From the NCBI GenBank assembly GCA_038882955.1, contig JAVZNC010000002.1:160001-224000 (forward strand): a stretch of DNA of 64,000 nucleotides, given 5' to 3'. The notes beneath the pieces were generated by a model, which saw nothing but the letters and a program-made list of their open reading frames with translations, made no database searches and had not been told where the DNA came from. Positions 1-64,000 of the stretch are shown piece after piece; the first letter of the stretch is position 1, and the number at the start of each line of letters is the position of its first letter. Position numbers and translations under genes: made by a program. This DNA is from Candidatus Bathyarchaeia archaeon (GTDB lineage Archaea > Thermoproteota > Bathyarchaeia > Bathyarchaeales > Bathycorpusculaceae).

Positions 1-839
1 TCTTCTGTAACAATAGAAGCACCAACACGTTCAGCAACCTCGCCAGAAACCCGCAGCAAATCTAACGCTCGTCTAGCATCACCATGCTCAGCAGCAGCTA
101 ATGCAGCGCATAAGCTCAGCGCAGATTCAGACAAGGCGTTTTCGTTGAAAGCCATCTTGGCGCGCTCTAACAATATGTTCCTAAGTTCATTCGCGTCATA
201 GGGCCTAAAAACAATCTCCTCTTCACTAAGCGAACTAAAAACACGCGGATCAAAAAATTCCTTAAGCCGTAGATCATTCGAAATACCAATCAAAGATAGC
301 TTACTTTGCTGTAAAGTTTCATTTATCCTAGTTAATTCATATAGAAGCCCGTCTCCACGCGCTTTTATCAAAGCGTCTACCTCATCCAAAACCACTATAA
401 AAATCAGCTGCGCCGTATCCAGCGCGGTTCGAAATCTGTCAAAAACTTCACCAACAGATAATCCTGTGAAAGGCACGTATGTTCCAATGCTTTGGCACAG
501 ATTTGTGAAAACACGATATCCGGAGCCAGCCATCCGGCAATTTACATAACAAAACTTGACGGGTGCACCATACTCCTTCGCCTTAACTTCGAGGTGACTT
601 AAAACATATTTTGTAACAGCAGTCTTTCCAGTCCCTGTTTTGCCGTAAATAAAAACGTTTGAACAACGTTCCTTTTTTAAGACAGGAGCCACTTTTTCGC
701 CCAGTAGTCTAATTTGTTCCTCGCGATGTGGCAATCTGTTTGGCAAGTAATCATGCCGCAACACACTTCTATCTTTGAATATCTTCGCGTTGCCAATGAA
801 GTTCGTGAATAACTCGTCAAGAATTTTTGTGTCACTCAT
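1..839 (-). CDS. cdc6: Orc1/Cdc6 replication initiator (5' part; runs off window)
   Basis: Hand translation from ATG at 839: MSDTKILDELFTNFIGNAKIFKDRSVLRHDYLPNRLPHREEQI...IYGKTGTGKT (Walker A)...VVLDEVDAL (Walker B)...HGDARRALDLLRVSGEVAER; adjacent to ORB elements. Confidence 0.96.
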   Translation of the reverse strand, partial: MSDTKILDELFTNFIGNAKIFKDRSVLRHDYLPNRLPHREEQIRLLGEKVAPVLKKERCSNVFIYGKTGTGKTAVTKYVLSHLEVKAKEYGAPVKFCYVNCRMAGSGYRVFTNLCQSIGTYVPFTGLSVGEVFDRFRTALDTAQLIFIVVLDEVDALIKARGDGLLYELTRINETLQQSKLSLIGISNDLRLKEFFDPRVFSSLSEEEIVFRPYDANELRNILLERAKMAFNENALSESALSLCAALAAAEHGDARRALDLLRVSGEVAERVGASIVTE

Positions 840-970
840 CTTGGAGCCTTCTCCAATATTTCAAAGGATATGCCTACTCTTCCTTTGGAGTAATAAATGT
901 CTCACTACAGAAAACTAAATTCAAATTTTAACAAACTTTTAAAGTCAACATAAAAAGATGTTTCAAGTCA

Positions 971-992
971 CACCCCACAATTTCCTCTGGAA
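971..992 (-). promoter_or_regulatory. ORB1 (origin recognition box)
   Basis: Reverse complement TTCCAGAGGAAATTGTGGGGTG: TTCCA-N2-GGAAA core plus G-string, matching archaeal ORB consensus. Confidence 0.9.
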
Positions 993-1152
993 TCTTTTTC
1001 ACCCTTAAGGGTAATGTTGATTTCTTCTTTAAAATGAAGAAATATACTCTGGAAGGTAAAGAATAAAAGTACAATTATAAAACTTGTAGTTAAAAAAGTT
1101 AGATTTGTTGATACCTTTGCTTCTAGCAACTAGCAGGTGTAAAAGTGCGGTT

Positions 1153-1174
1153 TTCCAATGGAAAAATAGGGGTG
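1153..1174 (+). promoter_or_regulatory. ORB2
   Basis: TTCCAATGGAAAAATAGGGGTG; inverted relative to ORB1, flanking AT-rich 993-1152. Confidence 0.9.
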
Positions 1175-1356
1175 CGCTAGAATAAGATTAAACAATCTTA
1201 ATGTTTGTTCCCGTTCCTACTTTGTTGCTCTTTGCAACTTTTCACCATTTTTAATTGCTAGAAACCCTTCACAGATTGTGATACTTATGTGAAGTTTAAG
1301 AGAAAATGCTTCTTTTTTCTGCTTAATCTGGAAAAATTGCCGTTTTCATGCGATTT

Positions 1357-1448
1357 AACTGTGAACTTGGCACCCCTGCCTTTCTACTGGAGAATTATAC
1401 TTAGTTCTTTTCCTGTTAGGAAATCAAAAATTAAGAAACTGTGAACTT
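1357..1448 (+). repeat. 12-bp direct repeat AACTGTGAACTT (1357-1368, 1437-1448) flanking ORB3
   Basis: Exact copies 80 bp apart. Confidence 0.7.
1371..1392 (-). promoter_or_regulatory. ORB3
   Basis: Reverse complement CTCCAGTAGAAAGGCAGGGGTG; same 22-bp geometry. Confidence 0.85.
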
Positions 1449-1561
1449 TGTAAAGGTTGAAAATTTGAATTTTTTCCTTTTTTTCGGTTTTTAAGCGCTA
1501 TTTTACGCCTTTTATGTGCAATTTTTCACCATAACACCTATAACTTGTTAACTGCAAAGTT

Positions 1562-2017
1562 GTGAATACACCTAGGTGCACAATGTTAATGCCTGCCCGA
1601 AAGATGCGAGTTGAGCTATTCGACGAAGACGGTAATCGCTATACAATATCATTCGAAGGTCAAATTACTAGAGAGAAGGCTCTTCGCCTTCTAGACCTAG
1701 TAGAACTCTTGGGCGGTGTGCCAACTAGCAGAGGCAACGAAACGAACAGGGGCGTTTTGGAAAATGATTTTTCTAAATACGCTAAGGTACGCGTTGTTGT
1801 TCAGAAGCACTTCCCGCTGGTGTGGTTTACATCACATGACGTTCAACTGGCTTACGAACAAGAATTTAAGGAGCCTATAGGGCTTAGCACAGTGGCAACA
1901 TACCTTTCCAGAATGTCAAGTAAGGGCTTACTCCTGCGGGCGGGGGCTTCAAGAACCCTAAAGTACAAGTTGGCAACCAGCTATCCGAAGGCAATTATTG
2001 AAAAGCAAACACCTTAA
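1562..2017 (+). CDS. Origin-adjacent hypothetical protein: small N-terminal domain plus C-terminal winged helix (start probably 1583/1589)
   Basis: C-term WFTSHDVQLAYEQEFKEPIGLSTVATYLSRMSSKGLLLR..KYKL has a wHTH pattern. Confidence 0.75.
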   Translation: MNTPRCTMLMPARKMRVELFDEDGNRYTISFEGQITREKALRLLDLVELLGGVPTSRGNETNRGVLENDFSKYAKVRVVVQKHFPLVWFTSHDVQLAYEQEFKEPIGLSTVATYLSRMSSKGLLLRAGASRTLKYKLATSYPKAIIEKQTP

Positions 2018-2019
2018 AT

Positions 2020-2748
2020 TTATGATTGCTGCTGGGCGGGCTCGCTTTCCGTCCGCTTTAACAGCTTTCGCATCTCCTCTTTTACACTGTATTTAAATGG
2101 AATTCTACTAGTATCTCTGTCCAAATAGCCTTCCTCGTAGAGTTTCTTCATCAACCGCGCGGTGTGCTCCCTACTAAGCTTAATTCTCTCCTTTATTTCT
2201 GGCGCGGTTTTAGGGCCTTCAGAAGCCAGCATGTCCAGAACTGACACCTCCGTTTCAGTAAGCGGCGCCAAAGCCTTCTCCCGCTTTATAGGAATTGCTG
2301 CTTCAATTTTAGCATCTGAAATGACTGCAGGATGCTTTACTCGTTCCTCAACCATAGAAAGGCGCGCAGCCAAATCCCTTTGCATAGTCATGCTTTCCTG
2401 CAATGCTTTGGCTATTTCATCCACTTTCCTTGTAGTAACTTCTTTTTCACTTACTAATGAGCCGACTCTAGCCTCTAAAGACTCAATTTTCTTGCAAGCA
2501 TCCTCAGCTGCCTTCTTTGCGCTGTCACCTTTCGAGGCTGCGGCATCAACTTTATATGCAATTAAACTAACCCTTTCCGCTTCCTGCTTCAATTGCCTGT
2601 TAAAACTAAAAACTATGTCACCAACAACCGCTTTTGCACTTTCATATTCCTTTCGCACCTTCTGAAGCTGCCTATAATAGGCATAACAAACGGCAACGGT
2701 TAACGCTGCTAAGATTATGGTAAACACCCAAACTTCCACATCAACCAC
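2020..2748 (-). CDS. Membrane-anchored coiled-coil protein with C-terminal MarR-like winged HTH
   Basis: N-term TM (VWVFTIILAALTVAVCYAYY), ~110-aa heptad-rich segment, then LTETEVSVLDMLASEGPKTAPEIKERIKLSREHTARLMKKLYEEGYLDR. Confidence 0.8.
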   Translation of the reverse strand: MVDVEVWVFTIILAALTVAVCYAYYRQLQKVRKEYESAKAVVGDIVFSFNRQLKQEAERVSLIAYKVDAAASKGDSAKKAAEDACKKIESLEARVGSLVSEKEVTTRKVDEIAKALQESMTMQRDLAARLSMVEERVKHPAVISDAKIEAAIPIKREKALAPLTETEVSVLDMLASEGPKTAPEIKERIKLSREHTARLMKKLYEEGYLDRDTSRIPFKYSVKEEMRKLLKRTESEPAQQQS

Positions 2749-2777
2749 TTCCGTGATTCACTTGTGATTTACCTACA

Positions 2778-2793
2778 GACATCACACATCACA
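2778..2793 (+). repeat. 16-bp site GACATCACACATCACA, copy 1
   Basis: Exact match to 2850-2865 and 4897-4912. Confidence 0.85.
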
Positions 2794-2849
2794 GTTTACA
2801 TGTAAAGGATTTAAAGCTTATGTTATTTCTCAGCGTAAAATAACCTCAT

Positions 2850-2865
2850 GACATCACACATCACA
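2850..2865 (+). repeat. 16-bp site GACATCACACATCACA, copy 2
   Basis: Exact repeat 72 bp from copy 1. Confidence 0.85.
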
Positions 2866-2988
2866 AAAATGCGTAAACAGATGGCATGTTCAATGTTAAG
2901 GTAACGCCTTAATTTTGAACGTTTTTCCGATTTAAAGCCGATTTTTGCCAGCAGAAAAGTTAAGATAAAGGAGCATATAAAACTTTCA

Positions 2989-3004
2989 TGTGACTTGTGA
3001 TGTC
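2989..3004 (-). repeat. 16-bp site, inverted copy GACATCACAAGTCACA
   Basis: 14/16 match; overlaps stop codon of 3003..3470; embedded in inverted repeat ATGTGAC-N7-GTCACAT (2988-3008). Confidence 0.75.
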
Positions 3005-3470
3005 ACATATCGCTTGCCGAAGTATCTGATAGCTTTTTTAAGCTTGTTTCGAGTTCTTCTCTGATAATTTTTATGATTTTTAGGTTTTCACTTGTGTTTG
3101 CTATGCTTTTATGGGCCTCTACATATTCTTTTAACCTGTTTGCTATTTCGATGTAGGGGTCGAGAGTTGTACTTTCAAAAACGCCTAAGTATCCTAAAAG
3201 CAGTATGGTGTATATGGACTTTATGACGTTTCCTTTGGCCTGTTTTAAAGTTCTGTTGAATGCACCGCGGCTTATTTTCGCCTTTGTTAACCTCAATCTG
3301 GCTTTTTCATCGTAATTTAGGGTTTTTCCTGATATATTCTCGGCTAAAATGTCTATAAGTAACGTTTCAAGCTGCGTTTTCGTTAAGTGGCTATTTTTGT
3401 AGAGTAATTCTGCTATGGGGTCATTTAAAGAGTGTGTTAACCATAAGTGAATGTTTTCTTTCAGCTTCAA
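3003..3470 (-). CDS. Hypothetical HTH-like DNA-binding protein
   Basis: SHLTKTQLETLL...EKARLR..KISRGAFNRTLKQAKGNV helix-turn-helix-like pattern; TTG start. Confidence 0.7.
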   Translation of the reverse strand: MKLKENIHLWLTHSLNDPIAELLYKNSHLTKTQLETLLIDILAENISGKTLNYDEKARLRLTKAKISRGAFNRTLKQAKGNVIKSIYTILLLGYLGVFESTTLDPYIEIANRLKEYVEAHKSIANTSENLKIIKIIREELETSLKKLSDTSASDM

Positions 3471-3612
3471 ACTTTTTCAACCGCCGACCTTTTATATGAA
3501 TACAGATTTGTATACAAGGTCCCTTTAAACCTTGCTTAAAACATACGTTTCACATTTTTTGCAACGCAAATATTTTATTCTCAGGAGACCAGTGCATAAT
3601 AAGGGAAACTCG

Positions 3613-4785
3613 TTGACTTCTCAATTTAAGCCCGCAGAACGCCTAAAAAACGTAAAACCTTCTGGAATTCGCCGATTTTTCGCTTTAACCCAAGAAATGC
3701 CAGACGCGATCAACCTCAGCGTAGGGGAACCAGACTTTTCCCCTCCGCAACACGCGATAGAAATGGGTTTGAAAGCGGCGAAAGGGGGGAAAACACATTA
3801 CACTCCTACTAATGGCATCCCAGAGTTGCGCGAGGCATTAGCCAAAAAAGCCTTCCGTGAATACGGGCTTAACTATGACCCTAACTCAGAAATATTAATT
3901 ACATCAGGAGGGATTGAAGCCATTTTTCTGGCGCTTTTCGGCTTCGTAAATCCTGGTGATGAAGTTTTGATTCCAGATCCAGGTTTTGTGTGCTACGAGC
4001 CCTGCGTTCGCTTGGCGGGGGGTGTTCCGGTTTCTGTTCCTTTAGTGGAGGAAAATGGATTCAAGCCTTCTGTTGATAATGTGATGTCACTTATCACGGA
4101 TAGGTCACGTGTGATTATTCTGAACTATCCTAACAATCCTACTGGGGCAGCCCTTTCCTTTGATGATGCGGCGGTGTTGGCGAAGATTGCTGTTGAGCGT
4201 GACCTTATTGTGATTTCTGATGAGGTTTATGAAAAAATACTCTATGATGGGACTAAACACTATTGCCTTGCAACCTTCCCTGGGATGCGTGAACGCACAT
4301 TGGTTGTTAATTCCTTTTCCAAGACTTACGCGATGACAGGGCTGCGTATTGGCTTCGTTTACGGTCCTAAAGAGCTAATTTCGCCTCTGTGGCTGATACA
4401 CCAGCATACAATTGCATGCATTAATAGTATCACTCAGTATGTTGCGTTGGCTGCGCTGGAGGGACCGCAAGACTTTGTAGAGGAGATGGTTGTGGAGTTT
4501 GATAGGAGAAGGCAAATGGTTTGTAAGAGGCTTAATGAGATGGGAAGACTTAACTGCTCACTTCCAAAAGGCGCTTTTTACGTTTTCCCTAGCATCAAAA
4601 GTTTTGGTGTGCCTTCAGAACAGTTTGCAGAGTACCTTGCAAGACAAGCGCGTGTACTCACTGTTCCAGGATCTTCTTTCGGGCGTTACGGTGAGGGATA
4701 CATAAGAATTTCTTATGCAGCAGCGTATGAACAATTAGAAGAAGCAATGGATAGAATAGAGAAGGCAATTAGGAAACTGCAATAA
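3613..4785 (+). CDS. PLP-dependent aminotransferase class I/II (aspartate aminotransferase family)
   Basis: NLSVGEPDF, NYPNNPTG, SDEVYE, NSFSKTYAMTGLRIG; TTG at 3613 after purine-rich RBS preferred over 3532. Confidence 0.93.
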   Translation: MTSQFKPAERLKNVKPSGIRRFFALTQEMPDAINLSVGEPDFSPPQHAIEMGLKAAKGGKTHYTPTNGIPELREALAKKAFREYGLNYDPNSEILITSGGIEAIFLALFGFVNPGDEVLIPDPGFVCYEPCVRLAGGVPVSVPLVEENGFKPSVDNVMSLITDRSRVIILNYPNNPTGAALSFDDAAVLAKIAVERDLIVISDEVYEKILYDGTKHYCLATFPGMRERTLVVNSFSKTYAMTGLRIGFVYGPKELISPLWLIHQHTIACINSITQYVALAALEGPQDFVEEMVVEFDRRRQMVCKRLNEMGRLNCSLPKGAFYVFPSIKSFGVPSEQFAEYLARQARVLTVPGSSFGRYGEGYIRISYAAAYEQLEEAMDRIEKAIRKLQ

Positions 4786-4794
4786 GCGTTAAAA

Positions 4795-5628
4795 CTACAA
4801 GCGCTTAGCGCTTTCCTTCAGTTCATCAAAAAGTTCTGGACGTAAATCTTTAAGTGTAGGCACAAATACTTCCACAGGTTTAACGTCACCGTAATTGACA
4901 TCACACATCACAAGGTCTTCTTCATCGTACTTCGCTTGAGTGAGCACCTTACCATTTGGTCCAACAAGTCTACTTCCTCCCCAGAATTGTAGTCCATCTT
5001 CTATGCCGACGAGATTTACATATGCCAAGAGCACAGCGTTTTCCATTGCCCTAGCAACGGTCAACGTTTCGAAAAAGGTTTTCCTAACTGCCGGCGAAGC
5101 TGATATGCAAACTATCAAGTGGGCACCCTTAAGGCGTGTGAGCCTGCTTAATTCTGGAAAGAAAATGTCATAGCAAATTATTAGCCCAACCTTCCCAAGA
5201 TTTGTGGCGAGCGCCACCGCCTCATAGCCTGGTCTAAAATATCTTTTTTCCTCAAAGACGCTGTGCGTTGGGAGGTGCATCTTGCGATATTTGCCAACAA
5301 AACCTTCGGGGCCTACGAGCACTGCTGAATTGTAGATTGTTGCCTTTGTTTTTTCGCTTAGCTCTGGCATGCCAAAGACTACGTATGCTCCCGCCTTTTT
5401 TGCCATTTTTTCGATAGCCTTTGTTGATGGACCAGGTATTGTTTCTGCTAAATTGTATATTTCATCGCGAACCACGTAGCCAGTTAGCGAAAGCTCTGGG
5501 AAAATTATAAGGTCCGCCTTCTTCTTTGCAGCATTTGTTATAATTTTTTCCATTTTTCTCATGTTTTTTTCCTTATCTGCCCGGTAGCAGCTTATTTGGG
5601 CGAGCGCAACCTTGAAATTCTCCTTCAT
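4795..5628 (-). CDS. Nitrilase/carbon-nitrogen hydrolase, candidate glutaminase subunit for NadE
   Basis: E-K-C triad: FPELS, YRKMHLP, ICYDIFFPE; directly downstream of nadE. Confidence 0.9.
   Translation of the reverse strand: MKENFKVALAQISCYRADKEKNMRKMEKIITNAAKKKADLIIFPELSLTGYVVRDEIYNLAETIPGPSTKAIEKMAKKAGAYVVFGMPELSEKTKATIYNSAVLVGPEGFVGKYRKMHLPTHSVFEEKRYFRPGYEAVALATNLGKVGLIICYDIFFPELSRLTRLKGAHLIVCISASPAVRKTFFETLTVARAMENAVLLAYVNLVGIEDGLQFWGGSRLVGPNGKVLTQAKYDEEDLVMCDVNYGDVKPVEVFVPTLKDLRPELFDELKESAKRL
4897..4912 (+). repeat. 16-bp site GACATCACACATCACA, copy 3 (inside nitrilase CDS)
   Basis: Exact match to the intergenic copies. Confidence 0.75.
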
Positions 5629-5644
5629 TTTTTCATCTCCAAAT

Positions 5645-6487
5645 TTAACACACATCCCTTGGGAATCTGAAATCTGCGCCAACAGTCCTATATCCAATTT
5701 TCGCCGTCAATGGCATCCGCCTTTTGTGTTCAGTGGCAAGCCATCTGCGCTTAATTTTTTCGACAAAATCCTCCCTTATGCCTAACTGATTTGCGATTTC
5801 TCTAGTTTCCATGAAATGCTCCAAGCCATAAAGAATCAAATCCAAGACTTCATACTTTATTCCCAACTCCTCTTCTGCAAGCTGTCCCTGCCAGAGTCCC
5901 GGCGATGAAGGTTTTGCTACGATTTCTTCTGGAACACCTATATGCCGTGCAAGTTTTCGAACTTGCGTCTTGTATAAGTCCATGATTGGCGATATGTCTG
6001 CTGCTGCGTCTCCCCACTTTGTAAAGTAGCCCATCATTGTTTCTGACTTGTCTGAACTTCCACATACAAGCATGTTAAGCTTGTTTGCGTAATAGTAGAT
6101 ATAAATCATCCTGGCGCGCGCTTTCATGTTACCCTTGCAGAGATTATCTTGCGCATCAAAGCTTGGTATTGAGCTGTAAAGGGCTTTTAAGACTGGTGTA
6201 ATGTCGATTTTCTCCATTTTTAGGCCGAACTTTTTGGCGACGGCTTCTGCGTGCTTGATATCCTTAACGTTGTATGTTTCTTTTTCTGGCAGCATAAGCC
6301 CAAAAACATTTTTTCCGCCTATTGCGAGTGCAGATAGCGCCGCTACTGTACAACTGTCAATGCCTCCTGATAACCCTAGAACTATGCCATTCACACCAGA
6401 TTTTTTCACATAATCTCTTATGAAGCGTTTTATTTTTGCTTCAACTTCGTTCCAGTCCAATTCAAGAATGTCCAAAGTTAACCTCAA
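5645..6487 (-). CDS. nadE: NAD+ synthetase (single-domain)
   Basis: GLSGGIDS PP-loop, GNMKARARM, GYFTKWGD, DLYKTQV, KPSSPGL. Confidence 0.96.
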   Translation of the reverse strand: MRLTLDILELDWNEVEAKIKRFIRDYVKKSGVNGIVLGLSGGIDSCTVAALSALAIGGKNVFGLMLPEKETYNVKDIKHAEAVAKKFGLKMEKIDITPVLKALYSSIPSFDAQDNLCKGNMKARARMIYIYYYANKLNMLVCGSSDKSETMMGYFTKWGDAAADISPIMDLYKTQVRKLARHIGVPEEIVAKPSSPGLWQGQLAEEELGIKYEVLDLILYGLEHFMETREIANQLGIREDFVEKIKRRWLATEHKRRMPLTAKIGYRTVGADFRFPRDVC

Positions 6488-6587
6488 TGCGCATGCGCCT
6501 CAATGTTTTATGGTTGCGGGCAAGTATTTAAGGACAAACATAAAATAGTGGAGTGTCATAAAATTTTAGGCATAGAAGGAAGTTGGA

Positions 6588-6836
6588 ATGGGACGTAGAA
6601 GAAGAAAAGTCGTTCGCATTCCTAAGAAGCGTTTGCCTAGGTTCTTCTCTTGCCCTAGATGTGGAAAGGAAACTGTTAGGGTTGAAATATTGCGTGAAGA
6701 AGGCCGCGCTGTAGTGGGCTGTAGCAATTGTGGCTTGAAAGAAGAGTTCCAAGTAAAACCTGCACAAGCGGAAGTGGACGTCTACTGCATGTTCACTGAC
6801 AAAATCTACTCTGGCGCCAGAAGCGCAACGGCATGA
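6588..6836 (+). CDS. elf1: Transcription elongation factor Elf1
   Basis: MGRRRRK...FSCPRC...CSNC...VDVYCMFTD. Confidence 0.9.
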
Positions 6837-7615
6837 AACCCAGTATGACGGAGGTTGATGTTATGGTAGGGCCTATCGAGAAATATTTGCTTGAAAAAAT
6901 CGAGTCAGAAGGCGCAATTCACCTAACGCTTATAGACCCCGAAAAAGTTACAGCCTCGCAAGCAGCTAGGGCTGCATACAAAGCCAAGCTTAGCGGAACC
7001 GCAGGAATAATGGTTGGCGGATCAACACTGTCATCGAGTAACCACCTTGACAGCGTTTTAAAGGCTATTAAGCGCGCCGTTGATGTGCCGGTAATCTTGT
7101 TTCCTGGCAATGTGAATGGGATAAGTCGTCATGCAGATGCAATATGGTTTATGTCGCTTTTAAATTCAACAGACCCATACTTTATTGTAGGGGCTCAAAT
7201 TTTAGGGGCGCCCCTTGTTAAGAAGTACCGCTTAGAGCCTATACCTATGGGTTATATAATAGTCGGAGAGGGGGGAACAGCAGGTATAGTTGGTAAGGCT
7301 ATTCCAGTTCCATATGATAAACCTGAAGTTGCTGTTGCACATGCCTTGGCGGGACAGTATTTGGGCATGCGCTTCATTTATTTAGAGGCGGGGTCTGGCG
7401 CGAAAAGGCCCGTTCCTTCTGATATGATACGCGCTGTTAAAAGGTATATCAATGTTCCGCTAATAGTTGGTGGTGGCATAAGGTCAAGGGAGCAAGCTTT
7501 GACGGCAGCGTCTGCTGGCGCTGATGTTATAGTTACTGGTAACATCGTTGAGAGGGCTGACCTTAAGCATAGAGTTTCCGAGATTATTGAGGGTATAAGA
7601 CGCTTTAGGTTGTGA
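6833..7615 (+). CDS. Geranylgeranylglyceryl phosphate synthase (start possibly 6863)
   Basis: [42 protein letters not shown]. Confidence 0.95.
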
Positions 7616-7935
7616 GCAAAGCCTTGACTGCCTTTGAAAATTACTTTAAAGCCCTAAAGAAAGTTTTAGGAGATGAAGGAGCATACTCTGTTTGGCCAGA
7701 TTTTGAACCGCAGTACGATGAGCATGAGTACGCTTGGACCGCAATCAGAGGACTAGGCGAGGTTTTACTGCTAAATTGTGGGGCATGCGATGGGCCATCT
7801 GATCCTAGGCATAAAAGTTGCGAGGAATGCGTCGAAAAGAGAAGTAAAATTGCGAAGGAAGCATATCAAAAAGCAACGGGACATAGAAAAGATAAATGGG
7901 CTGCACTCTTTTTGTGTAGAATTCATACGGGATAA
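7612..7935 (+). CDS. Hypothetical Cys-rich protein
   Basis: Overlapping GTGA coupling with GGGPS; CGAC...CEEC motifs. Confidence 0.65.
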   Translation: MSKALTAFENYFKALKKVLGDEGAYSVWPDFEPQYDEHEYAWTAIRGLGEVLLLNCGACDGPSDPRHKSCEECVEKRSKIAKEAYQKATGHRKDKWAALFLCRIHTG

Positions 7936-8018
7936 ATGGTATTTGCTTTTGTTTCTTTTGACGTGAACTTGTTGTAAAAGCAAAAATAGCTTCCAAAACG
8001 TATTGTGAAGCTTGTGAG

Positions 8019-11000
8019 TTGCAATTGAACAGTCAAATGAGCGAAGCCTATCATCGATACGTTCAAAGCCTTGAAAACGAATTTTGGCGGCTGTATAACA
8101 TAAGCGAAAGGACGCGAGAAAAGGGGTTAGACCCGGCGCTTAAGCCGGAATGCAAAGTTGCACGGGATCTAGCTGATCTTGTGGAGGGGCTAGTTGGACC
8201 GAAGGGCGTTGCCGAAAGCATCAGAAAACTAAGCGAAAAACTTCCAAGGGAAGAACTGGCCTTCAAAATCGCAGAGGAAATAGTTTATGGCAAATTTGGG
8301 CATATGGAAGCCGAAGCGGCGGCAGACCAAGCCATAAGGACGGCCCTTGCAATATTAACGGAGGGGCTTACCGCCGCGCCGCTTCAAGGAGTAGCAAAAG
8401 TGAAAATTAAGACAAATTTTGACAGAACACGTTATTTAGCGATATACTTTGCTGGTCCAATTAGGTCTGCTGGCGGAACAGACCAAGCTTTAACATTAAT
8501 TATCGGCGATTTTGTAAGACGTCTTCTCGGGCTTGATCGCTACAAGCCTCGAGAGGAGGAAATGCTTCGCTTTATTGAGGAGATGCGTCTTTACGAGCGC
8601 TCTGTTGGGCGCTTCCAGTATCACGTTTCCGACGAAGAATTGTTGAAGGCGCTTCAGTGGTTGCCCGTTGAGGTAACTGGCACGGAATCAAACCCATTTG
8701 AAGTTTCCACTTTTCGCAATCTTTCACGTATAGAAACCAACCGTGTTAGGGGTGGCGCCTTACGGGTTGTGAATGACGGCGTCGTTGGTAGGGCACCTAA
8801 AGTCTATGCGATTGTTGAGAAGCTAGGTATTCAAGGGTGGGATTGGCTAAAGGAATTCCGCAAAAAATCCGAGAATAAATCTTCTGGATTTATGGACGAC
8901 GTTATTGCTGGGCGGCCCATCTTTTGCTTTGCCTCAAGTCGTGGCGGCTTCCGTTTAAGATATGGGCGGGCACGCAACACTGGATTGGCTGCCGTAGGCG
9001 TCCACCCAGCGACAATGCTTATACTTAATGGTTTTCTTGCGGCAGGCACCCAAATGCGCCTCGAGCTTCCAGGGAAAGGCGGCATCGCGGTTCCTGTCGA
9101 TTTTTTGGAGCCTCCAGTAGTGCTTTTGAAGGATGGCTCTGTTGTCCGTGTAACTTTGGAAAATGTTAACGCAGTGAAGGACCAAGTCTCCAAGGTTCTG
9201 TTTCTTGGGGACATCCTGATCAGTTTTGGAGATTTTCTGTACAATAGTAAGGCGCTTTTGCCTTCGGGGTATGTTGAGGAGTGGTGGGTTGAAGATCTGA
9301 GGCGGGCGATTGCAGAAAGGTTTAATGGGGACGTACGCAAGGCTTCTGAGGCTGTTTGTATCCCCGTCGATAGGCTTAACGCGTTTTTGAAGGACCCTTT
9401 TGTTAACAAACCTACAATAAAGGAGACGGTTGACGCTTCATTGGTATTGCATGTACCTCTTCATCCAGCGTTTACGTTTTTCTGGTCTAATCTTGCTTCG
9501 GCTGAAGATGTTAAGATGCTTAGGGCGTGGCTTGTCAATTCAAGGGTGAAGTATGAGAATGGTTTAATTAAAGAAATTGTTGGTGATGATGATCCGAACG
9601 TTAAGCGTGCTTTAGAAGCGATTTATCTGCCCCATAAAGTCCTTGGCGACAAGATTGTTATTGAGGGTGAGGATGCACATGCTTTTGCTGTTTGTTTGCG
9701 CTACGGTTCGACGGAGAATGTGAACCTGCCATCTGACAAGCCAATTACCAAAGTGGTTAGTGCGCTTTCTGGGATTGAAATAAGGGATAAGTCTCCCACT
9801 TTTGTTGGCGCGAGGATGGGGCGTCCAGAAAAGGCAAAAAGGCGAGAGATGAAACCGCTTGTTCATGTTCTGTTTCCAGTTGGTCTGGGGGGCGGTTCTC
9901 AAAGAGACATTGTTGAGGCGGCAAGAAGGGAGCCTTACTCTGTGGATGTTGTTAAACGCAAGTGTCCATCATGCAACTCTTTTACATTTAGGATAAAGTG
10001 CCCTAGTTGTGGGGCAGAAACACTCCTGGAGAGAATCTGTCCGAAATGCAGCAGAAATCTGAAAGAAAACGAGTGTCCGGTCTGTAAAGTACCAGCTAAA
10101 ACTTACCAAAGACAAATTTTTAACTTTAAGGAAATGCTTGAAAAAGCCTGTGTCAGTCTTGGAGTTTCCGTTCCTAAGGTTTTGAAAGGCGTAAAAGGCT
10201 TAACAAATGAAACGAAGACTCCGGAAATTTTAGAGAAAGGTGTTCTTCGTGCAAAGTATGATTTGTCCGTTTACAAGGATGGGACAATACGCTTTGACGC
10301 CACAAACGCGCCTTTGACGCATTTTAAACCCTCTGAAATTGGCGTGTCCCACGAAAAGCTTAGGCAAATGGGCTATACGCATGACATTTTTGGAGCGCCG
10401 CTAACTAGCGACGACCAAGTATGCGAGTTGAAAGTACAGGATGTTATTATCCCGTTAAAGTGTGGTGAATACTTTGTTCGGGTTGCAAACTTTATCGATG
10501 AACTTTTGATCAAGGTTTACGGGCTTGCTCCATACTACAACATAAAGCGCATGGAAGAGCTTGTGGGGCATCTTGTTGTCGGTTTAGCTCCTCACACGTC
10601 GGTTGGAATTTTGGGGCGCATTATCGGCTTTACAACCCTAAATGTCTGTTACGCGCATCCAATATGGCATTCTGCAAAACGTAGGGACTGCGACGGCGAC
10701 GAAGACGCCTTAATGCTTGCGCTGGATACTCTAATCAACTTTTCCCGAGAATACTTGCCATCACAGATAGGTGGAATTATGGATGCCCCGCTGCTTCTAA
10801 TTCCTGTTGTTAATACGGCTGAAGTTCAGAGGCAAGCCCATGACTTTGATGTTGCAAGCGAATATCCCTTAGAATTTTATGAGAAAACTTGGAACGGAAC
10901 CGAGCCCAAACAGGTAAGCAGCATCATAGACCTTGTTGGGCATAGGCTTGGAACAGGGGCGCAGTTCGAAGGTTTCAAATTTACAATTCCAGTTTCAAAT

Positions 11001-11441
11001 ATAAACTATGGAAACCCTGAAAGCGCTTACAAACGGCTTAAGACCATGGTTGATAAGTTAAACAGCCAGCTTGAACTAGCCGAGAAAATTGAAGCAGTAA
11101 ACGCCAGAAAAGTAGCTTTGAAAGTGTTAACAAAACATTTTATGCGTGATATCGCTGGGAATATGCGCGCATTCTCCGCGCAAGGCGTTAGATGCAAATC
11201 ATGCAACAAACGCTATCGCCGAATCCCACTCCGCGGCGTCTGTACCCATTGTGGAGGGCAATTGACCCTAACTGTTTACCGCGGCGGCATCGAAAAATAC
11301 TTCGAGGCTGCACAAAACTTGGTTGAAAAATACAGACTGCCACAGTACTACGCTCAGAGAATCCGACTCGTTAAAGAGGAAATTGCCTCTTTGTTCGAGA
11401 GCAAAAAACCGCGGCAAATCAGTTTGACGGACTTTTCTTAA
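8019..11441 (+). CDS. polC: DNA polymerase D large subunit DP2
   Basis: AGPIRSAGGT, FRLRYGRAR, RMGRPEKA, KDGTIRFDATN, HSAKRRDCDGDED, C-terminal Zn finger; no intein. Confidence 0.98.
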   Translation: MQLNSQMSEAYHRYVQSLENEFWRLYNISERTREKGLDPALKPECKVARDLADLVEGLVGPKGVAESIRKLSEKLPREELAFKIAEEIVYGKFGHMEAEAAADQAIRTALAILTEGLTAAPLQGVAKVKIKTNFDRTRYLAIYFAGPIRSAGGTDQALTLIIGDFVRRLLGLDRYKPREEEMLRFIEEMRLYERSVGRFQYHVSDEELLKALQWLPVEVTGTESNPFEVSTFRNLSRIETNRVRGGALRVVNDGVVGRAPKVYAIVEKLGIQGWDWLKEFRKKSENKSSGFMDDVIAGRPIFCFASSRGGFRLRYGRARNTGLAAVGVHPATMLILNGFLAAGTQMRLELPGKGGIAVPVDFLEPPVVLLKDGSVVRVTLENVNAVKDQVSKVLFLGDILISFGDFLYNSKALLPSGYVEEWWVEDLRRAIAERFNGDVRKASEAVCIPVDRLNAFLKDPFVNKPTIKETVDASLVLHVPLHPAFTFFWSNLASAEDVKMLRAWLVNSRVKYENGLIKEIVGDDDPNVKRALEAIYLPHKVLGDKIVIEGEDAHAFAVCLRYGSTENVNLPSDKPITKVVSALSGIEIRDKSPTFVGARMGRPEKAKRREMKPLVHVLFPVGLGGGSQRDIVEAARREPYSVDVVKRKCPSCNSFTFRIKCPSCGAETLLERICPKCSRNLKENECPVCKVPAKTYQRQIFNFKEMLEKACVSLGVSVPKVLKGVKGLTNETKTPEILEKGVLRAKYDLSVYKDGTIRFDATNAPLTHFKPSEIGVSHEKLRQMGYTHDIFGAPLTSDDQVCELKVQDVIIPLKCGEYFVRVANFIDELLIKVYGLAPYYNIKRMEELVGHLVVGLAPHTSVGILGRIIGFTTLNVCYAHPIWHSAKRRDCDGDEDALMLALDTLINFSREYLPSQIGGIMDAPLLLIPVVNTAEVQRQAHDFDVASEYPLEFYEKTWNGTEPKQVSSIIDLVGHRLGTGAQFEGFKFTIPVSNINYGNPESAYKRLKTMVDKLNSQLELAEKIEAVNARKVALKVLTKHFMRDIAGNMRAFSAQGVRCKSCNKRYRRIPLRGVCTHCGGQLTLTVYRGGIEKYFEAAQNLVEKYRLPQYYAQRIRLVKEEIASLFESKKPRQISLTDFS

Positions 11442-11481
11442 GAAAGTTTTTCAAATCACACGCACATAATAATCTGGTAAC

Positions 11482-11745
11482 ATGTTAAAAGAACCCTACC
11501 ACCCAAAAGCATACTTAACAAGCGTCAAAAACATTAAACGTGGGCTTCTTGCAAGAACAAAAATACTGAACGTTTTAGATAAAGGTTCAGTTAAAGCAAA
11601 AACGCTTGCTGAACAAACAGAGATGCACTATAACGTTGTCGTGCACCATTTGAGGCTTTTAGAAACTGAGGGCATCGTGGAGCGTAAACGAAGCAAACCA
11701 AACGTTTGGACGCTTACTGGTCTAGGACAGAAACGCCTAATCTGA
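11482..11745 (+). CDS. ArsR-like winged-helix protein
   Basis: RTKILNVL...YNVVVHHLRLLETEGIVER. Confidence 0.75.
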   Translation: MLKEPYHPKAYLTSVKNIKRGLLARTKILNVLDKGSVKAKTLAEQTEMHYNVVVHHLRLLETEGIVERKRSKPNVWTLTGLGQKRLI

Positions 11746-11754
11746 TCATAGTCT

Positions 11755-12042
11755 TTAAAAAGTACATTTACATGGCGCTTGTCCACACTTTGGACATTTA
11801 TTATTGTATTTAGTGAGGGCTGCTTTTTCAAGGTCTATGTTTGCAATGTTTGCAAGGGAAGCAAGCCATGCGATGACGTCTGCAAATTCACCTTCCATAG
11901 CCTTTATGTCATCGGTTTCCAATGCTTCACCTAACTCCTTAACCTCGTCCACAAGCCAATTAAATGTCTTTGTTAAGCCCCTTTCTGAATCCCTATGGAA
12001 ATATAGTTGCCGCATTAACTCCTGAAACTCATGTATGTGCAT
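11755..12042 (-). CDS. MazG-family nucleotide pyrophosphohydrolase
   Basis: WLVDEVKELGEAL...EGEFADVIAWLASLAN; C-term CPKC..PCKC. Confidence 0.9.
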   Translation of the reverse strand: MHIHEFQELMRQLYFHRDSERGLTKTFNWLVDEVKELGEALETDDIKAMEGEFADVIAWLASLANIANIDLEKAALTKYNNKCPKCGQAPCKCTF

Positions 12043-12097
12043 GCATTTTCCCCTCGTTCCAGATCAGCCTTAAATTATTATACGTTTAAAGCTTTGA

Positions 12098-12520
12098 TTA
12101 TGGTAAGCTTTTCTGTCCCTTCGAGATTATGTGGAACACCTTGACGCCTTTCCTTTCAAGATGCGCTGAAATGAACCTTCTATGACAGTATTTTGGATTT
12201 GGTTCCATGCACATTATACACGTTTTCTTTTGAGAAGCTATCTCAAGCAATCTGCTAATTCCCTCCTTGAATAGTTTAGTCCGCATATACGTCTCATACC
12301 CGCCTCTCCTGTAGCCTCCGAGCTCTCGTCCTAACCAGACATACTCTATACCATTTTCTGCGAGCCATTTATCCATGTTTTCTCTTTTAAAATGCTCAAC
12401 CTTTGATGTTGGAAAGCGGCGAACATCCACCAGAACTTGAATTCCTTGATCCTTTAAAAGTTCGAGAAAAACGTTTATGGAACGATTGCTATGCCCAATA
12501 GTCCATACTGCTAGTTCCAA
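12098..12520 (-). CDS. DUF488 family protein
   Basis: TIGHSNRS, LVDVRRFPTS, IMCME...CHRRFI. Confidence 0.9.
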   Translation of the reverse strand: MELAVWTIGHSNRSINVFLELLKDQGIQVLVDVRRFPTSKVEHFKRENMDKWLAENGIEYVWLGRELGGYRRGGYETYMRTKLFKEGISRLLEIASQKKTCIMCMEPNPKYCHRRFISAHLERKGVKVFHIISKGQKSLP

Positions 12521-12581
12521 CGTTATCGCTTGCTTCTTAAACCTTTATCTAACATATCACAACTGTTTAATCCTTTACTCT

Positions 12582-13907
12582 TCAGCGAATTTTTATGTAC
12601 GCATACGCTTCTGTGCTGTTCTCGAAGCAATAATGAACCTTTTGATAATCTTTCCTAAACTCTGCCACATCCACTTTTACTTTTTCTGGATCTTCCCTGT
12701 CAATTACTACACGCTTTATGAACTCCGCTATCTCCGTCATTTCCGACTCGCGCATTCCAAGCCTTGTAACCTCTGACACACCAAGTCTTATTCCGCCTGG
12801 GTGTTGAAAGTGTCTTCCCTCTTTGATGTCCCATGGTAGCAGATTCCTATTAATAATTATGTTTGCCTTTTCAAGAGTTTCTTCAATTGTGCCTCCGTCG
12901 CCATGTTTTGTTACGTCTATTAGGATTACATGGGATTCCGTGAACCCTTTATGTTCTGCCAAAACGTTAAATCCTCTTTCATAAAGTGCTTGAGCCAATG
13001 CCTTGGCGTTTTTAACTATTTGACTTGTATACTCTCTTCCAAATTCTAGCATTTCTGCACATGCAATTGTTACGCCTGCAACTGCGTGTAAATGGTGGTT
13101 GCTCACCATCCCTGGAAATGTTGCACGTTTTATCTTGTCTGCGTATTTTTCCCAAGATAAAACTCCGCCATGTTGAGGTCCGAAAAATGTTTTGTGTGTA
13201 CTTAAGCTGACAACGTCTGCGCCTTCTCTTAAGGGGTCTTGGAATTGTCCTCCAGCAATTAGCCCCGCCACGTGTGCTGCGTCATAGCCAACTGTTCCGC
13301 CAACAGCCTTTATTGTGTCAGCTAACTCTTTTACTGGATGTGGGAATGGAAAAACGCTTGCGCCAAACATAACAAGTTTTAGTGATTTTCCCTCAACTGC
13401 AAGCTTCTCAATTCTGGTCTTTGCCTTGTCCACATCTATGTTCAACTCTTTATAGTCAAGCGGCAAATACTCAACGTTCAAACCGTGAACGGCACCTGCT
13501 GTTCCGCCAAGCTCCTTCTTCCCCATCGTAATGTGTCCGCCGCATGGTATTGACAACGCCATCATAGTGTCGCCTGGCTCCGTGAACGCCGTATAAACAA
13601 CCAGATTTGCGACAACCCCAGAAATTGGGCGAACATCGACAAACTCTGCCTTGAACAATTTTTTCATAAGCTCGATGCACTTGAATTCCACTTGGTCTAT
13701 GAAGTGGCATCCAGCGTAGACGCGTTCTCCGGGCCAGCCTTCAGCGTAGCGGTTTCCAAAGTCTGTTGTTAAGGCTTCTCTGACTGCTGGACTTGGAACG
13801 TTTTCGCTTGCTATTAGCGGAATGCTCTCTTGAAACCATTTATGATGCCTCTGTAGCAAGTCAAACACATAGTCATACTCTTTACGGTATGCCTCCATCA
13901 TTGACAC
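12582..13907 (-). CDS. glyA: Serine hydroxymethyltransferase (archaeal type)
   Basis: LIASEN, RYAEGWPGERVYAG, YDAAHVAGL, STHKTFFGPQ. Confidence 0.96.
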   Translation of the reverse strand: MSMMEAYRKEYDYVFDLLQRHHKWFQESIPLIASENVPSPAVREALTTDFGNRYAEGWPGERVYAGCHFIDQVEFKCIELMKKLFKAEFVDVRPISGVVANLVVYTAFTEPGDTMMALSIPCGGHITMGKKELGGTAGAVHGLNVEYLPLDYKELNIDVDKAKTRIEKLAVEGKSLKLVMFGASVFPFPHPVKELADTIKAVGGTVGYDAAHVAGLIAGGQFQDPLREGADVVSLSTHKTFFGPQHGGVLSWEKYADKIKRATFPGMVSNHHLHAVAGVTIACAEMLEFGREYTSQIVKNAKALAQALYERGFNVLAEHKGFTESHVILIDVTKHGDGGTIEETLEKANIIINRNLLPWDIKEGRHFQHPGGIRLGVSEVTRLGMRESEMTEIAEFIKRVVIDREDPEKVKVDVAEFRKDYQKVHYCFENSTEAYAYIKIR

Positions 13908-14009
13908 CTTGCATCACAATATCAGCTATTCAGAAATAAAAACTCTTTTGAGATAGCATAACATTAATAATAGCGAATGTTGAAAATATCAAACTAAAGG
14001 GTTAGCGAT

Positions 14010-14177
14010 ATGAGCAAGAAAAAGAAAGAGCGGTCAGCACCAATGCCTGCAGCAAGTGCAGGACTACTGCGCTTTTTTGAAGAGGAAACCGAAGGCGTAA
14101 AAGTTAGGCCTGAGCTTCTTGTAGGCTTGGCAATAGCCCTAATCATAATCTGCGTCCTAGCACACGTCTTCTTCTAA
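14010..14177 (+). CDS. secG: Protein translocase subunit Sec61beta/SecG (not in ORF track)
   Basis: Hand translation MSKKKKERSAPMPAASAGLLRFFEEETEGVKVRPELLVGLAIALIIICVLAHVFF*: AGLLRFF signature plus C-terminal TM. Confidence 0.92.
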   Translation: MSKKKKERSAPMPAASAGLLRFFEEETEGVKVRPELLVGLAIALIIICVLAHVFF

Positions 14178-14187
14178 CATTTTAGCC

Positions 14188-14475
14188 CTAACGCCTTGAA
14201 GAAGCGTGTAAAACCTCTATTCTCTGAACAGAGTTTAAGTGAACAAATATTTCGCTTCTTTCTTCTCTGCCAGCAACTTGCGGTATGGGCTGGGCAATTG
14301 TTGAACGCAGTATTATGGCTTCGGCGTCTGAAAGCCATATGCCCGAAGGCTCGCGTGTAACAGCGGCAAGCACACCCTCAAAACCATAGGAGGGGTCTAG
14401 AATAACACGTATTTTTTTGCCCAAATTTTTTTCAAGCATATGAAATATTGTTGGCGGGATTTCCTGTTCTGGCAT
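14188..14475 (-). CDS. Divergent Sm/Lsm-fold protein
   Basis: LEKNLGKKIRVIL...FEGVL...IWLSDA (Sm1-like) and EIFVHLNSVQRIE (Sm2-like). Confidence 0.6.
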   Translation of the reverse strand: MPEQEIPPTIFHMLEKNLGKKIRVILDPSYGFEGVLAAVTREPSGIWLSDAEAIILRSTIAQPIPQVAGREERSEIFVHLNSVQRIEVLHASSRR

Positions 14476-14700
14476 GTAGTTCGCAAAATGTTATAATAAT
14501 TACTTTGAAGATAAAACAGTTGCCCTTCACTTAATCATGGTTCTTTAAAGCTACACACACTTAAAATGTTTTAATGCGGTTTCTTCATTTTCCAGTTTTA
14601 TGTAAAATCGGCTGGCAGCTTCTTAACTGATTATTTAGGATGCTGTCTTAAATTTCCATTAATTTTTTAGCCGTGACTCGCGACATTTTAATATGTAAGT

Positions 14701-16554
14701 GTGTTTCTCATTGAAGATTTATTTGAGAGGGTGAGTGTGGCAAGCAACTCCCTTAGTGACTTCATGGACAGTGCTGTTAGACACTATTCCTCACTGTTTA
14801 AGCTTCCAACTTATGGCATGATGCTCCTTATTCTGGTTTTGTTATGCGTCGCCGCGGGGTCATTTTTTGGATTGCTTTTTTCTCCTTTCCCCAGTAACTT
14901 GTTATGGGGCTTGCTTCTGAGTGTTTTGTTGCTTTTTGTGACCACGATTTTGGACTATGCTAATAGTATGTTAATTTTGAGAGGCGACACCATCTATGAC
15001 ATAAGGAGAACAACAGCGTTATCCATATTCAGTTGGAGTGTTTGGCTTTTCTTCATCTTTCTCGGCAGCGTATTCTCTCTTCTTTTAGGCGAAATTTGGG
15101 GGGTCAAACTATGCCTTCTAGGTTTTTCTGCCGTAGTGATGTTTCGCTTAACCGTGCTTCTCTCGACATCACCTTCAAGCAGCAAAAAACTTTTCATGGC
15201 ATCGCTGATTAACCCACTCTCATGCTGCTTTCTGTTTATGGCGATGTGGGCGTCAACAGATGCTTCCATAGTGTTTCCCTTCATCACTTTCCTGGCTCCA
15301 GCAGTGGCGATAAGCATCGCTTCAAGTGTTCTCTTTACATACCTTATAAACCAAGTAGGAGTTAAGGTGATTGGATTCTCCGGATTATCGATTTTTAAGG
15401 CTTTTCTGCTCAATTGGATTACAAATTTGAACGAACCATTTGAGAAAATTTTGGAAGAACTTGGTGAAAACCGTGATGTCAAGGTCGACCTAATCGAATT
15501 CTGTTCTAAACAACCAAAAACTCTTGTTGTTGTGCCCTCTGTTCATCCTGGACCTTTCAAGAATGTAGGAAGCAGCCTCCTCCCTTCTATGATAAAAAAA
15601 TCTTTAGAAGAAACGCTTAAATGTACAGTTTGCGTTCCGCATGGCTTGCTTGGTCACGAGTTTGATTTAGCTTCTCAACTCCAAAATGAAAAAATGATAA
15701 GAAGCATTATCGAAAACGTGTGTTTTGATGCCTTTGAGGATAAGGCTTCTCCATTTATCAAAACTAGCGATGGCAAGGCGACTGCGTGTTGTCAAATTTT
15801 CGGGAAAACGGCTTTTATTGCCTTCACACTTGCGCCAAAAACGACAGAAGATTTTCCCCAAGAATTGGGTACGCTAGTATACCAAGAGGCCAAAAAACTA
15901 GGTTTAGACCATTGCATTATCGTTAATGCGCACAACAGCATTGACGGAACATTAAACATGGATGAAATGTTAGTTTCACTAAAAAATGTTGCTTCTTCTT
16001 GCCTTGAAAAGGCTGTTTCCTTAAAGCGTTTGCCCTTTGAAATTGGTGCTGCTACAATTTTTCCAAAGGAGTTTAGCCTTGGGGATGGTATGGGACAAGG
16101 GGGCATTACAGTTGTTACTGTTAAGGTTGGTAAGCAGAAGACCGCTTATGTGGTAATTGATGGCAATAACATGGTTTCTGGACTGCGAGAAAAAACACTT
16201 TCTGCTCTTCGTTTGATTGGCGTCGATGAGGGCGAAATTTTTACAACAGATACGCATTCTGTTAATGCCATTGTCTTGAACGAAAGAGGTTACCATCCAA
16301 TAGGTGAAGCAATAAATCACGAAAAACTAATCGCATACATAACAGAGGCAACAAAAAAGGCTCTGGACAACATGGAACGTGTTGCGGCTGCTTGTCGTAC
16401 AATAACTGTTTCCAACGTTAGAGTTATTGGAGAAAGCCTACTGACAAAATTGTGCCTTTTAATAGACACGGCTCTTAAAAGAGCAAAGGCCACAGTCATT
16501 CCAATCTTTGCAACCAGCGGATTAATTTTAATGTTAATTTTGGCGCTGGTTTAA
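14701..16554 (+). CDS. DUF2070 family membrane protein
   Basis: N-terminal multi-TM region; HPGPF..VGSS.LP, H..DL, AHN, DGNNM, TTDTH motifs. Confidence 0.88.
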   Translation: MFLIEDLFERVSVASNSLSDFMDSAVRHYSSLFKLPTYGMMLLILVLLCVAAGSFFGLLFSPFPSNLLWGLLLSVLLLFVTTILDYANSMLILRGDTIYDIRRTTALSIFSWSVWLFFIFLGSVFSLLLGEIWGVKLCLLGFSAVVMFRLTVLLSTSPSSSKKLFMASLINPLSCCFLFMAMWASTDASIVFPFITFLAPAVAISIASSVLFTYLINQVGVKVIGFSGLSIFKAFLLNWITNLNEPFEKILEELGENRDVKVDLIEFCSKQPKTLVVVPSVHPGPFKNVGSSLLPSMIKKSLEETLKCTVCVPHGLLGHEFDLASQLQNEKMIRSIIENVCFDAFEDKASPFIKTSDGKATACCQIFGKTAFIAFTLAPKTTEDFPQELGTLVYQEAKKLGLDHCIIVNAHNSIDGTLNMDEMLVSLKNVASSCLEKAVSLKRLPFEIGAATIFPKEFSLGDGMGQGGITVVTVKVGKQKTAYVVIDGNNMVSGLREKTLSALRLIGVDEGEIFTTDTHSVNAIVLNERGYHPIGEAINHEKLIAYITEATKKALDNMERVAAACRTITVSNVRVIGESLLTKLCLLIDTALKRAKATVIPIFATSGLILMLILALV

Positions 16555-16611
16555 GCTAACACTAATAAGAGTGAAGCAGTCCAATTTCATCTTCAATAGA
16601 AGGGGGAGGCG

Positions 16612-17169
16612 TTGCTCAAAGAAATACGTATTCACGGACGAGGTGGACAAGGGGGCGTTACTGCTGCAGAGTTATTGGCACACGCAGCTTTTATTGAAGG
16701 GAAATGGGTTCAAGCCTTTCCATATTTCGGCGCCGAGAGGCGCGGTGCCCCAGTTAAGGCATTTGCAAGAATAAGCGATGAGCCAATACTTGTCCACAGC
16801 CAAATCTACAACCCAGACTATGTAATCGTACTTGACCCAGCAATTTACAAGTTTGTAGACGTAACAGAAGGACTGAAAAAAGACGGAATAATATTAATGA
16901 ACACCACAAAAAAACCCGAAGAAGTAGAACTCAAGGGCTGGCGAATCGCAACGGTCGATGCGACTGGCATAGCACTGGAATTAAACCTTCTAGTTGCTGG
17001 ACTACCTGTTGTTAACTCCGCAATTGTAGGAGCCTTTGCAAAAGCAACCGGCGAGATTAAACTACAAAGTGCCTTAAAAGTTATTAGAGAAGTATGGCCT
17101 GGCGCCGCTGGCGAAAAGAACGCGCGAGCAGCAGAGCTTGCCTATAACCGCCTCATAAAAGGATGGTGA
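16612..17169 (+). CDS. porG: 2-oxoacid:ferredoxin oxidoreductase gamma subunit
   Basis: EIRIHGRGGQGGVTAA, FGAERRGAPV. Confidence 0.95.
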   Translation: MLKEIRIHGRGGQGGVTAAELLAHAAFIEGKWVQAFPYFGAERRGAPVKAFARISDEPILVHSQIYNPDYVIVLDPAIYKFVDVTEGLKKDGIILMNTTKKPEEVELKGWRIATVDATGIALELNLLVAGLPVVNSAIVGAFAKATGEIKLQSALKVIREVWPGAAGEKNARAAELAYNRLIKGW

Positions 17170-17174
17170 AATGC

Positions 17175-17459
17175 ATGTATAAAATTCCCAAAACTAGAAA
17201 GGAAATGCCTTTGACGCCATTGTCAATCCCTACAGTGGGTAGTATGGGAAAAACTGGATCTTGGAGAACGTTCCGTCCAAAAATTGACTACTCTAAATGT
17301 ACACGCTGTGCACTTTGCTGGATTTATTGCCCAGACGCCGCCATATCACGTCAAGATGATGACACTCCAGTAATAGATTATGATTACTGTAAGGGCTGTG
17401 GAATATGTGCTAACGAGTGTCCAGTAAAAGCGATAACAATGCACAGAGAGGAGGAATAA
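17175..17459 (+). CDS. porD: 2-oxoacid:ferredoxin oxidoreductase delta subunit
   Basis: KTGSWRTFRP; CTRCALCWIYCPD and CKGCGICANECP. Confidence 0.95.
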   Translation: MYKIPKTRKEMPLTPLSIPTVGSMGKTGSWRTFRPKIDYSKCTRCALCWIYCPDAAISRQDDDTPVIDYDYCKGCGICANECPVKAITMHREEE

Positions 17460-17460
17460 A

Positions 17461-18639
17461 ATGGCACAAATGCTGATTGACACAGCAAACCATATTGCTG
17501 GTTACGCCGCGAAAGCCGCGCAGGTCAAGGTAGTTGCTGCATACCCCATAACGCCACAGACAACAGTTGTTGAAAAAATAGCAGAATTCGTTGAAAGTGG
17601 AGAAATGGACGCGGAATACATCCGTGTTGAGTCCGAACACAGCGCCATGGTTGCATGCATAGCCGCAGCCGCAGCTGGCGTGCGAACTTTTACTGCAACA
17701 TCCGCCCACGGGTTGGCACTAATGCATGAAGCCTTGCACTGGGCTTCTGGCTCGCGCCTACCAGTAGTCATGGCAGTTGTTAACCGTGCGATGGGTGCGC
17801 CGTGGAGCATCTGGCCTGACTTTAGCGACTCTCTTTCTCAGCGAGATACTGGTTGGATACAGTTTTACTGTGCCGACAACCAAGAGGTTTTTGACACTAT
17901 AATTCAGGCGTACAGGCTTTGCGAAGACGAGCACGTTTTTCTACCAGCTATGATTTGTCTTGAAGGTTTTATTCTTTCCCACACGTACATGCCCGTAAAA
18001 ATTCCAGATCAAAAAGAAATTGATGATTTTCTGCCGCCCTACAAGTGTGGTTGGCTACTAGACGTTAACAATCCCATTTCACATGCGAACCTTGTTTCGC
18101 CCGAATGGTACATGGAGTTTCGCTACATGATTCAAGAAGCTATGGAAAACGCTAAAACGCTTATTCCGAAAATTGACGAAGAATATGCCAAACGTTTCGG
18201 TTTCCGCCACGGCGGACTCATCGAAGAATACCTTTGCGAGGATGCCGATGTGATCCTTTTCACTATGGGAACTATGGGAAGCGAAGCAAAAATCGCTGTA
18301 GATAATTTGCGTAAGGAAGGGCTAAAAGTGGGAGCAGCGAGAATTCGTGTTTACCGTCCCTTCCCTATTGAAGAAGTGATAAAACTTTCAAGGCAAGCGC
18401 AGATGCTTGTAACAATAGACCGTCACGTATCCTTCGGAATGGAAGGTTTCCTAGCGACAGAAGTAAAAGCATCAATTCTAAACCAAAAAGACCATCCAAT
18501 GGTTGCCGGCTTCATTGCTGGTCTAGGTGGAAGGGACGTAACGTATGTGACAATTGAAAAAATTATCAAAAAAGCCCTGAAGTGGATGCGTGATGGAAAA
18601 GTGGAAAAAGAAACCGAATGGGTTGATTTGAGGGAGTGA
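17461..18639 (+). CDS. porA: 2-oxoacid:ferredoxin oxidoreductase alpha subunit
   Basis: AAYPITPQT, VESEHSAM, GLGGRD. Confidence 0.95.
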   Translation: MAQMLIDTANHIAGYAAKAAQVKVVAAYPITPQTTVVEKIAEFVESGEMDAEYIRVESEHSAMVACIAAAAAGVRTFTATSAHGLALMHEALHWASGSRLPVVMAVVNRAMGAPWSIWPDFSDSLSQRDTGWIQFYCADNQEVFDTIIQAYRLCEDEHVFLPAMICLEGFILSHTYMPVKIPDQKEIDDFLPPYKCGWLLDVNNPISHANLVSPEWYMEFRYMIQEAMENAKTLIPKIDEEYAKRFGFRHGGLIEEYLCEDADVILFTMGTMGSEAKIAVDNLRKEGLKVGAARIRVYRPFPIEEVIKLSRQAQMLVTIDRHVSFGMEGFLATEVKASILNQKDHPMVAGFIAGLGGRDVTYVTIEKIIKKALKWMRDGKVEKETEWVDLRE

Positions 18640-18643
18640 AAGT

Positions 18644-19570
18644 ATGGTTACAATAAAGGAACTTCCAAAAGAAGAATACTTGCTTAAGGGACATGCGGCC
18701 TGTGCAGGATGCGGCCCTTCAATTTCGCTTCGACTCCTCTTCAAAGCGCTGGGAAACAAAGTTATCCTCGTAGTTCCAGCATGCTGCACAACCGTTATTC
18801 AGGGGCCGTATCCGTATACTTCTGTTAATGTTCCGCTACAAAATATACTATTTGAGTCTACCGCTGCTGCCGCATCTGGAATTGTTGCAGCCTTGCGCCA
18901 AAGAAAGCTTGAGGACATTACTGTTGTTGGTTGGGCTGGAGATGGCGGAACAGTTGACATAGGAATTCAAGCGTTATCTGGCGCGGCGGAAAGGGAGACG
19001 AACTTCATTTACATATGCTATGACAATGAGGCGTACGGTAACACTGGGATGCAACGCAGTGGCGCAACACCCTACGGCGCTTGGACGACAACTACGCCTT
19101 CTGGAAAGAGGGAACGAAAAAAGGATATGGCGTTAATTATGGCTGCTCACAAGATACCTTATGTCGCTACAGCGTGTCCATCCTATCCGCTAGACCTCGT
19201 TAACAAGCTTAGGAAAGCCAAGACCATTAAAGGTACAAAGTACATTCACATACTCGCGCCGTGTCCCACTGGTTGGCGCTATGACGCAAACAAAACTGTT
19301 GAGATGGGAAAGCTTGCCGTGCTCACGGGGATGTGGACACTTTTTGAAATAGAATATGGACGTTTCAAGCTTAATCCTCCAAGTGACAGGTTACTTGACA
19401 AATCTAACCGTAAACCAGTAAAAGAATACCTCACTTTGCAGGGCAGATTCCGCAATGTGAAGGAAGAGGATGTTGAGAGGATCCAAAAATGGGTTGATGA
19501 AGACTGGGAGTACTATCGCAAAATGGCATTAAGCAGTGCGTCTGATTCTGCATCATACGGAAAAATATAA
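18644..19570 (+). CDS. porB: 2-oxoacid:ferredoxin oxidoreductase beta subunit
   Basis: GHAACAGCG, GDGGTVDIG...YDNEAYGNTG TPP-binding motif, PCPTGW. Confidence 0.95.
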   Translation: MVTIKELPKEEYLLKGHAACAGCGPSISLRLLFKALGNKVILVVPACCTTVIQGPYPYTSVNVPLQNILFESTAAAASGIVAALRQRKLEDITVVGWAGDGGTVDIGIQALSGAAERETNFIYICYDNEAYGNTGMQRSGATPYGAWTTTTPSGKRERKKDMALIMAAHKIPYVATACPSYPLDLVNKLRKAKTIKGTKYIHILAPCPTGWRYDANKTVEMGKLAVLTGMWTLFEIEYGRFKLNPPSDRLLDKSNRKPVKEYLTLQGRFRNVKEEDVERIQKWVDEDWEYYRKMALSSASDSASYGKI

Positions 19571-19636
19571 GAGTCTCCGTGTTTATGATATATTCCACCT
19601 TTGCAAAACGTCAGTGCAGTAGGAAGGATAATGTAA

Positions 19637-19972
19637 ATGGCGGAAGCGAAGCAGAAGAGACAAACAACGGAAAAAGCAAAAAACACAAAGGCTGTACAGA
19701 CAGACGAAAACGTTGTATTAATAGGCAAGAAACCAATAATGAACTACGTGATTGCCTGTCTCACCTTCTTCAACTCTGGCACCAAAAAACTAACAGTCAA
19801 AGCCAGGGGGCGGGCAATTAGCAGGGCCGTCGACACCGTAGAATTGCTGAGAAGAGCCTTCGTTAAAGACTTACAACTTCAAGGCATCAACATAACAACC
19901 GAAGAGGTAACCAGAGCCGAAGGGCAGAAGGCAAACGTTTCAGCAATCGAGATTACCGTAGCCAAGCCATAA
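19637..19972 (+). CDS. albA: DNA/RNA-binding protein Alba
   Basis: VLIGKKPIMNYV, KARGRAISRAVD. Confidence 0.95.
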   Translation: MAEAKQKRQTTEKAKNTKAVQTDENVVLIGKKPIMNYVIACLTFFNSGTKKLTVKARGRAISRAVDTVELLRRAFVKDLQLQGINITTEEVTRAEGQKANVSAIEITVAKP

Positions 19973-20102
19973 ATGCGCAGTGTCACTGAGCTTTGGTAAT
20001 CGCTGATGAACATTGGTTAGTCTATAATCCGTTTCTTTAGTTTCATTATGCTTTTTGCTAAAACTTTAGAGGTAATTATATATAAAAGCTAATTTTCTAG
20101 TA

Positions 20103-21464
20103 ATGGATCTACGCGAGGAATTGAAGATGAACTCTTATCCAAAAATTGTTGTTACACCCCCAGGACCAAAAGCGAGAGAACTCTTGAAAAGGGATGAACG
20201 CTTAATTTCACCTTCGTATGTGCGGTTTTACCCGCTTGTGGTCGAGTCTGGAAAGGGGTGCATCGTAAGGGATGTTGATGGAAATGAGTACATAGACTTC
20301 AATTCTGGACTTGTATGTCTCAACGTTGGGCACAACCATCCTAAAGTGATTTCAGCAATCAAAAACCAATGCGACCGCTTTTTACATTATTCAAACACGG
20401 ACTTTTACTACAGCGAAGTTGTGGATCTTGCAGAAAAACTTGCTGGTATCACACCTGGCAACTTTAGCAAGAAGGTCTATTTCGGAAATAGTGGAACAGA
20501 GGCAATCGAGGCGGCTATCAAACTTGCGAAGTGGCACACACGTAAACCGCTGTTTATAGGTTTTATTGGCGCTTTTCACGGGCGCACCATAGGCGCTTTG
20601 TCCTTCACTGCCAGCAAAATTCCACAGAGACGCTATTTCTTTCCAATGATGCCAGGCGTCACTCACGTGCCCTATCCATACTGTTACCGTTGTCCCTTCA
20701 AATTGTCGTATCCACAATGTCATTACTGGTGTGTAGACTTCATAGATGAGCTTGTTCTGCAGAAGTACGTGCCGCCCGAAGAAGTCGCAGCAATAATGTT
20801 TGAGCCAATACAAGGCGAAGGCGGATACATTGTTCCACCACCAGAATATTTCCAACGGTTAAAGAAACTTGCGGACAAGTATGGCATTTTGTTAATCGAC
20901 GATGAAGTGCAATCTGGCATAGGTAGAACTGGCAAATGGTTCGCAATTGAACATTGGGGCGTTGAACCCGACATTCTGTGCAGTGCAAAGGCTTTAGCTT
21001 CTGGGTTGCCCTTAGGTGCCACGGTTGCAAAGGAAAAGATAATGGATTGGATTGGGGGTTCTCACGCAAGCACTTTCGGTGGCAATCCACTGTCATGCGT
21101 TGCGGCAAGCACTGTTATCGACGTTATTAAGGAAGAGAAACTTTTGGAAAACGCAACAAAGCAAGGCGCATACATCATGAAGCGGCTTGAAGAGTTCAAA
21201 GAGAAAAGCGATATTGTTGGCGATGTTAGAGGAAAGGGCTTGATGATAGGCATGGAAATTGTGGAAAACAAGGAGGACAAAAAACCATCTTCAAAAAAAG
21301 CCTCCGAAATTATGATGCGTTCATGGAAACGTGGAGTTGCAGTAATCACATGCGGAGTTTCTACGATAAGATTTGCTCCTCCACTAAACATTTCAAGAGA
21401 ACTCGTTGACGCGGCAATGGAGATAATAGAAGACGCTGTTAAAGAAGTGGAGAAAGAAGGTTAA
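20103..21464 (+). CDS. Class III aminotransferase (4-aminobutyrate/ornithine family; start possibly 20127)
   Basis: NSGTEA, FHGRT, EPIQGEGG, DEVQSG.GRTG, SAKALASG, STFGGNP. Confidence 0.93.
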   Translation: MDLREELKMNSYPKIVVTPPGPKARELLKRDERLISPSYVRFYPLVVESGKGCIVRDVDGNEYIDFNSGLVCLNVGHNHPKVISAIKNQCDRFLHYSNTDFYYSEVVDLAEKLAGITPGNFSKKVYFGNSGTEAIEAAIKLAKWHTRKPLFIGFIGAFHGRTIGALSFTASKIPQRRYFFPMMPGVTHVPYPYCYRCPFKLSYPQCHYWCVDFIDELVLQKYVPPEEVAAIMFEPIQGEGGYIVPPPEYFQRLKKLADKYGILLIDDEVQSGIGRTGKWFAIEHWGVEPDILCSAKALASGLPLGATVAKEKIMDWIGGSHASTFGGNPLSCVAASTVIDVIKEEKLLENATKQGAYIMKRLEEFKEKSDIVGDVRGKGLMIGMEIVENKEDKKPSSKKASEIMMRSWKRGVAVITCGVSTIRFAPPLNISRELVDAAMEIIEDAVKEVEKEG

Positions 21465-21476
21465 AGTTGTGCTCGC

Positions 21477-21905
21477 ATGGATATCCGAAGGCTCACAATA
21501 AGGGATTATGAAGAAATAATAAAGCTCTGGTCCAAGGCGAAACTGCCATATAAACCGAGGGGAAGAGACAGCAAAGAAGCGATTGCTGCACAGATGAAAG
21601 CTAACCCCGAATTTTTCTTAGGAGCCTATGAAGGCGACAATTTAGTTGGCGTAGTCATAGTAAGCTATGATTTAAGAAAGGGCTGGATAAACCGTTTAGC
21701 TGTTGATCCGCGTTACCGGCGCAGGGGAATCGCTAAGGCTCTAGTGGCTGAGGCTGAAAGGGTGTTAAGGAAAAAGGGCATAGGAATTTTCTGTGCTTTA
21801 GTTGAGGATGACAACGTTGCATCAAAAGAATTTTTTAAAAAGTGCGGCTATGTTGAGCACCGTGACATAATATACTTTAGTAAACGGGACGACAGCGAAA
21901 TATAG
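21477..21905 (+). CDS. GNAT acetyltransferase
   Basis: LAVDPRYRRRGIAKAL acetyl-CoA motif A. Confidence 0.9.
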   Translation: MDIRRLTIRDYEEIIKLWSKAKLPYKPRGRDSKEAIAAQMKANPEFFLGAYEGDNLVGVVIVSYDLRKGWINRLAVDPRYRRRGIAKALVAEAERVLRKKGIGIFCALVEDDNVASKEFFKKCGYVEHRDIIYFSKRDDSEI

Positions 21906-21909
21906 CCTT

Positions 21910-22126
21910 CTATACTTGCCTTTCTTCAGCTTTCGGTTCATGCACATGCCACAACACCATGAGAATGAAGGTATCGCTAGGGCTGCCATTAGGAGAAACG
22001 AATTTGAGGAGCGACGTTATCGCAAAGAAGTCCGCCGATTGCTCCGCCTAAAACCATGCGTATATAAGAGAAAAAGTTCATAGAACCAATTATTTTTCCA
22101 CGCTGTGCTTGGGGTACATTTACCAT
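21910..22126 (-). pseudogene. 3' remnant of an MFS transporter with two frameshifts
   Basis: Hand translation across frames: VPQAQRGKIIGSMNFFSYIRMVLGGAIGGLLCDNVAPQI / FLLMAALAIPSF / ILMVLWHVHEPKAEERQV*. Confidence 0.7.
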
Positions 22127-22136
22127 TTCTGGGAAA

Positions 22137-22712
22137 TCAAAAATCTTGTGGCTTTGCTATTACCTCTCTAATTTTTAAATCAAAGAACCTCGCCGCATTA
22201 GATGGTTTAATACGCAGTGCCGTATCCGCACCTCTGCCCGTGCCAGCGATTGCAACAACATCTCTATCAACGGATATTAAACCAGCATCTGCTGCCATTA
22301 ACGTTATTTCCACACACACTTTCGTTCCCTCCCCCATTAGCCTGAGCACGTTGGCAATTAGCTCTAGGGGTGCAATTGTTCCAAAATCCTTCCGTATTGC
22401 ACGTTCCACACTGCTTAATGCGTGAATACCCGTGAAAATTTTTGCGCCGTTAGCAGTTATTTCCTTTCTGAATTCTTCCTGCAGTTCTGTTTTTCCTGGT
22501 TCTCGGAAGCCAAAATGATGCGTAACCACAACCACATTGTATTCCTTGAAAATTTTGGCTACCTTCGCTCCAGTTTCGCCTGTTGTTGAGGCTACAACTA
22601 TGTCCCTTATGCCTTCTCGCTCTGCGTATGTCCTAACAAATTCCAGTAAAGTTTCCGTGTTTTTTGCTCCCGCCTCTCTGAAGTAAAGTGCTTTCGTCTC
22701 AACATGAGCCAT
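22137..22712 (-). CDS. Pyruvate kinase C-terminal-domain-like protein (MTH1675 type)
   Basis: VVASTTGETG, VVTHHFGF, GTKVCVEITLMAADAG, GTGRGADTA. Confidence 0.88.
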   Translation of the reverse strand: MAHVETKALYFREAGAKNTETLLEFVRTYAEREGIRDIVVASTTGETGAKVAKIFKEYNVVVVTHHFGFREPGKTELQEEFRKEITANGAKIFTGIHALSSVERAIRKDFGTIAPLELIANVLRLMGEGTKVCVEITLMAADAGLISVDRDVVAIAGTGRGADTALRIKPSNAARFFDLKIREVIAKPQDF

Positions 22713-22736
22713 GTTAATTCACCTTCTAACAAAACG

Positions 22737-23285
22737 TTAACTTTTACGGCTTAAGTGCTTTTTCCTTAAAGGTTTTCTTTTTAATTCTGTTCCGCACACT
22801 GCACATCTATTTAGCCTGTAATCTGCTTGGTATTTTCTGTAACATGCTGGACAATACCTCACCCACTCCAACTGAAAGCGTATACCAAAAGTTGCCAATG
22901 AAGCAAACTCTATTTCCATGCGATTTGCAACATTCTGTATGGAATAATCGTCTGAAGCAATTACTGGACTATACCCCCCGCTTTTAAGTTCGAGGGCTAA
23001 AGCCAAAATTTGTAGGTCCGTTTCTGAAAGGAAAACCTTGTCACCAATGGCAGTTGCTGAAGCCTTCACCGAATCCAAAAATTGCTTTTCAGGCTTCTTT
23101 ACTACAATCTTTCCCTGTTCTATTGCTGTTTTTAACCTAACTTTTGCGAACGCACTTCCCTTCACTTCCTCCCTAACAAGCGGTACGGTGTACTGCGCTT
23201 CGCTCACTGAAAATGGGTCAAAACCAGCCGCGAAGGCAGACGTATCTAAAACTATAACGCGTTTAGCTTCAATTTGCCTCTTCAT
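22737..23285 (-). CDS. nob1: Nob1 endonuclease (PIN plus Zn ribbon)
   Basis: VLDTSAF, LSETD, SDDYSIQNVA, CPAC...CAVCG. Confidence 0.92.
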   Translation of the reverse strand: MKRQIEAKRVIVLDTSAFAAGFDPFSVSEAQYTVPLVREEVKGSAFAKVRLKTAIEQGKIVVKKPEKQFLDSVKASATAIGDKVFLSETDLQILALALELKSGGYSPVIASDDYSIQNVANRMEIEFASLATFGIRFQLEWVRYCPACYRKYQADYRLNRCAVCGTELKRKPLRKKHLSRKS

Positions 23286-24130
23286 TAGCTTCCCTTGAAA
23301 AGCAACCTACTTTTTAGGCGGTGGTAAAAGTTTTCCCTAAACCTCACGAAACGGGTTTCATTTTTAGAACGTGTTACCTTTATGTTTATAACTCTGCCAC
23401 TTAATGTTCTACGGTAATGCCCATCCACAACAACAAGCGTCTTTTTAGGCCTAACCACATTAACCGTAAGGCTTGAGTTCGCAGGAAAAACAATCGGGTG
23501 AAATATACTTAAAGGGCAAACCGGGGTCAAAACAAAAGCATCCAGATCTGGATCTAAGACTGGTCCTCCAGCGGATAGCGAATATCCCGTAGAACCAGTT
23601 TGTGTTGCGATCATTACGCCGTCGGCTTGCATGTTGAGCACCGGCTTTTCGTCTTTGAAAATCTTTGCATAGAGAAGTTTTGCTGGTTCGTCGGCTGAAA
23701 TCAGTACCTCGTTTAGTGCTTCTGGGAATTTTTCGCCATTTGCATTTATTGATAGCTTCATGCATCTTTCAATTGTAAATTCTCCTTTCAAACACTTTTC
23801 TATGGCGTTAAAAGCCTGTTTTGGTTCAACTTCTGTTAGGAAGCCTCTTACACCCATGTTTATCGCTAGTACGGGCGGCTCTGGCTTTGGGATTGAGACG
23901 CATGTTCTTAGGATTGTTCCATCTCCGCCTATTGTGATTATGATGTCAGTTTTCATTTTTTCTAGAGGAACAGTCTTTCCTCTAATGCTAACTTTTTCCG
24001 CGAGGGTATCCTCCACTTGAACCTCTAAACCCCTTTTTGTCAGATACTCTGCGAGTTCTTCTGCAAGCTTTAAAGCGTCTTTCTTATCGAATCTAGCTAC
24101 CAATCCTACGCTTTTCAGCAAATAGTCCAC
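23285..24130 (-). CDS. nadK: NAD+ kinase
   Basis: GGDGTILR, ALNE, ADG..IATQTGSTGYSLSAGGP. Confidence 0.95.
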   Translation of the reverse strand: MDYLLKSVGLVARFDKKDALKLAEELAEYLTKRGLEVQVEDTLAEKVSIRGKTVPLEKMKTDIIITIGGDGTILRTCVSIPKPEPPVLAINMGVRGFLTEVEPKQAFNAIEKCLKGEFTIERCMKLSINANGEKFPEALNEVLISADEPAKLLYAKIFKDEKPVLNMQADGVMIATQTGSTGYSLSAGGPVLDPDLDAFVLTPVCPLSIFHPIVFPANSSLTVNVVRPKKTLVVVDGHYRRTLSGRVINIKVTRSKNETRFVRFRENFYHRLKSRLLFKGS

Positions 24131-24217
24131 CTTTTATTATTAAGCGGCACCTTAATCTATATATGGATGTTGTTTAAAATGCTGTAGATGGAAGATAAAC
24201 GCAATGTTGGTGAGTGA

Positions 24218-24610
24218 ATGAGCAAACCTGTTGATGTTGGAAGCCTTAGGGTTGGCGGATACCTAATCGTTGACGGTGAACCATGCCGTATAGTAGACAT
24301 AACCAAATCAAAGCCTGGAAAACATGGGTCAGCCAAGGCGAGGATAGTTGCTGTTGGAATTTTTGACGGTGTCAAAAGAAGCGTGGTTAAACCAGTTGAC
24401 GCAAACGCTGAAGTGCCAATAATCGAAAAAAGAAGTGGGCAAGTTTTTGCTGTCACGCCTTCAAGCATTCAGATTATGGATTTAGAAACTTACGAGTATT
24501 TGGACGCGCCTTATCCCGAAGAAGAGGATTTGAAAGCGAAAATCGCTCCCGGCGTAGAAGTTGAATTTTGGCGCATACTTGGCAAAATAAAAATTGTTAG
24601 AACAAAATAG
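24218..24610 (+). CDS. eif5a: Translation factor aIF-5A
   Basis: SKPGKHGSAK hypusination motif. Confidence 0.97.
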   Translation: MSKPVDVGSLRVGGYLIVDGEPCRIVDITKSKPGKHGSAKARIVAVGIFDGVKRSVVKPVDANAEVPIIEKRSGQVFAVTPSSIQIMDLETYEYLDAPYPEEEDLKAKIAPGVEVEFWRILGKIKIVRTK

Positions 24611-24617
24611 CAGATAC

Positions 24618-24827
24618 CTAACTCCACCAGTTCCAATCAAGACTTTTGAAACCCAGATATAGTATTAGGAGGATTACTCCCCAACTTAATGCAATGCCCG
24701 CGACCTCTAAAATTAAATTTTCATTTAGATAGGTGTGGCTTGCCCACGCGCTAATTCCACATAACCCGACAAGTAATAGAAGGAACATTGAAAAGTGTAT
24801 AACCTTTTCAGTTGTCAAAGCTTTCAC
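24618..24827 (-). CDS. Small two-TM membrane protein
   Basis: Two hydrophobic segments; GAGGTG RBS-like sequence at start. Confidence 0.55.
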   Translation of the reverse strand: MKALTTEKVIHFSMFLLLLVGLCGISAWASHTYLNENLILEVAGIALSWGVILLILYLGFKSLDWNWWS

Positions 24828-24912
24828 CTCTTCGCCCTTTTAGATTTGTTTGGGTTTATTGTTAAAACTTTCCATTAAGCTTATCTTGAAGGTTTGAGTA
24901 AACTTCTTTTGG

Positions 24913-24967
24913 AGCCGATGATGCGAGAAGAGCCGTCTGATTTGTGACGACATGAGCTCCTGAGGCT
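24913..24967 (+). ncRNA. C/D box guide sRNA
   Basis: AGCC/GGCT terminal stem; C ATGATGC 24918-24; guide GAGAAGAGCCGT; D' CTGA 24937-40; C' GTGACGA 24944-50; guide CATGAGCTC; D CTGA 24960-63; intergenic. Confidence 0.85.
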
Positions 24968-24976
24968 TGTTAAAGG

Positions 24977-25429
24977 TTATTCTATTGGAATTTCATATTC
25001 ATGTTTGCGTGGCAAGCGGATTTCTAGTATGCCTCTCTTAAAGCGTACTTCCATTTTATCTATGTGAACTGGCACTGGGATACGTGTTTGACAATGGAAT
25101 GTTTGGAACTCGCCTTTATAGTGGGTTATACCAAAATCATTAAAGCTTATCTTTCGCCGCATTTTTGCCGATATTTCGATAACATCTTTGCCCGCTGGTC
25201 TAACGCGTATAGTGTTTTCTTCGGTATATGGCAAATCAACAGTTACAATGACTTCTGTTGGCGTCACAGAAATATCGCGAAGTGGCTCTATTGTGCACGC
25301 CTTTTTGTCCCAACTGGGCTTCTCGGTAAGGGCTTCTCTTAAACGTCTAACAGATTCTTCCAAATCCTCAAAGTATTCATCAATTAAATCAAAAATTGAA
25401 CGTCTTCTCCTTTCAGCCATACCGCTCAC
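24977..25429 (-). CDS. Small heat shock protein (Hsp20)
   Basis: EVIVTVDLP...IPVPV...RFKRGILEIRLP alpha-crystallin pattern. Confidence 0.88.
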   Translation of the reverse strand: MSGMAERRRRSIFDLIDEYFEDLEESVRRLREALTEKPSWDKKACTIEPLRDISVTPTEVIVTVDLPYTEENTIRVRPAGKDVIEISAKMRRKISFNDFGITHYKGEFQTFHCQTRIPVPVHIDKMEVRFKRGILEIRLPRKHEYEIPIE

Positions 25430-25430
25430 C

Positions 25431-26177
25431 TTAAGTTATGTATAATGGCATGTCATACTCCTGCGTCTTCTTCATTTTGGAAAGTTCTTGCTGTGTTCGC
25501 CGCATAACGTCTCTTGCTTTTAAACGAATTTCTTCGCCTTTCTCCAGAAGCTTTGAAACATCCACCTTCAACCCAATAATCTTTGTTAATCCTTTCAATA
25601 CTTCTGCAGCTGCTTCTGGGTCTGGATAGTTAAAGAAGCATTGGGCAAGCAATGTTATGGCTGGCACTCCTATGCTCGCGCAACGCTGAAGCATAATTGC
25701 TTGTGGACCAACCATGTAGCCTTCTTTTAATATTTCTATGCCTTGCTGTTCGACCATCTTTAATATGTCAGTGTTTGATGCGGCAGCAAAGACTTTCAGT
25801 TCTTCAATGTCTTGTCTTTCTTGGATGGGTATGCCGCTAAGCGAAATCATCATTTTAACATTTTTGTTTTTTCCCCAATCTATCAAGGCGTACATTATTG
25901 GATAAATCGTGTCCGCTGGTATGGCGGTTTCTGAAACAGCTAGGAGAATCTCATGGTTTCCAAAAATCCTTATGGGCGAATGTGGCAGCCCCTCATGTAG
26001 AACTATTAGAGGCGGGAGAAGCTTCGAATCAACATACGCCACTTCTTCAAGATTGTTAAGCTCGGAAATTAGATGCGAAGCGGCTATAACACCTACAAGT
26101 CCGACGTCTGGAAAGCCAAAAAGCATAGTGCAGCCTAACGGAATTTCCTTCTTCTCTACAATTTTTACATCTTCCAA
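25431..26177 (-). CDS. PAC2 family proteasome assembly chaperone
   Basis: GFPDVGLVGVIAASHL, YPDPEAAA, C-term ..LYIT. Confidence 0.9.
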   Translation of the reverse strand: MEDVKIVEKKEIPLGCTMLFGFPDVGLVGVIAASHLISELNNLEEVAYVDSKLLPPLIVLHEGLPHSPIRIFGNHEILLAVSETAIPADTIYPIMYALIDWGKNKNVKMMISLSGIPIQERQDIEELKVFAAASNTDILKMVEQQGIEILKEGYMVGPQAIMLQRCASIGVPAITLLAQCFFNYPDPEAAAEVLKGLTKIIGLKVDVSKLLEKGEEIRLKARDVMRRTQQELSKMKKTQEYDMPLYIT

Positions 26178-26270
26178 ACAGTTTCCTCCAAATCCTCTTT
26201 ATATTGCGTATGTAAAAAGTTTGTGGAATACATATTTAAGGACGTGAACAATTTTAATCTGGAGAAAACT

Positions 26271-27605
26271 ATGGCTTTAGAACGTTTAGGCTCATCTCTT
26301 TACGAAGCCTTAAAAAAGGTTTTCAGGGCATCCGTTGTAGATGAGGCTACGGTTAAAGAGCTTGTACGCGATGTGCAAAGGGCTCTTCTTCAAGCAGATG
26401 TAAACGTTAAGCTTGTTCTTGACATTTCAAAGCGAATAGAAGAAAGGGCGTTAAAAGAAAAGTTGCCTCCAGGCATTTCCAGGCGAGAACACATAATAAA
26501 AGTTGTATACGAAGAATTGACGCGTTTCCTCGGAGAAAAACCCGTACCAGTCAAAATCGAGCCGGGCAAAAGAAAAGTGATAATGCTTGTTGGCATACAA
26601 GGTTCTGGAAAAACAACTGCAGCGGTGAAACTCGCAAGATATTTCCAGAAGAGAGGCTTAAAACCAGCTTTAATTTGTGTGGACACGTATCGCCCAGGTG
26701 CCTTTGCCCAGCTGCAGCAATTGGCGAACAGGGTTAATGTTCCCTTGTATGGCAATCCGAGCGTTAAGGACCCCGTAAAAATAGCTCTTGAAGGCTTAAA
26801 GCAGTTTAATGATCGAGACATCGTAATTATCGACACTGCTGGGCGGCACAAAGAGGAGCAAGAACTTATAAAGGAAATGATGATGCTTGAAAAGAACATT
26901 AAACCCGATGAAATCATGCTCGTTGTCGACGGAACAATAGGACAACAAGCAATGGCGCAAGCACAAGCCTTCAACCAAGCAACCCCAATAGGCTCAATCT
27001 TAGTGACAAAACTTGACGGTTCCGCCAGGGGCGGAGGCGCACTATCAGCAGTTGCAGCCACCGGTGCACCGATAAAGTTCATCAGCACAGGCGAAAAGAT
27101 TGAGGACATGGAACAATTCATTCCATCACGGTTTGTCGGAAGACTCTTAGGAATGGGCGACTTAGAAACCCTTTTGGAAAAAGTTCGCGAGGCAGAGATT
27201 AAGGTTCCAGAAAAGAAGGCGAAGGCGATTCTAAGCGGCAAATTCACGTTAACAGACATGTACGAGCAGTTCGAAGCTGTTAAGGGCATGGGCGCTTTCC
27301 GTAAACTGTTAAAAATGCTTCCTGGAATGTCCTATGACGTGCCCGAAGAAATGCTTAACATGGCTGAAGACCGCCTTGAAAAGTGGCGCGTCATGATTCA
27401 GTCCATGACAAAAGAGGAGAAGGAGAATCCAAAAATTTTCAATGCTTCGAGAATTCGGCGTGTAGCGAGGGGTTCTGGAACAAGCGAAAAAGAAGTGAAA
27501 GAACTGTTAAAACAGTATTCCTTGATGCGTCGTATGATGAAAACTTTGAGGCGCAAAAAGAAGTTGCCATTCTTAGGCAAAGGTTTGCCAATAGACTTTA
27601 AGTAA
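26271..27605 (+). CDS. srp54: Signal recognition particle protein SRP54
   Basis: GIQGSGKTT, DTAGRH, TKLDGSARGGGALS, Met-rich M domain. Confidence 0.97.
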   Translation: MALERLGSSLYEALKKVFRASVVDEATVKELVRDVQRALLQADVNVKLVLDISKRIEERALKEKLPPGISRREHIIKVVYEELTRFLGEKPVPVKIEPGKRKVIMLVGIQGSGKTTAAVKLARYFQKRGLKPALICVDTYRPGAFAQLQQLANRVNVPLYGNPSVKDPVKIALEGLKQFNDRDIVIIDTAGRHKEEQELIKEMMMLEKNIKPDEIMLVVDGTIGQQAMAQAQAFNQATPIGSILVTKLDGSARGGGALSAVAATGAPIKFISTGEKIEDMEQFIPSRFVGRLLGMGDLETLLEKVREAEIKVPEKKAKAILSGKFTLTDMYEQFEAVKGMGAFRKLLKMLPGMSYDVPEEMLNMAEDRLEKWRVMIQSMTKEEKENPKIFNASRIRRVARGSGTSEKEVKELLKQYSLMRRMMKTLRRKKKLPFLGKGLPIDFK

Positions 27606-27637
27606 TAAGTCAACGAGCACGATAAAAAGGGATTGCC

Positions 27638-28972
27638 ATGGACTTTTTGGGAAAAGCGTTAGAGATGCTTCAGAAATATCCTTTATGTGATCATTGTTTA
27701 GGAAGGCAATTTGCCCTATTAGGGTGCAACATAGAAAACGCTGAAAGGGGAAGAATAATTAAATCAGCATTAACCCTCAAGGCTCACGATTTAATTCTTT
27801 CAAAGAGCGAAGAAGGTATGGAAATTTTAAGGATTCTTGCAAAAAATGGTTTCTTCCAAAACGCAACAGAAATAATTCGTAAAATGAAAAGGCGGGTTCC
27901 ACGCAAGAATGCGCCAAAAACATGCTTCTTATGTGAAAATAAATTTCAAGAAATCGAAAACACAGCGCAAAAAATTGTTGAAAACCTTGACAAATATGAA
28001 TATCGTAGCTTTTTGGTGGGAATTGAGCTGCCAGTCCGCATAGAAGAGCGAGAAGACGAGTTTAAGGCTAAATTTGACGTTGAATATGGCGAAAACATGC
28101 GAAGCGAATTCGGAAGGTTGTACGGAAAAAAACTCGCCGAACTTACTGGGAAAAACATTGATTATTCAAAACCAGACATTGTCGTCATAATAAATCCGAT
28201 AACAGGAGGTATGCGCCTCCAGATTAATCCACTTTACATTGCTGGAAACTACAAAAAAATGGTTAGAGGGATTCCGCAGTCAAAATGGTTGTGTTCAAGT
28301 TGCCGAGGGAAAGGATGCGAAAAATGCAATTGGACTGGAAAGATGTATATGGAATCTGTTGAAGAACTTATTGAAAAGCCATTTCTAGAAGAAACTGGCG
28401 GCGTAAAGGCGTCGTTCCACGCTTCTGGGAGAGAAGACATCGATGCCAGAATGTTGGGTAGGGGCAGACCATTCATGATAGAAATAGCGCAGCCTAAAAA
28501 GAGGTTTATAGACCTTAAAAAGTTGGAAGCTGCCGTGAACGCGTATGCTGAAGGAAAAATTCTGATATCCGATTTGCGGTTTGTGGACAAGTCTGTTATA
28601 CGTAAGTTGAAGAAGGGCGAGGCTTCTCAAAAGGAGTACCGCGTTATAGTGGAGTTCGAGAATGAAGTTGCCGATGACGAGTTACAAGTGCTTGAAGAAA
28701 AATTGGCGAACACCACCATCAAACAACGTACGCCACTACGCGTATTGCATAGACGGGCTGATTTAACACGGGAAAAGTACATATACGAGGTTAAAGTAAA
28801 GAAGTTGTCGCCCAAAAGAGTTGAAATGAAAATAAGATGCCAAGGAGGGCTCTATGTTAAAGAACTGGTGACTGGAGATGAAGGAAGAACAACGCCCAGC
28901 GTCTCTGAAATTCTCAAAAACAAAGCGAAGCCTATAAAACTAGATGTTTTAAATGTAATTATGAAATGTTGA
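27638..28972 (+). CDS. pus10: tRNA pseudouridine(54/55) synthase Pus10
   Basis: CDHCLGRQF, SGREDIDARMLG, QRTPLRV.HRR, GGLYVKEL. Confidence 0.95.
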   Translation: MDFLGKALEMLQKYPLCDHCLGRQFALLGCNIENAERGRIIKSALTLKAHDLILSKSEEGMEILRILAKNGFFQNATEIIRKMKRRVPRKNAPKTCFLCENKFQEIENTAQKIVENLDKYEYRSFLVGIELPVRIEEREDEFKAKFDVEYGENMRSEFGRLYGKKLAELTGKNIDYSKPDIVVIINPITGGMRLQINPLYIAGNYKKMVRGIPQSKWLCSSCRGKGCEKCNWTGKMYMESVEELIEKPFLEETGGVKASFHASGREDIDARMLGRGRPFMIEIAQPKKRFIDLKKLEAAVNAYAEGKILISDLRFVDKSVIRKLKKGEASQKEYRVIVEFENEVADDELQVLEEKLANTTIKQRTPLRVLHRRADLTREKYIYEVKVKKLSPKRVEMKIRCQGGLYVKELVTGDEGRTTPSVSEILKNKAKPIKLDVLNVIMKC

Positions 28973-28988
28973 TGGTAAAGGTGAAAAA

Positions 28989-29285
28989 ATGAGAAAATCC
29001 AAGGGCTACCGCGCAGGAACACGGAAACTCCTCAGAAAAGAACCCAGAGAAAGAGGAAAAATAAGAATAAGCAAATTACTACATGAATATCAGCCCGGCG
29101 CCCGCGTAGTAATCAAACTTGACCCAAGTGTACAAAAGGGAATGCCGCATAGACGTTATCATGGTAAAGTTGGCACGGTTATCGAAAAACGAGGACAAAG
29201 CTATGTCATAAGCGTCACACAAGGCGACGCCGTTAAGGAGATTATCGCTAGACCCGAACATCTGGAACCATACAAGGGTGATTAA
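28989..29285 (+). CDS. rpl21e: 50S ribosomal protein L21e
   Basis: SKGYR..TR, KGMPHRRYHGKVG, RPEHL. Confidence 0.96.
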   Translation: MRKSKGYRAGTRKLLRKEPRERGKIRISKLLHEYQPGARVVIKLDPSVQKGMPHRRYHGKVGTVIEKRGQSYVISVTQGDAVKEIIARPEHLEPYKGD

Positions 29286-29288
29286 ATC

Positions 29289-29621
29289 TTGTCAAAGCGT
29301 GCAGTAACCGAAAAAAAGCTTACGATTCCACAAGTTAAGAAAATACTGGAGTCCATGGGCGAAGAAAACCTCGACCAGTTTCAACGCCGCACATACGACT
29401 ACGTGTCCAAATTCTCAAAAGTTGATGCTGAAACAGCTGAAAAGCTCGTGGAAAAACTTGTTAGTGAGTTTGGTCTCGACGAGGATGAGGCTGTACAAGT
29501 GGTTAACTGCGCCCCAAAAAGCGTTGAAGAACTTCGGGTTTTCCTCGCTGGAGGCCGCAAAATCATCGAAACATCAAAATTGGAAGCAATAATTAGTCTT
29601 TTGAACGAACATCGAAAATGA
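29289..29621 (+). CDS. rpo4: RNA polymerase subunit Rpo4 (F)
   Basis: QRRTYDYVSKFSK, VNCAPKSVEELR; conserved position after L21e. Confidence 0.9.
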   Translation: MSKRAVTEKKLTIPQVKKILESMGEENLDQFQRRTYDYVSKFSKVDAETAEKLVEKLVSEFGLDEDEAVQVVNCAPKSVEELRVFLAGGRKIIETSKLEAIISLLNEHRK

Positions 29622-29671
29622 AATAGGCATTATACCATAATTTTAAAGAGCTGATAAAGGTAAAGGCAGCT

Positions 29672-30241
29672 ATGATGGAGAAAAGATACGAAGAATACGC
29701 CTACGTACTGGACTTCCTTCCACATGGTAGACCTGGGGTGCGCGTGACTGGAAGGGCTGGTTACAGAGCGGGAGCTCTTGTTCAGTTGATTGGTGAGGAA
29801 TTCTTTACTCTTTTGGAGGCGCTTGTCAAAGAGGGAGTCACTTTGAAGGCTCATGACCGCGTTTACGTGGGAAAGGAATCCAGAGAGGAAATAACCTACA
29901 TTATTGGGCGAGTGCGCTATGAGGAGCTGACTGCAGCGGCAAAAATGGAACTTCCATCTGTGGTAAGCAGAATAGTGTTGAATAGGGAAAAGTGGTTTGT
30001 TAACTTTTTTAACACGGCAAGGGCTATTACGCCGCGGATGCACGCTTTAGAGCTTATTCCTGGTATAGGCAAGAAGTACATGTGGCAAGTGATAAATGAG
30101 CGTGAAAAGAAGCCTTTCGAAAGTTTTGAGGATTTGCAAAAGCGCACTGAGCTGCCTAACCCCGTGAAGCTGATTACAAAGAGGATTTTGGAGGAACTTG
30201 CTGGCGAAACTAAATATCAGTTGTTCACGAGGACGCAGTAG
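29672..30241 (+). CDS. DUF655 family RNA-binding protein
   Basis: YAYVLDFLP.G, FTLLE, ITPRMHALELIPGIGKK. Confidence 0.92.
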   Translation: MMEKRYEEYAYVLDFLPHGRPGVRVTGRAGYRAGALVQLIGEEFFTLLEALVKEGVTLKAHDRVYVGKESREEITYIIGRVRYEELTAAAKMELPSVVSRIVLNREKWFVNFFNTARAITPRMHALELIPGIGKKYMWQVINEREKKPFESFEDLQKRTELPNPVKLITKRILEELAGETKYQLFTRTQ

Positions 30242-30252
30242 AATAGCGGTTA

Positions 30253-31083
30253 ATGGTTGAAATGAGCCTTTTAGAAGAAACGAAGTTTCTGCTTCGAAAG
30301 TATCGAATTACTCCGAAAAAGCGTCTTGGACAAAATTTTATGGTTAACCAATCAATTTTTCAGTTAATGGCAGACTACGCTTCCCTAACGGAAAACGACG
30401 TAGCATTAGATATTGGCGCTGGTTTAGGCTTTCTAACAAAATTTTTAGCTGAAAAGTGCAAAAGAGTGCTGGCTGCAGAATTTGACGCAAAACTTGTTAA
30501 AGTCCTCCGTGAACAGCTTAAGGCATATACAAACGTGGAGATTGTTGAAGGCGACGTTCTCAAAGTTCAAGTCCCCCAATTCAATAAGGTTGCTTCAATT
30601 CCACCATACAACATTTCTTCGCATTTGCTCCATTGGCTTTTTAATAAAGGATTTGAATGCGCAGTTCTGGTTTTGCAGAGAGAGTTTGCTCACCGCCTCG
30701 GCGCTCAAATCGGAAGCGAGGAGTACTGCTGGTTAACAGTTATGACATATTACAATGCGGAAGTGGAGCTTTTAGAGGATGTTCCAAACTGGATGTTTTA
30801 TCCAAAGCCAGAAGTGGATTCCATTATTGTGCGATTAAAGCCTAAAAAGCCACATCCTTTCATGGTGAAGGATGAAAGGCTCCTTCAAAAACTTACGCAT
30901 TATCTTTTTAATCGCCGCAACAGAAAGGTCAGAAACGTAATATCATCGTTTATTAAAAGTGCAAGTTTTTCGACGTCCGATAAAGCTAAAAATATTTTGG
31001 AATCCTTTGTGTTTTGTGATAAGCGGGTTAGGGAACTTGCGCCAGAAGATTTCGGAGAATTAGCCAATGCCCTTACAATGTAA
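30253..31083 (+). CDS. ksgA: 16S rRNA dimethyladenosine transferase KsgA/Dim1
   Basis: KRLGQNF, DIGAGLGFLT, FYPKPEVDS. Confidence 0.95.
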   Translation: MVEMSLLEETKFLLRKYRITPKKRLGQNFMVNQSIFQLMADYASLTENDVALDIGAGLGFLTKFLAEKCKRVLAAEFDAKLVKVLREQLKAYTNVEIVEGDVLKVQVPQFNKVASIPPYNISSHLLHWLFNKGFECAVLVLQREFAHRLGAQIGSEEYCWLTVMTYYNAEVELLEDVPNWMFYPKPEVDSIIVRLKPKKPHPFMVKDERLLQKLTHYLFNRRNRKVRNVISSFIKSASFSTSDKAKNILESFVFCDKRVRELAPEDFGELANALTM

Positions 31084-31687
31084 AACCGTATTTTTCGCGG
31101 ACAAAATCTTTCACGTCGGCAAGAACGTTTACGAACCCGCAGAGGACTCATTTCTTTTCGCAGAAAATCTAGATGTCAAAAGGGGCAACGTTGTTCTTGA
31201 CATGGGCACGGGATGCGGCATTTTGGGAATAATAGCCGCGGAAAAGGCTTCAAAGGTAATCGCTGTTGACATAAACCCGCATGCCATTCACTGTGCAAAA
31301 GAAAATGCAATACGAAACAATGTTGCTGATAAAATACTGTTTGTTCAAGGAAACTTGTTTGCACCATTAAGAACGAAAAGGCTTTTTGATTTAATCCTTT
31401 TCAATGCGCCTTACCTACCAACAAGAACTACCGAAAAACTCTCATGGATTGAGTACGCGTGGTCTGGCGGATTAAATGGAAGGCAAGTGATTGACCGCTT
31501 TATTTGCGAAGTGCCAAAATACTTGAAGGCTTGTGGGCGTGTGCTTTTGATGCAATCGAACCTTTCGGGAATCGGCGAAACAGCGCAACAGTTTAGAGAC
31601 GTTGGAATGAAGGCGAGGGTCATTGCAGAGCGTAATTTGCCATTCTTTGAAAAGGTTGTGCTTTTCGCGGCAGAACCGTTCGCATGA
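31067..31687 (+). CDS. HemK2/PrmC-like methyltransferase
   Basis: VYEPAEDSFL, LDMGTGCG, FNAPYLP. Confidence 0.92.
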   Translation: MPLQCKTVFFADKIFHVGKNVYEPAEDSFLFAENLDVKRGNVVLDMGTGCGILGIIAAEKASKVIAVDINPHAIHCAKENAIRNNVADKILFVQGNLFAPLRTKRLFDLILFNAPYLPTRTTEKLSWIEYAWSGGLNGRQVIDRFICEVPKYLKACGRVLLMQSNLSGIGETAQQFRDVGMKARVIAERNLPFFEKVVLFAAEPFA

Positions 31688-31740
31688 AAAAACTTATAAC
31701 GTGTAAACTTTACTATTGCTAGAAAATTTGAGGTCTCAAA

Positions 31741-32256
31741 ATGTGCATACTGGGCAAAGACAAGTTAAGGGAACTCATTGAAAACTACAAGTGTATTTAC
31801 CCATATGATTATAATTTGTTGGATGGAGACAGCTACATACTGACAGTGAAGGAGGAGACAACGCTTCACTATCTAGAGCATAAAAACCTAATATCCTACG
31901 AAATAGTTTTCACTCCACCAAATTATGTTGCACATTTAACGGCGAAAAGCAAGTATGGAAGGATGGGTCTATCTTTCCTCAACGCTGCAAAGGTTCACAG
32001 TGGCTTTGTAGGAAGACTCGCCCTAGAACTCGTAAATTTGAGCAACGACCGCTGCCCAATCACTATTAAGCGTGGAGACCCATTCATGCATATAGAATTT
32101 GAGACAAGGGACGGCGAACCCGCACCATACATGGGCGAATATCAATTCCAATACTTGACAGATGACGAGGTACGCATGTATGTTCCAATTTTAAAGAAGG
32201 TTTTTCCAAACTATGATGAACTTGCAAAAATATGGCTGAAAGGTAGAAGATTGTAG
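31741..32256 (+). CDS. dCTP deaminase/dUTPase family protein
   Basis: AKSKYGRMGL, VHSGFVGRLALELVN, Y.GEYQ.Q. Confidence 0.82.
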   Translation: MCILGKDKLRELIENYKCIYPYDYNLLDGDSYILTVKEETTLHYLEHKNLISYEIVFTPPNYVAHLTAKSKYGRMGLSFLNAAKVHSGFVGRLALELVNLSNDRCPITIKRGDPFMHIEFETRDGEPAPYMGEYQFQYLTDDEVRMYVPILKKVFPNYDELAKIWLKGRRL

Positions 32257-32361
32257 CGCCATTAATTTAGAAACAATATTTTAAATTCATAACTTTAATC
32301 AAAACATTTTCTCAACAAATCGTTTAAATATAACGGTTCTGGTATGCTGAAGGGGAACTGT

Positions 32362-32880
32362 ATGCGCGCAAAAAACTACAGAGAAGTAAAAGGTCAGCCC
32401 TACACTAGGCGAGAGTTTGTAAAGGGTTTCCCTCAACCCAAAATAACAAAATTTACAATGGGAAATACAAAAGTGCAATTTGAATATGAAGCTAAACTTA
32501 TAGCACTTGAAAAAGCCCAAATCCGCCACAACGCCCTTGAGGCGGCACGTGTGGCTACAAACCGTCTTCTCATGGAGAAGCTTTCAGACAATTACCGATT
32601 ACAAGTCAATCCATATCCACACGTAATCCTTAGAGAAAACAAGATGATTTTTGGTGCTCATGCGGACCGCCTACAAGACGGTATGCGCAGAGCATTTGGA
32701 AAGCCCATAGGAACTGCAGCCCGCATTGAGCCTAAACAAGCAATAATTACTGTTTGTGTTAACGCGGATGGACTTGAAGTTGCAAAAGAAGCCTTAAGGC
32801 GAGGAAGCGCAAAGCTTCCAATACCTTGTAGAATAGTAATCGAAAAAGTCCAGAAAGAAGAGGTGAAAAACATTGGCTGA
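32362..32880 (+). CDS. rpl10e: 50S ribosomal protein L10e/uL16
   Basis: ALEAARVA, PHVILRENKM, ADRLQDGMRRAFGKP. Confidence 0.96.
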   Translation: MRAKNYREVKGQPYTRREFVKGFPQPKITKFTMGNTKVQFEYEAKLIALEKAQIRHNALEAARVATNRLLMEKLSDNYRLQVNPYPHVILRENKMIFGAHADRLQDGMRRAFGKPIGTAARIEPKQAIITVCVNADGLEVAKEALRRGSAKLPIPCRIVIEKVQKEEVKNIG

Positions 32881-35344
32881 AATGAAAAAAGATTTAGTAA
32901 TATGGTTCGAAAACCTAAGAAAAACAGACATACCCTCAGTCGGTGGCAAAAACGCCAATCTAGGCGAAATGACCAGCGCTGGCATACCCGTCCCTCCAGG
33001 CTTTGCCGTTACCGCCTATGCCTACAAACGCTTCATTGAAGAAACGGGAATAGCCGCAAAAATATATGAACTAATACGTGAAACCGTTACAAACCCAAGC
33101 GATCCGAAACAATACGAGATAGCCTCAAAAAAGATTCGTGAACTGATAGAAGCAACACCTGTACCAAAAGAAATTGAAAGCGCCATTAGAATAGCCTACG
33201 AAGAGCTATGCAAACGACTCAATATGAAAGACGTTTTTGTCGCCGTAAGGTCAAGCGCCACAGCTGAAGACTTGCCAGACGCATCTTTTGCTGGGCAACA
33301 AGAAACGTACCTCAATGTTAAAGGTGCCGACGAAGTTGTGGAAAAAACCTTGAAATGCTGGTCAAGCCTGTTCACGCCGCGTGCAATCTTTTATCGCTCA
33401 GAAAAAGGCTTTGCTCATGAAAAAGTCTTCATAAGTGTGGGCATCCAAAAAATGGTTAACTCTAAAGCTGCTGGTGTCATGTTCACCATAAACCCCGTTA
33501 CTGGCGACCCAGACCAAATAGTAATCGAGGGTAATTACGGGCTAGGCGAAGCTGTTGTTTCTGGTGCTGTGACCCCCGATGACTTTATTATTGACAAGAG
33601 AACATTGAAGGTTATTGAGAAGCATATAGCAAAGAAAACCGTTCAGTACATACGTGACCCAAAAACTGGAAAAACGGTTCATGTTGAAGTTCCCCCAGAA
33701 AAACAGGAGCAATCATGCCTAAACGATGAGGAAATACTTAAACTGGCAGAACTGGCAAAGCGAATAGAGCAGCATTACGGAAAAGCTCAAGACATAGAAT
33801 GGGCAATCGACAGCGACCTGTCGTTCCCAAACAATGTCTTCATCGTACAGTCAAGACCTGAGACCGTTTGGAGCGCAAAGGCTGCGCAGCTTCCAGAAAA
33901 GGAAGTTGTGGAAAAGTCTGCTGAGATGCTTAAGGTGGTTGTTAAGGGCATAGCTGCGGGCAAGAGAGGTTTTGGCGTGGGTGTGGCAAGAGTGGTTTTG
34001 AACCCGCAGGAAGCCGCGAAAGTTATGCAAAAAGGCGATATTCTAGTAACGGATATGACTAATCCAGATTACGTGCCGTTCATGAAACTTGCAGGCGCAA
34101 TAGTGACAGACAAAGGCGGTGTTACATGCCATGCAGCCATCGTTAGCCGTGAACTTGGCATACCATGCGTTGTCGGAACAGAAAACGCCACAAAACTTAT
34201 GGTTACAGGTAAAGAGTACACGGTGGACGCGAGAAGCGGCGTCGTTTATGAAGGTGCTCTGCCAACACTGACGGAGCAGCTTTCATCATCTGCTGCAACT
34301 GCTTCCCCAACTACTCCCTCTGGTGGAGGAATCGTCTATTCGGTACCAGTAACTGCAACAAAAATATACATGAACTTGGGTGTTCCAGAAAAGATAGAAG
34401 ATTACAAGGATCTGCCGTTCGAAGGCATTGGGCTGATGCGCATAGAGTTTATCCTAGCCAGCTACATAGGCGAGCATCCGTTATACCTCGTTGAAACTGG
34501 GCAATCACAGAAGTTTGTTGACAAGCTTGCAGAGGGAATAGCCACTGTTGCAAGGGCTATACAGCCACGCCCAGTGGTCGTTCGCTTTAGCGACTTCAAA
34601 ACTAATGAGTATAGGGAGTTGAAGGGCGGCGAGAAATATGAGATTGTCGAGGCAAACCCGATGCTTGGATGGAGAGGCTGCAGCCGCTACATAAGCCCAT
34701 GGTATGAAAAAGCTTTCAGACTTGAATGCCAAGCAATAAACAAATGTAGAAAGGAATGGGGACTCAAGAACGTTTGGGTTATGCTTCCAGTTGTTCGCAC
34801 AGTATGGGAAGCCAAAAAATGTCTAGAAATTATGCGCGAGGAAGGCTTGGAAAGGTCAAGAGACTTCCAAGTTTGGTTCATGGCTGAAACACCTTCCATC
34901 GCGATACTTGCAGACGAATTTTCAAAGCTTTGCGATGGCTTTTCGATAGGCTCAAACGACATGACGCAAGGCATATTGATGATTGACAGAGATTCAGAAC
35001 GCTTGGGACAAATGGGATACTTCGACGAAAGAGACCCAGCGGTAAAAAGAATAATCGCCCACCTAATCAAAGTGGCACACGCTAACGGCTGCACTGTATC
35101 AATATGCGGAGAAGGTCCATCGAACTTGCCGGACTTTACGGAATTCCTTGTAAGGGCTGGAATCGACAGCATATCCGTCAACGCAGACGCTGTTGTTGCA
35201 ACCAAAAAGCTTGTTGCAAGCATAGAGCAAAAGTTAATCCTTGAGCAGCTTGCAGAACAAAAGGAGAGAACCCTCGGGCGTCCACAAAGGAAACCGAAAC
35301 GCGAATGGGAATGGGCGCCTCACTGGGATGAAACGACAGAATAA
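32873..35344 (+). CDS. ppsA: Phosphoenolpyruvate synthase
   Basis: VGGKNANLGEM, AVRSSATAEDLPDASFAGQQET, GGVTCHAAIVSRELG, EANPMLGWRG, SIGSND. Confidence 0.97.
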   Translation: MAEMKKDLVIWFENLRKTDIPSVGGKNANLGEMTSAGIPVPPGFAVTAYAYKRFIEETGIAAKIYELIRETVTNPSDPKQYEIASKKIRELIEATPVPKEIESAIRIAYEELCKRLNMKDVFVAVRSSATAEDLPDASFAGQQETYLNVKGADEVVEKTLKCWSSLFTPRAIFYRSEKGFAHEKVFISVGIQKMVNSKAAGVMFTINPVTGDPDQIVIEGNYGLGEAVVSGAVTPDDFIIDKRTLKVIEKHIAKKTVQYIRDPKTGKTVHVEVPPEKQEQSCLNDEEILKLAELAKRIEQHYGKAQDIEWAIDSDLSFPNNVFIVQSRPETVWSAKAAQLPEKEVVEKSAEMLKVVVKGIAAGKRGFGVGVARVVLNPQEAAKVMQKGDILVTDMTNPDYVPFMKLAGAIVTDKGGVTCHAAIVSRELGIPCVVGTENATKLMVTGKEYTVDARSGVVYEGALPTLTEQLSSSAATASPTTPSGGGIVYSVPVTATKIYMNLGVPEKIEDYKDLPFEGIGLMRIEFILASYIGEHPLYLVETGQSQKFVDKLAEGIATVARAIQPRPVVVRFSDFKTNEYRELKGGEKYEIVEANPMLGWRGCSRYISPWYEKAFRLECQAINKCRKEWGLKNVWVMLPVVRTVWEAKKCLEIMREEGLERSRDFQVWFMAETPSIAILADEFSKLCDGFSIGSNDMTQGILMIDRDSERLGQMGYFDERDPAVKRIIAHLIKVAHANGCTVSICGEGPSNLPDFTEFLVRAGIDSISVNADAVVATKKLVASIEQKLILEQLAEQKERTLGRPQRKPKREWEWAPHWDETTE

Positions 35345-35395
35345 AAGATGATGCACTCTTCAACCTTTATTTTTCAAGTTTAAGGGCTTGATTAA

Positions 35396-36397
35396 ATGAG
35401 ACTTTTCGACCTTGAAGAGGAAAGAATAAAGAGGGAAATACAAAGGCTTGGGGCAAAACGCGTTTTAATTCAACTTCCAGAAGGCTTGAAGTCAGAAGCG
35501 CCACGACTGGCAAAAATTATTGAAAGGGCTGGAGCACTGCCAATAATTTCCGCAGATCCATGCTATGGGGCATGTGACTTAGCAACGGTTGATGCGGAAA
35601 GTTTGGGCGCTGACTTACTAATTCATTATGGGCATTCTAAAATGTTAAGGCATGAGCGTGTTCCCACGGTTTATGTTGAAGCTAGGGCAACCGTGAATGT
35701 TGAAGCGGCAGTTGAAAGCGCTTTGCCCTTGCTTGAAAAGTGGCGCAAGATAGGATTAGCAACAACAGTGCAGCATGTACAAACAATAGACAACGCTAAA
35801 GACGTGCTGCTGCATGCTGGAAAAGCCGTTATCGTAGGCGATGCTGGACAACTAAACTATCCTGGACAAGTTATTGGCTGCAACTACAGCAACGCAACGT
35901 CGATAGCAAAAGACGTTGAAGCTTTCCTGTTCATAGGCGGTGGACGCTTCCACGCAATAGGTGTTGCTCTTTCAACCTCTAAACCCACAATCGTTGCAGA
36001 CCCATATGAAACGGCAGCTTTTTCTATTGACAAGGACGCAGAGAAAATAGTAAAGCAGCGGTGGGCTAGCATAGAGGAAGCCAAACAAGCGAGAAACGTA
36101 GCTGTTTTGGTGGGTTTGAAACCTGGACAAAAACAGCTTGAGAAAGCAGTGAATTTGAAGCAGAAGCTTGAAGAGAAGGGCAAAAGCGTATGCCTCTTTG
36201 CTGTTAGAGAGGTCACCCCAGAAGTGTTAATGGAGTTTCCAGCGATAGACGCCTACGTAAACACTGCGTGTCCAAGGATATCGCTTGACGACTCTTCCAG
36301 ATTCAAAAAGCCGATATTAACGGTGAACGAAGCCTTAGCTGTAGTCGACAAATTATCTTGGGAAGAGTTATGCAAAAGAGGCTGGTTCGAAAACTAG
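35396..36397 (+). CDS. dph2: Diphthamide biosynthesis enzyme Dph2
   Basis: QLPEGLK, CYGACD, GQVIGC, TACPRI. Confidence 0.95.
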   Translation: MRLFDLEEERIKREIQRLGAKRVLIQLPEGLKSEAPRLAKIIERAGALPIISADPCYGACDLATVDAESLGADLLIHYGHSKMLRHERVPTVYVEARATVNVEAAVESALPLLEKWRKIGLATTVQHVQTIDNAKDVLLHAGKAVIVGDAGQLNYPGQVIGCNYSNATSIAKDVEAFLFIGGGRFHAIGVALSTSKPTIVADPYETAAFSIDKDAEKIVKQRWASIEEAKQARNVAVLVGLKPGQKQLEKAVNLKQKLEEKGKSVCLFAVREVTPEVLMEFPAIDAYVNTACPRISLDDSSRFKKPILTVNEALAVVDKLSWEELCKRGWFEN

Positions 36398-37056
36398 ATC
36401 TTGAGTTATTGCTGTCCCAAATTCAGCAGCATCCATCCCCCAAAGCAAATCTTGAACAGTACACAATTCCAGTGGATGTTGCAGCAACAATGCTTTACAT
36501 GGCAGCCTACACTTACGATGATATTGCCGATAAAACCGTTGTGGACATGGGTTGCGGCACTGGGCGACTGGCTCTTGGAGCAGCATTTTTAGGGGCTAAA
36601 GAAGTGGTGGGCATAGACATCGATAAGACAGCCATAAAATTGGCTTTCGAAAATTCTGTCAAACTGAAATTAAAAAATGGGGTACAATGGATTAACGCTG
36701 ACATAAGCACTGTTCGTGGAAAATTTGACACGGTATTGCAAAATCCACCGTTTGGCGTGCAGAAACGCAAGGCTGATGCAAAGTTTCTGGAAAAAGCTTT
36801 GGCAACAGGCAAAAGGGTATATTCGCTTCATAAAAGCCCTTGTAAAGACAAAAGATTCATGAAAAAGGTGGAAGCATCAACATCTGGTTTTGTTGCAGCA
36901 GCACCTTCTTCATTTATCGAGGATTTCGTTGAAAGCGTAGGTGGAAAGATAATCGCGGCATATTCTATGGTGATGACTATCCCACACATGTTTCCATTCC
37001 ACACAAAAAAGAGGCATAGCTTCCTTGTGGATTTATATATTATCGAGAAATTTTGA
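36358..37056 (+). CDS. METTL5-family RNA methyltransferase
   Basis: LEQYTIP, DMGCGTGRL, QNPPFG, FPFHTKK. Confidence 0.92.
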   Translation: MGRVMQKRLVRKLDLELLLSQIQQHPSPKANLEQYTIPVDVAATMLYMAAYTYDDIADKTVVDMGCGTGRLALGAAFLGAKEVVGIDIDKTAIKLAFENSVKLKLKNGVQWINADISTVRGKFDTVLQNPPFGVQKRKADAKFLEKALATGKRVYSLHKSPCKDKRFMKKVEASTSGFVAAAPSSFIEDFVESVGGKIIAAYSMVMTIPHMFPFHTKKRHSFLVDLYIIEKF

Positions 37057-37166
37057 AATCAAAAGGTTTATTGACTTGCGCGATAAACTACATTGGTGCT
37101 ATGCAAGTTTAACATTTGCAATATTGCAAAGTAACTTGAATTTGGAATGGTGAAAAGGGAATTTAA

Positions 37167-37748
37167 ATGAGCTTCGATGACAAGAATCGAGAAAGCGGCA
37201 AATTTGTGTTGCCTGGAGAGCGGCTGGGCGTTATTGAAGAGTTCATTCCGGACACTGGAACATACGTTAAAGATGGAGTGATATACGCCAAAGTTGTTGG
37301 AAGAGCTTTGCTTGACCTTTTTAATAAGCGTGTTTCAGTTTACCCGCTAATACGTGGTTCAAGAGTGCCAAACGTTGGGAGCATAGTTTTAGGGCAAGTG
37401 GCAAGCGTCCAAAATGAAAATGCGGCTGTGCGAATTTTTAAGGTCGGAGGCAGAATGCTTTCCGGATTATTTACTGGCATTCTTCACGTGTCTGACGTTC
37501 AAATGCGATATGTGGAATCAATGTATGACGTTTGCAAGCCAGGCGACATAATGAGAGCCAAAGTCATAAGCGACAAAAACAGAGTTTACCATCTGTCCAT
37601 TAAAGACAGAAATTTAGGCGTTATTTATGCCTTCTGTTCACAATGCGGGTTCATGCTAGGATTATGGCGACATGCAATGCGATGTCCCAAATGTGGAAAA
37701 GTTGAAAAGCGCAAAACAGCCTTAGATTATGGAAAAGGGGTTGTCTAA
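37167..37748 (+). CDS. csl4: Exosome subunit Csl4
   Basis: VLPGERLGVIEEF, S1 domain (PGDIMRAKVIS), LGVIYAFCSQC...CPKCG..EKRK. Confidence 0.94.
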   Translation: MSFDDKNRESGKFVLPGERLGVIEEFIPDTGTYVKDGVIYAKVVGRALLDLFNKRVSVYPLIRGSRVPNVGSIVLGQVASVQNENAAVRIFKVGGRMLSGLFTGILHVSDVQMRYVESMYDVCKPGDIMRAKVISDKNRVYHLSIKDRNLGVIYAFCSQCGFMLGLWRHAMRCPKCGKVEKRKTALDYGKGVV

Positions 37749-38033
37749 TTGAAAATCAAAGTTTTGAAAGAAACTTCAAACGAGCTTAAAATTGAAGTAG
37801 AAGGCATTGGACACACGCTGTGCAACATATTACAGAAAATATTATCAGAAGACGAGAACGTGGATTTGGCAGGCTACGATATACCACATCCACTAGCATC
37901 AAATCCAGTAATATACGTTCGGACAAAAGGAAAAGCAAAACCAGAAGAGGCTCTTTTAAAGGCTATAGAAAAGGCACGCAACATAAACAAAGAATTTAGA
38001 GAAGAGTTGGAAAGAGCCCTTAAGAAAACCTAA
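37749..38033 (+). CDS. rpo11: RNA polymerase subunit Rpo11 (L)
   Basis: GHTLCN.L, AGYDIPHPL. Confidence 0.94.
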   Translation: MKIKVLKETSNELKIEVEGIGHTLCNILQKILSEDENVDLAGYDIPHPLASNPVIYVRTKGKAKPEEALLKAIEKARNINKEFREELERALKKT

Positions 38034-38433
38034 TTTTGCTCTTTATCTCCATCAGCAACTGGCTAAATCCTTCCACAGGATTATCGAACTTTTCTAGGAC
38101 AGACACGCTTTCTTCCAATGCGACAATATTGTGAAGCCAAGCATAAACTATCAACGCTTCAGCAGCATCCGCAAGGGAGTGTCGCTCCATCTTAGATGGC
38201 AAAAATTCCCTCAAAGCCGCCTTTTTGATGGCTTCAGCAAGAATGCTTCCCTTAACCTTAGCGCCAGACGGCACGCGCCTCTTATTTGACAATACCAAAG
38301 CATAAACAAAGTTCACATACGCGTCGCCCAACGATGCAAGCTTATGATCTGTTAAAACTTCGGACAAGTTCTTGTAAGTTCTTACAAACGGAAACGTCTT
38401 GCTTTTCCCATTCATTCGCTTCCCTGCTTCCAT
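38020..38433 (-). CDS. Minimal ribonuclease III-fold protein
   Basis: LASLGDAYVNF...ADAAEALIVYAWL. Confidence 0.8.
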   Translation of the reverse strand: MEAGKRMNGKSKTFPFVRTYKNLSEVLTDHKLASLGDAYVNFVYALVLSNKRRVPSGAKVKGSILAEAIKKAALREFLPSKMERHSLADAAEALIVYAWLHNIVALEESVSVLEKFDNPVEGFSQLLMEIKSKIRFS

Positions 38434-38492
38434 ACAATATTACTAGTTAAGCTTATAATGCCTTATCCAATACTCTTTTTCTGGCGAGATGC

Positions 38493-39080
38493 TTGTTTTG
38501 TAAGAAATTTCGAGTAATTAAACCTGAAATTCGCGTGCTAGGCGTGGATGACGGCGTATTTGTCCCCCGCAAAAGGGGACTCGTGCAAGTCGTGGGAGTA
38601 GTCTTCCGCGGCGGATACTGGCTTGACGGGGTCATGCACACGAAAGTTGAAGTGGACGGGTTTGACGCCACCCAAAAAATATCACGTATGGTGCTTAACT
38701 CGCCACACTACAAGCAGTTAAGAGTCATAATGCTTAATGGTATAACCTTCGCAGGCTTTAACGTCATAGACATAAAGGAACTTTTCACGAAAACAAATCT
38801 CCCAATAATAGCAGTAACAAAGGAAAAACCAAACCTCAAAGAAATCCATGAAGCGCTTAAAAAATTACCAAGAAGCGAAGAAAGATGGAAAGCAATCCAA
38901 AATGCTGGCGAAATACACGAAGTTTTCACAAGAAACAAAAACGAGAAAATCTACATGCAAGTTTCTGGCATATTAAAAGAGGACGCCGAAAAAATTTTAC
39001 AACTAACCTCAACAAGGAGTAACATTCCCGAGGCCCTGCGTGTGGCACACCTCATAGCATCTGGAATAAGTAATGTTTAG
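38493..39080 (+). CDS. DUF99 family protein (endonuclease V-like fold)
   Basis: RVLGVDDG, GITFAGFNVID, IPEALRVAHLIASG. Confidence 0.92.
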   Translation: MFCKKFRVIKPEIRVLGVDDGVFVPRKRGLVQVVGVVFRGGYWLDGVMHTKVEVDGFDATQKISRMVLNSPHYKQLRVIMLNGITFAGFNVIDIKELFTKTNLPIIAVTKEKPNLKEIHEALKKLPRSEERWKAIQNAGEIHEVFTRNKNEKIYMQVSGILKEDAEKILQLTSTRSNIPEALRVAHLIASGISNV

Positions 39081-39160
39081 CCCTAATACTTATTCAAGCA
39101 AGAAAAGGTTTAAAAGGAGCCAAGTTAAGGAAAAAGAGACGAAAAGCGGAGTAAAAGGCT

Positions 39161-39511
39161 ATGGAATTTTGTCCCAAATGTGGTTCTCGTCTAGTGCCAA
39201 AGAAGAGTAAAGGCGGAAAGGAATCGTCAGTTGTAATGGCTTGTCCAAAATGCGGTTACAAGAAGGCCCCTCCGAAAAAGGTTGAACCGAAAGTAGCAAA
39301 GGTAATAGAGCACAAGCCCCAGCAACTTGTTGCGGTTATAGGTAAAGAAGAGCAGAAACTTCGTACGCTACCAACAGTGCGCGTTGAATGTCCAAAATGC
39401 GGAAACAACACAGCCTATGTTTGGCAAGTACAAACGCGAGGCGCCGACGAATCTTCGACGCAATTTCTGCGCTGCACAAAATGTGGCTACACGTTCAGGG
39501 AATACTCATAA
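39161..39511 (+). CDS. tfs: Transcription factor S
   Basis: Two Zn ribbons; QTRGADE acidic hairpin. Confidence 0.95.
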   Translation: MEFCPKCGSRLVPKKSKGGKESSVVMACPKCGYKKAPPKKVEPKVAKVIEHKPQQLVAVIGKEEQKLRTLPTVRVECPKCGNNTAYVWQVQTRGADESSTQFLRCTKCGYTFREYS

Positions 39512-39609
39512 ACCTTCAGAAAAAAGCCATATTTATTTCCTAAACAAAGTTTTAAAAGTATAGTAAAGCCTTTTATTGTTAACCACATACCATTAGAAGA
39601 GGGATTACG

Positions 39610-40365
39610 ATGTTCCGAATCAAAGTTTCAGACGCCAAACTATTACGGGACATGGCAACAGCCATATCCATACTCGTAGACGAAGCAACATTCAAAATCG
39701 AACCAGAAGGACTAAAACTAAGGGCCATGGACCCATCCCGCGTTGCAATGGTTGACTTTGAATGGCCTAAGACAGTGTTCGAAGAGTACGAATGCACGGA
39801 ACCAACAAAAATGTGCATAAATATAAGTGAACTGCTGAAATTACTGAAAAGGACAGGTAAGGACGAGGTTGTTGAGCTTTTTCTCGACGAGAAAACTGGA
39901 CGCTTGCAGGTGAAGATAACTGGTAAATATGCAAGAAACTTTACAATGCCAACGCTTGAGGCTTCCGAAGAGGAGGTTCCAACACCAAAACTAACCTTTA
40001 ACGTAAGAGCTAAAACAACAACCAACGGTTTAAGCCAAGCCATAGAAGACGCGCAACTCGTAAGCGACCATGTGCGCGTAGAAGCGGACAGCGAAAAACT
40101 AGTTTTTAACGCTTCTGGAGACCTAATGGGCGCCACAATAACGCTACAAAAGGGAAGCGATGCACTTTTAGATTTGGAAGTTAAAGAACCCTCCAAGGCG
40201 ACTTTCAGCCTAAGCTACCTTTCTGAAATCATAAAGGCCGCATCCGCAACATCAGAAGTTGTAACATTAGAATTTTCAAAAGACATGCCCATTAAACTCG
40301 ACTTTCAACAGGCAAAAGAAGGCAAACTAGTGTTTTATTTGGCTCCCAGAATCGAAACTGAATAA
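39610..40365 (+). CDS. pcn: PCNA sliding clamp
   Basis: RAMDPSRVAMV, FSLSYL, FYLAPRIE. Confidence 0.97.
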   Translation: MFRIKVSDAKLLRDMATAISILVDEATFKIEPEGLKLRAMDPSRVAMVDFEWPKTVFEEYECTEPTKMCINISELLKLLKRTGKDEVVELFLDEKTGRLQVKITGKYARNFTMPTLEASEEEVPTPKLTFNVRAKTTTNGLSQAIEDAQLVSDHVRVEADSEKLVFNASGDLMGATITLQKGSDALLDLEVKEPSKATFSLSYLSEIIKAASATSEVVTLEFSKDMPIKLDFQQAKEGKLVFYLAPRIETE

Positions 40366-40366
40366 C

Positions 40367-41413
40367 GTGAACAAACAAATGCAATCTACAGCGAAATTTA
40401 CAAAAAGTGACTTGGCTAAATACCCCTTCCTCAAAGAAGCAGCTGAATACGTGAAAGGACTGGATTTTAAAGTTGAAGACTTGGTTGCCCCTCAGTTCAA
40501 CGCTGTTCTCAAACGTGCACAAGAAAGAATTGAAGAAGCTATATTATATGTGCTTGTCAGCGGGAACTCACGAAACGAAGATATAGAAATCCTATCCTTC
40601 CCAACTGCAATAATCTTGGCAATCGCAACAGAAAACTCCTTCATCAAAAAGAGATACGCCGTTGCAGAAGCAAAAAAGACTTTTAGCGACCTCAAACTTG
40701 AATTCAAAGAAAAGCTTTTGGCGATTGCACAAAACTTCGAGTGGAAAATATCCACAATAGACAATATTGCCTTTGCTCCATACGAGTTCACTTTAAGCTT
40801 CGCCGACTATCTAAGAAACACAACGCACCTGCGAGATAAAAAATGGAAACTCGTAAACCGCCTGCTATCCAAAGGAAACGTCTTCATAACCCGCGGCGAA
40901 GCCGCAAGACTGTTAAGCGAAGAAGCCCGCAAATACGTTGAAAAACGGCTAGAAGCGAAGGGCAAAATAAAGTTTCCAGCAGAAATCGTCGAAATAGCCG
41001 AGAAAATAAGAAAATTATCAATCGAGAAAGTAGGCGAAGCCGAAATTGAAGGCTTGCCAAAAACCGTTGTTAACGAAGCTTTTCCACCATGCATAAAAGC
41101 CCTCTACGAATCAATAACAGCCGGGCGACACTTATCACATGTTGGCAGGTTCACACTAACGTCTTTCCTAATAAGCATCGGTATGCCAACCGAAAGCGTC
41201 ATTGACCTATTCAAAAACTTCTCCGACTTCAACGAAAGAATGACCCACTACCAAGTCGAACACATCGCTGGCGAAAGAGGCTCAAGAATGCGTTATACTC
41301 CACCGAAATGTGAAACACTACAAACACATGGAGTTTGCATAAACCCGGATGAGATTTGCAAAACAATACGCCACCCACTGGGTTATTACAAGAGGAAAGT
41401 GCGGAAGGGCTGA
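40367..41413 (+). CDS. priL: DNA primase large subunit
   Basis: AKYPFL, FPPCI, H.GRF, YQVEHIAG, PPKC...C...HPLGYY. Confidence 0.95.
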   Translation: MNKQMQSTAKFTKSDLAKYPFLKEAAEYVKGLDFKVEDLVAPQFNAVLKRAQERIEEAILYVLVSGNSRNEDIEILSFPTAIILAIATENSFIKKRYAVAEAKKTFSDLKLEFKEKLLAIAQNFEWKISTIDNIAFAPYEFTLSFADYLRNTTHLRDKKWKLVNRLLSKGNVFITRGEAARLLSEEARKYVEKRLEAKGKIKFPAEIVEIAEKIRKLSIEKVGEAEIEGLPKTVVNEAFPPCIKALYESITAGRHLSHVGRFTLTSFLISIGMPTESVIDLFKNFSDFNERMTHYQVEHIAGERGSRMRYTPPKCETLQTHGVCINPDEICKTIRHPLGYYKRKVRKG

Positions 41414-41499
41414 ACAAAACATACAAACTCCGTTTTTAGTGATAGATTTATATACGGAGTGCTGTTTTAAATGAAGACTATCTTGGTGAAGGACATACA

Positions 41500-42270
41500 A
41501 TGAATGTTAAGGAATGCTCTCCAGTCAGTCTAAATCTAATGGAAAATGTTGAAGGAGACCTGAATATAGTTTCTGATGTGGGTGTTATCCTCCCAACATA
41601 CTGTGAAGCTTCTAACATTAAAAATTTAATCGAAGAAATTGAAAGTTTAAATCTTAACGTTTCCATACTAGTAATAGACGATTCAAGCCCAGATGGAACA
41701 GCCAACATTGTTAGACAACTACAAGAAAATTACGATAACGTCTTGCTCTTTGTAAGACCAAAAAAGTCAGGGCTTGGGTCAGCAATAACCGATGGCTTTA
41801 AAATCTTTCTATCGCTCAAAAAATCACCAAGGTACATAATCACAATGGATGCCGACTATTCACATAACCCAAAAGATATTGTACGTTTAGTTTCAACTGC
41901 AAGAAACAACAATGATCTGGTTATAGGAAGCAGATATTGCATTGGTGGAAGAATACTTAGATGGAGTTTTTTCAGGTTTATTGTTAGTAAAGTAGCCAAC
42001 GGGTTGGCATCCCTTATTGTGCGGGCAGGAATAAAAGATTATACAAGCGGTTTGCGATGTTACTCAGCAATGCTCATTAATGAAATCATTCGCGATTTGC
42101 ACAGTCATACATACGAAATACAAATAGAAACGATCAAACAAGCTTCTAGAAGACGGTTCAATTTAACGGAGATCCCTATAACATTTGTTAACAGAAAGCG
42201 TGGTAAATCTAAACTTTCTGTCAATGAGATTAGAGACTTTGTATCCTACATTTTGAAAAACATTCTTTAA
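41500..42270 (+). CDS. GT2 glycosyltransferase, dolichol-phosphate hexosyltransferase-like
   Basis: LPTYCE, IDDSSPDGT, MDADYSH.P, GSRY, D.TSG.R, FVNRKRGKSK. Confidence 0.9.
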   Translation: MNVKECSPVSLNLMENVEGDLNIVSDVGVILPTYCEASNIKNLIEEIESLNLNVSILVIDDSSPDGTANIVRQLQENYDNVLLFVRPKKSGLGSAITDGFKIFLSLKKSPRYIITMDADYSHNPKDIVRLVSTARNNNDLVIGSRYCIGGRILRWSFFRFIVSKVANGLASLIVRAGIKDYTSGLRCYSAMLINEIIRDLHSHTYEIQIETIKQASRRRFNLTEIPITFVNRKRGKSKLSVNEIRDFVSYILKNIL

Positions 42271-42301
42271 CAGCGTGGCTTTGCCAGAGTGATGCCTATA
42301 T

Positions 42302-43207
42302 ATGCTTTTAGACAGAATGATTGTCGGTGTATGTGCTTATAACGAGGAAGGAAACATAGGTAATCTTCTTCAGAATTTGATTTCGGATCAAAATTTACCT
42401 AAGAATTGTATGATTCTTGTTGTTTGTTCCGGATGTACAGATAATACACCTAGAATAGTTATGGATTTTTCAAAAGTGGACAAGAGAATCAAACTTTTAA
42501 CAGAAGAAGTTCGAAGAGGAAAAGCAAACGCCCTTAACAAGATTTTTAGGCTAGCCAAATGCTCTGCAGAAGTGCTGGTTCTTGTGAACGCGGATGCCCT
42601 TCCAGAACCTGGAAGTATAACCGCTTTAACTCATAAGCTAAGAAGCAGCGATAATGTTGGCGCCGTTTTTGCACAACCAGTTCCTATTAAGCTATCCGAA
42701 GGGACTTGTTATAAAATCGTTCATGTTATATGGCGGTTGCACCATTTAATTTCACTTTATCAAGAACCAAAGTTATCCGGAGAATTATGCGCAATACGCG
42801 TTTCCTATCTTCATGAGATTCCGGAAAACGTTGCCACCGACGAGCCCTACATTGAATTTTTTATTCGTAAACAAGGTTACCATATATTCTACGAGCCTAA
42901 AGCTTTGGTATACATAAGATGCCCAACAAACATCGTTGATTTACTAAAGCAGAGAAAAAGAATATGGATTGGTCATTTGCAGTTCAAAAGTGCAACGCAG
43001 TTCCGTGTTTCTACTTCCAGCTTTAAAAACATTCTAAAAGTGATCCCGAAACTGAAAATTTCTGAATTTTTATGTTTATTCTTAGGAGGGTTCGTGGAAG
43101 TAGTCGCTTATATTCAAGCGCGAAATGCCTTTAAGGATAAAATGATTCCTTTCATATGGGATCCGATAGAAAGTACGAAAACACAGCTAAAACTAAATCA
43201 TCTTTAA
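42302..43207 (+). CDS. GT2 glycosyltransferase
   Basis: AYNEE, GKANALN, NADA, QRKRI (QxxRW-like). Confidence 0.85.
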   Translation: MLLDRMIVGVCAYNEEGNIGNLLQNLISDQNLPKNCMILVVCSGCTDNTPRIVMDFSKVDKRIKLLTEEVRRGKANALNKIFRLAKCSAEVLVLVNADALPEPGSITALTHKLRSSDNVGAVFAQPVPIKLSEGTCYKIVHVIWRLHHLISLYQEPKLSGELCAIRVSYLHEIPENVATDEPYIEFFIRKQGYHIFYEPKALVYIRCPTNIVDLLKQRKRIWIGHLQFKSATQFRVSTSSFKNILKVIPKLKISEFLCLFLGGFVEVVAYIQARNAFKDKMIPFIWDPIESTKTQLKLNHL

Positions 43208-43210
43208 AGG

Positions 43211-44302
43211 GTGTTGCTTTTGCACATTTTACAAATTACGCCAAGATATTACCCCAGTATTGGGGGCGTAGAGGAGCTTGTTAAAAGAATAAGTGAGTTG
43301 CTCGTTGTGAACAAGTTTAACGTTACAGTTTATACTATTGACCTAAATCCCACGTTGCCCAAGGTGCAAGAGATCAACGGGGTGCTGGTTAAACGGTTTA
43401 AACCTGTTGTGGGAGACCCCCTCTATTTTCCTGAACCTAGTTTTTTCGATGTAATTAGGCAAGAGAAGACGGAAATTATTCATATTCATAACCTACATAC
43501 GTTTTTACCCTTTGTTGTAACCTTGTTAAAGAAAAAAAGTCAAAAGCTTGTATTGCATCCGCATTATCATCGTTTCGGTCAGTCATTTTTCCGTAATTGT
43601 TTATTTAAAATTTATAAGTGTGGACTTAAAAGAGTGGTTTTCCCCCTTGCAGATGTTGTAATTGCAAATTCTTTATATGAAAAGCGGATACTTTGTGAGG
43701 ACTTCCACTTAGACGGAAGGATTCTTTTAATTTTTGAAGGTGTTGATGTTGAAGAGTGTAGCAGCGTTAAGCACAATCCTGTTGAACCTAAAAGAATACT
43801 TTATGTAGGAGCCTTAAGGGGTTACAAGAATGTTGATAAAATCATTGAAGGCTTTGCTCAATTAGTGAAGAATGGCGTGGGAAGCTTTAAGTTGGTTATC
43901 GTGGGTGACGGACCGGAGCGTCCGTTTTTAGTTAACTTGGCTTATAAATTGGGTATTAATGGGCTGGTGGAGTGGAAGTCTGGGTTGACGCGACAGCAAC
44001 TGTTGAATGAGTATGCTAGAGCCAGCGTTTTTGTCCATTTGTCTCCGTTGGAAAGTTTTAGCCGCGTTGTTTACGAAGCACTTTTAATTGGTGTTCCAAC
44101 AGTTGTTTTAAATTTTGGTGCAACAGAACACTTGGTTAAGGAAGGATTTGCAGAGGGAGTTAGCTCTCTTAGCGCAAAAGAAATTGCAGAGGCGATTTCA
44201 AAAGCCCTTATGAGAATACATAGCAAAATTGAAGGTTCAAATTTTTTGAGTTGGAAAGAGTATTTAAATAAACTCATCGAACTTTATCATAGCTTAGTGT
44301 AG
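43211..44302 (+). CDS. GT4 glycosyltransferase
   Basis: YYPSIGGVE, YVGAL..YKNVD, ESFSRVVYEAL. Confidence 0.9.
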   Translation: MLLLHILQITPRYYPSIGGVEELVKRISELLVVNKFNVTVYTIDLNPTLPKVQEINGVLVKRFKPVVGDPLYFPEPSFFDVIRQEKTEIIHIHNLHTFLPFVVTLLKKKSQKLVLHPHYHRFGQSFFRNCLFKIYKCGLKRVVFPLADVVIANSLYEKRILCEDFHLDGRILLIFEGVDVEECSSVKHNPVEPKRILYVGALRGYKNVDKIIEGFAQLVKNGVGSFKLVIVGDGPERPFLVNLAYKLGINGLVEWKSGLTRQQLLNEYARASVFVHLSPLESFSRVVYEALLIGVPTVVLNFGATEHLVKEGFAEGVSSLSAKEIAEAISKALMRIHSKIEGSNFLSWKEYLNKLIELYHSLV

Positions 44303-44343
44303 TTTGTGTAAGAGCATTTAACCAGCCTAGTAGTTGATCGGAG

Positions 44344-45117
44344 ATGGTTGAGAAAGTTAAAGGAAATCTGAAGCTGTTTTATGAGGAAGAGGCAAGACGT
44401 TTGTCTTCACATCAAGATTTCATGTATTTGAAGGGAAACAAATATGAATTATGGTGGCATAGGAAACGGCTGCGTTATATACTCTCTTTTCTTTCTGAAA
44501 TTTTTGGTCAGGATAGCGTGATGACGTTTGTTGATGTTGGTTGCGCAGAGGGTTATTACGTTAAAATTGTGGCTAAAATGCAAAAAGAAACCTTCTGTGT
44601 TGGCGCTGATATAGCTAGGACATACGTGGAAAAGGCGAAGAAAAATTGCAATCTTTCGAACGTTGACTATGTAGTTTGCGATGTTGAAAATTCCCCTTTT
44701 AAAACAGAATCTATTGACATTGTGCTTTGTTCTGAGGTTTTAGAGCATGTGTTTAACTATAAAAGCGCAATTTTTGAGCTGTTTAGAATTAGTGGAAAGC
44801 ATCTTGTGGTATCTTTTCCGGGACACACATTTGTATACAAGTTCATTCGAAAGATAAAACCTCTTCAGAGGCTTTCCGAGAAGATGGCGAAAGATGTGGG
44901 ACACATATCTGAAGTGAAAATTGAAGATTTGCGAGAAAAGGTAGGAAATTATGCGTCATTTCAGATAAAAATTGGGGGTTCGCTTCCATTGCAGTTGGTT
45001 AGATTGATTCCGTCAATTAAGTTGGTTGAATTAATTGATGAGTTAATCTGTGGCGTTCTAATACGCCTTAATATGGTGGAATATGTAACCATACACGTTG
45101 TGAAAGTAACAAGATAA
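44344..45117 (+). CDS. Class I SAM-dependent methyltransferase
   Basis: VDVGCAEG, CSEVLEH. Confidence 0.88.
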   Translation: MVEKVKGNLKLFYEEEARRLSSHQDFMYLKGNKYELWWHRKRLRYILSFLSEIFGQDSVMTFVDVGCAEGYYVKIVAKMQKETFCVGADIARTYVEKAKKNCNLSNVDYVVCDVENSPFKTESIDIVLCSEVLEHVFNYKSAIFELFRISGKHLVVSFPGHTFVYKFIRKIKPLQRLSEKMAKDVGHISEVKIEDLREKVGNYASFQIKIGGSLPLQLVRLIPSIKLVELIDELICGVLIRLNMVEYVTIHVVKVTR

Positions 45118-45140
45118 TTGTTAAAACTTTTAATATCTCG

Positions 45141-47684
45141 TTGTCATTAGTGGATAAAAAGTTGTCTGGGCGGGGAGATATGCTGGCTGTGTTTGCGCAG
45201 TTGCTTCTTGTTTGTTTTCTTTTAATAGTTGATGGTGAACCTTTTAGATTTTTTATTTTGCGTCGGTTTAAACTTTTTTCGAATTTAGATGTAATGCAAA
45301 TATGTGTTCTTAACATTTATCTTGGCGGAATGTTTTTTTATGCAATTGGCGTGTTGCCCTTTAAACTTTTTAATTATACGGTAATTTTAGGTTTTACAGC
45401 TTTAAGCTTATTTCTTTCTTTTATTGTACACTTTGATGCTTTGAAAGGAATTGCAAACATGCTTAAAGTGAAGAGTTCCGTTGTGAGAGTCAATAGAAAA
45501 ACTTTCTCTGCATATTTGCTTGTTTTTGTCATGTTTATAATTTTTCTTGTTATCAACCTTTTTTCTGTTGCAAGTTTCGTTTTTGGAAGTGTGCGCGATG
45601 AGTCTATTCATTCTCTTTTTGTCCAAGTAATTTTGGAGAATGGAAATATTCCATTAACTTTGCAGCCATATTTACAAGAAGGTATAATTTATCCTCAAGC
45701 GGCGCATGTCATCTTTGCTTTTGCATCTTACTTTTTGAGCATGGAGATTCCTCAAGTTGTTTTTTATGTTACTATACTTTTTAAGGCGTTATCCGTGGTT
45801 GCTGCGTATTCTTTGGGTTTGAAATTAGGTTTTGATAAAAGTTCTAGTGCACTTTTAAGTTTTGTTTTTGCCTTCATTTCAAGCTGGCCTTTATTTATAA
45901 CTTGGGGAGGAAATCCCTTTGCGGTTGGTTTTCCTCTTTTTCTTGTTTGTTTGGGGATGTTGTTGCCACTTCTTGGATCCACTGAAAGATATGGTTATGC
46001 TGAACTTTTAGCTTTAGGTTTCATTTTTGGTTACTTGGGAGCTATTATTTTATCATATCTTCAAGTGCTCATGGTTATTGCCCTTTTTGTTTTAATTTAC
46101 TATGCTGCTAGAAAGCGCAGCGCCTCTCGTCTTCTAGGCGAGTTTGTTGTAATTTTTTGCACCAGTTTGCTTCCGCTGAGTCCTTTTTTGTATAGGTTTT
46201 TCATTTTCTATCATTATCCTGGACATAACATTGGTATTCCTTCTGATTTTATGGGATGGACGAGCCAGCAACTCGGCATAACGCAAGCTCTTCAATGGGC
46301 ATTTGACAACTTATCTCCTTATATATTGCTTCGATTGTTGATTTTAACCTTTTTAGTGGCTCTTGTTGTTTTAATACGGAGGACGAGAGATTATGGGGAC
46401 GTTAAGCGTACTGTTGCTTTTGCCTTAGTAATTTTTGTTAGTGCAACGGCGCTGTCGTTTCTGTCGTTCTTTCTTCCTGCAGACTTTGGCGTCGTATCTT
46501 GGGGGCATCAAGGAATAATAATGTCGATTTCCATAAATTTGTTAATTTTTGCTTTTTACATAAAAGCGGCGAAGATATTGAGTAACTGGCTGAAAGATCA
46601 TTTGCCTCGTGTAGTTTTCTATAAGCATCTTTGCCTCTCATCCCTTCTGACTTTTACTTTACTTTCGTTAGTAACTGTTCCATTTTTGTACTATAGAGTC
46701 GTGGTTGATCCTGTGGCTCTTCAAGGTGCTTATAACGTCTACGGTGTTACCACGGTGGATGATTATAATTTGATGTTGTGGATGAAAGAAAATTTGTCGC
46801 TTAGTGCTGTGGTTTTGGTTCATCCATACGAGGCTGGCTTGTTTATTCCATCAGTTTCTCATCATAGGATAGTTTTTCCTTATTCTGGCAGTACTTTTAG
46901 TAGGCGTTATCAGACGGTTGTGGGATTAATAGAAAATCGGACGATGAATACAACAGCCTATGATTTGATGCGGGATCTTGGTGTTTCTCACGTCTTTGTT
47001 GGTGCTCAAGTTGCTTATTGTGAAGGATATTCCATTTGGGCTCCTGAACTTTTTCTTGGTAACCCCAATTTTAAACTTGTAAAGAATTTTGGCAGAGCCT
47101 ACCTTTTTGAGTTGAATTACACTAATCCGAACATTGCCTTTTTGGATGATTTTGAGCATGATGTTTGGGATCAGAGCGGGTGGCAATACGGTTCTTTCGG
47201 AAATGGTTTAGGCAATGTGACGATTGCTGCTGGTTTCGGACAGAACGGATCACGATGCTTAATGCTTTCTGCTCAAGCTACGCCTGCAATGCTTTATTGG
47301 GAACCTAAATATGTATATTGGGTTAGCAGAGAAATTTTTGTATTGAATAACTCGGAAGTTGCACTTTCATTTTACTTGGATGCGAGGAAAGGTTTTGGCG
47401 GAAACGATACATTCGCGTTAATAATTTCCGACGCCACAATCCCGCAATCCCTCGTAATAACTACTCCAAATGGAATTTACGATGAATTCGTAAACGCTAT
47501 AAAGTTGGATAGTAATTATGGCACTTTTAACGTTAATTTAAGTGAAAAATGGCTACAAGTCTTCAACTCCTCTATGCCCCGATCCTTTATTTTGCAACTC
47601 GCTAACTACGACTTTGATGGAGTAATAAATACAGTTTACATCGATGACATTAAAGTTATCTGTAAACCAATAGACCATACTTAG
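45141..47684 (+). CDS. Large multi-TM protein, putative GT-C/oligosaccharyltransferase-like, with extracellular C-terminal domain
   Basis: Many hydrophobic segments; first-loop DESIH..YP.AAH; LWMKENL..SAVVL...AGLFIP segment resembling STT3-like C-domain; beta-rich tail. Confidence 0.65.
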   Translation: MSLVDKKLSGRGDMLAVFAQLLLVCFLLIVDGEPFRFFILRRFKLFSNLDVMQICVLNIYLGGMFFYAIGVLPFKLFNYTVILGFTALSLFLSFIVHFDALKGIANMLKVKSSVVRVNRKTFSAYLLVFVMFIIFLVINLFSVASFVFGSVRDESIHSLFVQVILENGNIPLTLQPYLQEGIIYPQAAHVIFAFASYFLSMEIPQVVFYVTILFKALSVVAAYSLGLKLGFDKSSSALLSFVFAFISSWPLFITWGGNPFAVGFPLFLVCLGMLLPLLGSTERYGYAELLALGFIFGYLGAIILSYLQVLMVIALFVLIYYAARKRSASRLLGEFVVIFCTSLLPLSPFLYRFFIFYHYPGHNIGIPSDFMGWTSQQLGITQALQWAFDNLSPYILLRLLILTFLVALVVLIRRTRDYGDVKRTVAFALVIFVSATALSFLSFFLPADFGVVSWGHQGIIMSISINLLIFAFYIKAAKILSNWLKDHLPRVVFYKHLCLSSLLTFTLLSLVTVPFLYYRVVVDPVALQGAYNVYGVTTVDDYNLMLWMKENLSLSAVVLVHPYEAGLFIPSVSHHRIVFPYSGSTFSRRYQTVVGLIENRTMNTTAYDLMRDLGVSHVFVGAQVAYCEGYSIWAPELFLGNPNFKLVKNFGRAYLFELNYTNPNIAFLDDFEHDVWDQSGWQYGSFGNGLGNVTIAAGFGQNGSRCLMLSAQATPAMLYWEPKYVYWVSREIFVLNNSEVALSFYLDARKGFGGNDTFALIISDATIPQSLVITTPNGIYDEFVNAIKLDSNYGTFNVNLSEKWLQVFNSSMPRSFILQLANYDFDGVINTVYIDDIKVICKPIDHT

Positions 47685-47692
47685 GCGGTTTT

Positions 47693-48823
47693 ATGAAGAT
47701 ACTGCATTTGATCGACTCATTCGATGCGAGATTCGAAAGAGACCAAATAAAATTAGTAGAATTGTTGGAAAGAAAGGGATACCGTAACACAGTTATTACA
47801 TCAAGGTTTTCATCCGATTGGAAGCATAGAAGAAAGGCAGAGTTTAAGCTTTGGGAGAAGAATTTTTCTCAAACAGAAATTTTACACGAACCAAGTTTTA
47901 GAATTCCAACACCATTTTCGAGGGAACCCTCCACCATCTATTTACCTCTTAGACGAATTTTACATGATTTTGACATAATTCATGCATACACTTTTGGTAC
48001 ATATTCATCTCTCTTGGGCGCCATTTTAAAAAAAGTAAAAAAATCCAAGCTTGTTATAAGATCTGATTTATCGGCATCTGCTTATTATAAAACTAAAAAT
48101 AAAGCACTTTACAGAACAATAACAATGTACCCTTTCAGAGTCACAGATGCTGTTTATGCATATTCAATGTTAGAGAAACGCTATCTTGTTGATTTAGGAA
48201 TTCAAAAAAGCAAAATATGGGTTATACCTCCGGGAATAGATTTTGATAAATTTTCCAAGAGTTCGATAGTTCCGAAAAGAGATATTACAACAATTGGGTA
48301 TTTGGGAAGGTTTTGTTTCGTTAAAGGTGTTCACAGGATAATTCCAGTGCTGCATGACTTATTGCGGAGAGAGGAAAAAGTTAGAGTATTCTTTACTGGT
48401 ATAATTGAAGATGGTAAATATGCAGAAGATGTATTAAAGCAGCTTAAGCAGTTCAGAAATTTCCAATTCCTTGCTGACTTAAGCCTTTCTCCACTAAGAT
48501 TCTACGATATGTGTGATATAATATTAGTGCCCTCTGTATCTGAAACAGGCGCAATAACAGTTTTGGAAGTAATGGCTTCTGGGAAAACTGTAATTGCCTC
48601 TGATATCAATCCTATTAATGAGTATATACAGCACGAATTCAACGGCTTTTTATTTCAGAATCAGGAGGAGTTATATTTTTACTTAAAAAATCTAATAGAA
48701 AATCCAGATTTAATAGTTAAGATAGGTAAAAATGCGAGAGAGAGTGCAAAAAAATACGACTGGAAAATTATTATGCGCAGGTACGAGGAAATGTATAAAA
48801 GTGTTATAAAAGGAGAAAAGTAA
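47693..48823 (+). CDS. GT4 glycosyltransferase
   Basis: IPPGID, YLGRF..VKG, PSVSETGAITVLEVMASGK. Confidence 0.9.
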   Translation: MKILHLIDSFDARFERDQIKLVELLERKGYRNTVITSRFSSDWKHRRKAEFKLWEKNFSQTEILHEPSFRIPTPFSREPSTIYLPLRRILHDFDIIHAYTFGTYSSLLGAILKKVKKSKLVIRSDLSASAYYKTKNKALYRTITMYPFRVTDAVYAYSMLEKRYLVDLGIQKSKIWVIPPGIDFDKFSKSSIVPKRDITTIGYLGRFCFVKGVHRIIPVLHDLLRREEKVRVFFTGIIEDGKYAEDVLKQLKQFRNFQFLADLSLSPLRFYDMCDIILVPSVSETGAITVLEVMASGKTVIASDINPINEYIQHEFNGFLFQNQEELYFYLKNLIENPDLIVKIGKNARESAKKYDWKIIMRRYEEMYKSVIKGEK

Positions 48824-48857
48824 TTCCAAGAAACTGTTTGCTTTGGGTGGGGATAAA

Positions 48858-49367
48858 GTGAGGCTTGATGTTGGTTGTGGAAATGCTCCAACTGGTGATG
48901 TTAATGTCGATCTTCAGGTTTCCGAATGACACCGTGATGGAGTAAAAATTTTTGCAAAGAAAATTCCAAATTTTGTTTATGCCTCAGTTTATTTCCTACC
49001 CTTTCGCGATGACTGTTTCGATGAGGTTGTTTCTTACCATCTTCTGGAACATTTAGATACACCAATTTTAGCGCTTAAAGAGATGATCCGTGTATCAAAA
49101 AATACAGTTTCTGTTGTTGTCCCAGCCTTTGGATATCTAGGAGAATGCGGAGAACATATTTATACGTGGAGTGAAGGAAGCCTTTATAACTTACTTCGCA
49201 AAAGTGGGTTGAAGAATGTCACGGTTTCCACAGGATGCTTTCGCGAAGTTAAAGGAAAAGTTTTGCGACGGCTCTATAAACGAAGCTACATCCTCGGCAA
49301 TTTTGCCATGATTTTCATGAAGAAATTATACCATATAGAGCTTCAAGGTAGAGGCCAAAAATATTGA
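48858..49367 (+). pseudogene. Class I SAM methyltransferase interrupted by in-frame TGA at 48927-48929
   Basis: Same frame: VRLDVGCGNAPTGDVNVDLQVSE*HRDG...LPFRDDCFDEVVSYHLLEHL...LKEMIRVSK. Confidence 0.8.
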
Positions 49368-49391
49368 ATGTTTAGTCAACCCGTTGTGCTC

Positions 49392-50459
49392 TTATTCAAG
49401 CTTATTTGAGAGCAATTTATTTTCTCTATTATCCGTTCTCCAGTTTTCGATCTTTCCCCACAGTGTTTGGCATCCTATGATTATTAGTGGATATGTGACA
49501 ATCCACGTGATAGAGTATAAGGGTCCATAATAATCATGAAAACTCCAAACATCCCCTCCGTTTACTCCAATTACAAAAATCGATACTATCCTTAAAATGT
49601 TAATAAAGTATGTTATTGCCGCTCCAACCAAAAAACAAATCACCTTCTTAACCATGGACATGCGGACGCCTTCCAAAAAAAGCACTATTGTAACACTGTA
49701 TATCAAGAGGCTGTCGATACCTGCACAAGGCCATCCAATGCGTGCACCCCAAGACACACCACGCTGATCGTAAGCAATCAAAAGTGGCATCGTAGAACCT
49801 AAGTACAAAGACGTGCGATATCCAATGAAGTTAAGCATTTTAGACGCCAAACTCGCTGTTGTAGGGACAAGAATTTGAAAGGGAACAAACCCCGCAGAGT
49901 AAAGGTTGTCTATCATGTAAACCGTCCCGATTACTCCCAAAAAAAGTGTGGGAACCGAGAAATTCCTAAAGCCAACAGTCCCATACTCAAGAACAGTCAA
50001 TAAAGCAAAAACCACCGCAAACACAAGATATTCAATTGAAAGAGGGATAACTTCCGGATATAAAGAAGCAAATGTTATACCCTGCTCAATCGCCAAATCA
50101 TTTATCGCGTTATTCAATCCCAAAAAGTTTCCAGCAATAACATATAACGTCGGCAACCAAAAAACCACAAGAAACACTATACCTCTAATGGACTTAACAC
50201 TTTTAATTCTATGATCCTTGAACGCGTCCCATTTTAAAATAATTTCCATCAATATTAGCCATAAAAAGAATATGTAATAAGTCCTTCCCTTCCAAGTTTT
50301 CCCAAAGGAAATTGGATCAATGCAGTATAAAATTATCATGGGGATTAGAAAACTTATAAAGGGTAAAAATCTTGGGATTAGAGCAATAATTTTCTTTTTA
50401 TTCGCAGCGAAACTTTCCATTAACCTTCTCCATTTCCAAACCACGGACAATTTCTCCAC
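49392..50459 (-). CDS. Exosortase/archaeosortase family protein
   Basis: Multi-TM; catalytic-type motifs WPCAGIDS (Cys), NILR (Arg), FH (His). Confidence 0.88.
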   Translation of the reverse strand: MEKLSVVWKWRRLMESFAANKKKIIALIPRFLPFISFLIPMIILYCIDPISFGKTWKGRTYYIFFLWLILMEIILKWDAFKDHRIKSVKSIRGIVFLVVFWLPTLYVIAGNFLGLNNAINDLAIEQGITFASLYPEVIPLSIEYLVFAVVFALLTVLEYGTVGFRNFSVPTLFLGVIGTVYMIDNLYSAGFVPFQILVPTTASLASKMLNFIGYRTSLYLGSTMPLLIAYDQRGVSWGARIGWPCAGIDSLLIYSVTIVLFLEGVRMSMVKKVICFLVGAAITYFINILRIVSIFVIGVNGGDVWSFHDYYGPLYSITWIVTYPLIIIGCQTLWGKIENWRTDNRENKLLSNKLE

Positions 50460-50575
50460 CGTGACCTAAATGGCTAATAACTTTAAAAGCATTTAGACTA
50501 ACTAAATCATTGTGCTTTTCAGCGAAAGAAGCTTAACATTTATTTTGTTTTATGCCATAAGTTTTTTAGCTGGCG

Positions 50576-51802
50576 TTGCCAAAGATGAATGTTTCCCACG
50601 AGTTTATTAAAAGAAAATTTGAAGAGTATTACAGAAAAAATTATACTTCAGTCCACGCGCCGTCAAGTATTGAACAAAGAGAATTTGGTTTTTTAACTTT
50701 TGACAGAAAAAACATGTTAAGGCATATGAGCTTCAAAACAAAAGAAAGTTTAGAATCATTTTTAAGAAGAGAAGTTTATGCGGATGTATATTACTCTTGT
50801 GCCTATTACGAGAATCCCGAAGCCGATATGGAGATGAAGGGCTGGCTTGGCGCAGATTTAATTTTTGATATAGACGCAGATCACATACCAACACTATGCG
50901 ATAAGATTCATGACGAATGGAAATGTGGCAACTGCAGCTTCACGGGCAAAGGGATTACTCCAGAAAAATGTCCCATATGCGGCAGCGAAAAATTTGATGT
51001 GAACACTTGGCCTTGCGAAGAATGCTTATATTCTGCAAAGACGGAGACCATAAAGCTTCTGGAGATGTTAAAGCAAGATTTTGGCTTTTCAGATAATGAG
51101 GTTCACACGTTTTTTTCTGGGCATAGGGGTTACCACGTTCATGTTGAAAGCGATGCTGTCAAAACGCTTGATGCAATGGAACGAAAGGAGATTGTGGATT
51201 ATGTTTCAGCATTGGGCTTGAACATTGATGGTGTCATCCTAGCAGAAGAATCTTCGCGTAAATTTATGCACAGTTTTGGTTGGCCTAGGCGGTTGGCAGT
51301 GGGCATAGAAGACTTTATTGCAAGTGCTGGCGAAGAAGACTTTTTGAAGGCGGGACTTGAAAGACGCTCTGTTAGCGGGATAATACATAATAGGGATTTA
51401 ATTCTGAAAAACCTTCGAAGAACTGGAATGCTGGGCTATGTGAGGGGTATTGGCCCTAAAACGTGGACGAAAGTTGTTAGGCATATCGTAAAGTTGAAAT
51501 CTGCAAGTATCGACACTGTTGTGACGACGGATACGCATCGGCTTATACGGTTGGCTGAAACCTTGAATAGTAAGACAGGCTTCAAAAAGGTAGAGTTTCC
51601 AGCCTCAACCATTGAAGATTTTGACCCGTTCAAAATGGCTGTAGCCTTTAAAGGCGGCTTTGTCGACGTGAAGGTTTATGATGCGCCAAAGTTCAGAATT
51701 GGCGAGGAAACATTTGGTCCATACAAAAATCAGAGGGTTGAGCTGCCAACGGCAGCGGCTGTTTTGCTTATCTGTAAAAATAGGGCGGAGGTTATAGCAT
51801 AA
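50576..51802 (+). CDS. priS: DNA primase small subunit
   Basis: QREFG, ADLIFDIDADH, FSGHRGYHVH, IDTVVTTDTHRLIR. Confidence 0.96.
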   Translation: MPKMNVSHEFIKRKFEEYYRKNYTSVHAPSSIEQREFGFLTFDRKNMLRHMSFKTKESLESFLRREVYADVYYSCAYYENPEADMEMKGWLGADLIFDIDADHIPTLCDKIHDEWKCGNCSFTGKGITPEKCPICGSEKFDVNTWPCEECLYSAKTETIKLLEMLKQDFGFSDNEVHTFFSGHRGYHVHVESDAVKTLDAMERKEIVDYVSALGLNIDGVILAEESSRKFMHSFGWPRRLAVGIEDFIASAGEEDFLKAGLERRSVSGIIHNRDLILKNLRRTGMLGYVRGIGPKTWTKVVRHIVKLKSASIDTVVTTDTHRLIRLAETLNSKTGFKKVEFPASTIEDFDPFKMAVAFKGGFVDVKVYDAPKFRIGEETFGPYKNQRVELPTAAAVLLICKNRAEVIA

Positions 51803-52363
51803 TTGTACAAGACTCTATACGAAGCCTGGGAGTGCGAGGTCAAAAATCAAGCACTTCAAAAGCTTCCTCCAGACTTTTATGTTACGGTTGCAGATTATCT
51901 GCGAAGGCTTAGAGAAGAAAGTCGAATGCTAGATAAAAAGACTGTTAAGGCTAGCCTACTCAAACATGAACTGGTGAACGTGAAGCGTATGGTTAATGAA
52001 ATAGTCTTGACACGCTATAAGAAAGTAATTAATGTTTTAGCTAAGGGTGGAAAAATTCCGCAAGATGCATTGACGTCTGAAGAGGCGAACATTTATGGCG
52101 GAGCTACGCCTTTTGCGGATTCTGTCCAAAATTTTATCAAGAGCATTCTTCGAGGGTTTTTGCCAAAAACGGAAGTTAAAATTGTGCGTAAAAGGGTTGT
52201 TTTGCGTTTTTTGGCTGACGTCCCAGCAATAATTGGTGCAGATATGAAGACTTATGGTCCTTTTAAGGCTGAGGATGTAGCTTCACTACCAATTGAGAAC
52301 GCTAACGTTCTTGTTAAGCAGGGTTTGGCTGAAATGGTTGAGTTTGGGGGGTTTGTGAGCTAA
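51803..52363 (+). CDS. GINS subunit Gins15 (Gins51)
   Basis: LQKLPPDFY helical domain plus C-term LRFLADVPAIIGADMKTYGPFKAEDVASLP..NA; follows priS. Confidence 0.9.
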   Translation: MYKTLYEAWECEVKNQALQKLPPDFYVTVADYLRRLREESRMLDKKTVKASLLKHELVNVKRMVNEIVLTRYKKVINVLAKGGKIPQDALTSEEANIYGGATPFADSVQNFIKSILRGFLPKTEVKIVRKRVVLRFLADVPAIIGADMKTYGPFKAEDVASLPIENANVLVKQGLAEMVEFGGFVS

Positions 52364-52415
52364 AAAAGTATAAGTGTGAGTGTGTTTTCTTTATGCAAAG
52401 CTGGATGTGGTTTAG

Positions 52416-52691
52416 GTGAATGTTCCAAAGGAGATTAGGACTTACTGTCCAAAGTGTAAGAGTCACCAGTTGCATGCTGTGACGTTGTACAAGGCTGGAA
52501 AGCGAAGGGCTCTCGCTAAGGGTGAGCGTCACCACGAGCGGGAAAAGAAGGGTTATGGCGGGCAAAAATATCCCCTTCAGAGGGAATTTTCAAAAACCAC
52601 CAAGAAGCAGACTTTGAAGTTGAAGTGTAAGGTTTGCGGTTACACAAGGCATGGAGAAGGCATGCGCCTCAGAAAGTTGACAATCACCTAA
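52416..52691 (+). CDS. rpl44e: 50S ribosomal protein L44e
   Basis: TYCPKC..H, GYGGQ, KTTKK, CKVC. Confidence 0.96.
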   Translation: MNVPKEIRTYCPKCKSHQLHAVTLYKAGKRRALAKGERHHEREKKGYGGQKYPLQREFSKTTKKQTLKLKCKVCGYTRHGEGMRLRKLTIT

Positions 52692-52707
52692 CGCGGAGGT
52701 TTAAGTT

Positions 52708-52905
52708 ATGAGTGAATGGGAGAAACTTATTCCAAGACCGCGGAGCAGCTTTGTCAGGGTGAAATGCCTCAAATGCGGTAACGAACAAATAATCTTCAGT
52801 CACGCCACGAACAGGGTTAATTGTAATGTTTGCGGGACAGAACTTGCAGAGCCTTCTGGCGGAAAAGCGGTAATAAAAGGCGAGATGGTGCTAGTCTTCG
52901 AGTAG
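52708..52905 (+). CDS. rps27e: 30S ribosomal protein S27e
   Basis: PRSSFVRVKCLKCGNEQ..FSH...CNVCG...PSGGK. Confidence 0.96.
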   Translation: MSEWEKLIPRPRSSFVRVKCLKCGNEQIIFSHATNRVNCNVCGTELAEPSGGKAVIKGEMVLVFE

Positions 52906-52926
52906 AACGAGGTGGTGGCAGCCTTT

Positions 52927-53715
52927 ATGTCTTTTAAGAAGCCAGAGTGGCCTGAAGTTGGGGATTTGGTTATAGCCACTATTGAGTCTGTTACTGATTA
53001 TGGTGCTTACGTGAGACTTGATGAGTATGATAAGAAGGGGTTGCTGCACATTTCTGAAATTTCTTCTGCTTGGATTCGGAACATTCGGGACTTTGTTCGT
53101 GAAAACCAAAAAGTTGTTTTGAAGGTTTTGCGGGTTGACACTGAAAAGGGGCACATAGACCTTTCTTTAAGGAGGGTTACAAAAAGGGAAAAAATTGAAA
53201 AGATTCTGTCTTGGAAACGCGAGCGGAAAGCCGAAAACCTGCTTAGAAACGTGGCGGAAAAGGTTGGCTTGCCGGTTGAGGAGGTTTACGAGAAAGCAGG
53301 GGCGCTAATGGAGAAGGAATACGGCTTATACGAAAGTTTTGAGAAGGCTGCGAGGGAAGGCGCTGGCTTTTTGGTTAAACTTGGAGTACCCGAGAAAATC
53401 GCCAACACTGTTGTTGATATTGCAAGGGAAAGAATGCCAGTGCCGATGGTTAAGGTGAAGGGAATAGTTGAACTTCGCTGTATGAAGCCTAACGGTGTTA
53501 AAATCATTAAAGAGGCTTTTTCGGAGGCTAAGAAGGCTGAAAAAGTTCGTGATGCGAAAATGCGGTTTTATGTTGTTGCAGCGCCAAAATATTGTATCGA
53601 GGTTATGGCGGAAAATTACAAGCATGCGGAAAGCACACTTCAGAGAGTTGCCGAAAATGTCGTTTCGAATGTTGTTAAGGCTGGTGGGCAGGGGGTTTTT
53701 AAGAGGGAAAAGTGA
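52927..53715 (+). CDS. eif2a: Translation initiation factor aIF-2 alpha
   Basis: PEVGDLV, GAYVRLDEY, HISEIS, KGHIDLSLRRV, AAPKY. Confidence 0.96.
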   Translation: MSFKKPEWPEVGDLVIATIESVTDYGAYVRLDEYDKKGLLHISEISSAWIRNIRDFVRENQKVVLKVLRVDTEKGHIDLSLRRVTKREKIEKILSWKRERKAENLLRNVAEKVGLPVEEVYEKAGALMEKEYGLYESFEKAAREGAGFLVKLGVPEKIANTVVDIARERMPVPMVKVKGIVELRCMKPNGVKIIKEAFSEAKKAEKVRDAKMRFYVVAAPKYCIEVMAENYKHAESTLQRVAENVVSNVVKAGGQGVFKREK

Positions 53716-53882
53716 TGGTTTGGCTTTTAAGAAAATGTGAAAGGTGTGGAGCTTACACTTTAAAAAAGAAAACTTGTCCTTACTGCGGTGGAAAGGTTCG
53801 TGTGCCACATCCGCCAAAGTTTTCTCCAGATGACAAGTATCTTAAGTATAGGATGATTTTGAAAGAGGGACGCGAAAAGTGA
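53715..53882 (+). CDS. nop10: H/ACA RNP protein Nop10 (not in ORF track)
   Basis: Hand translation MVWLLRKCERCGAYTLKKKTCPYCGGKVRVPHPPKFSPDDKYLKYRMILKEGREK*. Confidence 0.95.
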   Translation: MVWLLRKCERCGAYTLKKKTCPYCGGKVRVPHPPKFSPDDKYLKYRMILKEGREK

Positions 53883-54652
53883 AAGAAACTTTTGTTAAGG
53901 AACTTGTAAAGGTTGAATTAAACAGTCCCGTTTTAATAGAGGGATTGCCTGGTCTTGGACTGGTTGGCAAGATAGCCACGCGCTACTTGATAAGGCAGTT
54001 AAGGGCTGAAAGGTTCGCGTATCTTTATTCTCCACATTTTCCATATTTCGTTCTCGTCAATAAGAAGGGAAGTGTTAGGCTTCTGCGTGGGACATTTTAT
54101 TTCTGGAAAAACAGCAAAGGTGGCAGCGACCTAATCTTGTTCACTGGAGACAGCCAAGCGCAGACGATTGAGGGGCAATATGAAATTTCCGACACGATTT
54201 TGAATTTTGCGAAAGAGCACAACGTGAAAACGATTATTACTGTTGGAGGCTACCGCATGGAAGTGATGGATAAGCCAAAAGTTATTGCGTCTGCAACTGA
54301 TGCGGAATTGTTGAATAAGGCTTTGCAGGCTGGCGCCGTCATGAGTCCAGCTGGGAATCCTATTGTTGGAACTGCTGGTTTGATATTAGGCATGGCGCGC
54401 TTCAAGAGAATTGGCGCTATTTGTCTCTTGGGGGAAACGCGTGGTTATTTGCCTGATCCTAAGGCTGCGAAAAGTGTGTTGGATGTTCTGCTTTCTTTGG
54501 TTAAGGTTGATTTGGATTTGCGTGGTTTGGATGAGGAAATTGCTAAGGCGGAGAAGATGATTACTCGTTTGCAGAAGATTGAGGAAAAGAGAATTTTGCA
54601 AGCTGAAGAAACGCGGAAGGAAGAAGACAAGAAAATAACCTACATTTCCTAG
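53879..54652 (+). CDS. PAC2 family protein (second paralogue)
   Basis: EGLPGLGLVGKIA, GETRGYLPDPKAA, C-term YIS. Confidence 0.92.
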   Translation: MKETFVKELVKVELNSPVLIEGLPGLGLVGKIATRYLIRQLRAERFAYLYSPHFPYFVLVNKKGSVRLLRGTFYFWKNSKGGSDLILFTGDSQAQTIEGQYEISDTILNFAKEHNVKTIITVGGYRMEVMDKPKVIASATDAELLNKALQAGAVMSPAGNPIVGTAGLILGMARFKRIGAICLLGETRGYLPDPKAAKSVLDVLLSLVKVDLDLRGLDEEIAKAEKMITRLQKIEEKRILQAEETRKEEDKKITYIS

Positions 54653-54655
54653 ATG

Positions 54656-55744
54656 TTAAAGAGCCATTTCCTCCTTAATTATTTTTGCAATCTTTTCAGC
54701 TGCTTTGCCATCCCCGTACGGCGAGCGTTTCGGCAGCGGTTTTGGATGTTCCAGCGTCCTTGTTATTCCACTGATTATTTCTTCCTTTTTTATGCCAATG
54801 ACCTCTGCAAAGCCCGCTTTTACGGCTTCTGGTCTTTCGGTTGAAAGTCGGATAACAAGAACATGCTTTCTCATGCAAGGCGCTGTTGCCTCTTCTTGGA
54901 TTCCGCCAGAATCTGTTATTATCAATTTGCAATTTTTCATCAAAACAAGAAAGTCAAAATATCCAAGCGGCGGTAAGACTTGAACATTTTCGGACTTCTT
55001 GATTTTCGAGTAAATTCCGTTTCTTCGCAGTCTTTTTCGTGTGCGAGGATGCATTGGATAAACAATTGGTATTGGCGCTTCAGAAAAGGCATCCACAAAA
55101 TTCTTTAAGACTTCAGGGTTGTCCACGTTTTCCGCTCTGTGGGCTGTTACTAAGGCGAACTCCTTGAAGCGTACTTCCCCTAGAATTTTTGATTTTCTTT
55201 CGGCTATTGGTAGATGCTGGATTGCAGCGTCTATGACAGTGTTTCCAGTAACATAGATTTTGCCCCAAACATTCTCGCTTTTTAGGTTGGCTTCTGCAAT
55301 TTTTGTTGGCGCGAAAAGGTATGTTGAAATGTGGTCTGTTAGGCGCCTGTTATGTTCTTCTGGCATTCGTAAATCAAAGCTTCTTAACCCAGCTTCTACA
55401 TGTCCAACAAATATGTCGAGTTTAACCGATGCTAGCGCTGTTGCGAGAACTCCGTTTGTGTCGCCTTCAACGAGAACCAGTGATGGTGAAGTCTGTCTCA
55501 TTAATTTTTCCATGTGAGCCATTATTCTGGCGGTTTGCATCCCTTGCGAGTACGCTTTAACTTTGTAACCGTAGTTTGGCGTTGGGAGTTCGAGTTCTTC
55601 GATGAATTGCTGCGACATGTTATAGTCGTAGTGTTGACCGCAATGAACAAAAGTTAAGGGCATACTGCGTTTTTGCAGCTCTCTGATAAGCGGAGCCATT
55701 TTTATTATTTCTGGACGTGTGCCAACAACAACCATTATTGTCAT
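54656..55744 (-). CDS. wecB: UDP-N-acetylglucosamine 2-epimerase (non-hydrolysing)
   Basis: GTRPEIIK, GQHYD, HVEAGLRS, TDSGGIQEE, PYGDG. Confidence 0.95.
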   Translation of the reverse strand: MTIMVVVGTRPEIIKMAPLIRELQKRSMPLTFVHCGQHYDYNMSQQFIEELELPTPNYGYKVKAYSQGMQTARIMAHMEKLMRQTSPSLVLVEGDTNGVLATALASVKLDIFVGHVEAGLRSFDLRMPEEHNRRLTDHISTYLFAPTKIAEANLKSENVWGKIYVTGNTVIDAAIQHLPIAERKSKILGEVRFKEFALVTAHRAENVDNPEVLKNFVDAFSEAPIPIVYPMHPRTRKRLRRNGIYSKIKKSENVQVLPPLGYFDFLVLMKNCKLIITDSGGIQEEATAPCMRKHVLVIRLSTERPEAVKAGFAEVIGIKKEEIISGITRTLEHPKPLPKRSPYGDGKAAEKIAKIIKEEMAL

Positions 55745-55939
55745 TTATTTCCATCCTTCAACATGAGACTCAAGCATTTTTGTGATGGTTTAAGTTTAAT
55801 TTTGGATATTTCTGAGAAGTTTTAAGCTTTAATCAAATATTCAGATAATAATCTTTAAGTTGCGTTGGTTTTTGTTACGTACAAAGAAACTTACTTTTCG
55901 TTTCCATTAATTTTTCAGAAATTTCAGTTGGGATAGTAT

Positions 55940-56500
55940 ATGCGCGTATTTAAGAGTAAAAGGGGATTGAGCGTAGTAGTTACAACGTTGATAATACTGG
56001 TCGTCTCAGTGTTGTTAGCGACCGTCGTGACGTTTTACGCAATCAACGTTACAACAACGAGGGTTCAAGAGGAAAGTCTTCAGATATTCAAATTGCACAT
56101 ATGGCACAATGGAACAACATTTTCCGAAGCAGCGTTCTTGATAATCAACACTGGTGGACGCGACTTAGTAATTGACAAGATAGCTGTTAGGGGTCAAGAG
56201 TGCCAATGGAGTAACGTTTACTATAACAAAACCGAGGATACTATAAACGAAGATTTGCCCTACATTATTCCACACGAAAATGGCACGCTCATCGGTATGG
56301 TTGTGGATCTGTCGTCTGAGGACTACAGTTTGCAGCAAGCCAGTGATGACTTAATCTTGCGGTCTGGTTGGAGCATGATAGTTTACATAGTTAATCCAGA
56401 TCACGTTTCAGTAAGCGACATTGGTGTTACAATTGGCATAACAGTGTTTACGGCTAATGCGCAATATTACAAGGAATCCAATGTTGAGGCAGCGCACTAG
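55940..56500 (+). CDS. Type IV pilin/archaellin-like protein
   Basis: Class III signal peptide SKRG/LSVVVTTLIILVVSVLLATVV. Confidence 0.85.
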   Translation: MRVFKSKRGLSVVVTTLIILVVSVLLATVVTFYAINVTTTRVQEESLQIFKLHIWHNGTTFSEAAFLIINTGGRDLVIDKIAVRGQECQWSNVYYNKTEDTINEDLPYIIPHENGTLIGMVVDLSSEDYSLQQASDDLILRSGWSMIVYIVNPDHVSVSDIGVTIGITVFTANAQYYKESNVEAAH

Positions 56501-56525
56501 CTACGCCTTCTTTTTCAATTATAAG

Positions 56526-58574
56526 CTATGTTTTCTTTAGATAGCCTTCCCTAGGCTCATATATCGTTCCTTCACGCAGCAACTGCCCTATGAGGCGTTC
56601 CGCTTCCGCCCTCGGAATCTTGTATTTATTTTCCAATTCGTCTATTAGCGCTTCCCTTTCAACGATTCCCGTCTCCTTCTCCATCTCCATAAGCTTCGAA
56701 ATTATCACTTGCAGTTTGTCCCTCGCGCTTTTTGGTTTTCCAGTCATTATTATGTCTATGTCAAGCTTGAATGAAGAGACATCGATGCCAACCTCTTCAA
56801 GTGAACGCTTCATTATCGCAATTGCAGCCTCAGCGTCCTCAGCTAAAACCTCTTTTCTTAATGCTGCTCGGGCTCTAGCCTCTGCTACGCGCACAAGCGA
56901 TTCAAGTTGGCGGGCTGTAATTGCGACTGGCGAGCTTTCTGACTCGGTTATTGAACGCATTGCCAAATAGAAATCTCTGAGTCGCTCTAACGCCTCTTGG
57001 GTTAAAACCGGCTTTATTCCCCTCGCGTAACTTATGTATTTGCGCAGCAAATCTGATGGTATTGGGGGTTCTGCAGGGCTTGAGCCTTTCCTGTGCATTT
57101 CTAGGATGTGCTCTGACATTTTGCCGTCCATTTCCTTGTTCGGCACATCCCTTAAAATGAAAATTAAATCGAATCTCGAGAGTATTGTGACTGGCAAGGA
57201 AATGTTTTCAGCAACTGTGCGGTGCGGCACGTACCTTCCTAGTGTCGGGTTTGCAGCTGCCAGAATGGCCGTTCTAGCGTTTAATGTTGCCACGATGCCG
57301 CCTTTTGCAACTGAAACCGTGTGCTGTTCCATTGCCTCGTGGATTGCAACTCTATCCTCTGGGCGCATCTTATCCATCTCATCGATACACGCAATTCCCT
57401 TGTCAGCCAAAACCAAAGCGCCAGCCTCAAGGCTCATTCCTCCGCCTTTTTCGCGTATTACTGCTGCTGTTAAGCCAGCTGCTGTTGTGCCGCGTCCAGA
57501 CGTGTATAACCCTCGGGGTGCAACCCTTGCCACGTACTGTAAGAGCTGCGATTTCGCTGTTCCCGGGTCGCCTATCAGAAGGGCGTTTATCTCCCCCCTT
57601 ATTGTTATGTCTGGGAGATTTTTTGGGACTCCGCCAAAAAGAAGGTACATTATCGCCTCTTTTATGTGGTCATAACCATAAATTGACGGTGCAATCGAAT
57701 TTATTATCTTCCTATGTATCCACGGGTCCTTTGCCAACTCTAGGATTTTTTCCTCTTCTTCTGGTGATGGAAGCGCTGTTTCAGGCTCTTTACCCAAAAC
57801 TTCTATAGAATTTGCATCCAAGTGAAGTCTGAAAGTGCGAAGTTTTCCAACTCTTGGAAGTGATGGAGCTACAACCCGAACCATGCCAACTATTGAAACG
57901 TGGTCGCCTGGTCTTGCGACATCAACTATTTCTGCTCCGACAAGCTTAATTTGTAAGGTTCTTGGGAGCTGACCTGGTGGGAGGTCTTCTGGTCTTTCTT
58001 GGACGCGCAGTTCCTGTGAATCTATGAATGCAGATTCTTCTTGAATGAAGTCGAATGGTCCTTTTGCTCCGCATTCTGGGTTTCTGCATTTAAATGGTGC
58101 TTTTAGGAATTGTCCTGTTTGGTCTTCGAATGAGAGTTCTCCGCATCTTCTGCATTTGAATGCTGCCCGTAGAACCATTGGGCGCACTGGCGTCGAGCGT
58201 ACCACGATACCTTCTATCATTACCAGTTTTCCAATGTGGTCTGAACCGAGTTTTCTTAGCGGCGTTGCCTCTAGCAGCCTAACGATTCTGGCGGTTAATG
58301 TTTCCCGTTTGCTGGTGAGCCTTTCGGCGTATTCTGGGTCTTCGCTTTCAAGCTGTGCATAGGCTGCATTATTGGCGTATTGTAGGTACTCGTCTGGTTT
58401 TTCAAGGAGTTTTTCTGCAAGTTTGTTGTCAAAGATTAGGATGTCTTCAAAATCAACTATTAATGATGTTTTGCCCGCAACAGCCAACTGTGCAATTTTT
58501 TGTCTGTACTTCTCTGTTTTGAAAAATTCTTGGAACTGTTCTTGGGGGTTTACAACCTCTAATTCTCCACTCAT
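56526..58574 (-). CDS. mcm: MCM replicative helicase
   Basis: Zn finger CRRC..CRNPEC, GDPGTAKSQLL, IDEMDKM, SRFD; no intein. Confidence 0.98.
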   Translation of the reverse strand: MSGELEVVNPQEQFQEFFKTEKYRQKIAQLAVAGKTSLIVDFEDILIFDNKLAEKLLEKPDEYLQYANNAAYAQLESEDPEYAERLTSKRETLTARIVRLLEATPLRKLGSDHIGKLVMIEGIVVRSTPVRPMVLRAAFKCRRCGELSFEDQTGQFLKAPFKCRNPECGAKGPFDFIQEESAFIDSQELRVQERPEDLPPGQLPRTLQIKLVGAEIVDVARPGDHVSIVGMVRVVAPSLPRVGKLRTFRLHLDANSIEVLGKEPETALPSPEEEEKILELAKDPWIHRKIINSIAPSIYGYDHIKEAIMYLLFGGVPKNLPDITIRGEINALLIGDPGTAKSQLLQYVARVAPRGLYTSGRGTTAAGLTAAVIREKGGGMSLEAGALVLADKGIACIDEMDKMRPEDRVAIHEAMEQHTVSVAKGGIVATLNARTAILAAANPTLGRYVPHRTVAENISLPVTILSRFDLIFILRDVPNKEMDGKMSEHILEMHRKGSSPAEPPIPSDLLRKYISYARGIKPVLTQEALERLRDFYLAMRSITESESSPVAITARQLESLVRVAEARARAALRKEVLAEDAEAAIAIMKRSLEEVGIDVSSFKLDIDIIMTGKPKSARDKLQVIISKLMEMEKETGIVEREALIDELENKYKIPRAEAERLIGQLLREGTIYEPREGYLKKT

Positions 58575-59146
58575 TCTCCTCGCTCCTCTTCGTGCTCCAA
58601 TATTTGAGCTTTCCATCTGTGGATAAGTTTGCGTAAACGTTCGTAAATTAGCCTTTCCTCACGCGTGAGGTTTTTCAAAATCTGTTCGGTTTGTCCAAAA
58701 TTTGCAGTTGCCAGCGAAACAATCTTTTTTAGGCGCGCGTTAATCATGTCACGTATCACTTGCCTACTTTTTTCGTATTCCCTCATCTTTTCTGGAGACT
58801 TTGCCGAAGCCTTCTTTAGCTCCGCCAAATACCTTCGCAATTTTGGATAAAAGTTCTCTGGAAGCTTTGATATCTGGCTTGGCGTTTGGACGCGTTCCAT
58901 CCACTGAATCTTATAAATCTTTTTCGCATCCAAAAGTTCTTCTTCACGAAAGCGGACAATTCCAGCCCTTTCAAGTTCTTGTGCAATCCAGAACGGTACT
59001 TCGTACACATTTCCTTCTTCGAAAGGTCCAACATTCAGCCCCACAAGCTTAATTTCGGGGCAGTTCCTGTTTGCAATAACGCTTACTGGCAAATTTTCAA
59101 ATTCGAAGTCTAAAGTTTTGATGTTTGGCAAAGTCTTTTCCTGCAT
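58571..59146 (-). CDS. GINS subunit Gins23
   Basis: EVPFWIAQEL, KLPENFY, RLKKI, NLTREE; overlaps mcm start. Confidence 0.88.
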   Translation of the reverse strand: MQEKTLPNIKTLDFEFENLPVSVIANRNCPEIKLVGLNVGPFEEGNVYEVPFWIAQELERAGIVRFREEELLDAKKIYKIQWMERVQTPSQISKLPENFYPKLRRYLAELKKASAKSPEKMREYEKSRQVIRDMINARLKKIVSLATANFGQTEQILKNLTREERLIYERLRKLIHRWKAQILEHEEERGE

Positions 59147-59280
59147 TTCCTCTTTCCCTTTATTTAGGACTATTTTCGCGTAGAAGATATAAGGACAGTA
59201 GTTTAAAAATTTAGATTGCGAAATTAAAAACACGAAGGTTGTATGAGAAAATTGAATCTAGTCGATTCTGCGGTTTTCTG

Positions 59281-60540
59281 TTAAGGCCATAGCCCCAATG
59301 TTTTTATTGCTTCGCTTACTCTTCCGATGCCAAGCATCAAAGCTGCTGTGCGCATGCTCTCTTTCTCCTTCTCCATCAAGTTGTAAACGTCATTAAACGC
59401 CTTCACCATAATGTTCTCGAGTTTTCTGTTCACTTCTTCAAGTGTCCAATGTTCCCTTGTCAGGTTTTGAACCCACTCGAAATAGCTTGCGGTTACACCG
59501 CCAGCATTTGCCAATATGTCTGGAACTAGGAAAACTCTTTTTTCCCGAAGTATTTTATCTGCCTCTGGAGTTGTCGGTCCGTTTGCACCTTCAACTATTA
59601 TTTTTGCTCTTATCCTGTTTGCGTTGGCTTTTGTTATCTGGTTTTCAAGCGCCGCTGGTATTAGGATGTCACATTTTGTCTCAAGCAATTCTTCGTTTGA
59701 TATATTCTTGCATTTTGGATAATTGATTACCGAGCCAGTTTTCATTTTATGTTCGTAAACTTTGCGTGGGTTTAACCCGTCTGGGCAATAAATTCCTCCA
59801 GCGGAATCGCTAACTGCCACGATTTTGCATCCCATGTCATGTGCGATTTTAGCTGCGTTCCATCCGACGTTTCCGTAGCCTTGCACTGCAGCTGTTGCGC
59901 CCTTAAACTTTAAGCCTAAACGTTTTGCTGCTTCTCTTGCGCAGATTACAACTCCTCTTGAGGTAGCTTCTTCTCTACCCTCAGAGCCTCCTACGCTTAT
60001 TGGTTTGCCAGTGACGCATTCTGGTACGCTGTAACCTTTGTATTGGCTGTATGTGTCCATTATCCATGCCATTGTTTGCGCGTCTGTGTACACGTCTGGT
60101 GCTGGCACATCACGGTATGGTCCAATATAGTCAAGAATTAGACTTGTGTATCTTCTTGTGAGCCTTTCCAGTTCAGTTTTTGACATTTCTTTCGGGTTGC
60201 AGCATACTCCGCCTTTTGCCCCTCCGTATGGAATGTCTACGACTGCGCATTTCCAAGTCATCCACATGGCGAGTGCTGTTACTTCTTCGAGTGTTACATT
60301 TGGGTGATAGCGTATGCCGCCTTTGAATGGTCCACGTGCATCCCAGTGTTGAACACGGCATCCATTGAATGTGCGTATGCTTCCGTCATCCATCCTTATT
60401 GTAATGGAAACAATTAACGACCTTTTAGGATGCTTCAGCATCTCATGGGTTCCAGGGTCTAAATTTAGTTTTTCAGCGGCTATTTCTAACTGTTCCAAAG
60501 CCACATCTAATGCTGTTTGTTGCTCTTTCATATTCTCCAC
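59281..60540 (-). CDS. gdhA: Glutamate dehydrogenase (Glu/Leu/Phe/Val family)
   Basis: [47 protein letters not shown]. Confidence 0.95.
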   Translation of the reverse strand: MENMKEQQTALDVALEQLEIAAEKLNLDPGTHEMLKHPKRSLIVSITIRMDDGSIRTFNGCRVQHWDARGPFKGGIRYHPNVTLEEVTALAMWMTWKCAVVDIPYGGAKGGVCCNPKEMSKTELERLTRRYTSLILDYIGPYRDVPAPDVYTDAQTMAWIMDTYSQYKGYSVPECVTGKPISVGGSEGREEATSRGVVICAREAAKRLGLKFKGATAAVQGYGNVGWNAAKIAHDMGCKIVAVSDSAGGIYCPDGLNPRKVYEHKMKTGSVINYPKCKNISNEELLETKCDILIPAALENQITKANANRIRAKIIVEGANGPTTPEADKILREKRVFLVPDILANAGGVTASYFEWVQNLTREHWTLEEVNRKLENIMVKAFNDVYNLMEKEKESMRTAALMLGIGRVSEAIKTLGLWP

Positions 60541-60613
60541 TCCTTACTATGTTTCTTCGCTAGTGGTTTTAAAACTTGTTCTGCGTGAAACTTAAAAAAG
60601 AAGAGGAGGTTGG

Positions 60614-62230
60614 TTAGTCTAATATTCTTTCGATGGCATCTGCTTCAATCTCGTGCGGTAATGGTATGCCTGTCACTTTTGCGGCGATTTCTGATAGGCT
60701 CATCAGATCGTTTCTGTTTATTAGTTCCAGTTTCCATTTTCTGTTTCCAGCCAAGAGCTGCTTTAAGCCGACGCCTATGCGGTCTGTCAAGTAAGTGTAA
60801 AGTGCAACTGCTTCCCATGGAATTTCTTTGAAGCGTTCGCCATGCTTTTCCTTGAGTTCCGGCGCTGCGATGAAGAATTTGTCTGGAGTGTTTCCGAATC
60901 TGTCCGCGAAGGCTTTTGGCAGTTTGCCCTCTTCAGCCAATTGTTTGAAGTAGTTTGCCTTCATTACAGCGGTTAATGGTGAGCGTCCCATCAGAACCGC
61001 CTTCACGAACGGTCCGTCTCCGAAGTTGCTCATGGCGATTGCCTTGAAAATTTGTGTTTCGTTTATGAAGCCCCCAGCCATAATCAAGTCTGGAACGTAT
61101 CTGCCCTTCTTTTTCAGTAATTGTGCGCACTTCAGAACTATTGCTTCTAAGTAAACGGTTGGTATGCTCATCTCGTCCATCATTGGAACGGGGCTCATTC
61201 CAGTTCCGCCGCCAGCACCGTCAAAGTATACCGCGTCAATCTTTGCTTCGGAGGCTATTTTTAGGGTGTATGCCACTGCTGTTGGTCTGTATGCGCCAGT
61301 TTTTAGTGTCACGTGCTTTGCGCCTTGCTTGCGCAGCCATTCTATGTCTTCAATCATGTTCTTTTCTTTCGGTATTCCAACGCGGCTGTGTCTCTCGAAG
61401 GATTTGAAGACTCCTTCTTTGAATGCTTGCTGCACTGTAGGGTCTTCTGGGTCTGGGATAACTATATATCCTCTTTTCTTTAGCATTATCGCCTTTTGCA
61501 AGTCTCTTACGCGAACCTCGCCTCCAATCGCCTTTGCTCCTTGTCCCCACTTTCTCTCTATTACGTTGACTTCCAGTTTTGAGATGGCGTAGACGTCAAC
61601 TCCCAAGCGTTGGTCTTCAACGTTTGTTTGGACGGCTATGTCTCCGTATTTTTCATCCCAGAACTTCCTGAACAAGTCTACTCTGCGTTTTAATTCTTTC
61701 GAATAGGTGACCTTGCCATTTGTGAATTGCGCTTCTGGGTCCATGCCGCAGACGTTTTCTCCGACGATTATTATGGCGCCTGACAATGCTGTGCCTATGG
61801 CTAATCCTTCCCAGTTTAGTCTTGCAACGTCTGTTGAGCCGAAGGCGCCGCATAAAACTGGTATTTTTAGTGGTATGCCTGCAACGACCGTTTCTGTGCT
61901 TGCGTTTGGAAACAGCGCAACATCGGAGTTTTCCTCTATTCCTAAAGCTTCAAAAAGTCCAGCTTGTATGTTGAAGTGTGACCAATCCAGTCCAAAGTCT
62001 TTGAGGGCGCCTGCTGTGCTGTATCCGAATTGTACTGGTTCTGGGTATAGTGCTTCTCTTCCTCTGAAAGCTGAAAGTCCAATTTCGCACATTATTGGGC
62101 AGTCGCGGATGCATATCGGGCACATTCCGCTTGTTGGGCTTGTGTCTTTGACTCGTGTGGTTGTTCCTGTTGTCGATTTTCCGTTCAAATAAGAACTGTT
62201 TCTAAACACGCGTTCGGTCATCTTCTTCAC
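60614..62230 (-). CDS. FMN-binding glutamate synthase-related protein with N-terminal Cys cluster
   Basis: SGMCPICIRDCPIMCE, KWGQGAKAIGGE, LKTG, DGAGGGTGMSP. Confidence 0.85.
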   Translation of the reverse strand: MKKMTERVFRNSSYLNGKSTTGTTTRVKDTSPTSGMCPICIRDCPIMCEIGLSAFRGREALYPEPVQFGYSTAGALKDFGLDWSHFNIQAGLFEALGIEENSDVALFPNASTETVVAGIPLKIPVLCGAFGSTDVARLNWEGLAIGTALSGAIIIVGENVCGMDPEAQFTNGKVTYSKELKRRVDLFRKFWDEKYGDIAVQTNVEDQRLGVDVYAISKLEVNVIERKWGQGAKAIGGEVRVRDLQKAIMLKKRGYIVIPDPEDPTVQQAFKEGVFKSFERHSRVGIPKEKNMIEDIEWLRKQGAKHVTLKTGAYRPTAVAYTLKIASEAKIDAVYFDGAGGGTGMSPVPMMDEMSIPTVYLEAIVLKCAQLLKKKGRYVPDLIMAGGFINETQIFKAIAMSNFGDGPFVKAVLMGRSPLTAVMKANYFKQLAEEGKLPKAFADRFGNTPDKFFIAAPELKEKHGERFKEIPWEAVALYTYLTDRIGVGLKQLLAGNRKWKLELINRNDLMSLSEIAAKVTGIPLPHEIEADAIERILD

Positions 62231-62350
62231 CCTTTTACGTTTGTAAATTTCGGTATGAAGGGGTTAATTTTAGTCAACATTTAAACATTACCCTAGAAAC
62301 AGCGAAAAATGAACATGAATGTACATGAAGCGTGCAATTTTACCTCGCCA

Positions 62351-63094
62351 TTAAAGAACATCTATTTGTAAGCCCTTAACTGTGTACTCTCGCCGCTGAT
62401 ATGTTTGCGGATTATACCTTCCACCAGCCTTCTTTATCTGCAAAAAGTTTTTGTCACCCTGCCTTGAAAGGTCAATAACAACTTGTGTCATATGCTCAAT
62501 TATTGCACAAAACTCTTTTGGATGCGCGTTCTTCGCCATCGTCCAACAAGCAAGAGTTTGATAAGCATACAATGCGGGGCAAACATGCCCAAAAAACGTC
62601 TTGACCGCGTCTCTTCCCCAATTATGCTCCATAATTGACAAACTGTTAAAAACAAGCCTTGTACCTGGAGTTACAAATTCTCTTTCAATTCTCCCGAAAA
62701 AGTGGTGAAAACGCTCTGGATCTTTGGAGCTTGGAACTTTTCTAATCCACGTTGGTGCCTTGTCATAAAAATCACTGAATATGAGTTCGCCTTGTCCAGC
62801 TGCTTCTGAAAAACAGTCTAATACTAGCAGTTTCTTTTCCCATCCGTCTGGCAATGACTTGGTTAACGGTTCAAGTTGGAGTATCAGCGCTTGTGGAGGA
62901 TATATGAAATCTAGGTAAATTACCTGCTTTCCTTCTAATAGTCCTTGACGCATAAATGAATATAAAAATTCTCTCGCGAAGGTTCCAGATTCAACCTCCC
63001 ACAAAACATTCTCTCCTAGGAATAAACCGCCTTCAAGGAGCTTGTCTAGGCTTTTTATTCCAGTTGAATGAGGCATTTGTTTTTCGCTTGTCAA
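62351..63094 (-). CDS. KaiC/RAD55-like RecA-fold protein with degenerate Walker A (start TTG 63094 or ATG 63076)
   Basis: STGIKSLDKLLEGG..GENVLWEVESGTF (no GKT), C-term QVVIDL...LQIKKAGGR. Confidence 0.8.
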   Translation of the reverse strand: MTSEKQMPHSTGIKSLDKLLEGGLFLGENVLWEVESGTFAREFLYSFMRQGLLEGKQVIYLDFIYPPQALILQLEPLTKSLPDGWEKKLLVLDCFSEAAGQGELIFSDFYDKAPTWIRKVPSSKDPERFHHFFGRIEREFVTPGTRLVFNSLSIMEHNWGRDAVKTFFGHVCPALYAYQTLACWTMAKNAHPKEFCAIIEHMTQVVIDLSRQGDKNFLQIKKAGGRYNPQTYQRREYTVKGLQIDVL

Positions 63095-63248
63095 TGTTGT
63101 GCACCGTGTGTAAGAGTTTGCGGGCACCATTAAAAATGTTATGTTGTAATTTGGTTGTTTTATTGTGTTGTACAAGTGTGTACATAATGGACATAATATT
63201 TCTATAGTTGAACATTGCTTTTGTTAGTCTTCGGAAGGTGTGAAAAAG

Positions 63249-64000
63249 ATGTTGAACTCGGTAGAACTTTCAGCTCGTGAATTAGGAATGCTCAAGTTAA
63301 TGGTGGACTTCTTCGCCGAAAAACCAGAGTTAACAGCAAAAATAGAAAGTTACACAACAGCCCACTATGCCTTACTGACAACGTACTCTGAAAACTTTGG
63401 CATACCCATAGAAGATTCTCTAAAGGCTTTTGAAGAGCTAAGGAAGAAGTTGATGGATGCCGAGTACGTCCATGTGAAAGCGCCAGAACCCATAAAGAAA
63501 CTTTTGCCCTTAACACGCGATGAACTTAATATGCTGCGCGTTCTCGCTGACTATTTCTCCGAGAGTCCAAAAATGGCTCCTGCTGGGGCTTTCCTCTCTA
63601 GGAAAGAAGACGCTTTAGTTGAGACGTATTTATGGTTTTACGGAAACAGTGAAGGCAACGGCGAAGTAGCGAGGGAAACTCTCAAAAACCTAGTTGAGAA
63701 ACTCCAAACGGCAGTTTTCGTCAAAGTGGATACATTGGCTCCTATTGCGGTTGCGCCAAACCCTTACGAAGCCGCCCTTAAACAGCTAGACGTGGCTGTC
63801 GAAAAACTGAATCTTGACCCGGGCATACACGAAATATTAAAGCGTCCAATGCGTACCCTCATCGTTAACATTCCAGTAGTCATGGACGACGGCAGCATTC
63901 AAGTTTTCACCGGATACCGCGTGCAATACAATGACGCTTTGGGTCCAACAAAGGGCGGCATAAGATACCATCCAGACCTAACCCTGGACGAAGTCACAGC
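63249..64000 (+). CDS. Second glutamate dehydrogenase with ~170-aa N-terminal extension (runs off window; not in ORF track)
   Basis: Open frame from ATG 63249; GDH domain from ~63759: [10 protein letters not shown]...[31 protein letters not shown]. Confidence 0.9.

What the first reader, a model, noticed from the sequence alone, without database searches (positions are those of the whole stretch)
1562..3470. Candidate origin-tethering/chromosome-segregation module: three uncharacterised DNA-binding proteins beside oriC, one membrane-anchored
Seen: directly beside oriC lie (a) a 151-aa wHTH protein, (b) a 242-aa protein with one N-terminal TM helix, a long coiled coil and a C-terminal wHTH, and (c) a 155-aa HTH-like protein co-oriented with (b), with repeated 16-bp sites between (b) and (c). 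Established analogies: Bacillus RacA tethers origin-proximal ram sites to the pole; Sulfolobus uses SegAB and the wHTH initiator WhiP. No ParA/SegA ATPase is in this window. Inference: TM-stalk-wHTH is the architecture expected of a DNA-to-membrane tether, so this may be an undescribed archaeal system anchoring the origin region to the membrane.
Basis: partly seen in the sequence, partly recalled or inferred. Interest (0 to 1): 0.88.

Follow-up and report, generated by a model that had tools for sequence, protein, structure and literature searches.

The report
Origin-flanking membrane-anchored DNA-binding gene trio
Next to the replication origin of this hot-spring Bathyarchaeia genome sit three conserved, unstudied DNA-binding genes, one membrane-anchored, with binding-site-like repeats found nowhere else in the genome, so this is a candidate for holding the origin region at the cell membrane, though no experiment exists yet.

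Summary
Beside Orc1/Cdc6 (3..839 -) and three ORB boxes lie (a) a wHTH protein (true start probably ATG 1589), (b) an N-terminal membrane anchor + coiled coil + MarR/TrmB-type wHTH, and (c) a 155-aa helical protein with a probable sigma-region-4-like HTH. All three are conserved families. Around c in 80 Bathyarchaeia species genomes, b is adjacent in 79, a is present in 75 and Orc1 in 47 (6-kb flanks limit this). The linkage persists in other Thermoproteota classes where other neighbours are lost. The repeats are tandem TGTGAYG heptads and a TGTGAC-RTCACA palindrome. They bracket b's TATA box, cover c's stop codon and recur inside neighbouring genes. In five Bathyarchaeia genomes they occur only at this locus. 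A second, co-oriented TGTGAA array fills the a-proximal half of oriC. About 40% of relatives carry a HerA/FtsK-like ATPase pair between a and b. Best reading (about 0.4): an autoregulated, membrane-anchored site-specific DNA binder that pins origin-flanking DNA to the membrane. Main rival: a self-contained transcription circuit. Who binds which site is inferred. All database names are generic or automatic.

The parts
3..839 (-). Orc1/Cdc6 initiator gene, N-terminal 279 codons (gene continues left of the window)
   Evidence: NCBIfam TIGR02928 2e-94, Pfam Cdc6_lid 2.4e-21
972..991 (-). ORB-like box 1 (1 mismatch to TCCARTRGAAA-N4-GGGGT), next to the orc1 start
1154..1173 (+). ORB box 2
   Evidence: The full pattern is found only in this intergenic region and in contig C26 in the whole assembly.
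1372..1391 (-). ORB box 3, inverted to box 2 across an AT-rich stretch of about 200 bp
   Evidence: GC 0.31-0.33 in this stretch
1279..1566 (+). Five co-oriented TGTGA(A/T) elements (starts 1279, 1289, 1360, 1440, 1561) in the a-proximal half of oriC and at a's promoter
   Evidence: 273 on this strand against 79 on the other in 48 origins, about 86 expected for both strands together, at conserved positions. This is among the densest TGTGA windows in the genome.
1562..2017 (+). Gene a: small N-terminal beta-hairpin plus helix domain and a C-terminal winged helix; probable true start ATG 1589
2020..2748 (-). Gene b: membrane anchor (aa 4-25, nt 2674-2739), coiled coil (about aa 28-150), MarR/TrmB-type wHTH (aa 163-222, nt 2083-2262)
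2755..2772 (.). Degenerate TCACR half-sites between the proximal site and the b start codon
   Evidence: AATCACR elements conserved in relatives
2778..2793 (-). Proximal tandem-heptad site TGTGATGTGTGATGTC, 15 nt downstream of b's TATA box, over the expected transcription start
2809..2816 (-). Conserved TATA-like box CTTTAAAT of gene b
   Evidence: conserved position in the order-level alignment by eye; TTTAAAK found in 42 of 79 c-b intergenic regions
2850..2865 (-). Distal tandem-heptad site, identical 16-mer, 72 bp from the proximal one
2989..3007 (.). Composite palindromic site (TGTGAC-TTGTGAT-GTCACA) overlapping the stop codon of c. It could also fold as a hairpin before a T-rich run.
   Evidence: one such palindrome at this place in 79 of 79 loci
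3003..3470 (-). Gene c: all-helical protein, probable sigma-region-4/LuxR-like HTH (aa 16-94) plus C-terminal helices
4897..4912 (-). Fourth exact copy of the 16-mer, inside the 3' end of a C-N hydrolase gene (codons V-M-C-D-V), 1.44 kb upstream of c
   Evidence: the same position carries a site in at least 13 other species

Best explanation
This is an old, conserved module of three DNA-binding proteins that flanks the chromosomal origin.

Protein b is inserted in the membrane by an N-terminal signal-anchor helix, with almost nothing outside the cell. It projects a coiled-coil stalk of about 120 residues and a C-terminal winged helix into the cytoplasm.

A small set of high-affinity sites, built from TGTGAY heptads and a TGTGAC-GTCACA palindrome, exists only at this locus. 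Two sites bracket b's TATA box, one covers c's stop codon, and one or two lie inside genes 0.5-2.7 kb further out. I propose that b, alone or with the sigma4-like HTH protein c, occupies these sites. That represses b's own promoter (autoregulation). Because b is membrane-integral, it also holds DNA lying about 1.4-3.5 kb from the ORB boxes against the membrane. The result would be an origin-proximal DNA-membrane tether that acts like a centromere.

Protein a probably binds the co-oriented TGTGAA array in the a-proximal half of oriC and at its own promoter.

Shown here: the genes, their conservation, their linkage to orc1 and the ORBs, the hydrophobic anchor, the wHTH, and the positions and genome-wide exclusivity of the sites. 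Inferred: which protein binds which site, dimerisation through the stalk, repression, tethering, and any role in segregation or replication timing.
For: Synteny. b, a, c and Orc1 were found in 53, 54, 55 and 58 of 61 order-level genomes. All 19 loci that I chose because they carried the whole block on one contig have the order DP1-Orc1-oriC-a-[HerA pair]-b-c. In 80 loci chosen only by their match to c, b is adjacent in 79, a is present in 75 and orc1 in 47 (6-kb flanks).

Beyond the order (20 loci). A b-like gene is present in 13, a in 11 and orc1 in 9. Aminotransferase, nitrilase and NadE survive in only 0, 2 and 2.

Membrane anchor. 19 of 19 order-level b proteins have an N-terminal hydrophobic 19-mer followed by 3-6 K/R in 15 residues. 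So do 9 of 13 distant b-like proteins.

Sites. In the c-b intergenic region, tandem heptads occur 3, 2 or 1 times in 58, 16 and 5 of 79 loci, and the palindrome at c's stop occurs in 79 of 79. Forty of 79 loci have extra sites (42 in all, about 2 expected by my own estimate), clustered about 0.5, 1.4, 2.0 and 2.6 kb upstream of c inside genes.

Exclusivity. In G000, all 7 tandem hits lie at this locus or at its C26 counterpart, against 0.46 expected. In four other genomes of 0.9-2.5 Mb, all 13 tandem hits and all 5 palindromes lie in the c-b intergenic region or within about 2 kb upstream of c. The reversed-pattern control gave 0-2 hits per strand per genome.

Link to b. GTGAY-RTCAC palindromes occur in 9 of 10 distant loci with a TM-type or unclear b, and in 0 of 10 loci without b or with a TM-less b.

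Bacterial precedent. RicO combines a DNA-binding domain, a coiled coil and a membrane-binding helix, and binds origin-proximal sites (abstract and section 8 read).
Against: There are no binding, localisation or expression data for any of these proteins.

The two promoter-flanking sites are exactly what plain autorepression needs. Intragenic auxiliary operators are also known from looping repressors (recalled: lac O2).

The link between palindromes and b cannot separate 'b binds' from 'c binds b's promoter', because losing b also loses its promoter.

Only strict patterns were searched, so a degenerate regulon is not excluded.

The half-sites of the palindrome are only about 6 bp apart. That is tight for a typical wHTH dimer and fits heptad-reading sigma4/LuxR-type HTHs such as c better (recalled analogy: NarL).

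Three distant loci (L056, L057, L059) keep a b without a membrane helix beside orc1. Four Caldarchaeum-type or related loci (L051-L054) keep c-b with no orc1 within 8 kb.

Two order-level genomes of 97-98% completeness lack a, b and c with these queries. In one of them the contig ends inside oriC, so this may be an assembly gap.

The element at c's stop could also act as a terminator hairpin.

The model of c is only moderate (pLDDT 69). The Pfam Sigma70_r4 family matched 0 of 19 members.
Confidence: 0.4

Rival explanations
1. This is a self-contained transcription circuit with no structural role. a, b and c are ordinary repressors or activators that regulate themselves and each other, perhaps in a cell-cycle or replication-coupled manner. 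They sit by oriC for gene dosage or timing. Membrane anchoring of b serves regulation, for example release or sequestration.
For: A TGTGA-type site lies just downstream of the TATA box at b's promoter, and the conserved AAGTTGTGAA lies similarly at a's promoter in 27 of 48 origins. The b wHTH scores as MarR/TrmB. Source databases call it a MarR-family regulator.
Against: A regulator whose strict sites exist only at its own locus has no visible output. The conserved intragenic sites 0.5-2.7 kb away are not promoter elements. b has no sensor domain outside the membrane; its outside tail is 0-6 residues in most homologues. Linkage to orc1 outlasts general synteny.
Confidence: 0.3
2. This is a sigma/anti-sigma-like pair. 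c is the DNA-reading factor that recognises the heptads. b is its membrane-bound partner that sequesters or delivers it. b's own wHTH plays a secondary part.
For: c is encoded directly upstream of b in 79 of 80 loci and across classes. c residues 16-90 resemble sigma region 4 domains (Z 5-6.3, rmsd 2.4-3.5 A over 57-64 aligned residues for most rows). Tandem heptads suit sigma4/LuxR-type HTHs (recalled). c is the most conserved of the three proteins.
Against: c has no sigma region 2, and archaea do not use sigma factors (established knowledge). b carries no recognisable anti-sigma domain. b's wHTH recognition helix is invariant across the order, which argues that b itself reads DNA.
Confidence: 0.12
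3. The proteins are replication-initiation accessory factors. a, and perhaps b and c, bind within or beside oriC to modulate Orc1 or MCM action, as UBP or WhiP do in Sulfolobales, rather than to position DNA.
For: The co-oriented TGTGAA array lies between and beside the ORBs. a's gene abuts oriC in every order-level locus examined. The UBP paper asks whether other lineages have analogous origin proteins (passages read).
Against: The TGTGAA array is weak or absent in the 9 distant origins examined. No TGTGA sites occur in the orc1-proximal half. The array could instead be bound by the second Orc1 paralogue that the relatives carry. Nothing links b's membrane anchor to initiation.
Confidence: 0.12

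Closest known systems
RicO of Staphylococcus aureus (bioRxiv 10.64898/2026.03.06.710092; abstract and section 8 read)
   Same: It has a site-specific DNA-binding domain, a coiled coil and a membrane-binding element. Its specific sites lie in the origin-proximal region, and it bridges DNA and membrane.
   Different: It is bacterial and the domain order is reversed: N-terminal DNA-binding domain and C-terminal amphipathic helix, against an N-terminal integral TM helix and C-terminal wHTH here. It has nine sites over about 700 kb, against 4-6 sites within about 3 kb here. No sequence relation was tested or seen.
RacA/ram sites of Bacillus subtilis (recalled, not read here)
   Same: A coiled-coil DNA binder that fixes origin-proximal sites to a membrane-associated structure.
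   Different: RacA reaches the membrane through DivIVA, is specific to sporulation, and has an N-terminal MerR-like HTH. No such Pfam hit was found in a, b or c.
SegAB of Sulfolobales (bioRxiv 10.1101/2025.02.07.637068, abstract read; PMC12139799, search listing only)
   Same: An archaeal site-specific binder whose sites cluster near its own locus and are mostly intragenic. Its peripheral foci hint at membrane tethers.
   Different: SegB works with the ParA-type ATPase SegA, is soluble, and has many sites across the chromosome. Here there is no ParA-type gene in the window and the binder itself is membrane-integral.
Membrane-bound one-component regulators (ToxR/CadC; archaeal ArnR) (recalled)
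   Same: A single-pass membrane protein with a cytoplasmic winged-helix DNA-binding domain. Site binding brings the DNA to the membrane.
   Different: Those proteins carry an extracytoplasmic or membrane sensor part and regulate distant operons. b has essentially no outside part, and its strict sites lie only at its own locus.
MarR/TrmB/Lrs14-type winged-helix regulators
   Same: b aa 163-222 scores above Pfam's gathering threshold for MarR and TrmB.
   Different: The MarR dimerisation helices are replaced by a TM helix and a long coiled coil. Only about 20 residues follow the wHTH.
EnfR (TON_1525, PDB 8hno; PMC10570040, abstract read) and sigma-70 region 4 domains, for protein c
   Same: A small HTH head followed by long helices. 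VIA Z is 4.8 (25% identity over 52 aligned residues) to EnfR and 5-6.3 to sigma region 4 domains.
   Different: There is no sequence-level match and the Z values are in the range of common helical arrangements. EnfR is a euryarchaeal repressor of a CODH cluster.
UBP/ucm of Sulfolobales (PMC12141716; outline and passages read)
   Same: A small non-initiator protein that binds a short motif inside archaeal origins.
   Different: UBP is an abundant nucleoid protein with more than 300 sites, and it is restricted to Sulfolobales and their relatives. a, b and c have locus-restricted sites.

Membership tests
Archaeal oriC (Orc1/Cdc6 with ORB boxes) | orc1/cdc6 gene adjacent to inverted ORB boxes that flank an AT-rich stretch | tested here: met
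   Three ORBs lie at 972-991, 1154-1173 and 1372-1391, unique in the assembly apart from contig C26. ORB cores are also found in relatives' orc1-a spacers (10 of 12 examined).
MarR/TrmB winged-helix domain (Pfam PF01047, PF01978), protein b | Domain score above the gathering threshold | tested here: met
   MarR 32.9 bits against 24.6; TrmB 29.6 against 25.6; aa 163-222
Canonical MarR-family repressor, protein b | wHTH embedded between N- and C-terminal dimerisation helices in a soluble protein of about 150 aa | tested here: not met
   The sequence shows a TM helix and a coiled coil of about 120 aa before the wHTH, and only about 20 residues after it. No structure of b was predicted.
ToxR/CadC-type membrane-bound regulators | Extracytoplasmic sensor domain beyond the TM helix | tested here: not met
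   The outside tail is 0-6 residues in most of the 19 homologues. The longer tails are over-extended ORF calls.
ParB/Noc-type centromere binders | ParB N-terminal (CTPase) domain | tested here: not met
   No ParB-family row among the Pfam hits at E up to 1 for a, b or c
RacA | N-terminal MerR-like HTH and a DivIVA-binding C-terminus | tested here: not met
   No MerR-type hit in Pfam or NCBIfam. b's DNA-binding domain is C-terminal. DivIVA binding is not testable with these tools.
RicO-like origin anchors | N-terminal DNA-binding domain, coiled coil, C-terminal amphipathic membrane helix | tested here: not met
   b has the reverse order and an integral TM helix.
Sigma-70 region 4 / LuxR-GerE HTH, protein c | Three- or four-helix HTH fold of region 4 | tested here: inconclusive
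   The top VIA rows are almost all region 4 domains, Z 5-6.3, model residues 16-90. The model pLDDT is 69. The Atlas lead to a Sigma70_r4-bearing cluster scores only 0.79.
Sigma-70 region 4, protein c | Pfam PF04545 match | tested here: not met
   0 of 19 members at E up to 1
HerA/FtsK-superfamily ATPase (gene found in relatives only) | HerA central domain (DUF87) | tested here: met
   PF01935 4.2e-10, above the cut-off. NCBIfam CedD and HerA hits are far below their cut-offs. Not found in G000.

The most novel reading that the evidence does not exclude
The block is the core of an undescribed archaeal origin-anchoring and partition system. b is a membrane-integral centromere-binding protein whose 4-6 locus-exclusive sites beside oriC form the centromere. 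c is its DNA-reading or loading partner. a marks the origin itself through the oriented TGTGAA array. In the ancestral form, the divergent HerA/FtsK-like ATPase with its 345-aa partner (kept between a and b in about 40% of species) supplied the motor. This would be the first DNA-membrane origin tether known in archaea, spread over Bathyarchaeia and several other Thermoproteota classes.
Probability: 0.2. Interest if true: 0.9.

Novelty: new variant of a known kind. Interest (0 to 1): 0.72.

Why it matters
How archaea position and separate their chromosomes is largely unknown outside SegAB in Sulfolobales. Bathyarchaeia are abundant and almost entirely uncultured.

This locus gives a concrete, testable candidate. 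It has a membrane-integral site-specific DNA binder and a defined set of sites that occur only beside oriC. It has two companion HTH proteins and a second oriented repeat array inside the origin. All of this is conserved across hundreds of species and beyond the class.

If b does pin origin-flanking DNA to the membrane, that would extend the bacterial RacA/RicO principle to archaea with an unrelated protein. If it does not, the module is still an unusually clean example of a regulator family whose only strong sites are its own, fixed next to a replication origin. The ORB and TGTGAA maps also give usable origin annotations for Bathyarchaeia genomes.

Tried and rejected
Complex prediction of c with the cytoplasmic part of b (collected) gave no verdict: score 0.00 against a mark of 0.32. 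I do not use it either way.

Sequence searches of the Protein Data Bank found nothing significant for c (best E 0.42). For a they gave only weak wHTH rows (E 0.04). Nothing was found for the 345-aa partner of the HerA-like ATPase. Foldseek against the PDB gave no match at E up to 0.001 for c or a. I make no claim about its fold.

Pfam on all 19 c homologues gave only scattered chance-level rows.

A search for fused forms of c among longer proteins found one 362-aa sequence on a 1.4-kb contig (P0140). It joins a c-like start to an unrelated TM and coiled-coil region. It is a single record, possibly an assembly or frame artefact, and I did not use it.

Rfam found no RNA family in 1-8000 at E up to 0.1. 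The bacterial-type promoter and terminator scan was at shuffle level: 8 against 5.5 and 2 against 2.2. Its one relevant row, a hairpin at c's stop, is kept as a caveat.

No RNA holder was listed among the sequencing runs. Three hot-spring metagenome runs hold all or part of the stretch, and one of them may be its source.

I considered that the TGTGA-rich region of contig C6 (70-75 kb) might be a second such locus. I rejected this because the sequence is A/C-rich throughout and carries no heptad or palindrome sites.

I considered a PADLOC defence system for the HerA pair. Only generic HerA rows appeared, and nothing for the partner.

Literature searches listed no paper that describes this module or a membrane-anchored origin binder in archaea. 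The library holds only open-access papers and bioRxiv preprints. Supplements were closed and were not consulted.

My first ORB pattern had one N too many and found nothing. The corrected pattern was run in scripts.
Full report
WHAT IS THERE. The window is part of contig C2 of a 1.54-Mb, 31-contig Bathyarchaeia assembly that is 95.6% complete with 6.1% contamination (taxon from record titles and cluster labels). The left end holds the first 279 codons of Orc1/Cdc6 (3..839, minus strand). The three ORFs of the finding are present exactly as described. The 720-bp spacer between orc1 and gene a is AT-rich (GC 0.31-0.36). It carries three origin recognition boxes, at 972-991 (one mismatch), 1154-1173 and 1372-1391. 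The last two are inverted across about 200 bp. In the whole assembly the full pattern TCCARTRGAAA-N4-GGGGT occurs only here and in the homologous spacer of contig C26. Of 12 relatives' spacers examined, 10 hold at least one such box. 'Directly beside oriC' is therefore sound.

THE THREE PROTEINS. Protein a has only sub-threshold Pfam hits. Its model (mean pLDDT 74) has a beta-hairpin plus helix at residues 12-50, a disordered linker, and a winged helix at 72-137 with block pLDDT about 81-92. The winged helix matches Fur, RosR, MecI and many others (Foldseek probability 1.0 at E about 2e-3; VIA Z up to 11.1). Twenty aligned homologues begin at MPARKMRVELF, so the real start is probably ATG 1589 and not GTG 1562.

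Protein b scores above Pfam's threshold for MarR and TrmB at residues 163-222. A profile of 19 homologues hits coiled-coil chains (chemoreceptor, tropomyosin) over residues about 30-150 and MecI/MarR over the C-terminus. All 19 have an N-terminal hydrophobic 19-mer (Kyte-Doolittle 1.84-3.07). The tail before it is short and almost uncharged, and 3-6 Lys/Arg lie in the 15 residues after it. That is the signature of a signal anchor with the N-terminus outside and the rest in the cytoplasm.

Protein c has no Pfam, NCBIfam or PDB sequence match. Its model is moderate (pLDDT 69) and all-helical. An exhaustive structural comparison puts sigma-70 region 4 domains in nearly all top rows (Z 5-6.3, model residues 16-90) and the archaeal repressor EnfR at Z 4.8. 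These Z values are in the range that common helical arrangements reach, so 'HTH-like' is probable and not proven.

CONSERVATION AND LINKAGE. With the window proteins as queries, b, a, c and Orc1 were found in 53, 54, 55 and 58 of 61 genomes of the order, which spans 12 families. By my reading of the coordinate tables, 43 of the 60 relatives carry all four genes on one contig in the same order. In the others that have matches, the block appears cut by contig ends.

In 19 loci that I chose because they held the whole block, a script found DP1-(EndoDU)-Orc1-oriC-a-b-c every time. For a set free of that selection, I took the 80 best of 488 loci in species-representative genomes found through c alone. 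There b is directly downstream of c in 79, a is present in 75 and orc1 in 47.

A profile of c matches 176 of 401 sampled genomes of the phylum and 309 clusters among 1.84 billion representatives. I examined 20 loci from other orders and classes. A b-like gene lies within 8 kb of c in 13, a in 11 and orc1 in 9. The window's aminotransferase, nitrilase and NadE neighbours survive in only 0, 2 and 2. The linkage is therefore not just general collinearity.

Nine of the 13 distant b-like proteins keep the N-terminal hydrophobic helix, a shorter coiled coil and the signature S/T-R-E-H-x-x-R-L. Three (L056, L057, L059) lack the helix, and one ORF call is unclear. One lineage is Caldarchaeum, where all relatives of c are named 'hypothetical protein'. 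The names given to b by source databases are 'MarR family transcriptional regulator' or automatic coiled-coil labels.

THE REPEATS. The 16-mer is exact at 2778-2793 and 2850-2865, inverted with two changes at 2989-3004, and exact a fourth time at 4897-4912. Read on the coding strand of b and c, the spacers of 19 order-level genomes show the same layout:
- a palindrome of the type TGTGAC-R-TCACA plus a further TCACA over c's stop codon;
- a distal site CTGTGATGTGTGAYGTCATG;
- a TATA-like CTTTAAAT;
- a proximal AACTGTGATGTGTGAYG 12-15 nt further on;
- AATCACR half-sites before b's start.

In the 79 loci, the spacer holds 3, 2 or 1 tandem-heptad sites in 58, 16 and 5 loci, and exactly one palindrome in all 79. 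A site just downstream of TATA is where archaeal repressors block polymerase recruitment (established knowledge), so autorepression of b is the straightforward reading.

Two further facts go beyond that reading. First, strict forms of the motif occur nowhere else.
- In G000, all 7 tandem hits are at this locus or at its counterpart on C26, against 0.46 expected.
- In four other genomes of 0.9-2.5 Mb, all 13 tandem hits and all 5 palindromes lie in the c-b spacer or within about 2 kb upstream of c. The reversed-pattern control gave 0-2 hits per strand per genome.
- The Caldarchaeum genome had none.

Second, 40 of the 79 loci have extra sites outside the spacer: 42 sites, against about 2 expected by my own estimate for 877 kb. 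Thirty-nine of them lie upstream of c at about 0.5, 1.4, 2.0 and 2.6 kb, inside the aminotransferase, nitrilase and NadE genes. The window's fourth copy is one of these. It encodes V-M-C-D-V near the end of the nitrilase gene.

Sites clustered at the binder's own locus, many of them intragenic, is also how SegB sites are described (abstract).

WHO BINDS THEM. GTGAY-RTCAC palindromes are present in 9 of 10 distant loci with a TM-type (or unclear) b. They are present in 0 of 10 loci that lack b or have the TM-less form. In three nearly complete genomes that lack b at the locus, no b was found anywhere in the genome. This ties the sites to b's presence. It cannot tell whether b binds them or c binds b's promoter. 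The close half-sites and the heptad periodicity would suit a sigma4/LuxR-type reader such as c. The invariant recognition helix of b argues that b reads DNA too. I leave it as 'b and/or c'.

A SECOND ARRAY INSIDE THE ORIGIN. In 48 origins, TGTGA occurs 273 times on the strand of gene a and 79 times on the other strand, with about 86 expected for both together. It is followed by A in 83% of cases. The copies sit at conserved distances, all in the a-proximal half: within the interval between ORB 2 and ORB 3, just beyond ORB 3, and at a's promoter, where AAGTTGTGAA occurs in 27 of 48 origins. In G000, oriC and the c-b spacer are among the few densest TGTGA windows of 122,000. The only denser locus is a compositionally biased coding region. 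The array is weak in the nine distant origins examined. Gene a is the nearest candidate binder. The second Orc1 paralogue of the relatives is an alternative.

THE ATPASE. Between a and b, 31 of the 80 loci carry a divergent HerA/FtsK-superfamily ATPase (DUF87 4.2e-10; weak CedD and HerA rows). Twenty-nine carry its 345-aa upstream partner, which has no family. Both are co-oriented with a. One genome keeps only a fragment of the partner. The pair was not found in G000, where a and b now end 2 bp apart. No ParA/MinD-type gene above threshold lies in the window, though several exist elsewhere in the genome.

JUDGEMENT. The comparative predictions hold, and the 'ordinary regulator of unrelated promoters' outcome finds no support. 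Binding, membrane insertion and any effect on the origin all remain inferred.

A membrane-integral protein that occupies specific sites must bring those sites to the membrane. Here the sites are fixed 1.4-3.5 kb from the ORBs across a whole class. That is why I rank the tether reading first (about 0.4). A purely regulatory circuit comes next (about 0.3). A c-centred sigma/anti-sigma-like pair and an initiation-accessory role follow (about 0.12 each).

The closest functional precedents are bacterial: RicO (abstract and one section read) and RacA (recalled). The closest archaeal comparison is SegAB. My three literature searches listed nothing on this module.

Noticed in passing
G000 contig C26 (5.9 kb), outside the window: A second copy of the whole block (c, b, a, three ORBs, Orc1) at 53-78% protein identity, with its own heptad and palindrome sites. 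It is most likely a contig of another Bathyarchaeia genome binned with this one, since the assembly has 6.1% contamination.
   Followed up: partly
Relatives, e.g. L022:5657-8228 (between a and b): A divergent HerA/FtsK-like ATPase (DUF87) and a 345-aa partner with no family lie inside the origin block in 31 and 29 of 80 species loci. They were not found in G000, and one genome (L038) keeps only a fragment of the partner.
   Followed up: partly
window 1279-1566: Strand-biased, positionally conserved TGTGAA repeats fill the a-proximal half of Bathyarchaeia origins. I did not find this element type described in the papers I searched.
   Followed up: yes
window 4897-4912: An exact copy of the operator 16-mer is embedded in the reading frame of a C-N hydrolase gene (V-M-C-D-V). 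The same place carries a site in at least 13 other species, so coding sequence and binding site appear to be co-constrained.
   Followed up: partly
window 2015-2022: Genes a and b converge with only 2 bp between their stop codons. This is the junction where relatives carry the 2.7-kb HerA pair.
   Followed up: no
window 6833-7615 and distant loci L041, L056, L057, L059, L060: A homologue of the 260-aa ORF at 6833..7615 stays within 8 kb of c in 5 of 20 distant loci, more often than the other metabolic neighbours. I take it to be a geranylgeranylglyceryl-phosphate-synthase-like gene from its sequence only, with no family scan.
   Followed up: no
left of the window (G000:C2 below 160001) and relatives L021-L039: Orc1 is followed by an Endo_dU-family gene and the PolD small subunit (DP1) in most relatives. 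This arrangement is reminiscent of Thermococcales origins (recalled).
   Followed up: partly
G045 and G046 (same order, 97-98% complete): a, b and c were not found with these queries. In G045 the contig ends about 230 bp beyond the orc1 start, so the block may simply be unassembled.
   Followed up: no

Follow-up and report, generated by a model that had tools for sequence, protein, structure and literature searches.

A composite DNA element arrayed around one gene beside a putative replication origin and conserved across the Bathyarchaeia

Introduction

Bacterial parS/ParB and RacA/ram systems use specific sites near the origin that are tolerated in genes, including the gene of the binding protein itself. 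To our knowledge, archaeal chromosome organisation and segregation remain a largely open field, and we know of nothing described for the Bathyarchaeia, an abundant class of uncultured archaea.

Among the systems closest to the one analysed here, the SegAB system of the Sulfolobales depends on SegB, a small, locus-encoded ribbon-helix-helix protein, the motif of which is a 13-bp palindrome, TCTAGA-S-TCTAGA; in the account consulted, 32-49 sites are scattered over the chromosome, about 83% of them intragenic, and cluster near segAB, with sites at the SegB locus itself, its own promoter included, and the ParA-like SegA encoded next door (PMC12284271). The omega protein, the ParB of plasmid pSM19035, reads WATCACW heptads in direct and inverted orientation, and its arrays of 7-10 contiguous heptads overlap promoters, acting as both operator and centromere, with at least four heptads needed for ParA activation, as that system has been described (PMC9499535). 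The TrmB-family winged-helix protein of the Thermococcales, TrmBL1/Tgr, reads TATCAC-N5-GTGATA; as described, a site downstream of the TATA box and over the start leads to repression and one upstream of BRE/TATA to activation, and the TGM, the Thermococcales glycolytic motif, consists of a single inverted repeat around a 5-nt spacer and serves a regulon of many promoters (PMC4158304).

Results

Definition and distribution of the element

The window, a stretch of 64,000 nucleotides from a Candidatus Bathyarchaeia archaeon, contains a 16-mer, GACATCACACATCACA, which an earlier note had described as a repeated tandem of the heptad ACATCAC. Our scan recovered, at the coordinates given there, exact copies beginning at 2778, 2850 and 4897 on the plus strand and an inverted copy with two mismatches at 2989-3004, and the half-sites that it had listed at 4080, 1829 and 2763 are present in the sequence, as is TTTAAA at 2811-2816 between the first two copies. 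Allowing up to three mismatches, we found four matches in the window against 0.29 expected, a count attained in 1 of 100 shuffles. The whole genome (G000; 1,537,843 bp in 31 contigs) has three exact copies of the 16-mer, all inside 2.1 kb, against a random expectation of about 7e-4 exact copies for one given 16-mer in 1.54 Mb. No full copy lies beyond 4912 in the window, as had been seen by eye, or elsewhere in the genome. Near-copies formed one other cluster only, on contig C26, which holds a divergent copy of the same locus, and the tandem pattern was confined to these two places. In 61 relatives, tandem-pattern matches were almost confined to the equivalent locus, with a reversed-pattern control giving 0-2 per genome; the sites are restricted to one locus genome-wide, and they are conserved far beyond the genus. 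A chance origin of the motif was rejected on the shuffles, the genome counts and the control in relatives. A wide regulon was rejected as well, off-locus matches in the 61 genomes being at the level of the reversed-pattern control.

The heptad step of the original description stands, but the unit does not: the 16-mer forms the central part of a longer composite of 19 bp, TGTGAY-N-TGTGAY-RTCACA, with three GTGAY half-sites, of which two are direct with a 7-bp step and the third is inverted and abuts the second, forming a palindrome. Because abutting inverted half-sites leave no hairpin loop, double-stranded DNA is the likely ligand. Five composite elements (E1 to E5) form one 2.1-kb array in the window. 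At 1829, gene A contains one isolated half-site unit, which is taken as chance, since it falls outside every bin enriched across 90 loci. The element is kept nearly unchanged across the whole class Bathyarchaeia, and the exactness of the copies in the window's genus is a local feature of an ancient, degenerate motif. Within the literature searched, there was no account of the motif or of such a system at Bathyarchaeia origins; papers containing the motif words concerned, among the matches listed, eukaryotic CRE sites or primers.

Genes A, B and C

The predicted product of gene B (2020-2748, minus strand; 242 aa) begins with a hydrophobic anchor, continues as a variable coiled coil and ends in a nearly invariant winged helix of the MarR/TrmB type, matching PF01047 (6e-8, 32.9 bits; cut-off 24.6) and PF01978 (6.1e-7, 29.6 bits; cut-off 25.6), so that a TrmB/MarR-type winged-helix regulator adjoins the sites. 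Neither an extracellular sensing domain alongside the anchor (alignment A2) nor a sugar-binding domain was found in B. Gene A (1562-2017, plus strand; about 145-151 aa), convergent with B, combines a beta-beta-alpha N-terminal domain with a generic winged helix; its AF2 model (pLDDT 71) gave weak winged-helix matches to the Cdc6 WH, RosR, Fur and PadR (E 5e-3 to 3e-2), and A seems to have TGTGAA-type sites of its own. In some genomes A and B are set apart by a 2.6-kb insertion.

Gene C (3003-3470, minus strand), on which the array is centred, encodes an all-alpha protein of 155 aa with a mean column identity of 80% among 51 sequences and with relatives in 286 cluster representatives (E <=0.001). 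It had no Pfam or NCBIfam match, and a Pfam scan of 51 members and 10 distant relatives was also empty. Its weak AF2 model (pLDDT 65) gave no Foldseek match in the PDB at E <=0.001, the VIA wide search returned only helical-hairpin matches over residues 99-155 (Z <=7.5, the helix background), and a PDB sequence profile search yielded no match; from this model and these searches, no DNA-binding fold is recognisable in C. The C profile matched neither B nor A significantly (probability 3% and 0.1%), and a Sigma70_r4 label on 14% of a cluster (score 0.79) is a lead only. Searches of A, B and C found no ribbon-helix-helix family (Pfam, the fold model of C being weak) and no ParB domain (Pfam and NCBIfam).

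Gene A was found in 54 and gene B in 53 of the 61 relatives, B also in 100 of 151 genomes of the class, and A, B and C are jointly present or absent in nearly all 61. For example, G045 to G047 (92-98% complete) have none of the three genes and no motif, and G048, G056 and G058 each yielded one or two of the three genes only.

Origin setting

The N-terminal part of cdc6 (3-839, minus strand) is separated from A by a spacer (840-1561) that contains an inverted 25-nt repeat (1151-1175 and 1370-1394) ending in GGGGTGC, and in which we infer oriC to lie; GC skew along contig C2 has no clear turning point. No GTGAY element occurs within this putative oriC. Elements E1 to E5 are 1.2-3.4 kb from it, three of them touching or lying in coding sequence. 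The order cdc6-oriC-A-B-C was kept in 22 of 22 loci compared, and cdc6 is within 1.1-2.3 kb of B in about eight further families (f4, f10, f11, f16, f17, f19, f28, f31 and f34 among them). In the single f35 locus cdc6 is close too, but upstream, on the C side, and in f24 the distance from the module to the sole cdc6 detected is 290-344 kb. The gene for the large subunit of DNA polymerase D is 5 kb away. No ParA or ParB gene is adjacent to the array, and the nine matches to PF13614 (AAA_31) in a whole-genome search are all on contigs other than C2. The origin-proximal concentration of sites proposed earlier therefore needs qualifying: the sites are next to cdc6/oriC in most of the families examined, but they form one one-sided 2.1-kb array centred on C, and f24 departs from the rule.

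Elements at the gene B promoter

In all 85 related Bathyarchaeia loci, the TATA box of gene B has an element on either side. E1, the proximal one (2775-2793; minus strand, TGTGATGTGTGATGTCTGT), includes the first 16-mer copy (2778-2793), and at least 11 of 13 core positions were retained in all 85 loci, with flanks near 0 bit; E2, the distal one (2847-2865; minus strand, TGTGATGTGTGATGTCATG), includes the second copy (2850-2865) and was likewise found in 85/85. The TATA-like heptamer, TTTAAAT (2810-2816, minus strand), is preceded on the same strand by a conserved ACCATAA-like stretch (logo of 71 loci). A simple pattern locates the TATA box in 72 of the 85 loci, and in these the first base of E1 is 20-25 nt (mode 22) past the first base of the heptamer, a distance that would put the predicted transcription start inside E1. 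E2 lies 57-76 nt (median 69) upstream of E1 and therefore upstream of BRE/TATA. By this sequence-based prediction, the two occupy the positions of archaeal operators, one over the start and the other upstream of BRE/TATA.

The leader of B contains two further inverted half-sites (2752-2768, minus strand; on the plus strand CGTGAT at 2752-2757 and TGTGAT at 2763-2768). Among 31 upstream regions, E1 is followed by two to three ATCACR units at steps of 10-11 nt, the last of which abuts the ribosome-binding GAGG. Columns of E1, E2 and E3 approach 2 bits, with flanks of about 0 bit, in non-coding DNA, and these elements are conserved although B itself is just 41-60% identical to the window protein, the four closest loci excepted.

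Elements inside coding sequences

E4 is a 36-nt element (4080-4115; minus strand, ATCACACGTGACCTATCCGTGATAAGTGACATCACA) inside the coding sequence of a class I/II aminotransferase (3532-4785, plus strand; PF00155, E 1.8e-73), where the plus strand encodes VMSLITDRSRVI. At least 14 of 18 positions of its right half were kept in 85 of 89 loci; it is within the aminotransferase gene in 47 loci and in DNA without a detectable aminotransferase gene in 41. In the gene, E4 is the top window of third-codon-position conservation (z 3.7), with V184 encoded by GTG in 41/41, S192 by TCA in 41/41, R193 by CGT in 38/41, V194 by GTG in 40/41 and I188 by ATC in 31/31 sequences; at nearby P200, four codons are in use. 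Selection thus acts on the DNA itself inside coding sequence at E4, and an mRNA-level or translational cause of the synonymous constraint is unlikely, because E4 persists where the aminotransferase gene does not. The idea that the aminotransferase-less loci are decayed pseudogenes retaining just E4 is faintly supported by tblastn remnants, partly E4 itself, in C26 (E 0.005 and 0.027) and L038 (0.001), with none in L040, L048 or L049; we do not rely on it, since the equivalent site in f24 sits inside NAD synthase.

E5 (4894-4912; minus strand, TGTGATGTGTGATGTCAAT; codons LVMCDVN) holds the third exact 16-mer and is within a gene that had been called a nitrilase, an assignment borne out by its CN_hydrolase match (4795-5697, minus strand; PF00795, E 2.7e-60). 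A tandem site at the same codons is kept in all four members of the genus, but in just 17 of 80 loci altogether; on the gene tree at least nine state changes are needed, five of them forced by well-supported branches.

Sites track gene C

E3 (2989-3007, plus strand; TGTGACTTGTGATGTCACA) is inverted relative to the other elements and has the stop codon of gene C (3003-3005) within its inverted half-site; it was present in 83 of the 85 loci. Class-wide, it is gene C, not B, that the sites accompany. In loci of f24, f28, f31 and f16, another gene is present between C and B, and the C stop codon and flanks keep the sites; the B promoter has no GTGAY site in these loci or in loci of f19, so that overlap of site and promoter is not universal across lineages. 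For example, in f24 the C stop codon lies under a palindrome in 18 of 21 loci and 4-9 nt ahead of one in the other three, related palindromes occur within the NAD synthase coding sequence in 17 of the 19 loci having the upstream site and within that of HypF in 12 loci, at about +581 and in several of them at +888 too, and the palindromes in both genes are at constant distances from C. Together with the constraint at E4, these f24 sites agree with the earlier idea that elements are placed irrespective of gene boundaries. Three f24 genomes (76-94% complete) with B and without detectable C have no TGTGAYRTCACA anywhere in the genome, and in two genomes with C it is found only at C; this joint absence is not independent evidence, because the sites are physically linked to C and the three genomes are incomplete.

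Discussion

The sequence evidence makes it most likely that the element serves as a docking site for a DNA-binding module, one of whose proteins is anchored in the membrane. We give a probability of roughly 60% to the reading that the array is bound at multiple sites by a module protein, with autoregulation and, in addition, an architectural or centromere-like role beside oriC. A DNA-binding protein encoded by the module would occupy all five elements, the candidates being C and/or the winged helix of B. The usual geometry of a winged-helix dimer does not accommodate half-sites 6-7 bp apart, which are too close, and B as the sole binder therefore fits badly; here GTGAY abuts RTCAC or follows a 7-bp step, and the leader units alone, at 10-11 nt, have a helical-turn spacing. 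At the B promoter, E1 would be in the position of a repressor and E2 in that of an activator or cooperative partner, which would point to autoregulation, and read-through from C into B could be gated by E3, which overlaps the C stop codon. Promoter control alone accounts for two to three of the five elements. The retention of distant elements inside unrelated coding genes suggests a second, architectural role, in which bound sites may be bridged into one nucleoprotein complex marking origin-proximal DNA and the anchor of B could keep the complex attached to the membrane. This architectural reading is limited by the small size of the array (five elements in 2.1 kb) and its one-sidedness, by the missing ParA-type neighbour, by the distance between module and cdc6 in f24 and by the retention of E5 in no more than 17 of 80 loci. 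In a more specific and decidedly tentative form, the A-B-C module and its array would be an as yet undescribed archaeal system that marks origin-proximal DNA and ties it to the membrane, with C, a new-family protein, nucleating on and bridging the 19-bp elements and B attaching the complex, that is, a centromere or origin anchor without adjacent ParA/ParB or SegA/SegB.

The sites may instead be purely transcriptional operators, through which C, B and perhaps genes next to them answer to one module regulator; the distant sites would be looping auxiliaries as in lac and gal, and the array would have no part in architecture, origin function or segregation. In 85/85 loci E1 covers the predicted start and E2 precedes BRE/TATA, an arrangement described for TrmBL1/Tgr (PMC4158304) and one that such operators would show; the short, local array centred on a regulator-like gene, the missing ParA/ParB neighbour and the distance of the f24 module from cdc6 fit them too. 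However, sites 0.6-2 kb away, at fixed distances from C in four host genes and across families, exceed typical autoregulation, separation of C and B leaves the B promoter without a site, and the anchor of B comes without an extracellular domain for sensing; we regard this explanation as possible but rather doubtful. Control of replication, by an array-bound factor that regulates firing or sequestration of the adjacent origin, for example membrane sequestration after initiation, in place of a part in segregation or gene control, would suit the gene order kept in 22/22 loci, the proximity of cdc6 to B in further families and the nearby DNA polymerase D gene; it is improbable, as the oriC spacer itself has no GTGAY element, f24 keeps the module without a nearby cdc6 and the whole module is missing from some complete genomes of the order.

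Very little probability attaches to elements acting as RNA, as UGUGAU/AUCACA hairpins in the B leader or neighbouring mRNAs affecting translation or stability. E1 and the inverted ATCACR units of the leader could pair, and A-to-G changes would retain G-U pairs. Against this, the TATA box lies downstream of E2, E3 runs in the opposite orientation to the other elements, E4 reads antisense to the aminotransferase mRNA and is retained in non-coding DNA as well, the palindromic cores are loopless, and the invariant units yield no covariation. That three exact 16-mers lie within 2.1 kb, and that a 2.6-kb insertion separates A and B in some genomes, might recall the remnants or ends of mobile elements, or att/dif-like recombination sites duplicated locally, an origin that we consider extremely unlikely given positions conserved class-wide at single-copy syntenic genes and the lack of an integrase or transposase nearby.

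The array-bound module with an added architectural role thus remains our preferred reading. The cis element defined here is ancient, occurs class-wide and is specific to a single locus; it is selected at the DNA level inside four unrelated enzyme genes and fixed in its geometry round gene C, beside which lies a predicted membrane-anchored DNA-binding protein without a sensor domain. If the architectural part is true, the locus would represent a new type of organiser of the origin region; if regulation alone is, it would be an unusually clear, class-wide case of regulatory DNA constraining synonymous sites.

Comparison with known systems

With parS/ParB and RacA/ram the locus shares specific sites adjacent to an origin, here a putative one, some of them inside genes; in contrast, the module has no ParB, ParA, RacA or DivIVA homologue, and its sites are spread over 2 kb, as against tens to hundreds of kb. 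The parS- or ram-like interpretation of the earlier note is thus upheld in that the sites are near the origin regardless of genes, but not in that E1 and E2 are positioned like operators and no ParA/ParB is adjacent. TrmBL1/Tgr (PMC4158304) resembles the present case in the ATCAC/GTGAT half-site, the site positions and the match of B above the Pfam TrmB cut-off; here, however, half-sites abut or step by 7 bp at a single locus, and B has a membrane anchor and a coiled coil instead of a sugar-binding domain. The likeness to omega heptads that had been pointed out earlier holds for the 7-bp step, the ATCAC core (WATCACW against CATCACA here), the use of both orientations and promoter overlap, whereas each element here has two units at a 7-bp step plus an abutting inverted unit, fewer than the four heptads of the published omega account (PMC9499535), and we regard the similarity in the core as analogy, not homology. 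Compared with the SegAB system as reported (PMC12284271), the motif is TGTGAY-N-TGTGAY-RTCACA, all sites are within 2.1 kb, no ParA-like gene is adjacent, and the module proteins are a winged-helix pair and the alpha-helical protein C rather than a ribbon-helix-helix SegB; shared with SegAB are a short specific motif, sites clustered at the locus, including over a promoter, and sites inside genes.

Locus and its proteins

The window (160001-224000 of contig C2) opens in cdc6, whose N-terminal part occupies 3-839 (minus strand); next come a 722-bp spacer, which carries an inverted 25-nt repeat ending GGGGTGC, and a three-gene module, A, B and C. Gene A (1562-2017, plus) encodes a beta-beta-alpha domain with a generic winged helix; gene B (2020-2748, minus) a protein whose hydrophobic N-terminus leads into a basic stretch, then a coiled coil that varies and a winged helix of MarR/TrmB type that is nearly invariant; and gene C (3003-3470, minus) an all-alpha protein of no known family, with a mean column identity of 80% over 51 sequences. 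Next come an aminotransferase gene (3532-4785, plus) and a nitrilase (CN-hydrolase) gene (4795-5697, minus). The gene for the DNA polymerase D large subunit, DP2 (8019-11441), lies 5 kb from the array of sites described below, beyond genes for NAD synthase (5645-6487) and a PcrB-family protein (6833-7615). In the alignment, B has a short N-terminus, one hydrophobic helix and a basic stretch, and its coiled coil and winged helix would therefore be cytoplasmic, with no external domain; such a topology suggests a tether more readily than a sensor. An FNRxLKxxAE-like stretch occurs in both B (residues ~47-58) and C (residues ~69-80), and a profile comparison of the two proteins was not significant (probability 3%). 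No ParA-like gene adjoins the module, and our literature searches met no description of the module or its motif.

Each of the three genes was found in 53-55 of 61 relatives, and they were present or missing together in nearly all, the exceptions being G048, G056 and G058, in each of which the search found only one or two of them. Three genomes, 92-98% complete, lacked all three genes and also the motif. In a sample of 151 genomes from the class, 100 had gene B. All 22 loci compared keep the order cdc6-spacer-A-(insert)-B-C. The insert, 2.6 kb long, is present in about half of these (L034:7054-9637, and also L038, L040-L043, L045, L046 and L048) and codes for a HerA-like ATPase of 519 aa (PF01935, E 3.4e-11) and for a 351-aa ORF of no family; it is missing from the genome of the window.

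The repeated element and its confinement to one locus

The earlier note had proposed GACATCACACATCACA as a centromere-like site repeated near oriC. The positions and copies that it reported were borne out: exact copies lie at 2778, 2850 and 4897 and an inverted copy with two mismatches at 2989-3004, and at up to three mismatches there were four matches against 0.29 expected. These exact copies are the only three in the whole assembly (1.54 Mb, 31 contigs). Overall, the observation is confirmed and proves much stronger than could be seen from the window alone. The sole other cluster of near-copies lies on contig C26 (5.9 kb; 5871 bp), and tandem, head-to-head and related patterns likewise fell at these two loci, with 0-5 stray matches per pattern. 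Contig C26, our first comparison for the locus, is a divergent copy of all of it (nitrilase end, gene C, sites, gene B, gene A, origin-like spacer and cdc6), with proteins 54-78% identical to those of the window. It most likely comes from another genus, since gene B is single-copy in almost every other genome searched (a second match was found in four) and the bin is 6.1% contaminated. Among the 61 relatives, TGTGAYNTGTGAY was present in 51, nearly always at the module locus, and the reversed pattern, used as control, gave 0-2 matches per genome; a wide regulon is thus ruled out.

Comparison of 90 non-redundant loci showed that the 16-mer makes up bases 1-16 of a 19-bp composite, TGTGAY-N-TGTGAY-RTCACA, in which half-sites 1 and 2 are direct repeats with a 7-bp step and half-site 3 is inverted and abuts half-site 2. 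The window has five such elements. On the minus strand, E1 (2775-2793) covers the predicted start of B and E2 (2847-2865) lies upstream of its BRE/TATA; E3 (2989-3007), on the plus strand, covers the C stop codon. Two more, both on the minus strand, are inside enzyme genes: E4 (4080-4115), a 36-nt version, in the aminotransferase gene and E5 (4894-4912) in the CN-hydrolase gene. With a match required at no fewer than 11 of the 13 core positions, E1 and E2 were each present in all 85 loci with enough upstream sequence, and E3 in 83; the motif columns of these elements carry ~2 bits and their flanks ~0 bit.

The promoter of gene B

Between E2 and E1, which lie 57-76 nt (median 69) apart, a sequence ACCATAA-n-(T/C)TTAAAT is conserved. 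A simple pattern finds this TATA-like box in 72 of 85 loci, its first base 20-25 nt (mode 22) ahead of E1. Because the centre of an archaeal TATA box lies ~26 nt upstream of the transcription start, the start of B is predicted to fall inside E1. After E1, the B leader has two to three inverted ATCACR units at 10-11 nt steps. According to the available text of one report (PMC4158304), the TGM motif of TrmB-family regulators shares the ATCAC/GTGAT half-site and has a documented operator logic; the placement of E1 and E2 fits this logic, and the match supports a model in which B would be autoregulated in the window's order. Within gene B, a further conserved pair, CGTGAY-n8-RTCACA, is seen in 45 of 90 loci. 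It lies ~+350 to +400 from the start, in the part that codes for the coiled coil, and encodes RD..ASQE; the window's genus does not have it.

Sites inside enzyme genes

Of 89 loci, 85 have the right half of E4 with at least 14 of its 18 positions matching. It lies within the aminotransferase coding sequence in 47 loci, and in 41 loci having E4 tblastn found no aminotransferase gene. When the codons of 41 aminotransferase genes were aligned, the stretch 183-194 proved richest in third-position information (1.28 bits, the mean being 0.65; z 3.7). Codon use is fixed there for V184 (GTG, 41/41), S192 (TCA, 41/41), R193 (CGT, 38/41), V194 (GTG, 40/41) and I188 (ATC, 31/31); nearby, four or five codons are in use for P200 and L197. 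Two further windows are raised in this gene, 3661-3696 (codons 44-55, z 3.0), with no GTGAY unit, and 4198-4233 (codons 223-234, z 2.5), which contains a single TGTGAT unit.

The nitrilase copy at 4897, which the earlier note had singled out for a conservation check, is kept as E5 by all four members of the window's genus, but the tandem site occurs at the same codons in only 17 of 80 loci (14 of 43 with the aminotransferase gene, 3 of 37 without). Because of this scatter and at least nine changes of state on the gene tree, five of them forced by well-supported branches, E5 is best read as a recurrent but dispensable extra site.

The sites follow gene C across families

In more distant families of the order, the palindrome GTGAY|RTCAC is kept, with or without the extra unit. 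In those loci of other orders in which a further gene stands between C and B, the B promoter has no site, and sites persist at the C stop codon and in its flanks. In family f24, 21 of 31 genomes yielded C (21 loci), and the palindrome overlaps its stop codon in 18 and lies 4-9 nt past it in the other three. A second site lies ~860-910 nt upstream of this stop in 19 loci (in 17 of them within the NAD synthase reading frame), and 13 loci have further sites, within a convergent HypF gene, at ~+550 to +591, in many cases accompanied by one at ~+888; where B directly follows C, a site occurs at +247 to +352 in seven of eight loci. Different lineages thus keep this element at similar distances from C inside four unrelated genes. 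In addition, TGTGAYRTCACA was absent genome-wide from three f24 genomes having B but no detectable C, and occurred only at C in two genomes having C. This co-absence is suggestive of sites following C but not independent support, since the sites are physically linked to C and the bins are 76-94% complete.

Neighbourhood of the putative origin

In loci of families f4, f10, f11, f16, f17, f19, f28, f31 and f34, cdc6 lies within 1.1-2.3 kb of B; in the single f35 locus it is also close, but on the C side, upstream of B. The only cdc6 detected in f24 is 32-34% identical to that of the window and, on two single-contig genomes, 290-344 kb away. Five f24 genomes (G197, G170, G181, G116 and G129) have one cdc6 homologue, far from the B/C module, and the origin-adjacent type of the other families was not found in them. 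GC skew on contig C2 was uninformative, so we infer the origin, placed in the cdc6-A spacer, from cdc6 and the inverted repeats. The 25-nt repeat (TTTTCCAATGGAAAAATAGGGGTGC and its partner, 1151-1175 and 1370-1394) flanks a 194-nt stretch and, by the known consensus, resembles a pair of origin recognition boxes; similar boxes are visible on C26. Upstream of A, CTGTGAA-nn-TGTAAA is conserved in 69 loci (window 1355-1368 and 1435-1455), one copy ~110 nt upstream and one, TTGTTAACTGCAAA in the window's genus, directly after a CACCATAACAsCTATAAC box.

Possible function

The elements would be binding sites for a module-encoded protein. Their ligand can be argued to be double-stranded DNA rather than RNA, since there is no loop in the palindromic cores, the promoter lies downstream of E2, the orientation of E3 is opposite to that of the other elements, and E4 is antisense to its host mRNA and persists without the host gene. 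Protein C is a candidate reader of the motif, as it tracks the sites best, but no DNA-binding fold is recognisable in it; B is also a candidate, being of the right domain family, but the half-sites are spaced too tightly for a standard dimer. Protein A appears to have its own paired sites, the CTGTGAA-nn-TGTAAA motif at its promoter, which may be a separate operator type.

The best-supported reading of these comparisons is an ancient, locus-specific array of composite, predicted protein-binding sites centred on C, which would serve autoregulation and probably a higher-order complex beside the putative origin. Promoter occupancy does not explain the distant elements, which keep fixed distances round C whatever is encoded there; these suggest a multi-site complex in which the elements would be bridged. 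The centromere role proposed in the earlier note is possible. In the portions available of the respective reports, SegB sites cluster at segAB and are mostly intragenic (PMC12284271), which the present array parallels in its clustering at its own locus, and omega heptad arrays act as both operator and centromere (PMC9499535), a double role that this array may resemble.
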